Source of the DNA: Thermoproteota archaeon | Lineage (GTDB): Archaea > Korarchaeota > Korarchaeia > Korarchaeales > JAOZGB01 | Length of the DNA stretch: 64,000 nucleotides | NCBI GenBank assembly: GCA_037917685.1 | Contig: JAVCBU010000011.1 | Coordinates: 64,001-128,000 of the forward strand | Reading direction: 5' to 3' | The notes under the pieces: model-generated | Database searches by the model: none | What the model was told of the DNA's origin: nothing | Seen by the model: the letters and a program-made list of their open reading frames with translations, nothing else | Program-made: the position numbers and the translations under genes | In this document: positions 1-64,000 of the stretch, piece by piece | Layout: each line of letters opens with the position of its first letter | How positions within the stretch are numbered: the stretch's first letter is position 1

Positions 1-2
1 TA

Positions 3-794
3 ATACATATACCGCCACCATACTGTTACAGGTGCTTCTTCAAGCAGGAATACCCTGAGTGTGGCCTGTACTGTGCAGAATACCTTGAGAGGATTCTCAG
101 ATTTACAGGTGCAGGAGACATCGCAGGAATGATTGTTGAGCCTATAATGGGAGAGGGAGGAATAATCCCGCTACCAGACGGCTACCTCGAGAGGGTTTCA
201 GAGACGGTTAGAAACGCGGGTGGAGTCATAATTATAGATGAAATTCAGACGGGCTTCGGCCGAACAGGGAGGCTATTCGGCTTCGAATGGTCAAACATAA
301 TACCTGACATCTTAACACTTGCAAAGGGGATAGCAAGCGGGCTCCCAATATCCGCTGTAGTGACAACCATGGATATAGGAGAGCTGCTTAGCCCCGTAGA
401 TCATACGTCGACGTACGGCGGAAACCCTGTAGCTTCTGCGGCAGCCCTTGAAAATATTAAGGTTATACTTGAGCTTAGACTATGGGAGAACGCTGCTAAG
501 ATCGGGGAAATGTTTCTTAAGAGCCTTCAGGAACAGATGGATAAGTACAGGTTCATAGGCGATGTCAGGGGGAGAGGCTTAATGATAGGGGTGGAGATAG
601 TTGACATGGGAAGGCCAAGTCCCTTAAAGGCTGAGAAAATAAGGGAAGAAGCTGAAAAGAGAGGCTTACTGGTGAACGTTGGAGGCATGTATGGAAATGT
701 ACTTAGAATTCAACCTCCATTGTCAATAACATCTGATCAGGCGGCAAGGGCGCTTACCATACTTGACCAGGTATTCAAGACAGTTGAAGATTGA
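3..794 (+). CDS. Class III PLP-dependent aminotransferase (4-aminobutyrate/acetylornithine aminotransferase family), 5'-truncated by the window edge
   Basis: Frame open from position 3 (IHIPPPYCYRC...); motifs EPIMGEGG, DEIQTGFGRTG, LAKGIASG (PLP Lys), STYGGNP. Confidence 0.9.
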   Translation: MHIPPPYCYRCFFKQEYPECGLYCAEYLERILRFTGAGDIAGMIVEPIMGEGGIIPLPDGYLERVSETVRNAGGVIIIDEIQTGFGRTGRLFGFEWSNIIPDILTLAKGIASGLPISAVVTTMDIGELLSPVDHTSTYGGNPVASAAALENIKVILELRLWENAAKIGEMFLKSLQEQMDKYRFIGDVRGRGLMIGVEIVDMGRPSPLKAEKIREEAEKRGLLVNVGGMYGNVLRIQPPLSITSDQAARALTILDQVFKTVED

Positions 795-963
795 AGGATT
801 CAAAATAAGTTAGACATGTACGCTTAAGAAGGGATTCTAGACTTGAGTCGGTCCCTTATATGTGAACTCTGCATTGTCTTCTACTAAATTGTTACTCCGA
901 TTTGAGCTGGAGTCTATGTGAATTATGATAAATATGTTAGTGGTTGCTCCTGGTAAATTGGCT

Positions 964-1086
964 GTGAGTACGAAGGATATTCTGGAGAAAAGGCTAAAAG
1001 AGCTTCAGAGAATGGTTCCAGAGATAGAGGGTGCAGCTGTTGTCAGCAGCGACGGCCTTACCAACCCTACCAATCATAAATGTTAG
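964..1086 (+). pseudogene. Truncated Roadblock/LC7 (MglB-like) domain fragment
   Basis: Manual translation MSTKDILEKRLKELQRMVPEIEGAAVVSSDGL-TNPTNHKC*; the L..L..PEIEGAAVVSSDGL pattern fits a Roadblock N-terminus, then the ORF stops at 40 aa. Confidence 0.65.
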
Positions 1087-1137
1087 CGTTTTTAACTACT
1101 CCCGATTAAGGTTTAAGTGTTTGTAAGGTGGAGGTGT

Positions 1138-3423
1138 GTGCATCGGTCGGGCAAGTTTGAGGTTATAGGTAGATCAATGGTAAGACTCGACGCTTGGGAT
1201 AAGCTTAGTGGCAGAATAAAGTTCACCGGTGACTTAAAGGTTCATGGGATGCTTTATGGCAGGGTGGTTAGAAGTAAGATCCCGCATGGCATCCTCAGCG
1301 GAGTCTCAGACTCTGATGCTTTGAGTGTGCCAGGTGTTATGGCGGTTTACACAGCTGAAGATATTCCAGGTGAAAATCAGGTTGGTTACGCTGTTGAAGA
1401 TCAGCCTCTTCTGGCGTATGAGAGGGTTAGGTTCATAGGGGATCCCGTGGCGATAGTGGTGGCTGAGAGTAGGCGTTCGGCGTGGCAGGCATGCCAGCTT
1501 GTAGAAGTTAATGTGGACCCCCTACCAGCTGTCTTCACGGTTGAGGAAGCCCTTAAACCGGATGCTCCAAGGATTCACCCTCATGGGAACATAGCGGAGA
1601 CGTCTAGAATTAGGAAGGGGGATGTAGATGAAGCTTTTAAGCGTGCCTACGTCACTGTGGAAAACGTGTACAGGCTAGGGCATCAAGAGCACGTCTACCT
1701 TGAGACTGAAGCTGCGCTTGCTATACCAGAGTCTGGGAGGATAACTGTTATAGGTAGTATGCAGTCTCCCTTCCTGGTTAGAAGGATTATTTCGAGGGTT
1801 CTGGGCCTGGAGGAGTCCAGGATTAGAGTTATACAGGCGCCTACCGGCGGCGCTTTCGGTGGTAAGGATGATATGGGACCGCTGGTCTGTGGAAAAGCTG
1901 CCGTTGCAGCTTATAACATCGGACGGCCTGTCCTCCTATTGTATGACCGTGAGGAAAGCATTGTTTCAAGCAATAAGAGACATCCAGCCATTATAAGGTA
2001 CGCTTCAGCCGTTGATAAAAACGGAAAACTTCTCGGTGTAAAGGTTGATATAACAATGGACGTTGGGGCATATGCGAACCGTGGCCCATACGTGCTTTGG
2101 AGGGCGACCTTCCACTCTGCAGGGCCGTACTATGTCCCAAACGTCTGGGTTGACGGGAGAGCTGTCTACACCAACAAGGTCTTCTCAGGGTCATTTAGGG
2201 GATTTGGCGACCCACAGATACATTTTGCAGCTGAGTCCCAGATGGACATTCTAGCGCAGAAGCTTGGAATGGACCCCTTGGAGTTTAGGCTTAAAAATGC
2301 CCTGAGGCAAGGCCAGGATACTACATGCGGCCAGGTGCTAGACCACTCTGTAGGAATAGTTGAAGCCCTCACCAGGATAAAGGAGGCATCTGGCTGGGAC
2401 AAGCTTAGAAAACTCTATGGAGAAAACAGGGGGAGATACAGGCGTGGCGTAGGGGTTGCCTGTGCATATCATGGGATAAGTACGAGTAAGGGTGTCCCCG
2501 ACTACAGTGCTGCCTCGGTCGTCGTGAACAGGGATGGTACAGTGCTCTATAGGAGTGGTATTTGCATGCTTGGACAAGGCTCGCTGACAGGCCATGCTAA
2601 GATAGTTGCAGAGATCCTGGGAATACCTCTGGACTGGATTCGGATAAGTGAAAGGGATACTGACTCCGTTCCGGATTCAAGGCCGACACATGGGTCTAGA
2701 GGGCTTATGGCTGGCGGTACAGCCGCTGCTGATGCGGCTTGGAAGGTGAGAAGGAAGCTTGAGAAGGTTGCTAGGAGAATCTTAGAAGTCGAAGGGGCTG
2801 TCATATTTAGAAATGGAATCGTATATGCCAAGGATTCTCCTGAAAGCCGGGTCTCCTTCAGAGAGGCTGTAGAGGAGGCTTATAGGTTGGGGATAATTCC
2901 AGCTGCCTACGGGTTCTACCATCTGCCAGAAAGATACTTCGACCCGGAAACAGGCCTTGGAAAGGCGTATGCATGCTACACTTTCATTGTCAATGTTGTC
3001 GAGCTCCAGGTAGACACCCTGACAGGTGAGGTAAAAGTGTTAAGGGTTTGGTCTGCTGCTGATGTTGGCAGAGCGATAGATCCTCTGCTGATTAGGGGGC
3101 AGATCGAGGGAGCAATTGTTCAGGGGATAGGCTACGCACTTATTGAGAAGCTTGTGCTAAGGGAGGGTCAGATACTTAATCCCAACCTGACCGACTACAC
3201 GATCCCAGTTGCATCGGACACTCCAGAGATAATAGAGCCTATAATTGTGGAGGATGAGTATAGGAACTCGGTGTTCGGAGCTAAAGGCGTTGCTGAGGCA
3301 GCTCTCATACCCACCCCTCCAGCAATAGCAAATGCCATATACCACGCAATCGGTATAAGGCTGAAAGAGGTTCCCATGACCCGGGAAAAGATATTAGAGT
3401 ATTTGGAGGGCGGGGAGGGTTGA
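1138..3423 (+). CDS. Xanthine dehydrogenase family molybdopterin-binding large subunit (start uncertain, 1117 or 1138)
   Basis: GGAFGGK, GAYA, SFRGFG, GQG, GQIEG...QGIG and KGVAE (catalytic Glu) motifs; followed by M and S subunits. Confidence 0.92.
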   Translation: MHRSGKFEVIGRSMVRLDAWDKLSGRIKFTGDLKVHGMLYGRVVRSKIPHGILSGVSDSDALSVPGVMAVYTAEDIPGENQVGYAVEDQPLLAYERVRFIGDPVAIVVAESRRSAWQACQLVEVNVDPLPAVFTVEEALKPDAPRIHPHGNIAETSRIRKGDVDEAFKRAYVTVENVYRLGHQEHVYLETEAALAIPESGRITVIGSMQSPFLVRRIISRVLGLEESRIRVIQAPTGGAFGGKDDMGPLVCGKAAVAAYNIGRPVLLLYDREESIVSSNKRHPAIIRYASAVDKNGKLLGVKVDITMDVGAYANRGPYVLWRATFHSAGPYYVPNVWVDGRAVYTNKVFSGSFRGFGDPQIHFAAESQMDILAQKLGMDPLEFRLKNALRQGQDTTCGQVLDHSVGIVEALTRIKEASGWDKLRKLYGENRGRYRRGVGVACAYHGISTSKGVPDYSAASVVVNRDGTVLYRSGICMLGQGSLTGHAKIVAEILGIPLDWIRISERDTDSVPDSRPTHGSRGLMAGGTAAADAAWKVRRKLEKVARRILEVEGAVIFRNGIVYAKDSPESRVSFREAVEEAYRLGIIPAAYGFYHLPERYFDPETGLGKAYACYTFIVNVVELQVDTLTGEVKVLRVWSAADVGRAIDPLLIRGQIEGAIVQGIGYALIEKLVLREGQILNPNLTDYTIPVASDTPEIIEPIIVEDEYRNSVFGAKGVAEAALIPTPPAIANAIYHAIGIRLKEVPMTREKILEYLEGGEG

Positions 3424-4286
3424 AGGTAATACCTTCATTCGAGTATTACAGGGTGGAAAGCCTTGAGGAAGCGCTTAAGCTACTCTCCAAAGTTGAAGAA
3501 CCAACAATCATCGCTGGAGGAACAGACCTCATCCCTGCCATGCGCGACGGGCTAGAGCCAATGAGCATTGTTGACATAAGTAGGATAGAAGAGTTAGAGT
3601 ATATTAGGAGAGAGAATGGATACGTTAAAATAGGCTGTTTAACCACTATCAGCACGCTCGAAAGCTCAGACATAATCCAGTCATACGCTTATTCTCTCGC
3701 TGAGGCTTCACGGCTTATGGCATCAATCCATGTTAGGAATAAGGCAACCATTGGAGGCAACCTTTGCAATGCATCACCAGCCGCTGACACAGCTCCACCC
3801 CTCCTAACATACGATGCTGAAGTAGTCTTGGCATCAGCCTCAGGATCCCGTGTAGTCAAGCTTAACCAGTTCTTTAAGGGGCCGAAGAAGACCTGTCTCA
3901 GAAAGAACGAGCTTCTAGTTGAGGTAAGATTTAAACCAGCAGGCAGGTCTGCTTCCTGCTTCATGAAGCTTGGTAGGAGGACGAGCTTCACAATGTCAAT
4001 AGTGTCTGCAGCGGTCAAGGTGGAGGTTGACGGTGGCAGGCTTAGAAATGTCAGAATAGCCCTTGGATCCGTGGCTCCCATGCCTGTTAGAGCTTTAAGG
4101 TCGGAGAAATTCCTCGAGGGGAAGAAGCCAACCCAAGAAAACATCTCAATGGCAGCGAAGCTTGTACTCAAGGATATAAGCCCAATAACAGACGTACGGT
4201 CGACTGCAGAGTATAGAAAAAAAGTCTCACAAGTCCTGGTTATGGATGCCCTTAAGAAAGCGCTTGAAAGGGTGAAGGAAGCATGA
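3420..4286 (+). CDS. Xanthine dehydrogenase family FAD-binding medium subunit
   Basis: AGGTDL, ATIGGNLCNASPAAD, DVRSTAEYR motifs; 4-bp overlap with large subunit. Confidence 0.93.
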   Translation: MKVIPSFEYYRVESLEEALKLLSKVEEPTIIAGGTDLIPAMRDGLEPMSIVDISRIEELEYIRRENGYVKIGCLTTISTLESSDIIQSYAYSLAEASRLMASIHVRNKATIGGNLCNASPAADTAPPLLTYDAEVVLASASGSRVVKLNQFFKGPKKTCLRKNELLVEVRFKPAGRSASCFMKLGRRTSFTMSIVSAAVKVEVDGGRLRNVRIALGSVAPMPVRALRSEKFLEGKKPTQENISMAAKLVLKDISPITDVRSTAEYRKKVSQVLVMDALKKALERVKEA

Positions 4287-4750
4287 AGATCAGGTTAAAG
4301 GTTAACGGCAAATGGGTAAAGCTTCAAGCTCACGAGTATGAAACTCTCCTAGAGATCCTGAGAGACAGGCTTGAAATCACAAGTGTGAAGGAGGGCTGCC
4401 TGAAAGGAGAATGCGGCGTCTGCACAGTACTTCTGGATGGGAGGCCTGTAAACTCCTGCCTAGTGCTGGCACCACAGGCGGATGATAGAGAGGTGACAAC
4501 GCTTGAAGGCCTACTACAAGATGAAACCATGAAAAACATCCAGGAAGCATTCGCAAGGAACGGGGCAGTCCAATGCGGCTACTGCACCCCTGCCATGCTC
4601 CTAGTCGCCTGGTACCTTGTAAAGTCAGGGATAAACTCGACGGAGGAGGTTAAACGGTGCATTTCAGGGGTGTTGTGCAGGTGCACAGGGTATGTAAGCA
4701 TCGTAAAGAGTATAGCCCAGGTCGCTGCAAAGATGAAAAGCAGCCTCTAA
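4283..4750 (+). CDS. Xanthine dehydrogenase family (2Fe-2S) small subunit
   Basis: GCxxGECGxC, QCGYC, CRCTGY. Confidence 0.95.
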   Translation: MKIRLKVNGKWVKLQAHEYETLLEILRDRLEITSVKEGCLKGECGVCTVLLDGRPVNSCLVLAPQADDREVTTLEGLLQDETMKNIQEAFARNGAVQCGYCTPAMLLVAWYLVKSGINSTEEVKRCISGVLCRCTGYVSIVKSIAQVAAKMKSSL

Positions 4751-4833
4751 TGGATTTTAGCAGCTGTCAAAGTATCGAACACATGATTGAATTCCGGTGA
4801 CAAGGTAAAAGCCAACGTTATAATGTGCATGTT

Positions 4834-5748
4834 TTATGGCCTGGGATGTTCTTTGAAGAATTCCCATATTATTTCTGTTGCAGAGATCTCCATGGTTGGC
4901 GGGTCACCGAAGGAGCCCTGGTAGGTTGAGCCTGGCCACGCATGGCCGCCTCCTATGATGGTGTAAAGAACTACTTCTGTGCCGTTTACCCCGCCTATGT
5001 AGCGTTCCACTCTTATACTCTTATACTGCTCCACTATTGGTGTTTCTTCACATTTGTTATGGTGAACCCAGAATTCTACGGCATATGAAACCGGCTTGTC
5101 AACCCTTTTCTCGAGGGCTTTCCTGCCGATTCCCCCGTTATAGGGCACATTTTCATCGGCTGTACCATGGAATATTATCACTGACACCGCATATCTAGGA
5201 TTACAGTCTTCCAGGTTCATCGCCCCTGAGACAACAGCTATCCCTGCAATCTTATGGGAAAGCCTGCATGCAAGGAGATAGGCAAGCATCCCACCGTTAG
5301 AAAAGCCTGCGACATAGACCCTCTTCGGGTCAATCCTATATTCTGATATAAGATGATCTATTAACTTCTCTATGAAGCCTACATCGTCTATGTTCATCCT
5401 CGCCGCATAGCCGCAGCAGCCGCCAGCGTTCCAGGTCAGCACACCCTTAAACCTACCAGTTCCCTCCGGGTAAGCCACGATAAAGCCTTCCCTATCTGCC
5501 AGAGTGTTCATCTCTGTCCTCCGCATAATGGAATACGCATTTCCACCGCCCCCATGCAGCACGATAACCAGGGGGACAGGGGAGTTCCCATCATAATTCT
5601 CTGGCACGTGCAAGATATACCTTCTCTTTAAACCATCGTGAATATACCCCTCATAGTTTAGAGAAGTGTCTAGCCTGTGTCTCTGTGAAAGATACAGGAC
5701 AGGAGGAATGGATAGCAATAGGAACCCTAATAAGATAAATGCCTTCAT
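4834..5748 (-). CDS. Secreted/anchored PHB-depolymerase (LpqC-like) alpha/beta hydrolase esterase
   Basis: N-terminal hydrophobic segment; LHGGGG, WNAGGCC, GFSNGG nucleophile elbow, HGTAD, GHAWPG. Confidence 0.85.
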   Translation of the reverse strand: MKAFILLGFLLLSIPPVLYLSQRHRLDTSLNYEGYIHDGLKRRYILHVPENYDGNSPVPLVIVLHGGGGNAYSIMRRTEMNTLADREGFIVAYPEGTGRFKGVLTWNAGGCCGYAARMNIDDVGFIEKLIDHLISEYRIDPKRVYVAGFSNGGMLAYLLACRLSHKIAGIAVVSGAMNLEDCNPRYAVSVIIFHGTADENVPYNGGIGRKALEKRVDKPVSYAVEFWVHHNKCEETPIVEQYKSIRVERYIGGVNGTEVVLYTIIGGGHAWPGSTYQGSFGDPPTMEISATEIIWEFFKEHPRP

Positions 5749-5760
5749 GCCCTACCTCCC

Positions 5761-5809
5761 CATAAACCCATTTTGGAATATAACATAAACCCATTTTAAA
5801 ATATAACAT
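5761..5809. repeat. 23-bp tandem duplication upstream of the esterase gene
   Basis: cataaacccattttggaatataa (5761-5783) then cataaacccattttaaaatataa (5784-5806) plus cat; 2 mismatches. Confidence 0.85.
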
Positions 5810-5838
5810 TTCTGCAGGCATCCTTCCTAAACTGAATG

Positions 5839-6453
5839 TTAAGGGCTAATACTGGAATAGGGCTTTCTTACAGATATGCTTAGCCCTCCCGGATCTATGG
5901 GTACTATTACGGTTTCCCATTCTTCTCCTGTTATGGCATCTATGAATTCTTTCAGTATTCCCCCATGGGATATCACATTATGAGCAGCTAGAATTGAGCC
6001 TTCCGGCATTTTTGGCTTGAGAAGTTTTAGGTAGTCTATGTACTCCTCTTTCTTACCATCCAAGAAGGCAAAGTCTACGTGGAACTTTAGCTGTGGAATT
6101 ATATTCAGAGCGTCTCCATGTATTATTTTCACAATTCTTCTAACCAATGATGCCATGCTTTCATCTGTCACCTTCATTAAAGTTTTCTCCGCCTCGGCAT
6201 ACCTTAAAGTGTTCTTCTCTATTGTGTATACTTCGCCGCGCCCGCCCAGCTCTAATATTCCAGTAACTATCCACATCGTTGAACACCCTATCCCGGTTCC
6301 TACTTCAACTGCTTTGATCTCGCCCCTCGCCTCTAACAGTAGTTTAACTATGAGTTTTATGAGCCTTCCACAGCTCTCCGAGATGGGATAGGCTCCAAGG
6401 TCGAGGGATCTGCGGCAGAGCTCTCTTATAGTACTGTAGACCTCTGGTTTCAT
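5839..6453 (-). CDS. Class I SAM-dependent O-methyltransferase (caffeoyl-CoA OMT/YrrM-like)
   Basis: EVGTGIGCS motif I, GDA, FLDGKKEEY, AHNV. Confidence 0.85.
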   Translation of the reverse strand: MKPEVYSTIRELCRRSLDLGAYPISESCGRLIKLIVKLLLEARGEIKAVEVGTGIGCSTMWIVTGILELGGRGEVYTIEKNTLRYAEAEKTLMKVTDESMASLVRRIVKIIHGDALNIIPQLKFHVDFAFLDGKKEEYIDYLKLLKPKMPEGSILAAHNVISHGGILKEFIDAITGEEWETVIVPIDPGGLSISVRKPYSSISP

Positions 6454-6617
6454 CGGTAAGACGGTGCTGGGAAGAGTTATAAAGCTTAGCAGTCAGGGGT
6501 CATGCATTGGCTGTTCATCATGCATACTTTAGGACACCGAGGTATAGAACTATTTCTCGATCCATGCTGGAGTAATGTCGCTGGGCCCCCGGTAGGATTA
6601 AGTTTCTTAGCTCTAAG

Positions 6618-6722
6618 GTGAAATTTATAACTATAGCAAAGCTGCTAGGCCTCATAACCAAGACAGACATTGTAAAAGTATACTCTGAAAGGGTTAAGGA
6701 GATAAGATGGTTCCCAGAGTAG
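6618..6722 (+). pseudogene. Possible CBS-domain remnant
   Basis: Short frame ...KLLGLITKTDIVKVY... resembles the CBS GIITxxDI motif; only 34 codons. Confidence 0.35.
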
Positions 6723-6889
6723 GCCTCTCAACGTAGATAAACCGGTGGAAAGGAGAAAATGAGTAGAATACCCCCGGCAACCCAGCCTAAGGCTTAGGGG
6801 ATTGGGGCACACCGCACACAGCTCCTCTCTATAGGTTTATCTAACACTTGCAGGTGCCTTCATGATTCAGCGCTTCAATATATTAGGAG

Positions 6890-7810
6890 CTACGGCTTTC
6901 GATCTAAGAGGACTGGTTTCACATGTTTATACATTTTATCTTCAAGCCTCCACTCATATTGGCTTTCCGATGTTCTATGGAGCTTGAATGTTCTCCTAAG
7001 TCTTCTAGCATGGCCTATTTGCATGATTAGATCCTCCATGCCTAGGCTTGAGTGTTCAACCGTTAAGGCATAGTAGATGTACCCCACATTCCAGGGATTT
7101 ATGCCCATAAGCCATGAGGTAGCTGCGTCAACTATGACGGGGTCCAAGCCTGCTATGGATAAATCCCAAACCAGTGGCGTGCCGTTGACGGGTCCATCCC
7201 CCTCCATAGCCTCATAGCCATCTATAACTGCAAGGTTAGCCCTTACAAACCTTGAAAGCCTGTAAAGACTAAGATTTATGGCTTTATAGCCCTGGTGAAG
7301 CTTGGACCTCCACATCTTCTTAACCAGGCCCATCGCAATGTTCTTCATGCTAAGGGTGACGAGAACTGTATCATGTGTTTTAGGCGGGGAAACTGAGACA
7401 ATATACCAGCCTTTAGGGTTGACAACTGGAACCCTGAAGGTTGAAAGGTTCCCGTCGAAGACTCTAACATTAATTTCAGGCCATCCTTCGAGGGGCTCTA
7501 GCTTAACATCATATTTCTCCCTGAGAGCTTCATAGCCGTAATTCCCGCATCCCTCCTTAAAGCTTCCCACGGCAGGTATCTCCCCGACAACGATTGCAAC
7601 GTTAGGCTTCAGCCTTCTAAGAAATCCAATGACAGCATCCAAACCTTCAACATGTGTTGCGGAAAGCCGCCTAAAAGCTGAAACCATGTTGGGCTTCACA
7701 AGAATCCTATTGTATCCTGATAGGCTACGCCTAATCTCACCCTCCAGCTCTCTCAGGCATTTAGTGATGTTTCCCCGGCGCCCTAGCCCGTGGGACACGG
7801 CGACCCTCAC
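6890..7810 (-). CDS. DUF362 domain protein
   Basis: ILVKPN, VGE, KTH...TLSMKN..MG, IDG..AMEGDGP.NG, DPV..D motifs. Confidence 0.88.
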   Translation of the reverse strand: MRVAVSHGLGRRGNITKCLRELEGEIRRSLSGYNRILVKPNMVSAFRRLSATHVEGLDAVIGFLRRLKPNVAIVVGEIPAVGSFKEGCGNYGYEALREKYDVKLEPLEGWPEINVRVFDGNLSTFRVPVVNPKGWYIVSVSPPKTHDTVLVTLSMKNIAMGLVKKMWRSKLHQGYKAINLSLYRLSRFVRANLAVIDGYEAMEGDGPVNGTPLVWDLSIAGLDPVIVDAATSWLMGINPWNVGYIYYALTVEHSSLGMEDLIMQIGHARRLRRTFKLHRTSESQYEWRLEDKMYKHVKPVLLDRKP

Positions 7811-7922
7811 TTAGCATCCACCGCTACACCATTACAGCTCTACATAGCTATACTCCCCCGGGCGAAGGCTTGAAGCCGTAGCGCCCATTGTTCAGGTTCA
7901 CGTTCAGGGTTCAGCGTGCCTA

Positions 7923-8546
7923 TCAGCCTCCTAGTGCTTTTAAGATCTCGTTTGCAAATTTTCTCGCCGCCTGAGGCCCTGATGCTGTAATTATGTTTCC
8001 ATCCACGACAACATCCTCGTCAACGAAAACCGCCCCCGCCTGTACAAGCTTCGACCTAGCAGTATGGAACGCTGTGACCCTCACACCATCAACAATATCA
8101 GCCTCGGCCAGGACTCCAGGGGCGAGGCAGATTGCTCCTATGATCTTACCCTTCTGGTAGGCCTCTCTGGCTATCCTTATGGCCTCAGTGTTCCCCCAGA
8201 GGTGTTTAGGAGTTCCAGGCCCTCCCACGAAAACTATGACGTCGTAAAGGTCAACGTTGACCATGTCAAGGGAAATGTTAACCATAACCTCATATCCCAG
8301 CGCCCCCATAGCCTTACCGGTCTGATCACTTGCAACATCCACCTTTAAGCCGGCTCCTGTGAAAACCTCCAGCGGAATCCTAAACTCCTCATCTCTAAAG
8401 TCCCTAAAGGAGATTATAAGTAAAACCCTCTTCCCCTCGACGCCTGTAACCTCCACCTCAGCTGGAGGCCTCCTTACACCGTACAATATCGCCACCGCCG
8501 CAACAACGGCAACGATGAAAACTAAAACAATAAATGTAGACCTCAT
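7923..8546 (-). CDS. DJ-1/PfpI family protein with N-terminal membrane anchor
   Basis: FRDEE, FVGGPG, AICLAP (nucleophile Cys), VVDGNIITASGP; hydrophobic first 23 aa. Confidence 0.88.
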   Translation of the reverse strand: MRSTFIVLVFIVAVVAAVAILYGVRRPPAEVEVTGVEGKRVLLIISFRDFRDEEFRIPLEVFTGAGLKVDVASDQTGKAMGALGYEVMVNISLDMVNVDLYDVIVFVGGPGTPKHLWGNTEAIRIAREAYQKGKIIGAICLAPGVLAEADIVDGVRVTAFHTARSKLVQAGAVFVDEDVVVDGNIITASGPQAARKFANEILKALGG

Positions 8547-8836
8547 ATACCCCCCATTCTAACGCCAAGCCAGTCCTAAAAATATTAACCCTCAATATTG
8601 TACAACACGACTTCAACTTCCATGACCACCACACATCCCCATTAATACTCACTGATAGCCTGTTCCCAGCAACGAGATAGGGATCCTTCAGGCTTCCAGC
8701 TGGCTTAACCATGTTAACCATCCTACTAAGCAGGAGCCCTACTGAGCAGTAAACAGTCTAATAAATTTTTAATAGGGCTGACATAAATACTGGCGTGGAT
8801 GCCAAGTCCTCTTTTAAAGAGTAGGGAGGGATTGAA

Positions 8837-9232
8837 ATGGAGGTTCAAGGAGCAGATTTAAGAGCATTAGGATATTGCGTAACATTTACCATAATAAATT
8901 ATACCCTGTCGCCAATATTTATCGTAACACCAAAATCAAGCCTAGGTGCAAGGCTGGCTATCGTAATACTTGCCTTCGCCGCGATGTATATGGTTGCAAG
9001 GATTTTCTATGGAAATCCATTCAAAAATAAGTATCAGTCACCCTATTTCGATAGCTTTATACATGTACTGGCTCTGATAGGTATTATCAGCATTTTCTCC
9101 CTCCCATTAATTATTCTTTTTGAGGGGGTAAATGTAGATATAAATGAAATCTATGTTAAAGCAAAACCTGCATTTGTGGATTCATGGGGGATGCCAAGGA
9201 GCCGCATGCTCAGACCGTCTACTATAGGATAA
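8837..9232 (+). CDS. Hypothetical membrane protein, 3' end possibly chimeric
   Basis: GGAGG RBS upstream; three hydrophobic segments; AT-rich. Confidence 0.5.
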   Translation: MEVQGADLRALGYCVTFTIINYTLSPIFIVTPKSSLGARLAIVILAFAAMYMVARIFYGNPFKNKYQSPYFDSFIHVLALIGIISIFSLPLIILFEGVNVDINEIYVKAKPAFVDSWGMPRSRMLRPSTIG

Positions 9233-9291
9233 CGGATCTCGGAAGGGAAATCCTTAAGATTGTAAGGGAGTTGGAGAAAACAATTGCCTAG
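9184..9291 (+). pseudogene. Winged-helix regulator C-terminal remnant
   Basis: Alternative frame reads ...VYYRITDLGREILKIVRELEKTIA*, the typical wing plus Y.IT..G helix of wHTH proteins. Confidence 0.5.
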
Positions 9292-9296
9292 ATGGC

Positions 9297-10484
9297 CTAA
9301 CCAGAAAGATATAGTTTCCTCTTTCTTAGAAGGAGATAGAATAGTAACACGTAGACCGCGTATATAGCTGAGGTTGATAGGACCGGGAGATCCAGGTTTT
9401 TATCCATTAATATTCCTCCAAGCTGGCTTGAGATCGAGTTTGGCAGCCCCCAGCATATACTGTTAAACGCTGTTACAGTTGCTCTATCTTCAGGGTGGGA
9501 CAGGTTCATGTACAGAGTTTGCATCAGCGGTGTTACCATGTTCATCAATGCTGACCGGCATATGTAGAGTATAGAAGCTACAATAAAGCTCCCAGAGTAT
9601 GGTATTAATGCTAACAAAGGTACTGAGGCGGCCTGTGGGATAACCACGCCATTTATCATGCCGAATCTCCTTGATAATGGGATGGCTCCAAGATATAGAA
9701 AGGACCCTACGATGTTCACGATCATATACATGGTTCCTATGGGTCCTGATTCAACGTTAAACTTGACACTGAAGTAGTAACTAAACAGTGGAATACTCAG
9801 ACCAGCGCCAAATCCTACAAGAATGTTCAGAGTGAAAAGCCTCATTAGAACAGTGTTCCCACGTATCCTTTCAAATGCAATTCTGTGCTTGGGTTTACTT
9901 TCAATTTTCTCTTCGGTGATAGGGGCGATTAAGAGGATTGTTGAAAGCTGAATTAGGCCTGCAATTAGTATCATGAGGCGGTAGGCTTCGAAGTAGCTCC
10001 AACCGTTTTGGACAAGTTTTTCAGGTATCCAGCCTATTAGGCTTCCGGCGGCCATGCAGAAGCTCATGATGAACGAGGACATACTGTAGACCTTTTCCAT
10101 TTTTTCACCGGCCTTGTCTGCCACGAGTGCGTTGAAAGCTGGTTGTACAGACGCCCAGCTAAACCCTGAAAGTAATGCTGAAAGTATAAGGTACGGGATG
10201 CCTATGAAGACCACGACTAGAAAGGTTGAGCAGGCTGAAAATACTGCTCCTATGAGCAGAAACTCTTTTCTCCCTGTTCTGTCGGCCATGACGCCTGCCG
10301 GTATTACTAGGATTGTCATGACGAGGCCGTTTGCAAGGTTGTAAAGGCCTATTATCCCGCCTGTATACCCTGCGCTCTTAAGGTAGAGCTGCCATATCGA
10401 CATAAAAATTCCGAAGCTCAGGCCAAACACACCGCTGAACATGATAAGAGCCCATAGATCTCTACCGAAAGAGCCAAGGTTCAA
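9297..10484 (-). CDS. MFS transporter
   Basis: About 12 hydrophobic segments; motif A GVMADRTGRK. Confidence 0.92.
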   Translation of the reverse strand: MNLGSFGRDLWALIMFSGVFGLSFGIFMSIWQLYLKSAGYTGGIIGLYNLANGLVMTILVIPAGVMADRTGRKEFLLIGAVFSACSTFLVVVFIGIPYLILSALLSGFSWASVQPAFNALVADKAGEKMEKVYSMSSFIMSFCMAAGSLIGWIPEKLVQNGWSYFEAYRLMILIAGLIQLSTILLIAPITEEKIESKPKHRIAFERIRGNTVLMRLFTLNILVGFGAGLSIPLFSYYFSVKFNVESGPIGTMYMIVNIVGSFLYLGAIPLSRRFGMINGVVIPQAASVPLLALIPYSGSFIVASILYICRSALMNMVTPLMQTLYMNLSHPEDRATVTAFNSICWGLPNSISSQLGGILMDKNLDLPVLSTSAIYAVYVLLFYLLLRKRKLYLSG

Positions 10485-10541
10485 GGTTGAACACCATTTC
10501 TCCGTTAAATATCATACTGTGTGAAATAAAAGGTTATGCTG

Positions 10542-12002
10542 TCAGATCTTACGGCTATGCTCTGCTATTAATTCTGGAATTGTCCCAAGGATTGTATCCT
10601 GTCCTCTCAGGGTTCTAAGATAATGGGCTGCCTTTGCGGAGTTTGTTGCTGTAATCCTGTATCCAAGCCTTTCTACTGGTGAGACTACCATGCAAGTGTC
10701 GGCTATAAGCCTTGCTCCAGCCTCCTCTAAAATCTTTGTCCAACCGGCCTTGCGAGCATATGCTTTGTTCCTTCTAGATGTGAAAAGCCATAGGCTACAC
10801 TTCAGAATTCTTCCCCTTAGCTTCTCGACGATCGCCTTGATCTCCTCTATGGATAGGTGAGGACATCCAATTGCTATAAGGTCCGGCTTTTGACCTGTTG
10901 TTGTAAGTTTATTCCTCACATCGTTTAAATCTTCAAATGTAAATCTGACTGTTAGGTTTATTCCGCTTTCATCTATGCCCTTTAGTGCTTCGGGGGTTAC
11001 TCTGTCGACATGGTATAGTGGCATTTTGCCCGATGCTCCACCCCCAGCCCCTAGGGCTTTAAGCTGATCCCTACTAACATCCTTTACCCCTGTTATCAGT
11101 GGAATTTCACCATAATTCATGCCTATCCAGTATCCAAGCCAGCTGTACTGGTGTCCCACCAGAGGGGCCTCAACTTGTACCTTTATCCTTGGAGTCCTGT
11201 TCTCCTTGAGGTGGAGGCCGTAGAGCGGTGTCCCGCCCAGCATGGCTGAGGCGAGGGCTTTTAGGCCGCTCTCCCTGTTCGTCCTGGCACCTATCACAGA
11301 GTTTACATAGGCAACAGCTGAAGATTCAGCCCAGGAAACGTGCTGGCCGTAGAGGGGGCAGTTCTCAGCGTAGTAGGGGGTACAGGTGCAAGTTGTATTG
11401 ACACCCATCCTCCTGTAGGCGGAGACTATTCTCGCCTGCTTCTCCGCATAGTCATGGCTGAAACCTAGCTGATGCCAGTCTTCTAGGTCCAGGGAAACCG
11501 GGTTTAGGGTTGTTGGGACTCTCACCCTCCCGCCTTCATCCGCCAGTTCCTCCAGAAATTTCATGCCTGCATCTCCTATCAACTCGTATGAAGCTCCCGA
11601 GACATGGGCAGAGGCGATGGGGATCACCTCATCTGCACCTGAAACTCTGGCGTCTGCCTCGATGAAGTCTATTATACGATCAGGAACACCATTTAACATG
11701 ACGTTGTATCTTATTCTCTTGGGCTTTACCCCCTTTACCTTTACTGGTACGCCTGCGAGGATCGCTGCTTGTGTAATGGGGTCGGGTTTCCCAAGGATTA
11801 TCTCTGCTGGCAGGGTGCCATGCATTTTCATTTTGAAGAATGTGTACGATCCTACTGTTGATCCTATAGAGTACGGCATTTCAAGTATTTTGCCTTTGAT
11901 GCTTTCCCCATGGAGGTCATGTCCTTCCTGGGTTATGATACCTGTCTCTGGGTCTATACCGTCTAGCCATGATATTGGCTTCTCAGCCTTGATCCTATCC
12001 AC
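10542..12002 (-). CDS. Fused aconitase X (DUF126 swivel + DUF521 catalytic), likely phosphomevalonate dehydratase
   Basis: N-term GIDPETG...GSTVGSY (small-subunit motif); C-term AHVSGASY, TTLNP, CTCTPY, WAESSA, GARTNRE, GCPH, DTCMVV, TNSAKAAHY. Confidence 0.88.
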   Translation of the reverse strand: MDRIKAEKPISWLDGIDPETGIITQEGHDLHGESIKGKILEMPYSIGSTVGSYTFFKMKMHGTLPAEIILGKPDPITQAAILAGVPVKVKGVKPKRIRYNVMLNGVPDRIIDFIEADARVSGADEVIPIASAHVSGASYELIGDAGMKFLEELADEGGRVRVPTTLNPVSLDLEDWHQLGFSHDYAEKQARIVSAYRRMGVNTTCTCTPYYAENCPLYGQHVSWAESSAVAYVNSVIGARTNRESGLKALASAMLGGTPLYGLHLKENRTPRIKVQVEAPLVGHQYSWLGYWIGMNYGEIPLITGVKDVSRDQLKALGAGGGASGKMPLYHVDRVTPEALKGIDESGINLTVRFTFEDLNDVRNKLTTTGQKPDLIAIGCPHLSIEEIKAIVEKLRGRILKCSLWLFTSRRNKAYARKAGWTKILEEAGARLIADTCMVVSPVERLGYRITATNSAKAAHYLRTLRGQDTILGTIPELIAEHSRKI

Positions 12003-12041
12003 AGCTATTCTTCACCGTTGAAAACTATTAAACTCATAAGT

Positions 12042-13475
12042 CTATAGAACCGTCTTTATCGTGCTTTGAGGGTAGCCGCGGCTTGTATCCGTATATATCG
12101 CGCAGACAGGTGTGTAGGGTATAACACCGTAAAACAGGACTACACCGTGCATCTTAAAGAATTTAAGATGCTTGTCCGCAAGGTGAAGGACGATCCTAGG
12201 TATTTTCTGACCAGTCTTGTATGATAGAAACACAATCATGCCTGTGGATCTGGCGAACACTGCAAGATTGTTTAGAAGTTCAAGAGTTTTTTCAGGACCA
12301 ACATACAATTCTAAGGTGTCAGCTCCTATAAATACAATTACTAATCCGTCCGTGGACTTTTCTATAAGTTTTCCAGCTGATGATAGGATCTGCTCCGTCA
12401 CCTTATCCGGGTCTGAGGTATCCATGTGAACTACGAAGTTTTCATCTGTAACCCTTAGGGTCTTATGGCTGTGTAGGAAGAGGACCCTACCCCCCATTTC
12501 CCTTTCTACATGGCCTACAAGGAAGTTTTCAGCAAGCTTGTAGCCGCTGTCCCCTCCTGATGGTATACCCATGAAGCATCTTCCATAGTTTAGGTTTCCC
12601 TGAAGCATGGGCACTAGAAGAGAAAAGTATCCTCTCCCCACACCCTTACCGACCTCGATTATATTTATGCTTCCTTTAGTCCATCCGCCGATCGCCTTGT
12701 CCAGCTCTACTATTCCCGTTGATATGTGATCCTCTGAAACATCCTTCTTGAACGGTGTTTTAGCCCTTTTCTCTTTTTCTAATACGCCGAATTCCCACTC
12801 CTTTAGATAGAAGAATCTCCCCCCGTCAAGGGTATATAGATACCTATGCTTTCTAATCGGTACACCTCTTAGCTTCTGAATCTCCATTACACGGATTCTA
12901 CGACCCTCGACATTCTTCCCGTATAGAGATACAACTCCGTCGGCCACGTAGTCTAGTTTTTCCTCTTTAGTGCTTTCACTCACGTAGATTACTATGCTTC
13001 CAGACTTTTCAGCCCAGCTTGAAATTTCGAGAAGCAGTTCCTGTCTGAGTTCAGGGGGATGTTGATCTATAAATGCCTGCCAGCTGTCAAAAACAACTAT
13101 CGGCCTCTCAACCATCCTTAAAAGTTTTATTAGATAGTTTAGACTTCTTTTTGCCTTAGAAAGCTCCACTATGGGTAGAAGGAAAGGCTTCTCCTCCTCA
13201 AGCTCCTCTGAGAGTCTTGGGATGTCCTCTATAGATATTGCCTTCACCGTTGAAGCGAGGTGTGGATGAAACCTAAGGAGGCTTTCAACCTGCAATCTCG
13301 TAGTTATATATATCCCTTTACACTCGCTTCGGAGAAAGTTAAGGATCTCGAGCGATAGACAAGTCTTACCAACGCCTGGACCACCCTTTATGAGCAGCCG
13401 TCCCCTACCCTCCTCAAGGAACCTTCTAAGTTCGGGGGGAATCAAAATCATCCGTCTATCAATAATGGTTTCCAA
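12042..13475 (-). CDS. GvpD/KaiC-like RecA-superfamily ATPase (duplicated domain, second degenerate)
   Basis: IPPEL..FL, KGGPGVGKT, VVFDSW, LDYVADGV, IQKLRG; second domain starts STGIVELD. Confidence 0.85.
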   Translation of the reverse strand: METIIDRRMILIPPELRRFLEEGRGRLLIKGGPGVGKTCLSLEILNFLRSECKGIYITTRLQVESLLRFHPHLASTVKAISIEDIPRLSEELEEEKPFLLPIVELSKAKRSLNYLIKLLRMVERPIVVFDSWQAFIDQHPPELRQELLLEISSWAEKSGSIVIYVSESTKEEKLDYVADGVVSLYGKNVEGRRIRVMEIQKLRGVPIRKHRYLYTLDGGRFFYLKEWEFGVLEKEKRAKTPFKKDVSEDHISTGIVELDKAIGGWTKGSINIIEVGKGVGRGYFSLLVPMLQGNLNYGRCFMGIPSGGDSGYKLAENFLVGHVEREMGGRVLFLHSHKTLRVTDENFVVHMDTSDPDKVTEQILSSAGKLIEKSTDGLVIVFIGADTLELYVGPEKTLELLNNLAVFARSTGMIVFLSYKTGQKIPRIVLHLADKHLKFFKMHGVVLFYGVIPYTPVCAIYTDTSRGYPQSTIKTVL

Positions 13476-13507
13476 TTTTAAACCTTAATGCTACAGTAGA
13501 GATTTGA

Positions 13508-15091
13508 TTAGTCTATACACATAAATCTCAGAAGGAAAGCTGAAAAGATGGCTGAAAAAGCCGATGCTCCTATAAACAGTAGTATTGGGGTCAAACTGGC
13601 TATATCTAGGGCTCTAAGCAAGATGTAGGGTAGAATTGTTAGGCTTCCAACGGTTAGCCCAGCCATGCTAGCAGCAAGGGTAGCAATAACGTCTTTGAAT
13701 GGATTATAGGATATGATCAGCTTGCCCCTGGTAAGCCTTAATATTACACACATCTCAACGGTTGAGACCGCAAAACACGTGAGAATCCCAATGAGTGGCA
13801 CAAAGTTGTCAGCCCATAAACCATGGGTGTAGGATAGGTAGAGGGGGATGAACACCGCTATTGGGACTGCAGAGGCTGTTGAAAAGAGGGCTTTAGAGAG
13901 GACTATTTTTCTCCAGCTTATTGGAAGCATTAATAATGGTCGAGGGTTCACTAGGTCTAGACTTAGCAGATAGAGGCCATTTGCAGCTGCTGAGAAGATC
14001 AGCAGCCCTGTGACAGCAGCGATTTTCAAAGGGGATGGTTTCCCTGAGAGGGTAGGGAGCATTATGATAAACATGTATATTGGGACTGCAAATATGTATG
14101 CATGACTTGGACTTCGGGAGGCCACTCGGAAATCCTTCTTTATAACCCCGAGAGTTGCACCCGTCACGTTAATAGACAGCTGAAGCGGCTCCACACGGCC
14201 CCCTATAAGCCCTCGCATACCAGGTTTTGAAATTATATTTACAGCTTTAACCCCGGCAAGCAACCCTAGCAGGAGATGCAATACGGATAGTAGAAGTATA
14301 GAAATGCTAACCTCGAATTCCCCGGCGTAATGTAAAGCGATTAGCATAAACTGGTAGGGGAAAATTAGACCTATAAGCTCATGTGCTGCTGTAGCATGCG
14401 ATGATACATAGCTCATTATCCAGGCAACCAGGTTTCCTATCCAGCCTAGAGACATTACAGCAAGCCCCCATAAGACAACTGTGAGAAACCTTAATAATGA
14501 CCTGGAGAGAGACCTTTCAACGCCGAAAATAAACCTGTAAAAGAGTGATGAAAGATAGATGGAAGCAGCCATTGAAAATATGAGTGTGAGAAGAGAAGCT
14601 GTAAGAACAGGGAGGGCGGCTTTTACACCCCACTTAAGCCCTGAGGCAAGAGTAGGAATCCCCACCAGTACAATAGAAGGAGCGTCGATGAACCTGATGA
14701 AGATCAAGGCTGAAACGATTTTAAGCTCCTTTGCCGACAACGGCAGGACAGTTAGGGTCTTAAAAGCCTTACCTGAAAGAAAACTGGCTACAGTGGGCAG
14801 GTTGTAGAGAATAATAATGAACATTGAGAGAAGAAGAGAGGTTCCAAGGGTAACAGATTCTTCAAAGGGGTTATCATTCGCTACTCCGAAGGTTAAACCG
14901 GTAATGAATATTATCACCACTGAGAGTATAAGCTTGTTTAAAGCGTTCTGCCACCTTATCGACCTCCTCAGTTTTCTGATCCTCTCCTCTGTGTATGCAC
15001 CGGCATGCCTGTATAACAAGAGGGCCTGAAAGTTAACCTCTTGGTAGGCTGTTCTAGATATGCTGAAAAGTCTTCTAATATTCATATTCAT
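13508..15091 (-). CDS. ABC-2 type exporter permease
   Basis: Many TM segments; overlaps upstream ABC ATPase by 4 bp. Confidence 0.75.
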   Translation of the reverse strand: MNMNIRRLFSISRTAYQEVNFQALLLYRHAGAYTEERIRKLRRSIRWQNALNKLILSVVIIFITGLTFGVANDNPFEESVTLGTSLLLSMFIIILYNLPTVASFLSGKAFKTLTVLPLSAKELKIVSALIFIRFIDAPSIVLVGIPTLASGLKWGVKAALPVLTASLLTLIFSMAASIYLSSLFYRFIFGVERSLSRSLLRFLTVVLWGLAVMSLGWIGNLVAWIMSYVSSHATAAHELIGLIFPYQFMLIALHYAGEFEVSISILLLSVLHLLLGLLAGVKAVNIISKPGMRGLIGGRVEPLQLSINVTGATLGVIKKDFRVASRSPSHAYIFAVPIYMFIIMLPTLSGKPSPLKIAAVTGLLIFSAAANGLYLLSLDLVNPRPLLMLPISWRKIVLSKALFSTASAVPIAVFIPLYLSYTHGLWADNFVPLIGILTCFAVSTVEMCVILRLTRGKLIISYNPFKDVIATLAASMAGLTVGSLTILPYILLRALDIASLTPILLFIGASAFSAIFSAFLLRFMCID

Positions 15092-15858
15092 AGGGACTCC
15101 TCCAGCCCAGCTATTATCCTTGAAACCTCTTCCTCCTCACCGGTTACTTTCAGAAATATCTCCTCAAGGTCGGAAGCCTTAACCATGCTTGTAAGCTCTT
15201 CCACACTCCCTTCAGCGACAAGCCTGCCTCTATGTATTATTCCAACCTTTGTGCATATCTTCTCCGCAACCTCCATGATATGCGTTGAAAATAGAACTGA
15301 CCCACCATTCCTTACATGTTCTCTAATTATCCCCTTCAATATGGCTACTGTCCTCGCATCAAGACCAATAAATGGCTCGTCTAGCACTAACAGGCGAGGG
15401 CTGTGGATCAACGGTGAAATTATACTAACTTTCTGCCTGGTTCCCATCGACAATGATATGATGGGACTATCAAAGTATTTTTGAAGATCAAAAGCTTCAA
15501 CCAGAAGTTTAACCCTCTGCCGGGTGAGATTCCTGTCTAAACCTCTAACGGAGGCTATAAACTCGAAGAACTCCCTAGGGGTGAGTGACTCATATAAGGC
15601 CTGCTCCTCTGGTACATAGCCAATGATGCTCTTAACTTTTTGGCCGTCACTGGCAGGGTCAAGGCCGTAAACCTGGACGAGGCCGTCGTCTCTATCCAAA
15701 ATCCCGGAGACGATGTTGAGAGTTGTCGTCTTTCCAGCCCCATTCGGCCCCAGTAACCCGTAAACTGTAGCTTCTTCAACCATAAATGTTAAGCCATCTA
15801 AAGCTCTGACATTACCGTAGCTTTTGTAGAGCTTTTCAACAATCAACGGCTTAAGCAC
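15088..15858 (-). CDS. ABC transporter ATP-binding protein
   Basis: GPNGAGKT, LSMG signature, LDEP, STH. Confidence 0.95.
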   Translation of the reverse strand: MLKPLIVEKLYKSYGNVRALDGLTFMVEEATVYGLLGPNGAGKTTTLNIVSGILDRDDGLVQVYGLDPASDGQKVKSIIGYVPEEQALYESLTPREFFEFIASVRGLDRNLTRQRVKLLVEAFDLQKYFDSPIISLSMGTRQKVSIISPLIHSPRLLVLDEPFIGLDARTVAILKGIIREHVRNGGSVLFSTHIMEVAEKICTKVGIIHRGRLVAEGSVEELTSMVKASDLEEIFLKVTGEEEEVSRIIAGLEESL

Positions 15859-15911
15859 AATTATATGCTCACATTAATAATTAATAATAGGGTATGATTT
15901 TAGCATAATGC

Positions 15912-16712
15912 ATGATGCCAAGAGCTAAGCTTTTACATCTACTTAACGACGCATACGAAACTTTTCTAGGCGAGAATCAGTTGTTGAAGGTAGAGTCTGA
16001 CAGGGTTGCTTTTGTTGGCGATACCCATGGAGACTTCGAATCAACCAGATCTGTGGTTTCAAAGGAGCTTGGAAAGTCAGTTATGGTTTTCCTGGGAGAC
16101 TACGTAGACCGGGGGCCCCAACAGTTGGAGAACATAGTTTATCTCCTCGAGCTTAAGCTTGAAAACCCGGACAAGATCATTCTCCTCAGGGGGAACCATG
16201 AGACCCCTCTTGCCAACAGGTTCTATGGCTTTGAATCGATTGTTGTGAGAATGTATGACTTAAAGATTTACAAGAGGTTTACCGAGGTATTTTCCGTGAT
16301 GCCTTATGCTGCGCTTGCAGGTAGTGTTCTAGCATTGCATGGGGGAATTGCTAGAAGGCTTGGAAGCCTTGACGATATCAGGAATTTAAGGAAGGGGATA
16401 GTGGAGCCATACAGGGAGAGCAGTTTAGCGCTTGAAATTCTCTGGAACGACCCCTCCGAGGATGTTGAGTGGTTTGGGCCGAGTATAAGGGGTGAGGGGA
16501 TCTATGTTTTCGGGCCTAAAGCATATGAATCTTTTTCAAGGTCCAACAATATAGATTTTATGATAAGAGCGCACCAGGTTTTTGCTAAGGGATACAACTG
16601 GTACTTTAACAGGAGAGTACTCAGCATTTTCTCAGCAAGGCATTACGGATTTAAGATAGATGCTAAATACGCCATCCTTGAGGGGGGCATGTTGAGAGTG
16701 GAGAGGGTCTAG
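15912..16712 (+). CDS. PPP-family serine/threonine protein phosphatase
   Basis: GDTHG, GDYVDRG, RGNHE, HGG, LWNDP, RAHQ, FSA. Confidence 0.92.
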   Translation: MMPRAKLLHLLNDAYETFLGENQLLKVESDRVAFVGDTHGDFESTRSVVSKELGKSVMVFLGDYVDRGPQQLENIVYLLELKLENPDKIILLRGNHETPLANRFYGFESIVVRMYDLKIYKRFTEVFSVMPYAALAGSVLALHGGIARRLGSLDDIRNLRKGIVEPYRESSLALEILWNDPSEDVEWFGPSIRGEGIYVFGPKAYESFSRSNNIDFMIRAHQVFAKGYNWYFNRRVLSIFSARHYGFKIDAKYAILEGGMLRVERV

Positions 16713-16795
16713 GACCGTTTAGTTTAGCGGTGCCAAGAGTCGCCAAAGTCATTTGAAACTCAACAATTTTAAGTGTTCTTTGGGAAGAGCATGCA

Positions 16796-17704
16796 ATGGC
16801 TAAGGTTGAGCATGTAGACGTGTGGCCAGGGATCTCTGTTAAAGAGTTGGTGGAACAGTTTTCCAGGGGAGGCTTTCAGGCGTACAGGCTTTGGAAGGCT
16901 TGCCAGATTTTCAGGGAAATGGTGGAGGACAAGGAATGTACAAGGTTTCTCGGTCTTGCAGGGGCGCTGATCCCTGGTGGGATGCGTAGGGTTATTGTCA
17001 AAATGATTAGGAAACACATGGTTGATGTTATTGTGTCGACGGGTGGGATACTAACCCACGACCTGATAGAAGCAGCAGGAGTACAGCACGTACACGCGCC
17101 GGAGAGATACAACGATGTAGAGCTAAGGAGTAAAATGCTTAACAGAATCTACAATGTTCTACTCCCTAACGAGGGATACGTTAAGCTTGAAAAGATGCTT
17201 GCAACAATCCTGGAAAAGCTTCCTCAGAAAACCATGAGCAGCAGGGAGTTCCTTGAACACCTTGGCCATCGCTTGGAGGATAGGGAGTCTATCTTAAGGG
17301 CTGCCTATGAGGAGAATGTAAAGATATTCTGTCCTGCTATAGCGGATTCCGTTCTCGGCTTCCATGTATGGATGAACACCCAGTTTTTAAAGCTCAGGGT
17401 GAACCCAATATTGGATCAGAGGGAAATGACAGGGATCGCCTATGAATCAAAGAAGTGCGGGGCGCTATTCGTCGGTGGTGGGACCCCTAAGCATTACATA
17501 GCACTTGCAATGCAGTTTTCACCCAGAAGCCTCGAATACGCGATTCAAATAACGATGGATAGGCCTGAACATGGCGGAGTATCTGGAGCTACCCTCTCGG
17601 AGGCTAAGTCATGGGGGAAAGTTGCGGAGAAAGCCAAAACAGCAGAGGTGATATGTGACGCCACCATAGCATTACCGATCATGGTAGCCTCAACCCTATC
17701 GTAA
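16796..17704 (+). CDS. dys: Deoxyhypusine synthase
   Basis: GGFQA, STGG..THD, PAIADS, GGGTPKH, GGVSGA..SEAKSWGK (active Lys), DATI. Confidence 0.93.
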   Translation: MAKVEHVDVWPGISVKELVEQFSRGGFQAYRLWKACQIFREMVEDKECTRFLGLAGALIPGGMRRVIVKMIRKHMVDVIVSTGGILTHDLIEAAGVQHVHAPERYNDVELRSKMLNRIYNVLLPNEGYVKLEKMLATILEKLPQKTMSSREFLEHLGHRLEDRESILRAAYEENVKIFCPAIADSVLGFHVWMNTQFLKLRVNPILDQREMTGIAYESKKCGALFVGGGTPKHYIALAMQFSPRSLEYAIQITMDRPEHGGVSGATLSEAKSWGKVAEKAKTAEVICDATIALPIMVASTLS

Positions 17705-17823
17705 ATCGGTATATGAGCATGGATACGTCGCCTCAGCTGTAACTATTCTTTTCGTATTTCTATCTACCGGTCACTATGAACTTTCAACATCAAAAATTTA
17801 ACTTTGGATGGTGTAAAAGTGGT

Positions 17824-18489
17824 ATGGTTGAGAAAATAAATGTAAACATCACTGTCGAAGAAGTGAATAAAAAGCTTCTAGAACAAAACGATAGGGTTGC
17901 CGGGGCTATAAGGAGGATGCTGGAAGAGAAGGGCATCAGAGCCATCGAGTTCCTCGGGGGACCGGGATCCGGAAAGACAAGCCTCATAGAGAGACTCTCA
18001 TTGTTAATAGGCCCGGATAAAGTCGCCTATATAGGGGGAGATGTCGCAACGAGTTTTGATACTGAGAGGGTTAGTAAAATAGGCGTACGTGCGGTCCAGA
18101 TAAATACCGGTGGAATATGCCATCTTGAAGCTTTACATGTCGAAAAAGCCCTTAAAATTTTGAACCTTGAAGGAGTAAGGTATCTATTCATAGAGAATGT
18201 AGGCAACTTGATATGCCCCTTTGAGTTTAACATCGGCTCACATGTTAGGGTTCTGGTGGTCTCAGCTGGTGAAGGTGAGGATAAATTCTTAAAACACCCA
18301 ATGTCTGTAGCCCTTTCAAACGTGATAGTTGTAAACAAGGCTGACCTGGCACCCCACGTTGGCGTTGACGTTGAGAAAATGGTCAGAGACGCACTGAAAA
18401 TAAACGGGCGGGCCAAGGTTGTAGTTACAAGCGCGAAAACCGGGGAGGGAATTAAAGAACTTGCAGAAGCTTTAATGTTAGAAGCATAA
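17824..18489 (+). CDS. hypB: Hydrogenase nickel-incorporation GTPase HypB
   Basis: GPGSGKT, TGGICHL, ENVGNLICP, EGEDK..KHP, NKAD, SAKTG; ATG at 17824 preferred. Confidence 0.92.
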   Translation: MVEKINVNITVEEVNKKLLEQNDRVAGAIRRMLEEKGIRAIEFLGGPGSGKTSLIERLSLLIGPDKVAYIGGDVATSFDTERVSKIGVRAVQINTGGICHLEALHVEKALKILNLEGVRYLFIENVGNLICPFEFNIGSHVRVLVVSAGEGEDKFLKHPMSVALSNVIVVNKADLAPHVGVDVEKMVRDALKINGRAKVVVTSAKTGEGIKELAEALMLEA

Positions 18490-18694
18490 AGGGTATAGAA
18501 CTATCATTACCATGTAGGAAGGACAAGTATGGTAGGATGGGCAAGTGAGTTTAAAACTTTGAACCCGCACTAAACCAATAGATAATGACGTGTAAGCCTG
18601 AAATTGGTTAATTCAGGGGCCGCAGTCTTCTCTGAAGCCTTTATCTTGTAGGACAATATTTTAAGAAAGGCCAGAGTTAGAGTCTCAGGTTAAA

Positions 18695-19534
18695 ATGGCC
18701 GACGTTAAGACACGAACTAGTAAGCCTTTAGATCCTGAGGTGGAAGCTATAAAGGAGAAGCTTAAAGGTGTTAAGAGAAAGATAATCGTTTTAAGCGGGA
18801 AAGGAGGGGTTGGAAAATCTACTGTAACAGCTAACCTTGCAGCTGCCTTTGCTAAAAGGAAGCCTAACAGTGTGGGTGTTTTTGACTACGACTTCCATGG
18901 ACCAGCGATCCCCAGGATGCTGGGGGTAAGAGACATGCAGCTTAAAGTCTTCCCTCTAGGCATATTCCCCGTTACTGGCGTATTAGGGATCAAGGTGATC
19001 AGTATGGCTCTACTTCTGCCAGATGATAAGACCCCCGTTATATGGCGTGGCCCTTTGAAGCACAAGGCCTTGAGAGAGTTTATGGCTAATGTTATGTGGG
19101 GAAACCTTGACTGGCTGTTCTTCGATCTCCCACCAGGAACCGGAGACGAAGCGTTGAACATCGCCCAGAACGTTCCTGGAATAGACGGAGCCATAGTTGT
19201 CACAATACCTTCTGAGGTTTCAAGAGTCGCTGTTGAAAAGTCGGCGGAGTTCTGCAAGAAGCTTGACATCAAGCTGCTAGGTGTTATTGAGAACATGAGC
19301 TACCTTGTCTGCCCCAAGTGCGGGTTTAGGATTGAAGTGTTCGGACGGGGTGCGGGTGAGAAGATAGTCGCTGAGGAGAACATACCACTCCTGGGCAGGA
19401 TACCCCTGGATCCACAGCTGGCGAGAGCCATGGACATAGGGGAACCCATAGTTATGAGCCGGCCGGGGTCTGAAGTTTCAAGGGCTTTTAATGAAATCGC
19501 GGACAGAATAGAAAAAGAAATAGCAGTAAAATAA
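18695..19534 (+). CDS. Mrp/NBP35 (ApbC) Fe-S cluster carrier ATPase
   Basis: SGKGGVGKS, WRGP, DLPPGTGD, ENMS..CPKC. Confidence 0.93.
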   Translation: MADVKTRTSKPLDPEVEAIKEKLKGVKRKIIVLSGKGGVGKSTVTANLAAAFAKRKPNSVGVFDYDFHGPAIPRMLGVRDMQLKVFPLGIFPVTGVLGIKVISMALLLPDDKTPVIWRGPLKHKALREFMANVMWGNLDWLFFDLPPGTGDEALNIAQNVPGIDGAIVVTIPSEVSRVAVEKSAEFCKKLDIKLLGVIENMSYLVCPKCGFRIEVFGRGAGEKIVAEENIPLLGRIPLDPQLARAMDIGEPIVMSRPGSEVSRAFNEIADRIEKEIAVK

Positions 19535-19592
19535 AATGTTATTTCAGCTTTATTCATTAACTATTTAAATATTAAAGCAATAGTTTTGAATA

Positions 19593-20264
19593 ATGGATGA
19601 ATTTAGGTATCTATTTTTCCAAAAACTTGTTAATAGCTATCCTGGAGGGATTGACTTTCTCCGGGGGACAAGCGATGGCAGGATTATTTTAAGACCGAAA
19701 AGGGGGAGAATAAGCTTTATATATGTCAGAGCCGCCGGTTTTTTAAAGGATGGAAGGGGTACAGACGGCTTTTCCCTATCCTGCCTGGTTCAGATTGGCA
19801 AGAGGAAAAGATGGGAACTGTTTGAGCTTATGCTCTCAGCCTGTAAGCTCACACATTCTGAGCAAAAATGGAAATTTGAAGAACACGAGGCTATAGGCAA
19901 GCTACTCGCTGAAGCTCTTATTAGAGGTCTGAAACCTAGAGCCTTGCATGCAGTCTTAAACATGGACTTAAACCTCATAGGGGAGATATCAAGTTATTTT
20001 ACAGCCTATAAACACTCCCTGGAGCTTCTTCCAGTCCCAGATGAGATAGCTTTCAAGCTTCCCATTGATGTAACCCCAATAGGGCTGAGCTTCGACGCTG
20101 AGAAGATATGCCGAAGCTTCGGTGAGGGGATGGTCTACTGGTCCATTCTTTTTACAAGAGTATTCCCAATGGGAAGGCCTGGAGTTAAGGAGTTTAACCG
20201 TTTCATAGATCTTGAGCTTCCCTCAACCCTTAAGGTTATTAACAGAATCGCCAGGCACCTATAA
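19593..20264 (+). CDS. Hypothetical protein (223 aa)
   Basis: Long ORF preceded by TATA-like TTTAAATA about 25 bp upstream; no motif recognised. Confidence 0.65.
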   Translation: MDEFRYLFFQKLVNSYPGGIDFLRGTSDGRIILRPKRGRISFIYVRAAGFLKDGRGTDGFSLSCLVQIGKRKRWELFELMLSACKLTHSEQKWKFEEHEAIGKLLAEALIRGLKPRALHAVLNMDLNLIGEISSYFTAYKHSLELLPVPDEIAFKLPIDVTPIGLSFDAEKICRSFGEGMVYWSILFTRVFPMGRPGVKEFNRFIDLELPSTLKVINRIARHL

Positions 20265-20303
20265 ATTTAAATTTTATCTACACATGAGTGAAATAGGATT
20301 CTC

Positions 20304-20531
20304 ATGGTTGAAGCTTATGTTCTAATATCTACCGAACCCGCTAGAACAGCCCAGATCAAATCTGAAATATTAAGGATTGAAGGGGTTAAGAGGGCGGACA
20401 TTGTAACCGGGCCTGCAGATATCGTAGTCCTACTCGAAGCCAACAACATGAGCGAACTAAGAGATATGGTTAGTGAAAGAATTAGAGGAATAGAGGGAAT
20501 ACTTAAAACTGAAACGATGGTTGTACTTTAA
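20304..20531 (+). CDS. Stand-alone Lrp/AsnC ligand-binding (RAM) domain protein
   Basis: AYVLI...GV....VTGPADIVV...IRGIEGI..TET pattern; 75 aa, no HTH. Confidence 0.88.
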   Translation: MVEAYVLISTEPARTAQIKSEILRIEGVKRADIVTGPADIVVLLEANNMSELRDMVSERIRGIEGILKTETMVVL

Positions 20532-20534
20532 GGT

Positions 20535-21179
20535 TTGAGGCGTACAACAGCTAGAACGTACATAGACAGGCTTGTAGCGTCTGAAAACGTAGACGCAGTA
20601 AATACAAGTAAAAAGTTGAAAGTAGAATACGAAAGATTCAAGTCAACTCTTAAAGTCGAGGACTTCGACAGGTTCTTAGACCTTATACTCCAAAACTCAA
20701 ATGTTATAATGAAGGCTCTCGGAGGCCTCCCCCAGCTGATAGGACAATTTAGAGCTTTCAGTCTTGAGGAGTATGTTTTAGAACTGCTTGTAAGGAGAGT
20801 TGGTGTAGAAAGGAAGTTCATCTTCTGGAATGATGACGTTGCCATATGGAAGGAAGGGGGCGAGACTTGTAAGATGAAGTTTGACATTGTAATTGGGCGT
20901 AAAATCAAGAACGAAATCCACCCAGTCTTAACAGTTGAGGCTAAAGTTGATGTTGATGCACCAAGGCTTAAAGCATCTATTTTCGAGGCTTTAATGGTTA
21001 AAAGACTGCATAAGGATTGCAAATGCCTCCTAGTATATGTTAGTTGGAACGCAGATAAGATATGGCATAGGATTGCAATGACAGGATTTGACGGGATATA
21101 CCAGTTCTACAGCTCTCAGGATGATGTTGAAAGATTCGTTAGGGACATCAAGTCTTATTCGACTGGAATTATGCTGTAA
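20535..21179 (+). CDS. Putative PD-(D/E)XK restriction-endonuclease-fold protein
   Basis: Helix E (SLEEYV), FDIVI, VEAK spacing typical of the fold. Confidence 0.6.
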   Translation: MRRTTARTYIDRLVASENVDAVNTSKKLKVEYERFKSTLKVEDFDRFLDLILQNSNVIMKALGGLPQLIGQFRAFSLEEYVLELLVRRVGVERKFIFWNDDVAIWKEGGETCKMKFDIVIGRKIKNEIHPVLTVEAKVDVDAPRLKASIFEALMVKRLHKDCKCLLVYVSWNADKIWHRIAMTGFDGIYQFYSSQDDVERFVRDIKSYSTGIML

Positions 21180-22534
21180 TTCCCGTTTTCCAAGGGTTTG
21201 ACATAATATAGTTTGGTGTAGGGCATTTCACCATAGATGACAGTAGAAGCGTTTATCTTCGTGATCTTCCAGTAACTGCTCAGCTCCGCTGTCACACCCC
21301 TTAACGGTTTAATTGAGATGTATTGTGACACTGGAAATGCAAGCTGCCTCTCAGATATTACAAGTTCAGCGAGTCTAACAATGAACTCCCTCATCTCATT
21401 TACTCCAAGCCTCCTCGAAATCAAACCAATGCATGGAAATATAACTACAAAGTTATCCTTGGAGTTTTGCTTTACACCCTCATAGGCTTGTAGGAAGTCA
21501 TGCCACGCCTCATCCAGCGAGGAGGTGGTTAGCCTCCTATAGTAGGGCTTGTCTCCTCCAACCGGAGTTATCAGGGCAACTCTCTCATTTAGGCCTTCCA
21601 CATCCTGTAACATTTTATCTATGATCTCTGTGATAGGTCCTCTTTCGTACAGTAACACGAGGCCGTATCCTGATGATACGATCTCTTTGAACATCCTTGA
21701 AAACAGGGATATGAACTCAAGCCTTATAGTCTCATCTAGAGCTATGAGATTTATGCTGCCCCTATCCCAACCCCCACCTAGCACCTCATCGAACCCTTCT
21801 ATTCTGGAGGGGACTTTGACGCTGACTTTTAGGTCGTCGGCTGAGGAGGTTGAAACCTCCTTAATACTTAAGGGTTTTAGAACCTGGAAAATCCCTCCTG
21901 TCAGGGTAAACAGGTATTTATGATAAGCAATGTTTACCCCCCTGAGCTTTGAAATCTCCATTATTCTCACTAGCCTTCCGTACAGTTCGCTCCTTTGAAG
22001 TTTTATTACTCCGTCTACAGTGTAGTCAAGGGTTGTGGTCTCTTCTGTCTCGCTTACAAATATCAGGGGTATATTTTTCTCTCCAGCCAGCCTTACCACT
22101 CTATCCTCGACGTTCATCCTTTCGTCAGGTGACAGCTGGGTTGCAACAGCTTCCCAGCTGTCAACTATTATGAGTGGGTTTTTTATCCGTGAGGCCACGT
22201 CAAAGGCATGCTCCAGCCCCCTGGCGGCTGAGGGAAGGTCAAAAAATGATATTGTTAAGGCGATATTTTCAGGTGACTCGACCCCATAGCGTCTTACATC
22301 TCTTAATGTAACGGTTTCTATTCTCTCTGCCAGATAGGGATATTGTTTGAAGAGCTTGTCAACCCCCACCCTTGTTGAAATATAGATAGGATTAAATTCG
22401 TCCTTAAAGTATTCTACTATTCCCATGGAGAAGATAGTCTTTCCAGCCCCGGGCTGGCCCTTGACAAGAAGGGTGTTCCAGCCTTTCCTAAGAAACTGAT
22501 CTAGCTCAGGTGGAATAGATGGCTTAATCATCAT
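21155..22534 (-). CDS. Second GvpD/KaiC-like RecA-superfamily ATPase
   Basis: IPPELDQFL, KGQPGAGKT, YISTR, IVDSW, LDYTVDGV, ISKLRG. Confidence 0.85.
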   Translation of the reverse strand: MMIKPSIPPELDQFLRKGWNTLLVKGQPGAGKTIFSMGIVEYFKDEFNPIYISTRVGVDKLFKQYPYLAERIETVTLRDVRRYGVESPENIALTISFFDLPSAARGLEHAFDVASRIKNPLIIVDSWEAVATQLSPDERMNVEDRVVRLAGEKNIPLIFVSETEETTTLDYTVDGVIKLQRSELYGRLVRIMEISKLRGVNIAYHKYLFTLTGGIFQVLKPLSIKEVSTSSADDLKVSVKVPSRIEGFDEVLGGGWDRGSINLIALDETIRLEFISLFSRMFKEIVSSGYGLVLLYERGPITEIIDKMLQDVEGLNERVALITPVGGDKPYYRRLTTSSLDEAWHDFLQAYEGVKQNSKDNFVVIFPCIGLISRRLGVNEMREFIVRLAELVISERQLAFPVSQYISIKPLRGVTAELSSYWKITKINASTVIYGEMPYTKLYYVKPLENGNYSIIPVE

Positions 22535-22563
22535 GTAGTAGTGTATAAACCACGTTAAAAAAT

Positions 22564-23376
22564 TTACCCATTATCGAGGCCTATGAAAATTCCTGTGAGG
22601 ATGTCTACACCTGAGGTTCCACCAGCAGCGATAAGCTTCTCAACCCATGGAGTTGGATCTTCGCTCGACATTAGCCTTACAACTTCTTGACAGTAGTATC
22701 CACATGTAGCGCAATTGATCAGGCTTCGGCTAAGCAGCGTTGTATTATATGCATATTTTAACATGTTTTCCAAGATTATTTTCCCAAGCATTGAGCCTTT
22801 ACTGTGTAAGGCAGCGGCAACCCCCATCATCATGTCATCGCAGCTTGGTGTCGACCCTTCTCCGAGACCTACCAGCGTGCTGATAGCCTGGCCCGGGTCT
22901 CCTGTTTTAAGTGAGACTACTAGATTGTCTATTCTCCTGAGGATAAAGCGTCTGTAAGGGTTTATGTTTACCTTGGCGCCTACTTTGTATTTTACATACC
23001 ATGAGAGTCCACGGTCCGTACTTTGAAGCCTTTCAAGGATAAGTCTTTTAAGCCTTTTAAGCCTTACACCGTTAGTCTTAGGCATTTTAGATCTGTCTGG
23101 AGATACTTGGACTTCCACCTCCAGGGGTGGAGCTTTAAGCAGAGAGTTTCCAACAAGGAGATAACTGGACTTAACCTTCCTCATATCATAACTCGCTGGA
23201 ATATCGCATATTATTGTTATAGGGAGGTGTAGGGTTCCCATGGCTCCTACTCCAACCAGGCGGTCTCCGCTTAGCACGTTTATGGTTCTCCTGAATTTTG
23301 AGTGAATCTTGTATACTCCTGGCTTTAGGCCTGTGCACTGTCCTCTCCATACTGCCTTATAACGGTATATTTCCAT
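22564..23376 (-). CDS. DUF2877 (AllH-like) protein
   Basis: VGLGEGSTPSCDD and GGTSGVD match the family GLGxGLTPSGDD and GHTSGxD motifs; TTLLS. Confidence 0.8.
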   Translation of the reverse strand: MEIYRYKAVWRGQCTGLKPGVYKIHSKFRRTINVLSGDRLVGVGAMGTLHLPITIICDIPASYDMRKVKSSYLLVGNSLLKAPPLEVEVQVSPDRSKMPKTNGVRLKRLKRLILERLQSTDRGLSWYVKYKVGAKVNINPYRRFILRRIDNLVVSLKTGDPGQAISTLVGLGEGSTPSCDDMMMGVAAALHSKGSMLGKIILENMLKYAYNTTLLSRSLINCATCGYYCQEVVRLMSSEDPTPWVEKLIAAGGTSGVDILTGIFIGLDNG

Positions 23377-24894
23377 GCTTCCTGTATGGTTTTTTCTCAG
23401 GCTTCTTATTTAAAAGACTCTTGAATGCTGCTACGACTAGTCTCCTCGTCTCCCCTGGTGTTATGATATCGTCCATGTATCCTCTTGAAGCAGCAACATA
23501 AGGGCTTGCAGCTTCGGCTCGGTACTTCTCTACAAATCCTTCAAAGCCTTATCCTTGTCTTCAACCTTCTCCAGAATTTTCCTGTAAATAATTCTTGCAG
23601 CTCCCTCTGGACCCATGACTGCGATCTCAGCTGTGGGCCATGCATATACTATGTCAGCTCCTAGGTGTTTGCTCCCCATCGCGATATACGCGCCGCCGTA
23701 GGCTTTTCTTAAGATCACAGTTACAAGGGGGACTGAAGCTTCAGAGTAGGCATGTATTATTTTAGCACCATGCCTAATTATTCCGCCATATTCCTGCTCG
23801 AGGCCTGGGAGAAACCAAGGGGTGTCGACGAGAGTTAATATGGGAATGTTGAAGTTGTCGCACAGCCTTACAAATCTTGAAATCTTATCTGAAGAGTTTA
23901 TGTCGAGGCAGCCAGCCTTATGTAATGGCTGGTTAGCAACAACGCCTATGGTCGCTCCTTCTATCCTTGCAAAGCCTATGACAGAGTTTAAGGCATACCC
24001 GTGCTGAAGCTCAAGGAATGATCCAGCGTCAACGATGCCCTCGACCACCTTTTTAACATCGTAGGGCTTCCTGGGATCATCTGGAACTACATCTTCGACT
24101 GTGGCGGCTGGTCCTCTAGGCTGTGTGCTTGGAGGCCTTTCCATATTGTTCTGAGGTAGATAGGACAGAAGCCTCCTTATGAGTTTAAGGCAGGCATGGT
24201 CGCTTTTAGCCGTCAAATGCACGTTTCCACCTAGACTCATCTGGACTGATGCACCGCCAAGCTCTACATGCGAGACTTTCTCGCCTGTTACGGCTTCTAT
24301 CACAGCAGGCCCCGTGATATACATGTAGGATGTGTTTTCCACCATCAGGATTAGATCTGCGAGCGCAGGACTCTACACTGCACCCCCAGCACACGGCCCA
24401 ATGATGGCTATTATTTGGGGTATGACCCCTGAGGCCTTCACGTTAAGCTTGAATATTTCTCCGTAGCCCTTGAGACTGTCAACTCCTTCCTGGATTCTAG
24501 CTCCTCCAGAGTCGTTTAGACCTATCAATGGAGCGCCTGCCTTCAGGGCTAAACTTATAATCCTACATATCTTAGCGGCATGCGCCTCTCCTAGACTGCC
24601 TCCCATGACTGTGAAGTCCTGGGTATAGACGTATACAAGTCTACCGTCTATTGTCCCATATCCTGTTACGACACCATCCGCAGGGGTATGCACACCAGAC
24701 AAGGCTTTATGCCTGCTTTCAATAAATAATCCGATCTCAACGAAGCTTCCCGGATCTAAGAGAGCCTGTATCCTCTCCCTCGCTGTGAGCTTTCCCTTAG
24801 CGTGTTGCTTCCTTATTCTCTCAGCCCCTCCACCCTCCATAGCCTCCATTCTCCTACGTTTAAGTCTTTCTATAGGGCCTACCATATTATACAC
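23357..24894 (-). pseudogene. mmdA: Acyl-CoA carboxyltransferase (methylmalonyl-CoA decarboxylase alpha-like), disrupted
   Basis: [25 protein letters not shown]-term KHGNIPL; in-frame TAG at 24373-24375 (GGAV*SPAL for GGAVYSPAL) and a frameshift near 23533. Confidence 0.9.
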
Positions 24895-25657
24895 CTTCTA
24901 GGTCTGAAATGCTAACATCCGCCGAGTTTAAAGCCACTGTTCTATCACCTACATCCAATAATAGTTCCCCATTATCCGATATACCGACGGCAAGACCTGA
25001 AACCTCCCTGCCGCCTGGCAGGTAGGCCTTAACCCTTCTCCCTAGGGTTACAGACTTATTTTTCCAGTCATCAAGGAGTCTGTCAGATTCTCCCTTTCTA
25101 ACCATGTGGTAGGCCCTATCTATCCTACTAACAAGCTCACATATAAGGAATGGAACATCCACCTTCCCTGAAAGTAGGAGTAGGGATGTTCCACCCCTGG
25201 GTGGCTTGTTCAAAACATTTATTCCCACCCCGGCAACAACATGTTCTATCTCCTTCCCACCGTGTGCTTCACATAGTATTCCGCCAAGCTTTTTACCTTC
25301 CACGAGAAGATCGTTGGGCCATTTAAGCCCAATGTTGACCTCAACTGCGTCCTCGATGCCTCTTGCAACTGCGATCCCTAGGGTTAGTGGTAGAATGCCT
25401 AGAACCTTTTTCGGAGGTCTAAGTATTATTGAAAAGTATAGTCCTCCGGGATCCGACACCCACTTTCTACCTTTCCTTCCTCTACCATGGGTCTGCCTGC
25501 CCGCAGCCACTATTACCCCCTCTTCCCAGCCTTGTGACGCCAGCCTGTGAGCTTCGTCCATAGTAGACTTAACCACTTCTAAGTATATTGTCTTTCTGCC
25601 TATCACAGTTTTCCTTGCAAGTCTCAAGCCTTTGTACCAGTCATCGAACGTTATCAT
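24887..25657 (-). CDS. birA: Biotin--protein ligase
   Basis: [29 protein letters not shown]; ATG at 25657 overlaps the upstream stop. Confidence 0.92.
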
Positions 25658-26734
25658 GCGCTCACCAGCGCTGATATAAGGCTTAATAGGAGGCCTGTAG
25701 CGACAACAGAGCCCACCTGGCCACCTGTGTTTGTGGCCACAGCTACAGGAAGAAGCCAGTTGTCGTGGTTTTCCTCCCTCCCCAGCCCATGAGCCGTCCT
25801 GGCAGCCATCGGGAAAGCCGAAACTCCGCATGCGCCGACAAGCGGGTTGAAACGTCCACCGCTAAGGTAGTAGACAACCTTGCCAATAATTATGCCTGAG
25901 CCTATGGCTGACATGAAGGCTATAAGACCGTATGCGAATACTAGCAAGGTGTCAAGCTTCAAGAAGCTTTCAGCTTTGAGTGTATAGCCTATCCCGAGAC
26001 CTAGAAGCATAGTTATTATGTTTACAAGCTCGTTCTGTGCTGACTGTGACAATCTATCGGTTACACCTGTTTCCCTTAGGAGATTGCCAAACATTAGAGA
26101 GCCCATTAATGGAAGGCCTTCAGGAGCTACAAGACCCGTTAGCAGGGTTACAACTATGGGGAAGGAGACCTTAAGCCTCCATGGTACTTCAAACTCTTTA
26201 AAAGTCATCCTTACAAGCCTTTCTCTCCTACTTGTTAGAAGCTTTGAAAGGGGCCTCTGTATTATTGGCACCATTGACATGTAAGAGTATGCGCAGACTG
26301 TGACGGGGCCCAGTAGTTCCGGGGCAAGCCTGCTTGTCAGATATATTGCTGACGGCCCGTCCATAGCCCCAATAATACCTATGCTTGCGGCCTGCCCCAG
26401 GCTGAAGCCTGAGGCCAGGGCGAGGAGTATAGATATGAAAATACCCATCTGCCTCGCTGCTGCAAATACGAGTAGGCTTGGATTAGCGATTAATGGCTTA
26501 AAATCTATCATAGCTCAACTCCGATAAAGATTAAACAAGGGAAGAGGTCGTTTTCAATGCCAGCCCTATAGAATCTATTCCTCCGTGCGCTCCGGCCGCA
26601 GAGCCTGGAATATTGGCTAAGATAGCCCCAAACCCAATAGGTACAAGTAGGAGGGGCTCGTATTTCTTCCAGATACCTAGGATTACTAATGCGAGGCCAA
26701 ACAATATCATTGCGAGGCTACTCAACCACTGCAA
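25654..26734 (-). pseudogene. Na+-translocating decarboxylase beta subunit (OadB/MmdB), frameshifted
   Basis: YEPLLLVPIGFG, IGIIGAMDGP, AYSYM, GVSAFPMAAR; the missing FYRAGIENDLFPCLIFIGV segment lies in another frame between shifts near 26575 and 26516. Confidence 0.88.
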
Positions 26735-27098
26735 GAGTCTCCCCCTCTCTAACTTTAGCGCCTTCCCCTACAATCATTTTTAGAACGCCATCCCTTGGAC
26801 TGTATATCTCATTTTCCATCTTCATAGCTTCAAGTATAAGTAAAACATCCCCCTTAGCAACCTTCTCGCCCATTCTTTTCAGAACCTTTACTACGGTCCC
26901 GGACATTGGAGTCTTTATCTCACCCGGCTCTTCGACGGTGACAGGGGATATATGCCTCCTAGAAGCCGGTTTTACAGATACAGGCTTCGAAACCTCTGCT
27001 GGTTCGGCTATCGGCCTTTCTCTCTCCTCTACGGTTATTTCTTCCACCTCGACAATGAAGGTTTTACCATTTACCTTAACCTTAAATCTCCTCAGCAT
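26718..27098 (-). CDS. Biotin carboxyl carrier protein (decarboxylase gamma/MmdC-like)
   Basis: EAMKMENEI biotinylation motif; KVKVNGK.F.VEVEE N-terminus. Confidence 0.93.
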   Translation of the reverse strand: MLRRFKVKVNGKTFIVEVEEITVEERERPIAEPAEVSKPVSVKPASRRHISPVTVEEPGEIKTPMSGTVVKVLKRMGEKVAKGDVLLILEAMKMENEIYSPRDGVLKMIVGEGAKVREGETLAVVE

Positions 27099-27388
27099 TA
27101 TCTATCACCCATCTCAATCGTCACCCACGCTGGAAGTCCTGTTCCAGCTTTAATTTTTATCTTTTCAGGCTTTATCTCTTCATACATAGTCGAAATCGCC
27201 GCTATCACCGCCGCGACTTCCTCCAGGCTTTGCCTGTCTTCCTCTACCGGAATTCCGGGTTTTTCCCGGGTAATCGTTTTACCTAGAAGTTTTAGCAGTA
27301 AGGATAATGTAGCCATGACTGCAAATGTCCCTGTTACTCCATACAACAGTATTTTAAGACCGAGGTATATCTGGATCACGCTATCCAC
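27098..27388 (-). CDS. OadG/MmdD family decarboxylase membrane anchor subunit
   Basis: Single TM segment, EEVAAVIAAI motif, C-terminal W; operon position. Confidence 0.75.
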   Translation of the reverse strand: MDSVIQIYLGLKILLYGVTGTFAVMATLSLLLKLLGKTITREKPGIPVEEDRQSLEEVAAVIAAISTMYEEIKPEKIKIKAGTGLPAWVTIEMGDR

Positions 27389-27417
27389 CAGGTTAGCTGT
27401 TAGTTTTAAACTATTCT

Positions 27418-28368
27418 CTAGCTGGGCTGAGGTTCAAGCCCTACATCTACAATCCTTTTAACACCGTTCCTATATATCTCAAGCCTTAGAGTCTCACCAG
27501 CCTTCCTAAGTTTAACCATTGACTGCAGATCTTCAGCAGAGTTCAGAGGCTCTCCATCAACCCGTGTTATTATATCACCCTCCCTTAACCCTGCCTTTGA
27601 AGCTGGGCTCCCGGGGAAAACTCTCGAAACCAGCACACCCCTACTCACATGTAGGCCGTAGTAGCGGCTCATCTCCGGTTTAACCGTGATCCCGGCAAGC
27701 CCTAGCCATGAAGTTATATGCTTCCCATATTTTACAATATCACCTGCGCACCTGACAGCGTCTTCAGATGGGATTGCAAAGCCAATGCCATGCGCAAACG
27801 GTATCAAGGCTGTATTAACGCCGACAACCTTTCCGTCAAGATTTATCAGGGGGCCTCCGCTGTTCCCGGGGTTTATGGCTGCATCCGTCTGTATTAGCCC
27901 CCTCATTATGCCATACTCCGTCTTGATTGACCTTCCGAGAGCGCTGACTACGCCTAGGGTTACGGTTGGCCCCCCTGTTAGCCCGTAAGGGTTGCCGACC
28001 GCCAGTACTATCATCCCAACCTTTAATCTACTGGTGTCGTCGAAGTCAGCAGGATGAAGCCTTTCCCTTTCAACCTTGATAACCGCAATATCATGTATTT
28101 TACAGCTTCCTACGAGCCTACCCTTAGATACAGATCCATCTGTGAATGTGACAGTTATATCTCTAGCCCCATATACTACATGAGTGTTTGTAAGAATGTA
28201 ACCATCATCACTAAGCACTATACCCGACCCGACGCCTTTCACAGGTATAGGAGCAAATAGAAGGCCATAGTAGAGCCTAACAGTACTAACACTTACCACT
28301 GAGGGTTTTATTTTTGCAACAGCAGATACGATAGCATCCTGGTCCAACACGGGATGATATAGCCACAC
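27418..28368 (-). CDS. HtrA/DegP-like trypsin serine protease with one PDZ domain
   Basis: GSG, TNTHV, DIAV, IQTDAAINPGNSGGP, PDZ SPA..AGL..GD. Confidence 0.93.
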   Translation of the reverse strand: MWLYHPVLDQDAIVSAVAKIKPSVVSVSTVRLYYGLLFAPIPVKGVGSGIVLSDDGYILTNTHVVYGARDITVTFTDGSVSKGRLVGSCKIHDIAVIKVERERLHPADFDDTSRLKVGMIVLAVGNPYGLTGGPTVTLGVVSALGRSIKTEYGIMRGLIQTDAAINPGNSGGPLINLDGKVVGVNTALIPFAHGIGFAIPSEDAVRCAGDIVKYGKHITSWLGLAGITVKPEMSRYYGLHVSRGVLVSRVFPGSPASKAGLREGDIITRVDGEPLNSAEDLQSMVKLRKAGETLRLEIYRNGVKRIVDVGLEPQPS

Positions 28369-28381
28369 TTACCATATAAAG

Positions 28382-28969
28382 CTAGGAGTGTGTAAGCCTG
28401 TCTATATCTTTCAGATCTTCAGGACTGTCGATGTCAAGTAGACATGCAGGCTCTGTCTCGACAATCAGCACTTCACTCCTATGCCGTGAGACAACAGACT
28501 TCAACCCGAACGTCTCTTCTCTTATCTCTAATATTTCAGGTATGAGTATGCTACCAAATAGTATTGGATGGCCAGGCCTGCCTTTATATCCGGCAACCAC
28601 TATTGGCTTCCCAGTTGCATTATATGATTTTACAACCTTATCTATTGTATCTACTGTGATGAACGGAACGTCAGCCGGGTGGATAATCACAGCATCTGAT
28701 TCCAGGGCTCTTTCAACCCCTATCCGTACTGAGATGCTCATCCCCTCTTCGTATCTCTCGTTAAGTACGGCTTCAACATTCATTCCCTTGATCACGGCTA
28801 GAATTTCTTGAGCCTGCCATCCAACAACGACTATAACCCTGTCAACCTTTGAATCGTTAAATATTGATAAGACCCTTTCTATAATTGTCTTTCCACCTAT
28901 CTTTACCAACAGTTTGTTGCCTGGAAACCTCGTCGACTTTCCGGCGGCAAGTATCACAGCAGATATCAT
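28382..28969 (-). CDS. Molybdenum cofactor cytidylyltransferase (MocA-like)
   Basis: LAAGKSTRF..NKL, GM..S, ADVP, GHPILF, DIDSPED; divergent from XDH cluster. Confidence 0.85.
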   Translation of the reverse strand: MISAVILAAGKSTRFPGNKLLVKIGGKTIIERVLSIFNDSKVDRVIVVVGWQAQEILAVIKGMNVEAVLNERYEEGMSISVRIGVERALESDAVIIHPADVPFITVDTIDKVVKSYNATGKPIVVAGYKGRPGHPILFGSILIPEILEIREETFGLKSVVSRHRSEVLIVETEPACLLDIDSPEDLKDIDRLTHS

Positions 28970-28997
28970 GGACGCAGCCCCTAATACTGGAACCCGA

Positions 28998-29009
28998 TAT
29001 ATTTATATT
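28998..29009. promoter_or_regulatory. TATA-like element in the short divergent mocA/xdh intergenic region
   Basis: atatttatatt located roughly 25-30 bp from both start codons (28969 and 29032). Confidence 0.5.
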
Positions 29010-29031
29010 AGCCTTTTGGATTCTACTCACA

Positions 29032-31407
29032 ATGAGCTTTAAGTATATCGGTAAACCAATGTCAAGGATAGACGGCTGGGAAAAGGCTGGAGGGACAGCC
29101 ATATACGCATTTGACATTGAGCTCCCGGGGATGCTGTATGCAAAGCTTGTTAGAAGCCCCTACCCACATGCGAGGATAGTGGAGGTCGACGGCGGGGATG
29201 CTGAAAGGCAGCCGGGGGTTGTAAGAGTAGTCTTTGGAAGGGATGTTCCCTACAAGCTTGGAATATATGTGGGTGACAGGGATGTACTTGCAAGAGAGAA
29301 AGCCTTGTGGTCAGGCCATCCTGTGGCCGCTGTAGTCGCAGAGTCGCTTGAAGCTGCTGAAAAAGCTGCTGAGCTTGTAAAGGTTAAATATGAACCCTTG
29401 GACCCCGTGCTTGACCCCCTGGAAGCCTTGAAGCCTGGCGCTCCAATAGTTCATGAAAGGCTGGGGGAGTATAGGAGACTTCCAGTCTTCAAACCCATAC
29501 CTGGGACCAATATTGCTAATATCTTCAGGCTTGTCAGAGGAAACATTGAAAGGGGGCTCGAACAAGCTGACCTGGTTGTTGAAAACGAGTTTTCAATGCC
29601 AATGGTAAGCCACGTATACATGGAACCCATGACGGTGGTTGCACACTATAGGCGTGATGGCCAGGTCGAGGTGTGGACAAGCGCACAATCACCCTTCACA
29701 GTAAGATACCTTACAAGCGTTTCCCTAGGGATACCTCTCCAGAATATTAGGGTTCACGTCCCCTACGTAGGCGGGGGCTTCGGCGGCAAGGCGGGGCTTA
29801 ACTTCGAGCCTCTCGTCATACTTTTGTCCAAGCTTTCAGGTTACAGACCCGTAAAGCTCTCCCTCTCAAGGGAGGAGAACTTCACATCTGCAGCTGTCAG
29901 GGTTGGCCTACATGCAAGGATAAAAACAGGAGTCTCGGGTGACGGCGTGATAACAGCTGAGGAAATAAGGTATGTCTTCGACGCAGGCGCATATGCTGAC
30001 TACGCGGTAAACGTGGGTAGAGCAGCGGGCTACGCCGGGGTAGGCCCCTATGAGATCCCGAACGTCAAGGTTGAATCCTACACCGTCTACACCAATAAGA
30101 CCTATGCTACTGCGTTTAGGGGGTTCGGCCACATGGAACTCCACTGGTGTGTGGAGAGACAGATGGACATTGTCGCCAGGAAGCTTGGGATGGATCCTGT
30201 GGAGTTTAGGCTTAAGAACCTTCACAAGCCTGGCAAGTCGATAACGGCGACAGGGGTTAGAGTTAGAGAGGATGCTGGGAGGCCTGACAAATGCCTCAAA
30301 GCCGTCGCTGAAGCCTTAGGCTGGGGGAGGACCCTTGGGAGGCAGGTTAGCCCATGGAAGTATAGGGGTGTAGGGCTTGCGATGTTTATGAAGGGGCCCG
30401 CCCAGCCTCCCAGCAGCGCTGCCTCGGCCATTATAAGATTTAACGAGGACGGTTCAGCCACCTTGCATGTTGGGACAACAGAGATAGGCCAGGGTACTCT
30501 CACGGCTTTGGCCCAGCTTGCCGCTGAGGAGCTTGGAATACCGTTTGAGATGGTTAAGGTTTCAACCGTGAAGGATACCTTGTTTACATCCTATACCTGG
30601 CAGACGGTTGGAAGCAGAAGCTTGTTCATGGATGGAAATGCTGTGATAATGGCCGCCAGGGATGCTAGGAGACAGATCTTGGAGAGAGCGGCAAAGGTTT
30701 TTAGGGCTGAACCCTCAGATCTTGAAATTGTTGAGGGTGTGGTTAGAGTTAGGGGGAAGCCTTGGATGAGCGTGGCTGTTAAGGACCTAGCCATGGGCTA
30801 CACCTATCCTGACGGGACATCTATAGGCGGCCCCGTAATTGGAAGGGGCTGGTATATTGCAAGGCATATGACAAATCTTGACCCTGAGACCGGGCAGGGA
30901 AGCCCGACCATTTTTGAAACGTATGGATGCCAGGGCGTTGAGGTTGAGGTTGACATCCTTACAGGGGAGGTTAGGGTTCTCCGGGTTGTCTCAGCCTTCG
31001 ATATCGGAAAGGCTGTGAATCCTCTGCTTGTAGAGGGCCAGATAGTTGGGGGTAGTGTCATGGCTATGAGTATAGCCTTAATGGAGGAGTTAAAATATGG
31101 CGAGGGGAGGATGCTAAACCCAAACCTCACAGACTACAAGGTTGCTAGGGCGGGGGACATACCCTGGGAGTTCAAATCAATAATTGTCGAGACTCCCCAG
31201 CTTGACGGTCCCTGCGGGGCCAGGGGTATAGGGGAGCTTACGATGATAGGTGTTCCAGCCGCAATAGGCAATGCAATTTACAATGCTATAGGAGTTGAGA
31301 TCAGAAGTATGCCCCTGTCCGGCGAGCATCTATGGAGGGAGATTCAAAGGCAGAAACCTAGTCTTCTACGTGAGGCTTTAGATAAGCTGGGGGTGAGCGG
31401 TGAATGA
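29032..31407 (+). CDS. Second xanthine dehydrogenase family molybdopterin-binding large subunit
   Basis: GGGFGGK, GAYADY, AFRGFG, EIGQG, GSR, RGIGE; ATG at 29032 (MSFKYIGK). Confidence 0.92.
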   Translation: MSFKYIGKPMSRIDGWEKAGGTAIYAFDIELPGMLYAKLVRSPYPHARIVEVDGGDAERQPGVVRVVFGRDVPYKLGIYVGDRDVLAREKALWSGHPVAAVVAESLEAAEKAAELVKVKYEPLDPVLDPLEALKPGAPIVHERLGEYRRLPVFKPIPGTNIANIFRLVRGNIERGLEQADLVVENEFSMPMVSHVYMEPMTVVAHYRRDGQVEVWTSAQSPFTVRYLTSVSLGIPLQNIRVHVPYVGGGFGGKAGLNFEPLVILLSKLSGYRPVKLSLSREENFTSAAVRVGLHARIKTGVSGDGVITAEEIRYVFDAGAYADYAVNVGRAAGYAGVGPYEIPNVKVESYTVYTNKTYATAFRGFGHMELHWCVERQMDIVARKLGMDPVEFRLKNLHKPGKSITATGVRVREDAGRPDKCLKAVAEALGWGRTLGRQVSPWKYRGVGLAMFMKGPAQPPSSAASAIIRFNEDGSATLHVGTTEIGQGTLTALAQLAAEELGIPFEMVKVSTVKDTLFTSYTWQTVGSRSLFMDGNAVIMAARDARRQILERAAKVFRAEPSDLEIVEGVVRVRGKPWMSVAVKDLAMGYTYPDGTSIGGPVIGRGWYIARHMTNLDPETGQGSPTIFETYGCQGVEVEVDILTGEVRVLRVVSAFDIGKAVNPLLVEGQIVGGSVMAMSIALMEELKYGEGRMLNPNLTDYKVARAGDIPWEFKSIIVETPQLDGPCGARGIGELTMIGVPAAIGNAIYNAIGVEIRSMPLSGEHLWREIQRQKPSLLREALDKLGVSGE

Positions 31408-32234
31408 TTAGCCTTCCATCCCTGTCATATCATAGGCCTAGAACCATCGAGGAGGCTGTAAGCCTCCTCAAGATGTACCGTGGGGAGGCGAGGGTTCTGG
31501 CTGGTGGAACAGACCTAATAGTTGACCTCCGTGCTAGGGCTAAGACGCCGAAACATGTGGTGGATATAAAGGGGATTCCAGAGCTGAATAGGATAACTCA
31601 CTTTGACGATGCTGTTGAGGTGGGGTCTGCCGTAACCCTGGCTGAGATACTTAGAGACGAGCGGATGATTATGTACCAGCCATTGTACACTGCTGTCGGG
31701 ATGATTGCAGACAGGATAATAAGGTTTAGAGCCACCCTCGCCGGTAACATATGTAACGCATCGCCCGCGGCGGATTCGGCTCCAGCTCTCCTGGTAATGG
31801 GGGCTGAGGTTAAAGTTGTAGGCCCAGCTGGGAGGAGAATTATTCCAATCTCAGAGTTCTTCACAGGTGTTAAGAGGACAGACCTTGAACCGGATGAGCT
31901 TGTGGAATCGATAAGGATACCGAAACCTCCCAGCAATGCCAGGTCTGGCTTCGTGAAGTTTGGAAGAAACATTGAGGACCTTGCAATAGTCAATGCTGCA
32001 GCCATGCTTACAGGCAGGAGGCTAAAAGTCTCCTACGGCTCGGTAGCTCCAACCCCTGTGATGGTTCAGGTTGAGGCTGAAAGCTACGGAGAAGCTGTTT
32101 TTAAAGTTTTGAGTGAAGCCTCGAAGGCCGTTAAGCCTATATCGGATGTCAGAGCATCCGCTGAGTACAGGCATCACCTGGTAAATGTTGCAACAGCCAA
32201 GCTACTGATGAAGATTTATGGTGGGGAAGCATGA
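31404..32234 (+). CDS. FAD-binding medium subunit
   Basis: AGGTDL, ATLAGNICNASPAAD, DVRASAEYR. Confidence 0.93.
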   Translation: MISLPSLSYHRPRTIEEAVSLLKMYRGEARVLAGGTDLIVDLRARAKTPKHVVDIKGIPELNRITHFDDAVEVGSAVTLAEILRDERMIMYQPLYTAVGMIADRIIRFRATLAGNICNASPAADSAPALLVMGAEVKVVGPAGRRIIPISEFFTGVKRTDLEPDELVESIRIPKPPSNARSGFVKFGRNIEDLAIVNAAAMLTGRRLKVSYGSVAPTPVMVQVEAESYGEAVFKVLSEASKAVKPISDVRASAEYRHHLVNVATAKLLMKIYGGEA

Positions 32235-32701
32235 AGGAGATTACGATTAAGGTTAACGGCGAGAAGGTCAGGCTCACCGTTGAGGACAATGAGACATTAC
32301 TGCAGGTGTTAAGGGATAGGCTTAGGATAAAAAGTGTAAAGGCGGCGTGCTGGCGTGGAGAATGCGGCTTGTGCAATGTTCTCCTAGAAGGAAAGCCTGT
32401 TAAGTCCTGCCTCGTGCTCGCCTGCGAGGTGGATGGTTGCAGCATTGTAACAGTTGATGGCCTTTACGACGATCTCTCCGAGAAGTTAAAAAAGGCATTC
32501 GTTGAGGAGGGAGCAATACAATGCGGCTTCTGTACTCCAGCATTCATACTAGCGGCCTACAGCCTCCTAAGAGAGAACCCGAATCCTTCCAGGGAGGAGG
32601 TTGCTGAGGCATTAAATGGCTTGATATGCAGATGCACAGGCTATTACCACATAGTTAAGGCAGTGCTGAAGGCTGCAGGGAGCAGTCATACGGAGGGCTA
32701 G
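32231..32701 (+). CDS. (2Fe-2S) small subunit
   Basis: CWRGECGLC, QCGFC, CRCTGY. Confidence 0.95.
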   Translation: MKEITIKVNGEKVRLTVEDNETLLQVLRDRLRIKSVKAACWRGECGLCNVLLEGKPVKSCLVLACEVDGCSIVTVDGLYDDLSEKLKKAFVEEGAIQCGFCTPAFILAAYSLLRENPNPSREEVAEALNGLICRCTGYYHIVKAVLKAAGSSHTEG

Positions 32702-32704
32702 TAC

Positions 32705-33508
32705 ATGCTGAGAGTGCTTGAGGAAGCTTTGAAATTAATGAGGGAAAGAATAGCATTCGCAGTCTGCACGGTGATCGAAAAGAAGGGATCCGGACCTGCA
32801 AACCCCGGGGATAAAATGATAGTAACACATGAAGGCGGGAGAATCGGCACCCTAGGGGGGTGGAGCTTCGAAAAACTATTCATAGAAGAAGTCTTAGAGT
32901 CCATAAGAAATGGAAATCCAAGGATTGTCGAAGTGGACATAACAGGTAGGGATGGGGGCGGGCTTGAATGTGGGGGCAAGGTTAAAATATTCGTCGATGT
33001 TTGGAACCCTGACCCCCAACTTGTAGTCTTCGGAGCAGGACACATAGGTAGAGTCCTTGCGAAAATAGCTGAAATTGTAGGTTACAGGGTCACGGTGGTT
33101 GAAACTGAAAAGCAAGCCGTTACGGAGGAGATGGAAAACCTGGTCCTTGTAGAAGACTATGCTAGCTATGCGAGAACAGTAAGGCCTGACAGTAAGACCT
33201 ACATCGTTATTACCGTGGGAGAGGTAGATCCATGCGCCAAAATACTGAGAGAGCTTCTACCAAAGGGTTTTCCCTACATAGGACTCCTAGGAAGCAGGAG
33301 GAAGATCCAAAGGGTTAAAGAGGAGCTTAGAAAATCAGGCCTAGAAGCTGAAATGATAGATAAAGTTAGGGCACCAGTAGGAATAAATATTGGCGCTAGA
33401 AACCCAGGGGAGATAGCGATAAGCATCATAGCTGAGATCATAAAAATCTCAAGAGAAAGGCCGACCCGAAAAGTTCATCAGCCAAAACTCAGCCCACATC
33501 GGATTTAA
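32705..33508 (+). CDS. xdhC: XdhC/CoxF molybdoenzyme maturation factor
   Basis: GS.P...G.KM, GTLGG, CGG, FGAGHI, YIGLLGSRRK, APVG..IGA..P.EIAISI.AE. Confidence 0.92.
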   Translation: MLRVLEEALKLMRERIAFAVCTVIEKKGSGPANPGDKMIVTHEGGRIGTLGGWSFEKLFIEEVLESIRNGNPRIVEVDITGRDGGGLECGGKVKIFVDVWNPDPQLVVFGAGHIGRVLAKIAEIVGYRVTVVETEKQAVTEEMENLVLVEDYASYARTVRPDSKTYIVITVGEVDPCAKILRELLPKGFPYIGLLGSRRKIQRVKEELRKSGLEAEMIDKVRAPVGINIGARNPGEIAISIIAEIIKISRERPTRKVHQPKLSPHRI

Positions 33509-33542
33509 GAAATGTTTATGAAGCATTTAAACCATTAACCTA

Positions 33543-33809
33543 TTGGGAGACATGCTATTCCTACATGGTTCCGATGTTATTGACAGAGTAGTAAATGTCA
33601 TCAGTAAGCATCAGGGAGCCTGTCTTCTCATAGTTTACGGAAGCGTCGCTAAAGGAACATATAATCCTAAGAGTGACATCGACCTCGCCCTTATCTTCAA
33701 AGGAAACCTTAAAAAGGTAAAAGAAGAGATTTTGGAGGTGTCAGCAACATACAATGTTCCTATAAGCCTGAAAATCCTAACTCCTGGTACTCCTCGGAGA
33801 AGAGCCTAA
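33543..33809 (+). pseudogene. Minimal nucleotidyltransferase (MNT) antitoxin, C-terminally truncated
   Basis: YGSVAKG...SDIDL motif; sequence after about 33780 belongs to the HEPN gene. Confidence 0.75.
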
Positions 33810-34062
33810 AACCCATAGTGGGGCCAAAAGAATATTAGGACTTCTACTCGTGAGGGAAGGGCTGACAGATAAGAAATACTCCAGAATATTCTCCGAGCTT
33901 ATGAACGCCAGGGAAGAAAGCGACTACATGCCAATTACAGACTATGACGAAGAGGAAACAGTAAACCTCATAGAAAAGGCAAAGGGATTTCTGAAGGAGA
34001 TGGAAAGAATAAGAAACATTATAAGACAAAGAGAACAAAAACTGAGAAAAAAGGTGAAATAA
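33781..34062 (+). pseudogene. HEPN domain protein, N-terminally truncated
   Basis: Frame from 33781: LLVLLGEEPKTHSG...REESDY; preceded directly by an in-frame TAA and lacking the first helices. Confidence 0.72.
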
Positions 34063-34275
34063 GTTATCAGTCAAGACTAAGACGGCTATAACCGGAAGGC
34101 AGACTCCACCGGGAAGGAAATACAGGCTTCAGTATGCTTATCTCTCAGCCTAGACGAGAACCAGCCTTGCTAGCCTTGGCGGCAGGGTTCTGACATTGCT
34201 CATCTTATTTGAATTCGAAAATGTAGTGTTATTAATATGAGGAGCTTGAATAGAGCTTAATATCTCATATAATAA

Positions 34276-34797
34276 TTACGTGGATATCGCCTTTGATATT
34301 GCATAGGCTATCAGCCCATATATGGCTCCGCTGGCGGCTGCTAGGAAGATTAGAACCGTGAAGACTCTCGGCGGGTAGACTGATCCCCATAGGAGAATGT
34401 CTAGTATTATTGAGGGGATTGACGGGAGGGCCCCGGATACTGCCGCCTCCGCCCTGCCGAACCTTTTATAGCGTGTAGCTATATATGGGATTTCTGAAAA
34501 TAGACCCTGAAACCCTGCGTATATTAGCCCTGAGAAGCCGCCTATCTGGGGCATTATGGATTCTACGAAGCCGGCCAGTAATTCTCCAAGGAACGCTGCC
34601 AGGGGCTTTTTGATGATGCTTGCAGCCAGGGGTGCAGCCATGTACCAAATACCGTAGGTTAGAAGTACCGCAACCAGCTTGCCTCCTACCGCCTTAATTG
34701 CGTAGTATGGCGTCCATGCATATGTAAATACAGCTCCGAATATGGCTGCTATCACGGCTAGGATTGCGAGGTCTACAGTTGTATATCTTAACTCCAC
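34276..34797 (-). CDS. ECF transporter S component (YkoE-like, possibly thiamine precursor)
   Basis: Small multi-TM protein; GIW..A, KP.AA..GE..A..VE, QG...E motifs. Confidence 0.78.
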   Translation of the reverse strand: MELRYTTVDLAILAVIAAIFGAVFTYAWTPYYAIKAVGGKLVAVLLTYGIWYMAAPLAASIIKKPLAAFLGELLAGFVESIMPQIGGFSGLIYAGFQGLFSEIPYIATRYKRFGRAEAAVSGALPSIPSIILDILLWGSVYPPRVFTVLIFLAAASGAIYGLIAYAISKAIST

Positions 34798-34843
34798 GGT
34801 ATCACCATGAATTTTAGGCTGACTTTTACTTTAAATCATACGT

Positions 34844-35572
34844 TTATATTCTCCCTATAATGTATGCTATTGAAAGCTGGAATACGAGCAACATTAGAAG
34901 GTACATGTCTAGAGGGAAGGGTTTAAGTATCTTCCTTACGGGTTTCCTATACCTGAACCCTCTTAGCTCGGTGGCGATGCCCATCCATTTACCCCTTTGT
35001 ATTCCCAGGCTGAATAGGGGGGTCAGTAAAGACCTCCAGTCTGAAGGCGTGACAGGTGTCTCCCTTAGGCCTCTACTTCTCCTAATCAGTCTAATCTCAT
35101 GTATATCCTTCTCAAATATCGAAAGAAGCCTTAGTGAGAGAGCTACCATAAAGGATGCCTCTTTAGGCATCCAAAGTTCGGCCTCTAGAGATTTTAGGAG
35201 GAGCCTAGGGTTTGTAAGGCTTGAGAATATAAGGCTTGCAGAGAGCATTATGCCCAGCCGGAGGCTTACATCAGCGAAGCCGTAGAGGGCTCCGGACCTA
35301 ATCTTTAATGGTCCGACGCTGGCTAACGGGGTTCCCCTGGCAAATATAAGGGCATTTATTAAAACTCCTAAAAGGCTTACGAAGAAAGGTACTAGAAATA
35401 GCTTGAACTTTTCGTATCCGACAACTATGCCTATCGGGAGGTTTACTGCTAAAATTAGGATGAGAGACCTTATATCTCTGAATACGAAGGCTGAAATTGT
35501 TAGGGACAGGCTGTATAGGAAAAGTATCGACGGGCTCAGTATTTCTGTCCTACGCATATTTCTCACTCTCAT
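34844..35572 (-). CDS. ECF transporter T component
   Basis: TM N-terminus plus coupling helices with SRG and ELRGF. Confidence 0.85.
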   Translation of the reverse strand: MRVRNMRRTEILSPSILFLYSLSLTISAFVFRDIRSLILILAVNLPIGIVVGYEKFKLFLVPFFVSLLGVLINALIFARGTPLASVGPLKIRSGALYGFADVSLRLGIMLSASLIFSSLTNPRLLLKSLEAELWMPKEASFMVALSLRLLSIFEKDIHEIRLIRRSRGLRETPVTPSDWRSLLTPLFSLGIQRGKWMGIATELRGFRYRKPVRKILKPFPLDMYLLMLLVFQLSIAYIIGRI

Positions 35573-36983
35573 CTATAGGTTTCGCTAGATATTCTGCAGC
35601 TTCCTTTTCCTCTACTTTAAAGGCCGCCCCTCTCTTCAGCAAATATATTTCATCAGCTACCTTTAACACTCTCTCGTCATGGGTTAGAAGCAAGGCAGTT
35701 CCACCTCTCCCTTTAAATCTATTAAGCCATGAGAAAAGATCCCTAACAAGGAACGGGTCTAAACCAGATGTGGCCTCGTCTAAGACTACAATTTTAGAAT
35801 TGTAAACTGACGCTAGAAGATAGGAGAGCATCCTCTTCTGCCCGTAGCTGAGTGTGTAGGGGGAGGAGTCCATAAGCGTGTTGAACTCCGGATAAGAGGT
35901 TTGCACCATCTCACGCCAGTTAACCCCGCTGTGTTTAGATGCAAGTTTAAACTCGTCCTTTACACTGCTTGTTACAAACATGTAAGTAGGCTCCTGGGGA
36001 AGGTAGATCACCAGCTTAAGGAGCTCTTTAGACTTAAGAAGCCATGGTTCACGCCCGTACACCAGGACTTTACCCATTACTGGCTTGTACAGGCCAGCCA
36101 CGATTTTACCAAGTGTTGTCTTTCCGGATCCGTTAGCCCCCACAATCGCATATATACACCCAGCTTTAAGCTTCATGGATAAGCCTTTGATTACAAAGGG
36201 GTAGGTTTCCTTGTATCTGAACCATACGTCTTCAATTATACAGGAATATCTCTCGTCACACTTCCCCCTCATACGTGGAGACTTTAATATTTTAGTGTAC
36301 CGTTCTAGGTGTCTACGTCCAAATTTCAGAGTTCCGTCTTCTACCACTGCGATTTTATCAGCAAGATTCATAAACTTCTCAGGCTTATGCTCTGTGATAA
36401 TAATGGCTACACCCTTTCTTTTCATCTGCGAGACTTGAGAAATTATCTCTGAGACAGCCCATGGGTCGAGATTCGCCGTCGGCTCGTCGATAATTAGAAG
36501 CTTGGGCTGATGCACTGTAGAAGATGCCAGGCAAAGCCTTTTCTTCTCACCTCCCGAGAGCTCTTCGACATCCCTCTCAGCCGCCCCGTGTAGCCCGTAT
36601 CTTTCAAGGATTTTATAACCCTCCTCCAGGGAGTTCTCAAACCCCATATTTTCGAGGGTGAATGTTACCTCGTCGATGGGGGTCTGCATAGCTATTTGGA
36701 GCTCGTGAGATTGAAGTACAACCCCAACTATTCTTGGAATAGCCGTAAAACCTTCGGGTTTAAGAGGGTCTACACCAAATACTTTTACATCGCCTTCCAC
36801 GTATCCGTTAAGAAGATGGACTAGAACGCCTGTCAAAGCTAGTATCAAGGTTGATTTTCCCGAGCCAGTTTTACCAGCGATAAGCAAGACTTCGCCCTTT
36901 CCAATGTTAAGCTCAACGTTCTTTAGTATAGGCTTATTTGCCGTATAACCCGCTGACCTTATACTTGCTGTTACTGTTTTCAA
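35550..36983 (-). CDS. ECF transporter fused double ATPase (A-A')
   Basis: GKTGSGKS/LSGGEK/DEPT and GANGSGKT/LSYGQK/DEAT. Confidence 0.92.
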   Translation of the reverse strand: MKTVTASIRSAGYTANKPILKNVELNIGKGEVLLIAGKTGSGKSTLILALTGVLVHLLNGYVEGDVKVFGVDPLKPEGFTAIPRIVGVVLQSHELQIAMQTPIDEVTFTLENMGFENSLEEGYKILERYGLHGAAERDVEELSGGEKKRLCLASSTVHQPKLLIIDEPTANLDPWAVSEIISQVSQMKRKGVAIIITEHKPEKFMNLADKIAVVEDGTLKFGRRHLERYTKILKSPRMRGKCDERYSCIIEDVWFRYKETYPFVIKGLSMKLKAGCIYAIVGANGSGKTTLGKIVAGLYKPVMGKVLVYGREPWLLKSKELLKLVIYLPQEPTYMFVTSSVKDEFKLASKHSGVNWREMVQTSYPEFNTLMDSSPYTLSYGQKRMLSYLLASVYNSKIVVLDEATSGLDPFLVRDLFSWLNRFKGRGGTALLLTHDERVLKVADEIYLLKRGAAFKVEEKEAAEYLAKPIDESEKYA

Positions 36984-36996
36984 CTATGCTGACACC

Positions 36997-38298
36997 CTAC
37001 CCGTAAGTATAGGTTGGAAGGAAGCCCCACGCCTCCCTGCCAGTCTCCTTGAATCCAAGAAACTTCTTAATTCGCCTAGCCTGATGGCCTACGGCTAAAG
37101 GCGGGCAGCCCGGCACGTATAGAGCTTTCTCTCTAAGCTGCCAGAAAACCCTATGCTTAGTTGAGAAAAGGGCACAGTCTCCCCATACAATGGGCAAACC
37201 TAGGTCTAGAAGGCTTTCAGGATCATCGGGAACAGCAGGATCGAGCCCCATTATGAAAACGAGTTTCCCAGCTTTCTCTGGAACTTTTTCGAGGATTCCT
37301 TCACCCCTCAAAGCGTAGAGGGTAAATTTGGCCCAGGCCTTGCATGCACGGCATGTACCCCCCTCTAACACTATAATATTTGGAAATATTCCCTCTATAA
37401 TCTCGCAGGAAGCTCTCTTAAGCCTCTTTCTGACATTGCTGATGGGTTCACCCAACACCTCTATCTTCTCAAGGTTTGCTTCACCCAAGCCCTGGCTGTA
37501 CGCGATACCTATAGGTCCAATCTCCCTAATTGGATGGTCAAACCCCATCACTGCTGCCCCAACAGCATCCGTAGCTACGGGGTCATCTCCTGCGAGGAGG
37601 ACACCCATATCCACGGGATCGCCGTAGATTGGGCCGTCTCCCTCCATAGCTTTAAGCCCGTCTACAATGCACAGTTTAACCTTGTCTCGGACAGCCTTCA
37701 ATATATCTACAAGCTTCTGCCAAAGGTCGCTTCTATGGTGTTTCAATCTGTCAGTAAGCGGGTCAACAAGAGCGTGTAAATCTTTAATACAAAGTGTTAC
37801 TCCTCCTCCCTCCATACTGCATTTCATCACTGGTATAGGGATTATAACGTCTGCCCTTAAAGCTTCATCCGCAATTTTCGCCTCTCTAAGAAGTATTCCT
37901 CCTGGAATCTTTACCTTGGTATAGTGTCTTCCACTCTCATCCTCAAATGGGGAAACCTCGCAGCCAACCTCCCCCGCAACACGGTATGCACCCACAAGTA
38001 ATAGTACATCCTTGCTTGTCATCTCCTCACGCCAAAGCAATGTCATAGCAGCCGTCCCCTCTCCTATAACAGGTTTACCTCCCGCACCCTTCACAAGCTT
38101 TGCAACAGCCTTTACAACCCTTATGTCGGTTGTTGTAGGCGGAGGGGCGGGCCTCACAAAGTTAGGTTTCAGCAGTACGCGATCCCCGGCTTTAACATAG
38201 TTTTCTATCCCGCCTACCAGGTCTACAGCATGCTTCAGAGCTCTGAATATTTCATCTTCGCTACGGCCATTCGCCTTTACAATTGAGACCCTGGTCAT
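36997..38298 (-). CDS. DUF362 domain protein with Cys-rich C-terminal extension
   Basis: VLLKPN, TTTD, AMEGDGP, DPVATD; TCRAC, GDC, PGCPP possible Fe-S ligands. Confidence 0.85.
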   Translation of the reverse strand: MTRVSIVKANGRSEDEIFRALKHAVDLVGGIENYVKAGDRVLLKPNFVRPAPPPTTTDIRVVKAVAKLVKGAGGKPVIGEGTAAMTLLWREEMTSKDVLLLVGAYRVAGEVGCEVSPFEDESGRHYTKVKIPGGILLREAKIADEALRADVIIPIPVMKCSMEGGGVTLCIKDLHALVDPLTDRLKHHRSDLWQKLVDILKAVRDKVKLCIVDGLKAMEGDGPIYGDPVDMGVLLAGDDPVATDAVGAAVMGFDHPIREIGPIGIAYSQGLGEANLEKIEVLGEPISNVRKRLKRASCEIIEGIFPNIIVLEGGTCRACKAWAKFTLYALRGEGILEKVPEKAGKLVFIMGLDPAVPDDPESLLDLGLPIVWGDCALFSTKHRVFWQLREKALYVPGCPPLAVGHQARRIKKFLGFKETGREAWGFLPTYTYG

Positions 38299-38310
38299 TA
38301 GTTTCCCCCT

Positions 38311-38484
38311 TTAGGTTATGATAGGCTCCTTGTAGCCCTCAATAAAGTATTTAATGGCTTCTTCGAACAGTTGAGAAACACTGTTTATACCTATCTCCCT
38401 TAGCTTTGGATTGTTCTCCTCGTAGAACTTTAAAGCTATGCTGTAAATCTCCTCTGGTACCTCTATCTTAACTTTTCCGGTCAA
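38311..38484 (-). CDS. Small ribbon-helix-helix-like protein (57 aa, absent from ORF track)
   Basis: TTG start after GGTG; MTGKVKIEVPEEIYSIALKFYEENNPKLREIGINSVSQLFEEAIKYFIEGYKEPIIT; ends 12 bp before the DUF362 gene. Confidence 0.65.
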   Translation of the reverse strand: MTGKVKIEVPEEIYSIALKFYEENNPKLREIGINSVSQLFEEAIKYFIEGYKEPIIT

Positions 38485-38548
38485 GTGTTCACACCACTGT
38501 GAATTACGGATGCCAATTCTTAAAAGAATGAGGTTCCATGATAGGTTG

Positions 38549-38695
38549 ATGGGAGAGATATACGTAGATTCAGAGTTGTGGAAAGAATATAAGAAGATTG
38601 TAGAGGAACTTGGCCATAAACCTGAGAATCTCCTCCCCTTTGTCCTAGAAAAATACCTTAGACATCTGAGAAGGAAGGTTAGTATTGATCATTAA
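38549..38695 (+). CDS. Small RHH/CopG-like protein
   Basis: MGEIYVDSELWKEYKKIVEELGHKPENLLPFVLEKYL: strand-helix-G-helix pattern. Confidence 0.55.
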   Translation: MGEIYVDSELWKEYKKIVEELGHKPENLLPFVLEKYLRHLRRKVSIDH

Positions 38696-38742
38696 CTCCT
38701 TATAAGTTGCTACATCTTTAACTCCTTATAAGTTGCTACATC
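38692..38742. repeat. Perfect 25-bp direct repeat, period 26
   Basis: ttaactccttataagttgctacatc at 38692-38716 and 38718-38742. Confidence 0.92.
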
Positions 38743-38897
38743 AAGAATGGTTTAACATTCCCTTATCGTCGGGTAGGGTATAGGAAGGTTTGAATATTCG
38801 GTTTCAGCAGATCAAACATTTCTAGGAAGGGTAGATCTAAATTTCACACCTATGCTGATGAACCTATATTTTTAAGTGTTCTTATCCGACGATTGCT

Positions 38898-40700
38898 GTG
38901 TTCGGTAACACTGGTAGAATATTACGTATAGACCTCTCATCTGGTATATGTAGAGTCATCGAGCCTAAGCTTGAAGAATATGTGAGATTCATAGGTGGGA
39001 GAGGCTTATCGATAAAACTGCTCTATGAAATGGCTGAGCCAGGTGTCGATCCGCTGTCACCAGGAAACCCTCTAATATTTATGGCTGGACCCCTTACCGG
39101 CTCATCTATACCCTACACTTCAAGGATAGCTGTTGTTACGAAGTCTCCACAGACAGGCTTCTACAATAGGTCTATGGCGGGTGGAAGGTTTCCGGCATGG
39201 CTGAAACAGGCCGGCTATGATGGTGTAGTATTAAGTGGAGCCTCGGACAGCTGGATTTACATATTTATTTCCGGAGAAGGCTGTGAGATAAAGGATGCTG
39301 GCAGGCTTAGAGGCTTGAGTACTAGTGAAACGATAAAGGCTTTGAAAGAAACCCATGGCAATAGGGTATCAGTTGCGTGTATAGGCCAGGCAGGCGAAAA
39401 CCTCGTAAACTATGCAAATATCCGGTTTGACATGCACAATTTCGCAGGTAGGGCAGGCGCCGGCTGTGTGATGGGCTCTAAGAAGGTTAAAGCCATAGTG
39501 GTAGAGAAGGGTGAAGGTAGATACAAGCCTAGAGATGTAGAGATGGTTAAAGATATTGCCTTGGAGCTTAACAGGAGAATCAGAGAAGCCGGTATGGAGA
39601 GTTTCAGGAGATATGGCACAGCACAGACTTTACTATTGACGAACGAGCTCGGGGTACTGCCTACTAGGAACTTTCAGACAGGGGTATATGAGCACGCTGA
39701 GAATCTATCTCACCTGGCACTTTACAAGTATTACAGTTTTTCAATAGGCTGCTACGCCTGCCCTGTAGGATGTAAGAAGGCTTACATGTTCGAGAATACT
39801 GTCTATGGGCCTGAATATGAAAGCCTAGCAATGTTGGGGCCTAACCTTGGGATGAAGGATGTGTCTCAGGTTGCAATACTTAATAATCTCTGCAATGAGT
39901 ATGGTATGGATACCATATCAACAGGTGGAACCCTCGCCTTCGTCATGGAGTACTGCCAGAAAAACCCGGAGAAGGCTCCTGTCAAGCTACTATTTGGCGA
40001 CTTTGAATCTGCTAAGAAGGCGATTGAGGATATAGCTTACAGGCGAAACTTCGGAAATATGATGGCCCAGGGTGCTGCTTATCTCTCCACAATACTTCCA
40101 AAGTCGGAAGGCTACGCTGCCCACGTTAAGGGACTTGAAATGCCTGCGTACGACCCTAGGGGGCTTCAAGGCTTCGGCCTTGCCTATGCAATTTCCCCCC
40201 GTGGAGCCTGCCATAACACCTACTCCATGTATAGGGCGGAGGTCTCGCCTGGCAGGGAAACCGACAGGTTTAGTACAGAGGGGAAGACCAAGGTCATTAG
40301 AAGATGGGCTATTAACTATGCAATCTATGAGATGCTTGTATTCTGTAGTTTTGGCCGGGGCCTCGTAGACAGAGAATTTCTCACCTCAGCTCTCAGACAT
40401 GCAACAGACATTGACTACACTGTGGATAATGTTGTAGAGGCCGCGTTGAGGGTGATAACCCTTGAAAGATTATATAACATTAGAGAGGGGTTAAAACCAT
40501 GGATGGATACGCTTCCATCGAGGTTTCTGGAGGAGCCCATGCCGGAGGGTCCAGCAAGAGGTATGACGGTTAAGCTCTGGGATATGCTGGGAGAGGCATA
40601 TGCAGAGTTTGGCTGGGATGAGAACGGTATTCCAAGTGATGAAACCTTGAGGATGCTTGGCCTGGCGGAGTATAAGCCTAGATATCACTCTCTATCATGA
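38898..40700 (+). CDS. aor: Tungsten aldehyde:ferredoxin oxidoreductase family protein
   Basis: GGRG, GPLTG, KSP.TG, GRAG.G.VMGSK, CYACPVGC, EYES, GMDTIS, YDPRG, RGACH, DTLP.RF. Confidence 0.93.
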   Translation: MFGNTGRILRIDLSSGICRVIEPKLEEYVRFIGGRGLSIKLLYEMAEPGVDPLSPGNPLIFMAGPLTGSSIPYTSRIAVVTKSPQTGFYNRSMAGGRFPAWLKQAGYDGVVLSGASDSWIYIFISGEGCEIKDAGRLRGLSTSETIKALKETHGNRVSVACIGQAGENLVNYANIRFDMHNFAGRAGAGCVMGSKKVKAIVVEKGEGRYKPRDVEMVKDIALELNRRIREAGMESFRRYGTAQTLLLTNELGVLPTRNFQTGVYEHAENLSHLALYKYYSFSIGCYACPVGCKKAYMFENTVYGPEYESLAMLGPNLGMKDVSQVAILNNLCNEYGMDTISTGGTLAFVMEYCQKNPEKAPVKLLFGDFESAKKAIEDIAYRRNFGNMMAQGAAYLSTILPKSEGYAAHVKGLEMPAYDPRGLQGFGLAYAISPRGACHNTYSMYRAEVSPGRETDRFSTEGKTKVIRRWAINYAIYEMLVFCSFGRGLVDREFLTSALRHATDIDYTVDNVVEAALRVITLERLYNIREGLKPWMDTLPSRFLEEPMPEGPARGMTVKLWDMLGEAYAEFGWDENGIPSDETLRMLGLAEYKPRYHSLS

Positions 40701-41318
40701 AGTAAGCCTATCTAAAGCCTTCTCGAGGGCTTTACCATGCCTCCATCGATAGTATAAATGATATAATATCTTAGATGCAAGCTTTATAGTTGAAGCCTTG
40801 TTCTGAGCCCACTTGTCAATGTTCTGCCTCCAGCATTCACCTATGATTTCCCATTGAACCTCAGCAAGGGCTTTTGTATCAGCGTTTCTACTGTTTTCAA
40901 GGTTTCAAGGTTTCCATCGCATCTTCAACTCTCTCCCCGGGCATGCCTACTATGATGGTTGCAAGGGGGAAGATACCTGAACTGTTTAGGGTTTGTATAG
41001 CTTCCTTGACAACTACAGGCCATTCTTCAGGCCTGTAGGGTTTGGGTTTCCCAGCCATGCACCTCTTCATCAGGCGTGGACTGCCGGTTTCAATTCCAAC
41101 CTCGAAAGTTGCGTACGCCCTTCCATTTCTCCTCCACATAGAGTAGTCTACTAGGATGTCACCCATCATTTCTGTGAGCTTGTCGTCCCATGCCGCCAGG
41201 GCAAGGGCTGCATGCGCAACCTGGATGTACTCTAAACCTTCAAGTCTAGATATGCTTGAAAATAGCTCGACCAATGCTTTCCTTAGCACCCCTAGAGGGA
41301 TTGGAAATCCCGCGGCGG
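40695..41318 (-). pseudogene. Radical SAM protein C-terminal remnant
   Basis: EVGIETGSPRL, ATIIVGMPGE..ED; no CxxxCxxC; frame break at 8-bp tandem tttcaagg near 40895-40910, continuing as QWEIIGECWRQN in another frame. Confidence 0.72.
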
Positions 41319-42221
41319 CTATTTCTTCCCTGCTAATTTCTCCTTTAAGGCCATGATTGTTAAGATCATGGACAGTGTCCCACCTATAACCCCTATAATC
41401 TTATGGTATTTTGAGATAAGACTCTCCTCCTTTACTATTTCAATCGCGTATTGAACGTCAGGCTTAAATGTTCTCGGTTCGCTCCATTCGCCATTTTTCC
41501 AAAACTGATATTCGATTATAGCTGTACAGTTATACCATCCCTCCGTAGCGGTCTTTGACACTGTGAACTCTGCCGGGCCTAAGGTAAATTCTGATCCAGG
41601 TAAGACCACTCTCCCATCATCTACGAATTCGTAAGTGTTCTTTGGGAGCCAGCCAGCTCCAACACCATAGGATACTATTTTCACTCGGGTGTTCATGTTG
41701 TTTTTAACATTCATGATATAATGCACCAGCCCCCCAGCCGGAAAAGTAGTAGTCTTGTCTAGAATTTCCCATGTGACAGTGAAGGGTTCGGTCACGGTTA
41801 GGTAATATATTTCCGTATCCCAGGTGTCTTTGACTATTTCTCCATTACTGTACCACGCATAGTCAACCTCCAGGTAATAGCTGTTCTCGCCGGGAACCGC
41901 TGTGTCGGGTACTTCAAAACGGATTTCACCAAGACTTCTTTCCTCTCCAACATCTACATGAACAGGGCTGTTGGAATAGTCAATCTGGAAGAAGTATCCT
42001 TCACTTTCCCATTGGAAGTGCACCCCGATCCATATCACATAAAATGGAATCTCTCCGTCGTTACTTATACTTATGGTGATCTCACCCTGGTCTCCCTGCG
42101 CATAGGATGAGTAGTCGAAAACCCAGTAAAGCGTGAATTCGGGCTCTATTTGGAAGGAGATTTGTATGGACAATGGAAGTATAACAAGCAGTGGGAGAAG
42201 GGGTCTCATAGTTATGATCAA
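41319..42221 (-). CDS. Cell-surface protein: signal peptide, two beta-rich Ig-like repeats, C-terminal TM anchor
   Basis: Two similar halves (G...I..N...I...GV...W...F.V...A..G...Y); hydrophobic termini. Confidence 0.7.
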   Translation of the reverse strand: MIITMRPLLPLLVILPLSIQISFQIEPEFTLYWVFDYSSYAQGDQGEITISISNDGEIPFYVIWIGVHFQWESEGYFFQIDYSNSPVHVDVGEERSLGEIRFEVPDTAVPGENSYYLEVDYAWYSNGEIVKDTWDTEIYYLTVTEPFTVTWEILDKTTTFPAGGLVHYIMNVKNNMNTRVKIVSYGVGAGWLPKNTYEFVDDGRVVLPGSEFTLGPAEFTVSKTATEGWYNCTAIIEYQFWKNGEWSEPRTFKPDVQYAIEIVKEESLISKYHKIIGVIGGTLSMILTIMALKEKLAGKK

Positions 42222-42312
42222 CTCGGCATTAAATTATAACTTTAACTTGCTAAGGAGTCCTAGTTCTAGTAGGTTTTAAATTGTTTCAATAGGTCTGACC
42301 TTCAGATGTAAA

Positions 42313-44211
42313 TTGCACCCTGTTCTATCACCTGAAGGGGTTAGAATCGCCCTTCTAGGGAACGAGGCCATTGTTAGAGGAGCTTTGGAGGCAGGTTTAT
42401 CGGTGGCTGCAGCCTATCCCGGCACACCCTCCACCGAGATAGGGGAAACCCTGTCTAAAATCGCTGAAGAATCGGGAGTGTATTTTGAATGGTCGGCTAA
42501 CGAGAAGGTGGCTACAGAGGTAGCTGCAGCGGCTGCATGGTCGGGGCTGAGGAGTATGACTATGATGAAGCATGTGGGCTTCAACGTAGCTAGTGACGCC
42601 ATATTCACGCTGGCATACGCCGGGGTGAAGGCTGGAATGGTTATAGTCTCCGCTGATGATCCCTCGGCCCATTCAAGCCAGAACGAACAGGATAATAGAT
42701 ACTACGCTTTATCCACCTATCTCCCAATGCTCGAGCCATCAAACTCGCAAGAAGCTAAGGACATGACTAAGGATGCATTCGAACTCTCAGAAAGGTATAA
42801 AGTGCCATTCATCATTAGGACAACTACGAGGCTTAGCCATAGTCGCTGGCCGGTTCTAACAGGCCCACTTGAAAAAGGCAGGGGACTCGGGTATTTCACG
42901 CCTGAAAACTGGGATGACTACCTACAGGTTGGAGCTATAGCGAGAAAACACCATAGGAGACTACTAGAAACAGTTTCAAGGATAGAGAGGGAGCTTTCAG
43001 CTGACCAAAGATTTAACAGGGTTGAGGGGGACGGTAAACTTGGAATCCTAACATCAGGCGTCAGCTATAACTATGTCTACGAGGCTCTCAGGGTTCTCAA
43101 TGTTGAAGCAAGGATATTGAAGATGGGCTTAACCTACCCGGTGAGCTTCAAGATCCTCGGCGAGTTCCTCGAAGGGCTTGACCAGGTGATAGTGGTTGAA
43201 GAGCTGGAGCCGTATCTTGAAATGAACCTGATGGCAGCATCAAAGGAGTATAACCCTGAGGTTAGGATTTACGGCAAGTTGTCAGGACACTTCCCAAGGG
43301 TTGCCGAGTACACCCCGCTAATAGTGGTCGAAGGAATAGCCAACATTCTAGGAGCATCTATTCCAAAAGACATAGGGCTTAACCCGATGTATGGGAGTGT
43401 TGAAGCCATGGTTCCACCAAGGCCGCCGGTTCTCTGTCCCGGCTGCCCCCATAGGGCTACAGGGTACGTGCTTAGGAAGGTAACCAGAAAGCGTAAAGAC
43501 ACGATCTTCGTTGGGGATATAGGCTGCTACGCCCTACTCTTCCAGAAGCCCTTTCAAGTCGAGCATATAACACATGCCATGGGGTCATCTATAGGTTTTG
43601 CAAATGGCTTCAGCCAGTCTACCAGGCAGCCTATAGTTGCACTCATAGGAGACTCAACCTTCTTCCACGCAGGTATCCCAGCCCTGGTTAACGCTGTCCA
43701 CAATAAGCATAGATTTCTCACCTTAATCCTTGACAACAGGATCACAGCTATGACTGGACACCAGTCACACCCGGGGGTTCCCTACGATGCAATGGGCAGG
43801 AAAGCACCAGCCTTAGATGTGGAGGCCCTCGTAAAATCTCTTGGAGTGGAATATGTCAAAACAGTTGACCCTTACGACTTTAAAAAGCTTGAGGATGCCA
43901 TTAAAGGGGGATTAGAACATGATGGTGCATCCGTTGTTATAGCTAGACGTGAATGCGCCCTCCTAACAGTTGGTAGGCTCAGAAAGGTGGGTAAGAAGAT
44001 AATTCCCTACAGGGTAAACCCTGAAAAGTGCACTCACTGCAGAGTTTGTATCTCAACGTACTCCTGCCCAGCATTCAAGGATACAGGGGAAAAAGTTGAG
44101 ATAGACCCGGCGGTATGTTTCGGATGCGGATCATGTGTCCCCGTATGTCCATTCAATGCTATAGAACCTTCGGAGGGAGCAAAGCCATGGTTTAAAGGTG
44201 ATGATAAATGA
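42313..44211 (+). CDS. iorA: Indolepyruvate:ferredoxin oxidoreductase alpha subunit
   Basis: GNEAI.RG, YPGTPSTE, NEKVA, MKHVG.NVA.D, SSQNEQD, CPGCPH, GDIGCY, GDSTF.H, C-terminal ferredoxin. Confidence 0.95.
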   Translation: MHPVLSPEGVRIALLGNEAIVRGALEAGLSVAAAYPGTPSTEIGETLSKIAEESGVYFEWSANEKVATEVAAAAAWSGLRSMTMMKHVGFNVASDAIFTLAYAGVKAGMVIVSADDPSAHSSQNEQDNRYYALSTYLPMLEPSNSQEAKDMTKDAFELSERYKVPFIIRTTTRLSHSRWPVLTGPLEKGRGLGYFTPENWDDYLQVGAIARKHHRRLLETVSRIERELSADQRFNRVEGDGKLGILTSGVSYNYVYEALRVLNVEARILKMGLTYPVSFKILGEFLEGLDQVIVVEELEPYLEMNLMAASKEYNPEVRIYGKLSGHFPRVAEYTPLIVVEGIANILGASIPKDIGLNPMYGSVEAMVPPRPPVLCPGCPHRATGYVLRKVTRKRKDTIFVGDIGCYALLFQKPFQVEHITHAMGSSIGFANGFSQSTRQPIVALIGDSTFFHAGIPALVNAVHNKHRFLTLILDNRITAMTGHQSHPGVPYDAMGRKAPALDVEALVKSLGVEYVKTVDPYDFKKLEDAIKGGLEHDGASVVIARRECALLTVGRLRKVGKKIIPYRVNPEKCTHCRVCISTYSCPAFKDTGEKVEIDPAVCFGCGSCVPVCPFNAIEPSEGAKPWFKGDDK

Positions 44212-44807
44212 AGGATACAAATATCATTGTAGCCGGCGTAGGGGGGCAGGGGATTCTTTTCACAACGAATGTAATAGTAAATGCTGCCCTCTATAAAGGG
44301 TTGGAATTCGCCCAAAGCGAGGTTCACGGCCTAGCCCAGAGATATGGGTCTATCCATACAGAGATCAGAATAGGCTCAGGGGTTAAGAGCTCACTTATCT
44401 TGGAGGGGACATTGGACCTTTTGATAGCTATGGAACCATTAGAATCTATGAGGTATGCAAGGTACATATCCAGGAGAACTACAATAGTTTCGAACAGCCA
44501 TATAATTCCATCGCAGGCAGCATACCATGAAAACCTGGAAATACCAACAATAGATGAGATAAGACAAGCATTAGACAAGCTTAAACCTGGGAGAAGGGTT
44601 TTCTTGGATGCTACCAGCCTTGCGATGAAGAAACTAGGGGATCCATTCTTCACCAACACCGTAATGCTAGGCGCAGCTGCCGCGTTTAAAGTGATGCCTT
44701 TAACACCAGAAGACCTCGAGAAAGCCCTGGAAAAGGTGAGCCCGGAAAGGTATAGGGAACAGAATCTAAAAGCTTTCAGGATAGGCATGGAGGCAGTAAC
44801 AGATTAA
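44208..44807 (+). CDS. iorB: Indolepyruvate:ferredoxin oxidoreductase beta subunit
   Basis: GVGGQG, SEVHGLAQR.GS, N.VMLG, N..AF..G. Confidence 0.93.
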   Translation: MKDTNIIVAGVGGQGILFTTNVIVNAALYKGLEFAQSEVHGLAQRYGSIHTEIRIGSGVKSSLILEGTLDLLIAMEPLESMRYARYISRRTTIVSNSHIIPSQAAYHENLEIPTIDEIRQALDKLKPGRRVFLDATSLAMKKLGDPFFTNTVMLGAAAAFKVMPLTPEDLEKALEKVSPERYREQNLKAFRIGMEAVTD

Positions 44808-44924
44808 TGTTCTTTTCAGAAGGCTAAACCCATAGCTACTCTAAGTGTAAACTTCAGATTCGTAGAATGGGTGCAAAATGTTATTATAGGGCTTAGCCTA
44901 ATCCATATTTAGAAGTATTCCGAG

Positions 44925-45326
44925 TTGAGGAGTTTGAAATGTAAACCCGGATGCGTAAAATGCTGCCTTAACACAGAAATGGTTCTTACAGAGTCTGATG
45001 TTGAGAGACTCACTAAAAAGGGCTATGCCAGGGAGTACTATGCTGAATATAGGAATGGCTATCTAAGGCTTAAAAATGTCAATGGTAGATGTGTATTTCT
45101 CCGTGAAAACGGCACCTGTAGAATCTATAAGGTTAGGCCTATAGGCTGCAGGCTTTATCCAGTCATCTACGACCTCGACGAGGATATTGTAAGAGTAGAC
45201 GAAGAATGTCCTGCTAGAGACACCATCTCGGTTGAAGAGTTCAGCAGAGCTGCAAGGATACTCCTGAGAGCTGCATCTGAAGTAGTAAGATCAAAGAACA
45301 TGATTGAAGCTGAACAAAAAATCTAG
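44925..45326 (+). CDS. YkgJ family cysteine-cluster protein
   Basis: CxxxCxxCC, CVFL, CRIY..RP..CRLYP. Confidence 0.88.
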   Translation: MRSLKCKPGCVKCCLNTEMVLTESDVERLTKKGYAREYYAEYRNGYLRLKNVNGRCVFLRENGTCRIYKVRPIGCRLYPVIYDLDEDIVRVDEECPARDTISVEEFSRAARILLRAASEVVRSKNMIEAEQKI

Positions 45327-45724
45327 TCGAAGCAGAGAGCTACCTCTGATATCTGTAGGGATCTCCCCGCCTTTATTGTGTAATTAGTAGACCCGCATGA
45401 GGGACAAGTAAATAATTGAAGTTGAAGTAGAAGATCTGGAAATAAGTGTGCAGAATTTAAATTGTTGCTTCTAGGCTTAGAGCTCCACTCAAAGCTGCAG
45501 TCATTACATTTTAGTAGAGGATCCTCCCACTCTATCTTTACATCCATCCCCTCAGCCCTGGTACCTTTGGAGAAGACTTCTAACGCAAACTTCAGAGAAT
45601 CCTCATCTACCATCCTAAGTTTGCCTATCTTCAATTTTATCCATTTTATCCTAGCATTCGGCCTTCTAGACATCATCCCATTTAGGGATCGAAGAATGGA
45701 CAATGCTATACTGGACTCATGCAC
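45323..45724 (-). CDS. hypA: Hydrogenase maturation nickel metallochaperone HypA
   Basis: MHE.SIA N-terminus, CNDC and CPSCGS zinc sites, GR.L.I. Confidence 0.92.
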   Translation of the reverse strand: MHESSIALSILRSLNGMMSRRPNARIKWIKLKIGKLRMVDEDSLKFALEVFSKGTRAEGMDVKIEWEDPLLKCNDCSFEWSSKPRSNNLNSAHLFPDLLLQLQLFTCPSCGSTNYTIKAGRSLQISEVALCFD

Positions 45725-45737
45725 GATGCTGCACCAC

Positions 45738-47105
45738 TTAATGCTTTAGAAGTCTCTCTTCGTATTTTCTTAAGTATTCCATTGCTTCCCCTACGTCCAT
45801 GAATAGATCATCCACCGCATTGACATCGTCCACCTCAACCTTATCCCGACTGTTTATCTTAGCTTTTTGAGCTGAAAGACTCAGTAGCTGCACTGAGTAT
45901 CTAAGGCTTGTCTTCGTCCCAATCTCCGTTAGCCTCTCAAGGGCTTCATCTGAGAGTTCAACCTTCTCCTCGGCAGCTCTAATCTTAAGAATCTCCCTTA
46001 TCTCTTCAGGCTTATACTCATGGGTTGCGATAATGACGGATCTGTCTATCAGGTCTAGTGGGAAGCCGAGTGGGCTTTTAACATCTGTGCCTCTGATCGT
46101 GGTTACTCCTCTGTTAGTTGCTAGTATTATTATTGGGACAAGCTCACTTTCCCTTGCCCTGCCAAGGAAGCTGAAGGCTTCGAGGTCTAGGAGATGTGAG
46201 TCGTCTATGAATAACACTCCTGGGTGGATATACGCTTTGCCCTCGTCAACCCATTGTTTAACCTGCTCGTCCACAGCCTGCCTAATCTCCGGATCAATCT
46301 CACGTTCTTCAGCACTGCCGAAGAGCAGGGAGAATACGCCGCCTCTCCGTCTTGCATTCATCTGATCGAGATCATGAAGTGTAAGCATATAGACAAATTC
46401 TTTCTCCTTTAGGACCTTTCCCTCCGGCCTAGGTACCTTTCTCCTGGTGTCAACGTCATAGGTCTTGCCAATCTGGCTTTCAAGGCATATACCAACGTCT
46501 GAAACCATTCCCGTCTCTGCATCTATCTGAATAACATGGCCTACTGTTATACCCTGCGATACTATCTGCTGTGCAATCTGTGCGCCAGCCTCTATGGTTT
46601 TTTCCTCGTCTTTCGTCTTCAAGGTGATCCTTACGCTCTCTGGGATTTTCTGGTATGGATTGTAGGGGTGTGGAGCCGTCCTTATATCAATATTCGTGAT
46701 TTCACCTTCATAGACCTTCCTGTACTCGTGTATCTCCACGCCAATAGCCTTCCTTATAGCTTCCATTAGTATCTCTGTTTTCTTCCGCTCGCTACTATAT
46801 ATCTCACTACCACTCATCTGGATGAATGGAACGTTAGGCCCAAGCTCCCTGGAAATCGCGACAGCTATAGCTGTCTTACCAGTTCCAGGGGGACCTGCAA
46901 TTATAATGGTTCTACCACTGAGCTTCCCCTCTTTAACCATCTGCACTATGAGGCCAGCTGCCTCCCTAGCCCTGGTCTGCCCAACCATCCCGTCAGCGAT
47001 GGGTTTGGCCTTAAGATTCTTATCAAGCCCAAGACCCTTAATGTGTGTATGCGCGCCTACTCTCTCCCATCTCTTAACAGCTGGGATCTCCTTGATAGAC
47101 GACAT
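45738..47105 (-). CDS. TIP49/RuvB-like AAA+ ATPase
   Basis: AHTHIKGLGL, GMVGQ..AREAAG, GPPGTGKTA, SEIYS, PGVLFIDDSH, ATNRG, DLIDR, TSLRY. Confidence 0.93.
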   Translation of the reverse strand: MSSIKEIPAVKRWERVGAHTHIKGLGLDKNLKAKPIADGMVGQTRAREAAGLIVQMVKEGKLSGRTIIIAGPPGTGKTAIAVAISRELGPNVPFIQMSGSEIYSSERKKTEILMEAIRKAIGVEIHEYRKVYEGEITNIDIRTAPHPYNPYQKIPESVRITLKTKDEEKTIEAGAQIAQQIVSQGITVGHVIQIDAETGMVSDVGICLESQIGKTYDVDTRRKVPRPEGKVLKEKEFVYMLTLHDLDQMNARRRGGVFSLLFGSAEEREIDPEIRQAVDEQVKQWVDEGKAYIHPGVLFIDDSHLLDLEAFSFLGRARESELVPIIILATNRGVTTIRGTDVKSPLGFPLDLIDRSVIIATHEYKPEEIREILKIRAAEEKVELSDEALERLTEIGTKTSLRYSVQLLSLSAQKAKINSRDKVEVDDVNAVDDLFMDVGEAMEYLRKYEERLLKH

Positions 47106-47576
47106 CACTCATCACCCCAATGCTTAATTAAGATGTAGCCATTAATATTATGCAAGCCCAAACGTATAAAGCTGACGCCTACATGCACTTAACGCCTACC
47201 TATATAACACCAAGGCCAAACTGAGCACGTGTGTGCGAAACTGAGCGCCATGAGTATTCCGCACTTATAACAGTTCTCTACGGCATCCTCGAAGACTGCG
47301 AACCTCTGCTTTCATCGGTCTGCGAGGGTGGATCCTATATATGGGCATTCGAAAAGATATCTGTAGTATTCCAAAAGGCGAAGTAATCCTAAACCTATTT
47401 TGTTTATTGGGATAACTGTGATTGTCATAGCAGTATTCCTACTTGTTACATTCTGCGGTGAGATCCCTTGTTAAAGGCAGCAATGTTCAAAATATGTAGA
47501 TCTAACAGGAAAATAGCTTTCCCCCACCTATTTCCGAACATCAACTTTTAAAAGAGTTTTCCTATCGCATAGTGGT

Positions 47577-47972
47577 ATGGATAGCTGTACATTCTGCAGG
47601 ATAATCAGGGGTTTAAGTCCGGCCGCCTTTGTCTACAAGGATGAATTTGCAGTAGCGTTCATGGATAGGTTTCCGCTATCGAAAGGACATGTTCTAGTAG
47701 TCCCCAAAAAACACTATGAACAGATATATGATATGGGTATAGAGGATGCTGTAAGACTTTTCAAAGTGGCATATCGGGTTGCAGGTATGATTCAGAAGGT
47801 GCTAGAGCCAGATGGCATGAGGATTCTTCAAAACAATGGGGGTGCCGCTGGCCAAGTTATCCCTCATGTCCACTTTCACCTGATTCCAGCTTACTACCAC
47901 GCTCCGCTAATGCGGAAGAGTGCATCTATGGAGGAGTTAGAAGAGATAGCGAGCCTCATTAGGGGAGGCTAA
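47577..47972 (+). CDS. HIT family nucleotide hydrolase
   Basis: CTFC, GH.LVVPK.H, AGQ.IPHVHFHLIP. Confidence 0.93.
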   Translation: MDSCTFCRIIRGLSPAAFVYKDEFAVAFMDRFPLSKGHVLVVPKKHYEQIYDMGIEDAVRLFKVAYRVAGMIQKVLEPDGMRILQNNGGAAGQVIPHVHFHLIPAYYHAPLMRKSASMEELEEIASLIRGG

Positions 47973-48029
47973 AGTTAAATATACGAATTATACATTAAAG
48001 TTAAAGGTTCTCCTATAGTTGCCTGGATT

Positions 48030-49454
48030 GTGAAGGGGCTAGGATTAGGATTTTATGATTTAGCGCCTCTCCTGATAATTACAGTACACTTCCTAATGAT
48101 TCCATTTCTGTGGGATGTGCTCCCAAGCGGGATGCCTGACACACCCTACCATTTGCTAATGGGGAAAATGTTCTCGGACCATGGGAGGGTGTGCCTATGG
48201 GACTACTACGAGTACGCCCCTGAAGGTAGGCCAAACCTTTACCCTCCACTCCTACACGTGATAATATGGCTTGCCCATGACGCCACTGGCGTAGACTACT
48301 GGACAATAGGGAAGGCTATATCCGCACTTCAGTATCCCCTCTCCCTACTGGCTATATGGCTATTTGCAAGGACTTTGTATGGAAAAGCTGTAGGAGCATA
48401 CTCCACTGTTTTCGCCTCAACCGTTATGAGGTTTTGGTGGCAACAAGCTTCAGTAGCCCCTTCCTCAACCATCGCGATGCTGCTACCCCTTTACATGATT
48501 GCAGTGTTTCGAAGGAGTCAAGTAGGGATTTTTACACTCCTTACTTCCTTCCTGTACCTTCACCTGGGCTTTCCGCTTGTCATAATACTTTGTACAGTGA
48601 TATATGCCGTGATAATAAGAGATCGGGGGATTTTGAAGCCTATCATCGCGTCATTTGTAGTCTATTTGCCATGGCTTTTCCATCTATGGACATATCGAAG
48701 CTGGATTGGCGAAGGCGTAAGTGGAATGCGCGGTCTCAGAGTAGCCTGGGAAACAAATCTACTCTACTTATCATTCACAATCTTAGGCGTGGTTATAGCG
48801 ATAATAAAGCTCAGAGAGAAAAGATATAATTTGACACTTGTTTTCTCAGCTGGAATGTTGGCTGTACTATTCGCCTACGGCTTCAGATATTTTTATCATT
48901 CCCCTCCCGTGAACTCGGTTCTGGCAGGGATAGGGGCTTTATGGATTGGTACAGCAATCTCAAAGAAGCTGAATATCAGGAGAGATTTGGTTTATGGTCT
49001 ACTACTGGTCGGCTTGGCTTGCTTAACTTTCACGAAGCTACCGTACCTCCATCTTAGACCAGGTATCGGAGTTCACATGGGTGACTCCATAACGTGCAAG
49101 CTCTTAGACCACGTATCAGGAGATAGCAGTTTCCCCTACGGCTGGAAATGGAACGATGATCCATACTTGCCCCTCATTATCAAGTGGATAGAGGAAAATA
49201 CAATGCCAAACACTATAATACACACTAGAAGTGGTATTTTAGGGGACTACCTAGCCCTACTCTCAGATAGAAGAACCAGCACAGGAATGTTTGCGGAAGT
49301 GAAACCTGATTACTGGCAGCGAAAAATAAAACCGGATGGGGGAATTTTCATCTTTACAGAAGAGGAATACAATAGAATTCCACAGCAAGTTAAACGAAAT
49401 GTAAGGATAGAGGTGGAATTCGGGCCCTACCTGATTGGAATCCCTAGAGTGTAG
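48030..49454 (+). CDS. Multi-pass membrane protein, GT-C glycosyltransferase-like
   Basis: TM1 followed by D.PYH and YPPLLH loop motifs, about 10 TM segments, soluble C-terminal domain (WI.ENT). Confidence 0.6.
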   Translation: MKGLGLGFYDLAPLLIITVHFLMIPFLWDVLPSGMPDTPYHLLMGKMFSDHGRVCLWDYYEYAPEGRPNLYPPLLHVIIWLAHDATGVDYWTIGKAISALQYPLSLLAIWLFARTLYGKAVGAYSTVFASTVMRFWWQQASVAPSSTIAMLLPLYMIAVFRRSQVGIFTLLTSFLYLHLGFPLVIILCTVIYAVIIRDRGILKPIIASFVVYLPWLFHLWTYRSWIGEGVSGMRGLRVAWETNLLYLSFTILGVVIAIIKLREKRYNLTLVFSAGMLAVLFAYGFRYFYHSPPVNSVLAGIGALWIGTAISKKLNIRRDLVYGLLLVGLACLTFTKLPYLHLRPGIGVHMGDSITCKLLDHVSGDSSFPYGWKWNDDPYLPLIIKWIEENTMPNTIIHTRSGILGDYLALLSDRRTSTGMFAEVKPDYWQRKIKPDGGIFIFTEEEYNRIPQQVKRNVRIEVEFGPYLIGIPRV

Positions 49455-49657
49455 TTGAATGCGGGATGGTTTGTCCAATGCTTCTTCACATCTGCAGTGT
49501 GTTCTAGCCTATTATTTTTCTTTAGATACTCCGTCAGCTTTTGAAAAATAGTCTTTCAGGTTCTTAATATTCTTGCGAGAAGATGTGGAGGATCGTGGCG
49601 GCTAAGCCATAGAATGCGAGATGAGCCTTCTCATCGTTCAATGTAATGTTTTGGAAC

Positions 49658-50059
49658 CTATAGTTCGATTAGTTTTACTTTCTTGCCGCCAATCTCCTTT
49701 ATCCTTGAGTCCGTCGTCACAACGGTAGCTTTAAGCTTCTCCCCTGCAGCTAGCAGGTAACAGTCTGCAAGCGACAGGAAAGCGTAATGTTTAAGTTTAA
49801 GCCTTGCTGCTTCAACTGTCAAGTCCTCGTCTACACCCACGATTCTGATTGGACTTCCTCTTATAAGCTTGTGCTTGACAATAGCAGAGTCCCACCCGAA
49901 AACCCTTGCATAGTTATACAGGAATTCAGCCATATTCATCTCTAACATATAAACTATTGAATGCTTCTGGTAGGCTGTGTTAACATACGGTTTGGCATCC
50001 TCACGCCCAGCAAAGTATACCGCTAGGACTCCAGCGTCAAGAATGTACCTCTCCTTCAA
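49658..50059 (-). CDS. vapC: PIN-domain VapC toxin
   Basis: ILDAG, E, LSLADC, TTD acidic residues; TTG start overlapping the antitoxin. Confidence 0.88.
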   Translation of the reverse strand: MKERYILDAGVLAVYFAGREDAKPYVNTAYQKHSIVYMLEMNMAEFLYNYARVFGWDSAIVKHKLIRGSPIRIVGVDEDLTVEAARLKLKHYAFLSLADCYLLAAGEKLKATVVTTDSRIKEIGGKKVKLIEL

Positions 50060-50285
50060 CTTCCATCCTCCTAGACTCTGAGATAAGCTTAGCAACCTTT
50101 AATGCCTTCTCACCATCAATGCCGTAAGCCTCTCTCAGAGATGAGGGGACGATTATGTATATCTTTTTGCCTTCAACAATCAGATCGAGATAGGAACCCT
50201 CAACTATACCAAGCCTTCTCCTGATCTCTGCAGGGATGACCACTAAACCCTTACTGTGGACCTTAACCTTATATCTAGCCTCCAC
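50037..50285 (-). CDS. AbrB/MazE/SpoVT family antitoxin
   Basis: KVHSKGLVVIPAEIRRRLGI.EG. Confidence 0.9.
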   Translation of the reverse strand: MEARYKVKVHSKGLVVIPAEIRRRLGIVEGSYLDLIVEGKKIYIIVPSSLREAYGIDGEKALKVAKLISESRRMEVEGEVHS

Positions 50286-50350
50286 ACTATTGATGTTAAA
50301 CCTTTATATATAAAAGATTAACGTTAAACAAAAATATTTTGATGGAAATG

Positions 50351-53057
<2,707 letters not shown>

Positions 53058-53059
53058 CA

Positions 53060-53089
53060 ATATCTAAATATTGGTTAGATATATATAAA
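53060..53089 (-). promoter_or_regulatory. hsp20 promoter: TATA box plus palindromic heat-shock repressor operator
   Basis: ATATCTAA-N7-TTAGATAT at 53060-53082 beside TTTATATA (minus strand 53082-53089); core is one mismatch from the Archaeoglobus HSR1 motif CTAAC-N5-GTTAG. Confidence 0.75.
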
Positions 53090-53611
53090 TTTATCCTGCC
53101 TCCTCAGAGCCTTAAGAATGGTCTGCCTTAACCATAGGAGGAAGGTAGTAGCTCCCTCCAACTCTACAAGAGCCCTGTCAATATCCTCCATAGCATCTGC
53201 GACAAGTCTAACAGCGTCTCCGAAAGGCAACCTCTCCAGCTGACCAACGAGCCGCTCTCCTTCTCTAACCAGTCTTAAGGTATCGTCAGATATTCTAGGC
53301 TTCCTCCCTGAGAGCTCGGTCCCAATCAACCTGAAAGCATGGTCACCAACACATATAGAGATGAGGAAAGAGTTTCTAAGCCTATAATACTTTCTAGGCT
53401 TACGACTCCCCACAGAGGATACCTCATAACTCTCGACAATACCATGCTCTTCAAGCTCCCTTAAATGTTTAAGTATTGCAGGCTGCGAAGCTACATCTCC
53501 AAGTTCCTTTGAAAGCTGGAAGAGATACCGAGGCTCCTCTGACAATAACTCTATTATCCTACGCCTAAGCCTATTTGACAGTATGAACAGAATGTTATCT
53601 ATAGTCTCCAT
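53075..53611 (-). CDS. ArsR-type wHTH heat-shock regulator (HSR1/Phr-like)
   Basis: LSN..RRRI..LL.EEP.Y..QLS, AILKHL..LE..G, PRKYY; first gene before hsp20-cdc48. Confidence 0.82.
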   Translation of the reverse strand: METIDNILFILSNRLRRRIIELLSEEPRYLFQLSKELGDVASQPAILKHLRELEEHGIVESYEVSSVGSRKPRKYYRLRNSFLISICVGDHAFRLIGTELSGRKPRISDDTLRLVREGERLVGQLERLPFGDAVRLVADAMEDIDRALVELEGATTFLLWLRQTILKALRRQDKFIYI

Positions 53612-53805
53612 CCCCTATACTTATAAAGCGACAATATCTAAATAAATATTACTATTGAATGATCGTGTATACAACAATACAAACCAATATGCAGATAAGA
53701 TGTTCAGCTCCGAGTCAAAAGGCAAACTTTCAGAGAGGATCTGAGAGGTTCGTAGCGCGCGCGATAACATAATCCTTTGTTAACAAAGCCCTAGTCCTAC
53801 CTGTA

Positions 53806-54525
53806 TCATTCCCGGCTTTCCACCATGTGTAGGGCTTTTAGCGCTACATAGACAGGGAGGGGGGTGAGCCTCTTGAAGTTTAGGATGAACCGGAGCGGTG
53901 ACGTAGGCCCCACTATATCCGTGACAACCTTTACAACCCCGTATCTAATTCTAAATCTCTCACACACCTGAGCGAAAGCTGCAGACTCCATGTCAACTCC
54001 AACTACGCGTCTAAGCACGTTCATTCTTATGTCCCTCAGCGCGGATCTTTTCGCTGTGAACTTGTCCATTGTAAGCAGCGTTCCCTTCACATAGTTGACT
54101 TCCAAGTTTTCTGCAGCCCGGATCAATGCGTCAAAAACGTCTTTTGAAGGTTTAAATCCCCTAAGAGATCTCGGCAGCTTATCATAGCTTGCAAAGTGTA
54201 TTGAGCCGAGATCTGTTTCAAGGCATTGGTCGTAAAATGCTATAATGTCGGGTACAAGCAACATCCCAACCCTTAGTTTGGGCGTAGCTGAGCCCAGGGT
54301 TCCTACAAGTAGGGCTTTTCCAACGTTCAACTTTAAGGCTAGGATCGCTGTGAGAATAGACATGTTAACTTTTCCTATACCTGAGAATGAAAGCAATAAC
54401 TCATTACCGTTGTAAGAGGCTGATATTATCTTAAAACCGTGGATTTTCCGCTCACTCTTTATCTTCACATGGTTGTAGGCCGGCTTTAATTCCCCTGGGA
54501 GAGCCGACACAATCGCGGTCTTCAC
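53806..54525 (-). CDS. MTA/SAH nucleosidase family protein (PNP_UDP_1)
   Basis: SGIGKVN, G..GS, T.DKF, VDMESAA.AQVC, TD. Confidence 0.85.
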   Translation of the reverse strand: MKTAIVSALPGELKPAYNHVKIKSERKIHGFKIISASYNGNELLLSFSGIGKVNMSILTAILALKLNVGKALLVGTLGSATPKLRVGMLLVPDIIAFYDQCLETDLGSIHFASYDKLPRSLRGFKPSKDVFDALIRAAENLEVNYVKGTLLTMDKFTAKRSALRDIRMNVLRRVVGVDMESAAFAQVCERFRIRYGVVKVVTDIVGPTSPLRFILNFKRLTPLPVYVALKALHMVESRE

Positions 54526-54740
54526 AGAAGATTAACCATATCGTAATATAATTAAGAATATGTAGCTATCTACTAAAGTCCATCAATAAACTTGTAAACA
54601 TATTTCGTAGTCATGTAGGTTCTCTAGGTCATATTGCCGCTATGGGAATACATCGTTGCCCTACGCTTCATAAGAGCTAAGGTAGCTTTAGCTTTTGAAT
54701 CGGGATATTGGTTGCAGTTTCATTTTGATGTTTGCGGATG

Positions 54741-57700
54741 TTATGTAGGTGCCCATGTGTCTTCCGGCTGGTTGGAGAGTAGGCTGTAGTTTCTGGCTTC
54801 TTCTAGGCTTTCAGATACTGCAAATAGGAGGGTGTAGGTCCTGCGGGTTTTAGGCTTTAGGTGAAGGTACGCTGTCGCCAGGAGATTTCCGCCATACTCC
54901 TGCGACTCGTCGCCCATTATTACTTTAGCTGCACCCTCACGTGAGACGAGTGTTATGTACGGCCAACCTGAGGTGTTGTAGGCTATTATATAGTTTCTTT
55001 CCGCCTGTGCCCATGCCATGTATCTGCCCTCCCTTCTCACTATTTCCCTCTCCCCCGGGAGTATGAACCTGTACTCTCCACCTGGCCTTTTCAACCTGAG
55101 GAAGAATCCTATGACTGGCGTGACATGCCTGTAAGCGTTAGTAGTGTTTTCCGCCGAGAACTTTATAAGGAGGAACCTTGCCATCTGCATGGTTAGATAT
55201 TCAACCCTGAGTTTTAAACCCCATATTCTATCATGCTCTTCTCTTTCAGGTGTGCACTCTGCAGCTATCCCAGCCCACTTTTCACCCTCTATCTTCTTTA
55301 CAGTCCACTTCTCCCTTTGTAGGCTCCATCTCCACCTAGTCTGCTCGGTTCCGAACATGCATATTCCTCCAAGCCAGTTTCCGAACCAGCTGTACGGCCT
55401 GGGCTTTGGAAATGAAGAGTTTAGCAGTTCATCTCCCCCGGCCTTGAGGGAGAATAGTGGTGCTCCAAGCTCTTTACCCACGAGGTACTCGAGATAGCCA
55501 TTTCCAACCCTAAAAACCCTCGCCTCCTTGTACTTCTCCTCTGATATCTCAACCTTGCTCCCTCCACCTACATGGATGAGTGGGATGGATTTCACCTGCA
55601 GGATTCCTTCAAGTTCGAGTTCAGCTGTGAGCCTGTAGGCTCCGGACCTGCAGTGAGGTTTTACCTCGAGGCTTCGGCGTAGAGGATTCTCAATATTTAG
55701 ATTTTCAACCTTTACCAACGTTGGCTCTATGCTCCAGCCCTCAGGTGGTTTTAGCCTCACTGTCCCGCTTTGCCTCCTTAGTCTGAGGTTTTCCAGTGTT
55801 AGGTTAATCTTACCCTGGCCCCCTATTATTAGGGGGCTTAGTTTGAGCCTTACTGGCTCGTCGTAGCTTGGCGGCGTGTCTTCGTACTCTGCTGGTTTGC
55901 CTTTGAACATTCTCCTCCAGATTCTGCTTATATTAACCCATGATCCGGGTCCCACATAGTAGTATAGGGGTTCAGTCCAGTACTCAGAATTAGGCTTAAC
56001 CCTGACAGGGTATACGAAGGCTGCTCTTCCGCCGCCTATGTCAACCTCCTCCGGGCTTCTCCACAGGACAGCTGAAACCAAGCCCTTCTCCTTATCTTCC
56101 ACCGCAATCCATCCCTCTCTATACTCACCCGGCTTCTTAGGTAGGTCTCCCTCCCAAAAGGGGAAGTCTCCCTCCGTAAATAACGTCCTTACCAGGCCCT
56201 TCTCCGATGGTATGGTGTAATATTTGCCAAAGCAGTTCAGCCAGCATCTGACTTTAACTTTAAACTCCGCCTCCCTCGTACTAGTGTTTTTAAAGCCGTA
56301 TCTCAGCCTCACGAGGTGGGATCCCCTCGGTATAAGTATTTCCTTAACCATTCTAATGCCTGCTTGCTTCTTAGAGTCCGACTCCAACCTTATTGTGAGT
56401 CCCTCCTTTGACTCCTGGACTTCAACCTTGAACTTTTTCCTTTCGAACTCCGATGGCCAGTATGGCGGTCCTAAGCCCTCAGCAATGCCTAGAACGCTAT
56501 ATGTAAGGGTTTTGCCGTCGAGTATCCTGACGTTTGAGCCTCTAATTGTCGGGACTTCGACTATTATGCTCTCATTCCCAGCTACGAGCTGGTTTCTAAT
56601 TCCCTCGTAGCCGTAAAGGACTGTTGAGTGACTGTGAACCCTGACGTTATAGGTTATGGGCTTACATCTTACTTTTAGACCTCTTGCTTCAACATGTGGG
56701 ATTAGCTTTAACATGTACAGCCCTGGGCCTTCCGGTTTAACCTTGACCCTGAAGCCTGAATGCTCTATAGGGGTCATAGAGATCTCAGCGCTGGTCCTGT
56801 CTAAGGCTATACCCGTCGGATGCGAAATATCTACTCTAACCCTGCAACTGTCTCTAATCTCGGACTTCAAGTCCACGTTTAGATACCCCTCACCACCCGA
56901 CCACAGCGTGAAGGGGTGGGGGCTTATAGAGACAGCAACAGGCTGTTTTATCCTGATTCCGATGCAGAGGGGAACCCTTAACCCTGAAATGTTCAGGGTA
57001 GACTTTACCCGCCATGCTTTCTCCTGTTCATCCCTATATTTCGCCTCCACCACAGGTTTAATTACGGCTTTAAAGGTGGCTTCCTCTCCAGGATTGACTG
57101 TAGCACTTTTAGGTGAGATAGGCCCTATCTCCGCATCTTCAGCCTCCACAGCCTCGATTGTAACCTTAAGCGGCTTATCATTCTTGTTCCTAATGATCCA
57201 AGTAACGTGTTGGGGGAAACCTGCAGGAGCATCCTGTTCTTCAATCATCATCCCAGCTTTAACCCTAGGAGTCTCCACTCCAGCTATGTCTCTGGCTTCC
57301 CTGTCCACAATTACAATGAGCTCCTCACTATCAGCCCTAAACCTATAGGGGAACGCTTTTATCCCTTCGTAGCGGTAGTCGTCGTCTTTAAGGTCTAACT
57401 TTCTAACCAGCCTTCCGTACCATGATGGATGGCTTAAGCCATGCACCCTTACAAACCTTCGGGTTAAGGGGTGGGTTAAGATGGCTGGAATGTAGTTCTG
57501 CATGTAAACGCTTGTTTTTGGAACCCAGTAGAAGCCTGTCTTTTTATATAGGGGGACGGCATTAATGTTTCCGCTCCAGGTGTGTAGGTCAACCCTCTTA
57601 TATCCAAGTTTAATGCTCTCTCCAATAGCCCGTAGGAGTAGGCTCCTACCTATCCCCCTCCCCCTATAGTCAGGGTGAACATTGAGAAATTCTATATAGG

Positions 57701-57935
57701 AGGCCTCATCATCTTCGTAGTGCTCAACAACGGTGCATATGCCAACAGCTCTATTATCTAAAAAAGCCACTAGTGGGGCGAAGGACCTTACTGATCTTAT
57801 CCAGTCTAAAACTCTGTCCTCTGTGTAGGGTACCCCGCCTGTGAGGCCGCCAGGCCATCCCTCCTCACTTTCATTAAGCATTCTTGCGACATTCGGAGCA
57901 TCCACAGGCTTAAATTTCCTAATTACAAGCGACAT
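54741..57935 (-). CDS. Large GNAT N-acetyltransferase with long beta-rich C-terminal region (1064 aa)
   Basis: LNVHPDYRGRGIG acetyl-CoA motif and N..AVPLYKKTGF in the first 150 aa. Confidence 0.82.
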   Translation of the reverse strand: MSLVIRKFKPVDAPNVARMLNESEEGWPGGLTGGVPYTEDRVLDWIRSVRSFAPLVAFLDNRAVGICTVVEHYEDDEASYIEFLNVHPDYRGRGIGRSLLLRAIGESIKLGYKRVDLHTWSGNINAVPLYKKTGFYWVPKTSVYMQNYIPAILTHPLTRRFVRVHGLSHPSWYGRLVRKLDLKDDDYRYEGIKAFPYRFRADSEELIVIVDREARDIAGVETPRVKAGMMIEEQDAPAGFPQHVTWIIRNKNDKPLKVTIEAVEAEDAEIGPISPKSATVNPGEEATFKAVIKPVVEAKYRDEQEKAWRVKSTLNISGLRVPLCIGIRIKQPVAVSISPHPFTLWSGGEGYLNVDLKSEIRDSCRVRVDISHPTGIALDRTSAEISMTPIEHSGFRVKVKPEGPGLYMLKLIPHVEARGLKVRCKPITYNVRVHSHSTVLYGYEGIRNQLVAGNESIIVEVPTIRGSNVRILDGKTLTYSVLGIAEGLGPPYWPSEFERKKFKVEVQESKEGLTIRLESDSKKQAGIRMVKEILIPRGSHLVRLRYGFKNTSTREAEFKVKVRCWLNCFGKYYTIPSEKGLVRTLFTEGDFPFWEGDLPKKPGEYREGWIAVEDKEKGLVSAVLWRSPEEVDIGGGRAAFVYPVRVKPNSEYWTEPLYYYVGPGSWVNISRIWRRMFKGKPAEYEDTPPSYDEPVRLKLSPLIIGGQGKINLTLENLRLRRQSGTVRLKPPEGWSIEPTLVKVENLNIENPLRRSLEVKPHCRSGAYRLTAELELEGILQVKSIPLIHVGGGSKVEISEEKYKEARVFRVGNGYLEYLVGKELGAPLFSLKAGGDELLNSSFPKPRPYSWFGNWLGGICMFGTEQTRWRWSLQREKWTVKKIEGEKWAGIAAECTPEREEHDRIWGLKLRVEYLTMQMARFLLIKFSAENTTNAYRHVTPVIGFFLRLKRPGGEYRFILPGEREIVRREGRYMAWAQAERNYIIAYNTSGWPYITLVSREGAAKVIMGDESQEYGGNLLATAYLHLKPKTRRTYTLLFAVSESLEEARNYSLLSNQPEDTWAPT

Positions 57936-58122
57936 ACAAATACTGAAAACCTAATAGAAATATTTAAGCCTACCATGAACACGGCCTTCCAGCAAAAGAC
58001 TTCAGAAACAGTCACCAGAAAATACGAGTTTTAAATTGTAATTGGTCAGAGTATAGCAGTATAACCAAGAAACTGAAATGTAGAGAGAACTTAATATTTC
58101 GGTATTTCGCCATAATACATGA

Positions 58123-58348
58123 ATGTCCCTAATAGAAGAGTTAACACGGGAGATGGAGTAAAATCCGGAGAAAGCCAGAAAACTCATAGAGAAAATTCTA
58201 AGCGCAGAGCCTGAGCTTTCGATAGCAGTACAGATAAGTACAGTACTCAGAGGGAGTCCTTTCAGCGCCTAGAAGCGTGGCTAGAGAGCTTAAGAAAACC
58301 GCTGCCGAATACAACATTGAGTTGGTGATTGGTGGACCATCTAGGTGA
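58123..58348 (+). pseudogene. Collapsed remnant of an archaeal coiled-coil/nuclease-type gene
   Basis: MSLIEELTREME*NPEKARKLIEKIL... with in-frame TAA, joined out of frame to a C-terminus-like ...VARELKKTAAEYNIELVIG. Confidence 0.4.
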
Positions 58349-58400
58349 TTTAAAACTCTTGAGCGGTTTAGCATTCTTATGCTTTGCCATACGGCTTGAT

Positions 58401-61400
58401 TTAGGGAATTTCTGTCTGCCGTGAAGTATTTTCTAACTTTTTAAGGATGAGATATGCCTTCATTAGGTTTTCCGCCTGTTGCTGGAGATACGATCTGAGC
58501 TTCTGTCTTAGATATTTAGTGTATGTTCTCCACTTCTCTACTCCCTTCTCTTCTAGGATAGTCTTCGACTTTTCGAACTCTATCTGGAGCGACTGGAGAT
58601 CTGTCTCCTGCCTCAGCCCCAACGCTTGTATTACCGCTTGGTATGTTGGTTTTTCTATTCCGAGTTTTTTGGATGCTAACTTCTTAACCTCGATGAGATC
58701 TATTGCCCTAAAGGTTAAGGAGAGGGTTTTGAGGCCAAGTTTTTCCAGCGATTCTTCTATGCTGTCCCCATCGTAGACCACCATTTTAAAGTCTTGGTTT
58801 ATTAGCCTGTGTAGGGCTAGGGAGGCATCCTCCCAGCCTTCTTGGAGGTAGTACTCCCGGGAGGCCTCGGAGTAAACATGTTTCTCTCCATCGTATATCT
58901 CTATAGCGCCTATCACATAGTTCTCCGATAGGGGTATTGATACTACGCCTAATACTGCCATCCTGAGCGCCCGGGAAATCCTTGGTATTAATATTTCCAT
59001 CCCCTTCACTTTTACCTTGATCCTCATGGTTTGGAGCATATAATCTATTATCCTAGAGGCATATGCAGCGGCAAGGTCCCATCTAAGCCCTCTTGATAGA
59101 AGCGTTGAATGTGCTTCCTCGTCCAATGCTTGGAGTATTATTTCGGATATGTCGTCGGGTTTGAAACTTTCGATGTTCCTCTTCAAAGAGATCCAGTCAA
59201 TCTTCTCCAATAGGCCTGCTGATTCCTCTTCGTGTATGCTTACAAGCTTTAGGTTTCCGACGCTTCCCACAGAGTAGGCAAACGTGTCCAGGGGGATTCC
59301 GTACTTGAATCTTAAAACAAGGATTATGTATGCCAGGCCTATTCTAAGCCATCCAAGGTCTTCTGAGGGGTCAACCTCTACAGTTAAGCCGTAAGTGTAG
59401 TCCCTGTATACGCCGCCGGTGGGTCCAACTACTGGTATCACCCTCTGCACCTTGAGGAAGTAGGTTTTACTATTGGAGACCACCAGCTTAAGCTTCTCCG
59501 AGACAATCCTCCAGTTCACCCTGTTAGGCCTTTTAGTCTTAAGTCCAAAACCTTCCCTTGGAGGGTCAACGATGCATATTCCCTCAGAGTGTAGCCTGCC
59601 CTGGTAATAGTCTCTGAAGAGGTTTGCCTGTTCCCCCCACCTATCCTTGATCCTGTAGTACTCCTCAAGGGCCTGTGCGAGGAAGTCTATCCTGTTGAGG
59701 GTATCATACCTTAGAGGTTGCTCCCACACTCCTGTCACAACCCTACCCTTCCTAATAAGATCTGTTACAATGGCGTCAGCAGTGTAGTCTATCATGCCTG
59801 GCTGAAACCTCTCCACAAGGTCGCAGTACCCTATGTCTTGGAGGTATCTTCCACCGTTCTCCGACTTAACCCTTTTAATACCGTAGGGCAGGGCGTACTC
59901 GTAGAAGTTCATCTTCATGAAGGCTCTCCTACCCTTAGCTGTTAAGCCTTCTCTCCCCGCAAGCCCAAGCTTTGAGAGGAGGCTGAACTCTTCCCTGGTT
60001 ACAAGCCCCTTAAGTTTCGGATGTGAAAGTTTGAAAAGCCCTTCAAAGAGGGTTGAATACTTGTTTTCCGGGTTTACAATGGTCTTCTCAAGGGGTAGGG
60101 AAACCCATTTTCGAAGGAGGTCCACCCCCCGTGTCAGCAGCTCCCTGTCCCACCTGGAGACAGGCACTATCACAGTCTCCGTATTTTCTATGTCTCTCCT
60201 TCTACCTTTACGCCCCTCCCTCTGCCTGTACTCCCTCACATCTTCCGGGAGGCCTAGGTGAACTATTCTCACAACTGTCCCTATGTCGATCCCCTGGCTT
60301 AGGGTTCTAGGTGATACGAGGACCTTCATCCCGCCTTCCCTAGCCGCCTTCTCAACGAGGGATCTTTTCTCCCTGTCTACCAGGTGGTGATGGGTGGCTG
60401 CAAGCTCCTCTGCCTCAGGCCTTAGGATCCTGAGCCTCCTGTAAACCTCCTCTGCAGACCTGATGCTCCTTGTGAACACGATCGTCACGCCCTCGTCTCT
60501 TATATAGTTAGCCACGATCTCGGCTGGGTCAACCATGAGTGAGGGGGCAGGTACACCTGACACCCTGGCAGCCTCCAACACCTTGTAGACGTTTTTCTTG
60601 AAGAGTTCAAAGTCGTCAAGGCAGGATCGAACGTCCCCGCCGAACCCTTTAAACATGTCTCTGTGGCTTCTCAACAGCTCCCAGACCCTTCTAAGATTCT
60701 TCCCTAGAACTACATAGCACCTATTGGCAACCCTGAAAGGCTTCCCCCTAACAATCCTTGTTTCAAGGCCTGTTATCTCTGTTAGAGCCTTCGACATCTC
60801 CCCAGGGTTTCCAAGGGTAGCTGTTAAAACAGACACCTGGAACTGCGAAGGGAGAAGCAGCCTCATCAGCCTTATCATAGAGATGAGCAGGGCCACCTCC
60901 CTCGGCCCGTAGAAGTCAAACTCGTCGATAACAAGTAGTTTAAGGCTTGAAGCGAAGCCGTAAAGGTAGGACCCACTTCTCCCCCACTTCTTCAAGTCAT
61001 TTATCAGGAATGCCGGGTTTGTAATCAGAAGGTCGGCTGTTGACAGGTAGCTTCTAAGCTGCTTGCTTCCAAGCCTGGACACGAGAAGGTCTCTTCTCCC
61101 GGCATCGAGAGCCTCACATTCCAGTCCTAAAGCCTCAGAGTATGCTTTAAGCCTCCTAACCTGGTCATTGGATAGGGCGAGCGTGGGGTAGACAACCATG
61201 GTCCTAGCCCTTTGGGAAGCGGAGTAGGAGAACCACGCCTCAGTCTTCCCGCTTCCGGTGCCAGATATAAGTATAAGATTTGAACCGCTCCTCAGGGCAT
61301 CGTAGGCCTCAAGCTGATGCCTATAAAGCTTCTGCCCAGCAATTCGCCCAAACTCTCCGACAGCCGACTCCAGGCCTGGAAGGATTTCGCCGAATGAAAC

Positions 61401-61493
61401 ATCGACAGTCTCAGGGTTTGAAGCATCCTCGCTGAAAGAGTAGTAGTCATAGCCAAGGGCTTCGAGAAGCTCCGATGAGGAAACCCTAACCAA
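58401..61493 (-). CDS. SF2 DEAD/DEAH-box helicase (Hrq1/MrfA/SftH-like) with C-terminal extension
   Basis: LYRHQ, GTGSGKT, YPTLAL..DQ, DEFD, TAT..NP, GIDIG, QREGRKGR. Confidence 0.85.
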   Translation of the reverse strand: MVRVSSSELLEALGYDYYSFSEDASNPETVDVSFGEILPGLESAVGEFGRIAGQKLYRHQLEAYDALRSGSNLILISGTGSGKTEAWFSYSASQRARTMVVYPTLALSNDQVRRLKAYSEALGLECEALDAGRRDLLVSRLGSKQLRSYLSTADLLITNPAFLINDLKKWGRSGSYLYGFASSLKLLVIDEFDFYGPREVALLISMIRLMRLLLPSQFQVSVLTATLGNPGEMSKALTEITGLETRIVRGKPFRVANRCYVVLGKNLRRVWELLRSHRDMFKGFGGDVRSCLDDFELFKKNVYKVLEAARVSGVPAPSLMVDPAEIVANYIRDEGVTIVFTRSIRSAEEVYRRLRILRPEAEELAATHHHLVDREKRSLVEKAAREGGMKVLVSPRTLSQGIDIGTVVRIVHLGLPEDVREYRQREGRKGRRRDIENTETVIVPVSRWDRELLTRGVDLLRKWVSLPLEKTIVNPENKYSTLFEGLFKLSHPKLKGLVTREEFSLLSKLGLAGREGLTAKGRRAFMKMNFYEYALPYGIKRVKSENGGRYLQDIGYCDLVERFQPGMIDYTADAIVTDLIRKGRVVTGVWEQPLRYDTLNRIDFLAQALEEYYRIKDRWGEQANLFRDYYQGRLHSEGICIVDPPREGFGLKTKRPNRVNWRIVSEKLKLVVSNSKTYFLKVQRVIPVVGPTGGVYRDYTYGLTVEVDPSEDLGWLRIGLAYIILVLRFKYGIPLDTFAYSVGSVGNLKLVSIHEEESAGLLEKIDWISLKRNIESFKPDDISEIILQALDEEAHSTLLSRGLRWDLAAAYASRIIDYMLQTMRIKVKVKGMEILIPRISRALRMAVLGVVSIPLSENYVIGAIEIYDGEKHVYSEASREYYLQEGWEDASLALHRLINQDFKMVVYDGDSIEESLEKLGLKTLSLTFRAIDLIEVKKLASKKLGIEKPTYQAVIQALGLRQETDLQSLQIEFEKSKTILEEKGVEKWRTYTKYLRQKLRSYLQQQAENLMKAYLILKKLENTSRQTEIP

Positions 61494-61641
61494 CGCTTCT
61501 CACTATAACAAGGTGCTAACTCATTAAAATAATAGAGAGCGTGAATCTTAGGGGACAGTCAGCTGGGACCGCAGCCTAGCAGCTCTAGCAACTTTAGCCC
61601 CATCCAAGGATTCGGCCCCACTTTCATGAGCCGGCTGGAAT

Positions 61642-63057
61642 CTACGGCCTTTTAATCTTCCATATGGGCCCATCGGGGGTATCTTCTATTATCACCCCTA
61701 CCTCGGCGAGCCTGCTCCTGATCATGTCACTTGCCTCGTATTGTTTCATCTTTCTCAGCTCCTCTCTCACCTCAACTATGGCATCTAGCAGCTTCTCAAC
61801 GAGCCCTCCACCATACTCCTCCCTACGCTGGAGTATTCCGAAGACCCAGCCCATTCTTCGAACGGTGTCGAGCACCTTTTCCTTAGCTTCCCCACTGATG
61901 CTTCTGCGGCTCGCCGCATACCTACCCATTTCCCTCAGCAGCATGTGAAGCTTTGAAAGCGCAAGTGGAGTGTTAAAGTCGTCATCCATCGCCTCCTCAA
62001 ACTCTGAAAGGAGTTTTTCAGCCTTCAATTCTAATTCCTCCCCTCCCTCCCCCTCCTCCAGCCTCCTGAACGAGTCTATCGTGTTGTACATACCTTCAAG
62101 CGTATCCCTAGCCTTTGCAAGATCCTCCTCCCTATAGTGTATAGGCTTCCGGTAATGGGTCTGGACTACGTAGAGCCTTATGGCTTCAGCGCCGTACTTC
62201 GAGAGTGCCTCCCTAACGGTTATAAAGTTCTTTAGAGACTTGGACATCTTCTCACCACCTATCATTAGCACTCCCGAGTGCAGCCAGTACTTGACGAATG
62301 GTTTTCTGCCCGTGTACGCCTCTGCCTGCGCGATTTCATTGGTATGATGCGGGAATATCAGCTCCGTAGCCCCGCCGTGAAGGTCGTACTGGGGTCCGAA
62401 AATAGTGATGGTCATAGCTGTGTCTTCAATGTGCCAGCCGGGCCTGCCAGGCCCCCATGGACTATCCCAGTATGGCTCTCCCGGCTTGGCGGACTTCCAA
62501 AGGGCAAAGTCTAGGGGGCTCTTCTTCCTAGGGTCCGGCTCTATTCTATGCTTCTTCAGATCCTCAAGCCTCATCCCGGAAAGCCTAGTGTAGTCTGGAA
62601 ACTTTGGCACGTGGTAGTAGACATCTCCATCAACCTGGTAGGCATACCCCTTCTCGATCAAGCCCTTAACCTGCTCTATCATCTCGGGGATGTAGTCCGA
62701 CGACTTCGGGAAGAGGTTAACATTCTGTTTAACCCCTAGGGCCTCCATGTCCTCATAGAATCTCTCCAAGTACAGGCTTGAAAGCTCGTCCCAGCTCATT
62801 CCCCGCTCCCTAGCCCTCCTTATAATCTTGTCATCGATGTCCGTAACATTCTGAACATAGAACACCGAGTACCCTCGGTAGCGGAGCCACCTAACAATCA
62901 CGTCGAAGTTTATATAGGTCTTGGCATGGCCCAGGTGTGCATCATCATAAACAGTCTGGCCGCAGACGAACATGTTTACACGTCGTCCCCTGAGAGGGGT
63001 GAACTCCTCCTTACGCCTGGTAAGCGTATTATAAACCCGCAACACAATAGAAACCAC
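61642..63057 (-). CDS. cysS: Cysteine--tRNA ligase
   Basis: YNTLTR, CG.TVY, HLGH, DFALWK, PGRPGWHIE, FPHH.NE, KMSKS, MDDDFNT. Confidence 0.96.
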   Translation of the reverse strand: MVSIVLRVYNTLTRRKEEFTPLRGRRVNMFVCGQTVYDDAHLGHAKTYINFDVIVRWLRYRGYSVFYVQNVTDIDDKIIRRARERGMSWDELSSLYLERFYEDMEALGVKQNVNLFPKSSDYIPEMIEQVKGLIEKGYAYQVDGDVYYHVPKFPDYTRLSGMRLEDLKKHRIEPDPRKKSPLDFALWKSAKPGEPYWDSPWGPGRPGWHIEDTAMTITIFGPQYDLHGGATELIFPHHTNEIAQAEAYTGRKPFVKYWLHSGVLMIGGEKMSKSLKNFITVREALSKYGAEAIRLYVVQTHYRKPIHYREEDLAKARDTLEGMYNTIDSFRRLEEGEGGEELELKAEKLLSEFEEAMDDDFNTPLALSKLHMLLREMGRYAASRRSISGEAKEKVLDTVRRMGWVFGILQRREEYGGGLVEKLLDAIVEVREELRKMKQYEASDMIRSRLAEVGVIIEDTPDGPIWKIKRP

Positions 63058-63196
63058 CCTCCAGCCATAAAGTGCAGGGCTACTTATTAAACTTTACATA
63101 ATTCCTAGCTAAGGGTGACATTTCAACATGCTATGCCAACATCTCACAGCCTGTGAAGAATGTTAGCTGTCCACCTCCACAACCTGGGTAGGCTTT

Positions 63197-64000
63197 CTAA
63201 CAATCGTTTGTTCTGGGATTGTTAATCCCCACTTTCCATGCGAGGAGGAGTATGAGGATCAGACCCATAGCGGACATAGCTATAACGACATCCCTAGCAC
63301 TCCGCAACCTGCCTCCAGAGGCTTGGCTGGGCTGGGTTATGGTGGGAGTCCCAGCAACCTCCGAGCTAACTCCGTATATCGGCCTGCCACCATACACATC
63401 TTCCAAGTACTTTACAAACACGTCGACATAGGAGATGTTTAGGAAGACAGCCTCCTCAACTTTAAGGATGAGTTTTAGACGGTAGAGTAGATAGTCACAT
63501 GTTGCAACTTTAACAAAAAGCAACACTAAAACAGCAATAAAAACGTTTTAGACGGTAGAGTAGATAGTCACATGTTGCAACCATGTAGGATTTGCCGTCA
63601 ATTATTAAGCTTCCGTTCGTAAGCATGCCACCCTTCACACCGGAGAAGCAGTATCGGGAAAGCAGTCTCTTAAGGGCCTCACCCCTCAGCTTAACTAGTA
63701 CCACAGTGTTAGGGAAGGGGAAGACTCTGAGAACATCCTCCATGTCTATCTCCCCCTCGCCTATGGCTGCCCTTGTCCCCCCCATATTGTAGAACCCTAG
63801 GTCCGCACCCGTATACCATCTCATGGCGTCAGCCATTAGAAGGCAGAGGTCGTGCTTTCCCAGGGTTTTACCCGCATATCCGACTCGCCGTGAAAGGTAG
63901 CCTGACAGGTTCGCCTCGAACACTTCAATTATTCCCCTAATTCTCTCATCAGCCGCTATGGGAGGGCTTTCAGCTTCTAGGAGGCTGCTTTCATCCATGT
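63197..64000 (-). pseudogene. Membrane-anchored 5'-nucleotidase (C-terminal domain; 5' part outside window), frameshifted by a 73-bp insertion
   Basis: ADA.R...GAD..F.N.GG.R, V.PFPN, Y.VAT.DYL; C-terminal TM; removing 63509-63581 restores one frame. Confidence 0.85.
63472..63581 (-). repeat. Repeat-spacer-repeat unit: 37-bp exact direct repeats around a 36-bp insert (CRISPR-like geometry)
   Basis: Minus-strand repeat GTTGCAACATGTGACTATCTACTCTACCGTCTAAAAC at 63545-63581 and 63472-63508; insert 63509-63544. Confidence 0.92.

Follow-up and report, generated by a model that had tools for sequence, protein, structure and literature searches.

The integration of spacers at off-target sites has been demonstrated with over-produced E. 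coli Cas1-Cas2 and in vitro, and it has been invoked to account for orphan arrays. In the work of Nivala 2018, off-target integration by over-produced E. coli Cas1-Cas2 formed neo-CRISPR arrays (bioRxiv 10.1101/148544; PMC6698737; PMC7054753). For two other species, that work is described as offering only "circumstantial evidence" (bioRxiv 10.1101/148544). Archaeal enzymes behave similarly. For example, in vitro, P. furiosus Cas1-Cas2 also integrates outside CRISPR loci, at sites that have features in common with the repeat (PMC6698737), and the type I-A Cas1-Cas2 of S. solfataricus needs host factors for its specificity (PMC5815122). Off-target integration in vitro has also been reported for Cas1-Cas2 of T. 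profunda (PMC13769266). In another instance, S. thermophilus was found to acquire spacers ectopically inside existing arrays (PMC5338259). For isolated arrays, off-target acquisition is one of three proposed origins (bioRxiv 10.64898/2026.04.27.721218, citing Shmakov 2020). Natural off-target cases in which the former site can still be read are scarce in the literature that could be searched.

The locus described here belongs to an uncultured archaeon known from a metagenome-assembled genome (MAG) of 1.81 Mb in 22 contigs (G000), with an estimated completeness of 95% and contamination of 3.24%; the archaeal SSU rRNA gene of this genome lies on contig C6. The window, i.e., the whole stretch of 64,000 nucleotides that was analysed, covers positions 64001-128000 of contig C7. 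Close to its end, a gene for a 5'-nucleotidase is interrupted by a 110-bp unit in which a spacer-length insert stands between two copies of a repeat-length target. The features concerned are the following, in window coordinates:

63197-63508, minus strand: C-terminal part of the interrupted gene, about 100 aa, an open frame shifted relative to the N-terminal part
63472-63508, no strand assigned: copy 1 of the duplicated 37-bp target (neo-repeat), an exact 37-nt duplicate
63509-63544, no strand assigned: 36-bp spacer-length insert, recognised by its length, its 25% G+C and its lack of a counterpart elsewhere in the genome
63545-63581, no strand assigned: copy 2 of the duplicated 37-bp target (neo-repeat), an exact 37-nt duplicate
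63510-64000, minus strand: 3' end of the metallophosphatase/5'-nucleotidase N-terminal fragment (Metallophos 4.3e-07, 5_nucleotid_C 1.4e-18)

The two copies are 100% identical 37-mers whose starts lie 73 nt apart. The bases immediately outside them differ on both sides (A/C before, T/C after); therefore, the duplication is exactly 37 nt long. The insert has a G+C content of 9/36, compared with 50% in the approximately 900 nt of flanking sequence. An exact 37-bp duplication around a 36-bp AT-rich insert had been claimed in the original prediction, and this description proved correct in every dimension (37/36/37, 9/36 G+C). When the 1.81-Mb genome was searched for the 37-mer with up to three mismatches, these two sites were the only ones found, and a reversed control gave 0 matches. 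Tandem duplication by slippage was considered as an origin of the unit and rejected, given that the insert shares no match of more than 14 nt elsewhere in the genome.

The consequences for the gene can be followed residue by residue. Taken as a whole frame, the N-terminal fragment comprises 450 aa and extends past the window to C7:128862; its nucleotidase sequence ends in ...YMVATCDYLLYRLK, after which 11 out-of-frame residues and a stop follow within the insert. The C-terminal part restarts at VATCDYLLYRLK-LILKVEE... and runs on from there over about 90 residues into a hydrophobic tail, the segment VATCDYLLYRLK being encoded on the minus strand by copy 1 of the 37-mer. In a collection of 5.8 billion proteins, the nearest protein other than the window's own was P0002, which has 516 aa and is 75% identical to the N-terminal part. 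P0002 is intact, reading ...YRVATCNYLLYRVRFDVNIEK... uninterrupted and with the motif in single copy, and the C-terminal part of the window gene aligns to its residues 417-508 (E 1e-21). Upon in silico removal of 73 bp, the two parts join into a single 532-aa frame that is 67.5% identical to P0002 over residues 2-508 of the latter (E 0). Because P0002 is intact with one copy of the motif and the 73-bp cut restores the frame, the duplicated DNA is native coding sequence. The original prediction had asserted both the native coding origin of the duplicate and the restoration of the frame, and both assertions are upheld by these comparisons.

The event is thus a 73-bp insertion, made up of 37 duplicated bases and 36 presumably foreign ones, that frameshifts the gene. 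The state of the site before insertion is represented at the protein level by P0002. At the DNA level, an ortholog that could serve as an empty site was found neither among 40 relatives nor among 46 pattern matches in metagenome_contigs (0 relatives), and the search of genome_contigs returned only relatives that were 28-35% identical. The fragments of the gene show no further decay and the two copies remain identical, which points to a recent accident.

The same genome carries the enzymes for spacer integration. Cas1 has a single match in the genome, on contig C9 (2.8e-82; also 3.4e-83), where the gene order is cas3', cas2, csa1, cas1, cas4, with further profile matches for Cas2 (4.4e-16), Csa1 (2.5e-54), and Cas4 (7.6e-35). 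Upstream of this operon lies a Csa3/CasR-like regulator, and four ORFs upstream in the locus, which match no family, may encode a divergent type I effector. In its other half, C9 bears a type III module comprising Cas10, Csx7-type RAMPs, and Csx10. One array is located at each end of C9 and a third at 1164-1348. The canonical repeat of 37 nt, with the sequence GTTTCAAAAG...ATTGAAAG when followed away from the AT-rich leaders, is present in seven exact copies and one solitary copy with a single mismatch (4606-4642), all of them on C9. Allowing up to three mismatches, this repeat was found in 1 of 43 phylum genomes, namely G000 itself, and metagenome_contigs contained 0 exact matches. Four canonical spacers are complete (36, 37, 37, and 37 nt); a fifth, truncated where the contig stops, measures at least 36 nt.

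The duplicated target therefore has the length of the cognate repeat (37 vs 37 nt), and the insert, with 36 nt, falls inside the range of the cognate spacers (36-37). A Cas1 gene accompanied by arrays with repeats of about 37 bp and spacers of about 36 bp was the check suggested by the original prediction, and both are present on C9 of the same MAG. The accompanying remark that the window lacks cas genes is correct for Cas1, the one cas gene for which it was checked and whose sole genomic match is that on C9. As the cas locus lies on another contig of the MAG, its linkage to the unit rests on the binning and on the tetranucleotide correlation of C9 to the large contigs (0.895), a value typical of contigs of that size in the bin.

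This system has also acquired spacers against an element whose contig belongs to the same bin. In the array at the C9 end, the two spacers nearest to the leader match contig C8 at 37/37 and 34/35 positions, and both protospacers are preceded by TCA (n=2). C8 is a contig of 9.3 kb, is an outlier in tetranucleotide composition (r 0.35, where 19 of the remaining 21 contigs fall at 0.79-1.00), and has 8/10 ORFs without a Pfam family. It resembles a virus or plasmid that was binned together with its host, and is likely a mobile element.

Beyond its length, the target in the nucleotidase gene resembles the canonical repeat at its ends. The half-sites of the window, GTTTTAGACG on the top strand and GTTGCAACAT on the bottom strand, each agree with a repeat end (GTTTCAAAAG or CTTTCAATCC) at 7/10 positions. 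In tests of similarity that were devised post hoc, after the sequences had been seen, a half-site sum of 14 was reached by 3.2e-4 of 200,000 random genomic 37-mers, the 10+10 terminal positions matched at 12/20 (p 0.004), and the ungapped comparison over the full length gave a modest overall identity of 16/37 (p 0.03). A gapped alignment of the target with the repeat remained within the null (score 5; null 95th percentile 6). Given this absence of repeat homology in the gapped alignment, the window target is a look-alike site rather than a decayed repeat.

The genome was further scanned for direct repeats with at least 28/30 matches at spacings of 35-300, and 24 places were listed. These were sorted into 4 canonical array segments, 11 tandem or near-tandem repeats (with a block length close to the period), and 9 interspaced non-CRISPR pairs. 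Four of the nine interspaced pairs have a spacing of 72-74, the period of the arrays, which corresponds to a binomial probability of 1.9e-6 in a post hoc test whose background rate for this spacing comes from a within-genome control. Besides the unit in the window, three loci are of interest:

C6:167536-167644: second exact unit, 37+35+37, intergenic, between divergent TFB-like and Sm-like genes
C14:274414-274524: older candidate, about 37+37+37, the copies differing by four transitions, downstream of an AbrB/VapC-like pair
C9:881-1065: older candidate, three diverged copies with a period of 72-74, between two canonical arrays

For the C6 unit, a genome of the same genus (G001) provides a natural empty site, in which the 37-mer stands only once (1 mismatch) and the insert is missing; the 73 columns of the alignment gap reduce to 72 once a one-base difference in a T-run is discounted. 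On account of this empty site, the C6 unit is an independent second event. It also answers the suggestion, made in the original prediction, that the genome be scanned for other units of about 37+36+37. The C14 and C9 units are candidates, for which the 43 phylum genomes yielded no empty sites. In the same half-site test, the C6 target is repeat-like at one half-site only (7/10, p 0.02), and the C14 and C9 candidate targets show no end similarity to the repeat. An origin of the four units from degenerate canonical repeats was tried and rejected, as their scores of 2-5 compare with a null mean of 3.4 and a 95th percentile of 6. Also set aside, as a possible third event, was C1:381603, an exact 37-nt repeat at a spacing of 54 in a hexapeptide-repeat gene, which is native: its G001 ortholog is equally long and aligns without a gap.

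The 110-bp unit is very probably the footprint of off-target integration by the archaeon's own Cas1-Cas2. This reading, already advanced in the original prediction, draws support from the matching geometry, the presence of Cas1-Cas2 in the genome, the similarity of the target ends to the repeat ends, and the second unit. In the order of chemical steps that we infer, a Cas1-Cas2 complex, encoded together with Csa1 and Cas4 on C9 and loaded with a 36-bp prespacer, would capture the nucleotidase site, both ends of which resemble the ends of the cognate repeat. Two strand-transfer attacks would take place at a distance of 37 bp, the length of repeat that the complex normally measures, and gap repair would leave the insert flanked by two copies of the 37-bp target. 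What results is a repeat-spacer-repeat arrangement of non-CRISPR DNA together with a 73-bp frameshift, by which the enzyme is truncated and its C-terminal part with the hydrophobic tail lost.

Compared with the described systems, the unit is closest to the neo-CRISPR arrays of E. coli, with which it shares a spacer-length fragment at a non-CRISPR site, a repeat-length duplication, and a repeat-spacer-repeat structure built from genomic DNA (Nivala 2018). The E. coli arrays arose with over-produced Cas1-Cas2 of type I-E, whereas the events considered here are natural ones in an uncultured archaeon with a Csa1/Cas4-containing module and a 37/36 geometry. In a further difference from the E. coli study, one of the events here knocks out a gene and its sister event has a natural empty site. 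The assays with P. furiosus, S. solfataricus, and T. profunda proteins have in common with the present locus a promiscuous integrase, repeat-like off-target sites, and an attack spacing set by the enzyme (PMC6698737; PMC5815122; PMC13769266). These were plasmid assays with purified proteins, whereas the unit in the window occurs in nature, as a chromosomal allele that is either fixed or at high frequency.

Ectopic acquisition in S. thermophilus likewise involves integration away from the leader-repeat junction, but the target there is reported to be a genuine internal CRISPR repeat, whereas here it is unrelated genomic DNA (PMC5338259). Isolated arrays resemble the unit in lying far from a cas locus and in having off-target acquisition as a proposed origin (bioRxiv 10.64898/2026.04.27.721218). 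They normally contain several repeats and are found with CRISPR detection tools, and comparable single cases may be listed in Shmakov 2020. The origin of the present unit is directly readable because its repeat can be identified as coding DNA, of which an intact relative exists. The phenomenon itself is already known, and the locus is another natural case of neo-CRISPR-type integration.

A source of the insert was looked for in several collections. When compared by blastn with 50,697 phage records and with 72,556 plasmid records, the insert had chance-level matches only (best E 0.4 and 0.03, respectively, in both cases with bacterial hosts). No other match in the genome itself is longer than 14 nt, and among the 43 phylum genomes nothing exceeded 22 nt (best E outside G000, 0.026). 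The minus-strand reading of the insert given in the original prediction, VFIAVLVLLFVK, is confirmed by inspection; the viral origin proposed along with it found no support, as no protospacer turned up in the databases searched. The inserts of the C6 and C14 units (35-mer and 37-mer) likewise had 0 exact matches in viral_contigs. In composition, the five canonical spacers have 19-22 G+C in 36-37 nt (51-59%) compared with 25% for the insert, which is therefore not derived from a C8-like element.

These results would suit an insertion unrelated to CRISPR, caused either by a tiny mobile element with a long target duplication or by filler DNA in break repair, with a geometry that would be coincidental. 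Neither a protospacer nor a PAM was found in the phage, plasmid, own-genome, and 43 phylum-genome searches, the G+C content of the insert is unlike that of the canonical spacers, and the internal repeat at C1:381603 reaches 37 nt without any integration. The staggered strand transfer of IS elements, transposons, and casposons likewise leaves the inserted DNA between direct repeats of the target. Their duplications span 2 to about 15 bp, with about 15 bp as the maximum for IS elements and casposons, and their inserts measure hundreds to thousands of bp and carry terminal inverted repeats. Unlike these, the present unit combines a 37-bp duplication with a single-copy insert of 36 bp in which no terminal inverted repeats were seen by eye, so that it does not conform to an IS or MITE. 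The inserts on C7 and C6 are unrelated to each other, and hence do not represent one mobile element. Two exact 37-bp duplications with inserts of 35-36 bp, in a host whose repeat is 37 and whose spacers are 36-37, together with the enrichment of interspaced pairs at a period of 72-74 and the resemblance of the target ends to the repeat ends, make a CRISPR-unrelated insertion improbable.

A different proposal would accept the array-like design as meaningful and regard the unit as a selected functional element, i.e., a one-spacer mini-array or a programmed off-switch of the nucleotidase. The repeat-spacer-repeat design agrees with this proposal, the position within a transcribed gene means that the unit would be transcribed, and the plus-strand end of the copy, GTTGCAAC, corresponds to the canonical 3' end, ATTGAAAG, at 5/8 positions. 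Against it, the neo-repeats compared with the canonical repeat do not rise above the null and no leader is evident, the similarity to leaders having been judged by eye only; since the repeats are unrelated to the canonical repeat and a leader is not evident, the unit is probably not a working array. In Rfam, CRISPR-DR families gave no match for the unit, a result that is uninformative because the canonical arrays also gave none. Moreover, among the 43 phylum genomes searched, this was the only one in which a unit of the kind turned up, and the undecayed gene fragments and identical copies speak for a recent accident. Selection for a function is accordingly a very improbable explanation of the unit.

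Whether the unit exists as DNA was examined in the Logan k=31 contigs of two public runs, X1 and X2, each of which contained 95% of the sampled words of window positions 62600-64000; a third run, X3, gave no contigs there, and none of the runs with this stretch is on record as RNA. X1 and X2 are nearly equal in size, come from two studies, and show the same unitig layout; they may represent a single data set or the source of the MAG itself and therefore serve as a check of the assembly, not as evidence from independent samples. A Logan unitig of 96 nt matches 63479-63574 with 0 differences, which takes in the entire insert plus 30 nt from either copy. The depth of this unitig is 279 in X1 and 191 in X2, compared with 331 (X1) and 217-284 (X2) for the left flank and 388 (X1) and 270 (X2) for the right flank. 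The ratio of insert to left-flank depth is 0.84 in X1 and 0.68-0.88 in X2, which is within noise. The 37-nt repeat unitig has a depth of 600 in X1 and 426 in X2, the latter deviating by about 10% from left flank plus insert. Contigs built with k=31 cannot resolve a 37-nt repeat and hence do not separate an inserted from an uninserted allele. Two further differences are visible in the same runs. An A/C polymorphism is present at position 63583 (242/630 in X1); on the minus strand, the variant changes Met to Arg, and Arg is the residue of P0002. At position 63627, the runs and the MAG differ by a fixed G>A change.

The depth of the insert unitig rules out a rare chimera, and the adaptor letters reported nearby are unrelated to the insert, so that the adaptor or chimeric origin named in the original prediction as a possible refutation did not materialise. 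An assembly or library artefact (a chimeric read, an adaptor, or a mis-join at a short repeat) might be suspected from the 22-contig state of the MAG, from adaptor read-through nearby with loose ends at 63215 and 63591, and from the 30-nt overlap of the unitigs with each copy, one less than the 31-nt bridging rule, but it is exceedingly unlikely in view of the insert depth comparable with the flanks and of a unit of the same design on another contig (C6) that has a natural empty site in a relative.

With off-target integration by the resident Cas1-Cas2 as the preferred reading of the window unit, a broader one may be considered for the genome as a whole, namely that arrays are born de novo and are seen here at several stages: two fresh units, one older, and one with three repeats. 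This is a tentative suggestion and rather doubtful. The fresh one-spacer units would be those in the nucleotidase gene (C7) and in the promoter region of the TFB-like and Sm-like genes (C6), and C14, with its four transitions between copies, would be an older one. At C9:881-1065, three repeats with two spacers beside the cas locus might reflect the reuse of a neo-repeat as a target. If this multi-stage reading were true, the Csa1/Cas4-type integrase would be unusually promiscuous in vivo, and adaptation would carry a recurrent mutagenic cost through off-target integration, which would also be a real source of arrays.

For the window unit itself, the integration event would offer a natural measure of the 37-bp ruler of the integrase on non-repeat DNA. 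It would also show which bases of the repeat ends suffice for capture, namely N|GTT.CAA-like half-sites. The knockout of a secreted nucleotidase exemplifies an autoimmune-like cost of adaptation. Finally, the two empty sites provide defined substrates for the biochemistry of the Csa1/Cas4-type adaptation module of an uncultured archaeon.

Beyond the window, the Korarchaeales genome holds a second exact repeat-insert-repeat unit, together with other closely spaced repeats of about the same length:

Repeats of about 37 nt elsewhere in the genome (contig coordinates; locus coordinates in brackets)
C6:167536-167644 (L008:2536-2644): second exact unit, 37+35+37, intergenic, between divergent TFB-like and Sm-like genes
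C14:274414-274524 (L018:2414-2524): interspaced pair, period 74, 3' of an AbrB/VapC-like gene pair
C9:881-1065 (L006): 37-39-nt sequence in three diverged copies, period 72-74, flanked by two canonical arrays
C1:381603-381693 (L020): exact internal repeat, 37 nt, spacing 54, in a hexapeptide-repeat (LbH) gene

In the same-genus genome G001, the 37-mer of the C6 unit is present in single copy and without the insert; the G001 counterpart is an empty site. The copies of the C14 pair, each of ~37 nt, differ from one another by four transitions and enclose an insert of 37 nt (35% G+C), and the pair is possibly an older off-target integration; a counterpart was sought in the phylum's 43 genomes and none was found. 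On C9, the three copies enclose two inserts of 35 nt each, and their sequence is unrelated to the canonical repeat, i.e., the 37-nt CRISPR repeat of the genome's arrays. This stretch is either a neo-array to which a second spacer has been added or what is left of a different repeat family. The C1 repeat was rejected as an integration event: the G001 ortholog of the LbH gene has an identical architecture and aligns without a gap, so the repeat is native and its 37-nt length is therefore coincidental.

A lone canonical repeat with one mismatch adjoins the type III module (C9:4606-4642), and a 20-nt piece of the canonical repeat lies beside AT-rich, leader-like DNA (C14:273363-273382); both look like array remnants. 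On the leader side of the first array, C9 ~566-590 is similar to the opening 23 nt of the 37-mer that is duplicated in the window, with about 17-19 matches and one indel when aligned by eye (below the BLAST listing), a likeness that may be due to chance.

Beside the window's own unit, position 63583, two bases outside copy 2, is polymorphic (A/C) in both public sequencing runs, with C accounting for 242 of 630 in depth in run X1. On the minus strand the change replaces Met with Arg, and P0002, the intact relative, likewise has Arg at this residue. All contigs of the two runs have A at 63627, versus G in the MAG.

Contigs C8 and C5 are outliers in tetranucleotide composition. The second of these, C5 (45 kb; r 0.50; G+C 0.517), which no spacer matches, may be foreign or mis-binned. 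In the C9-end array, the two spacers nearest the leader match the other contig, C8 (L019; 9341 bp; r 0.35):

Protospacers on C8
6257-6293: 37/37 identical to its spacer
9019-9053: 34/35 identical to its spacer

TCA precedes both protospacers. All ORFs of C8 run in the same direction, and 8 of the 10 lack a Pfam family; the contig probably represents a virus or plasmid that fell into the same bin as its host.
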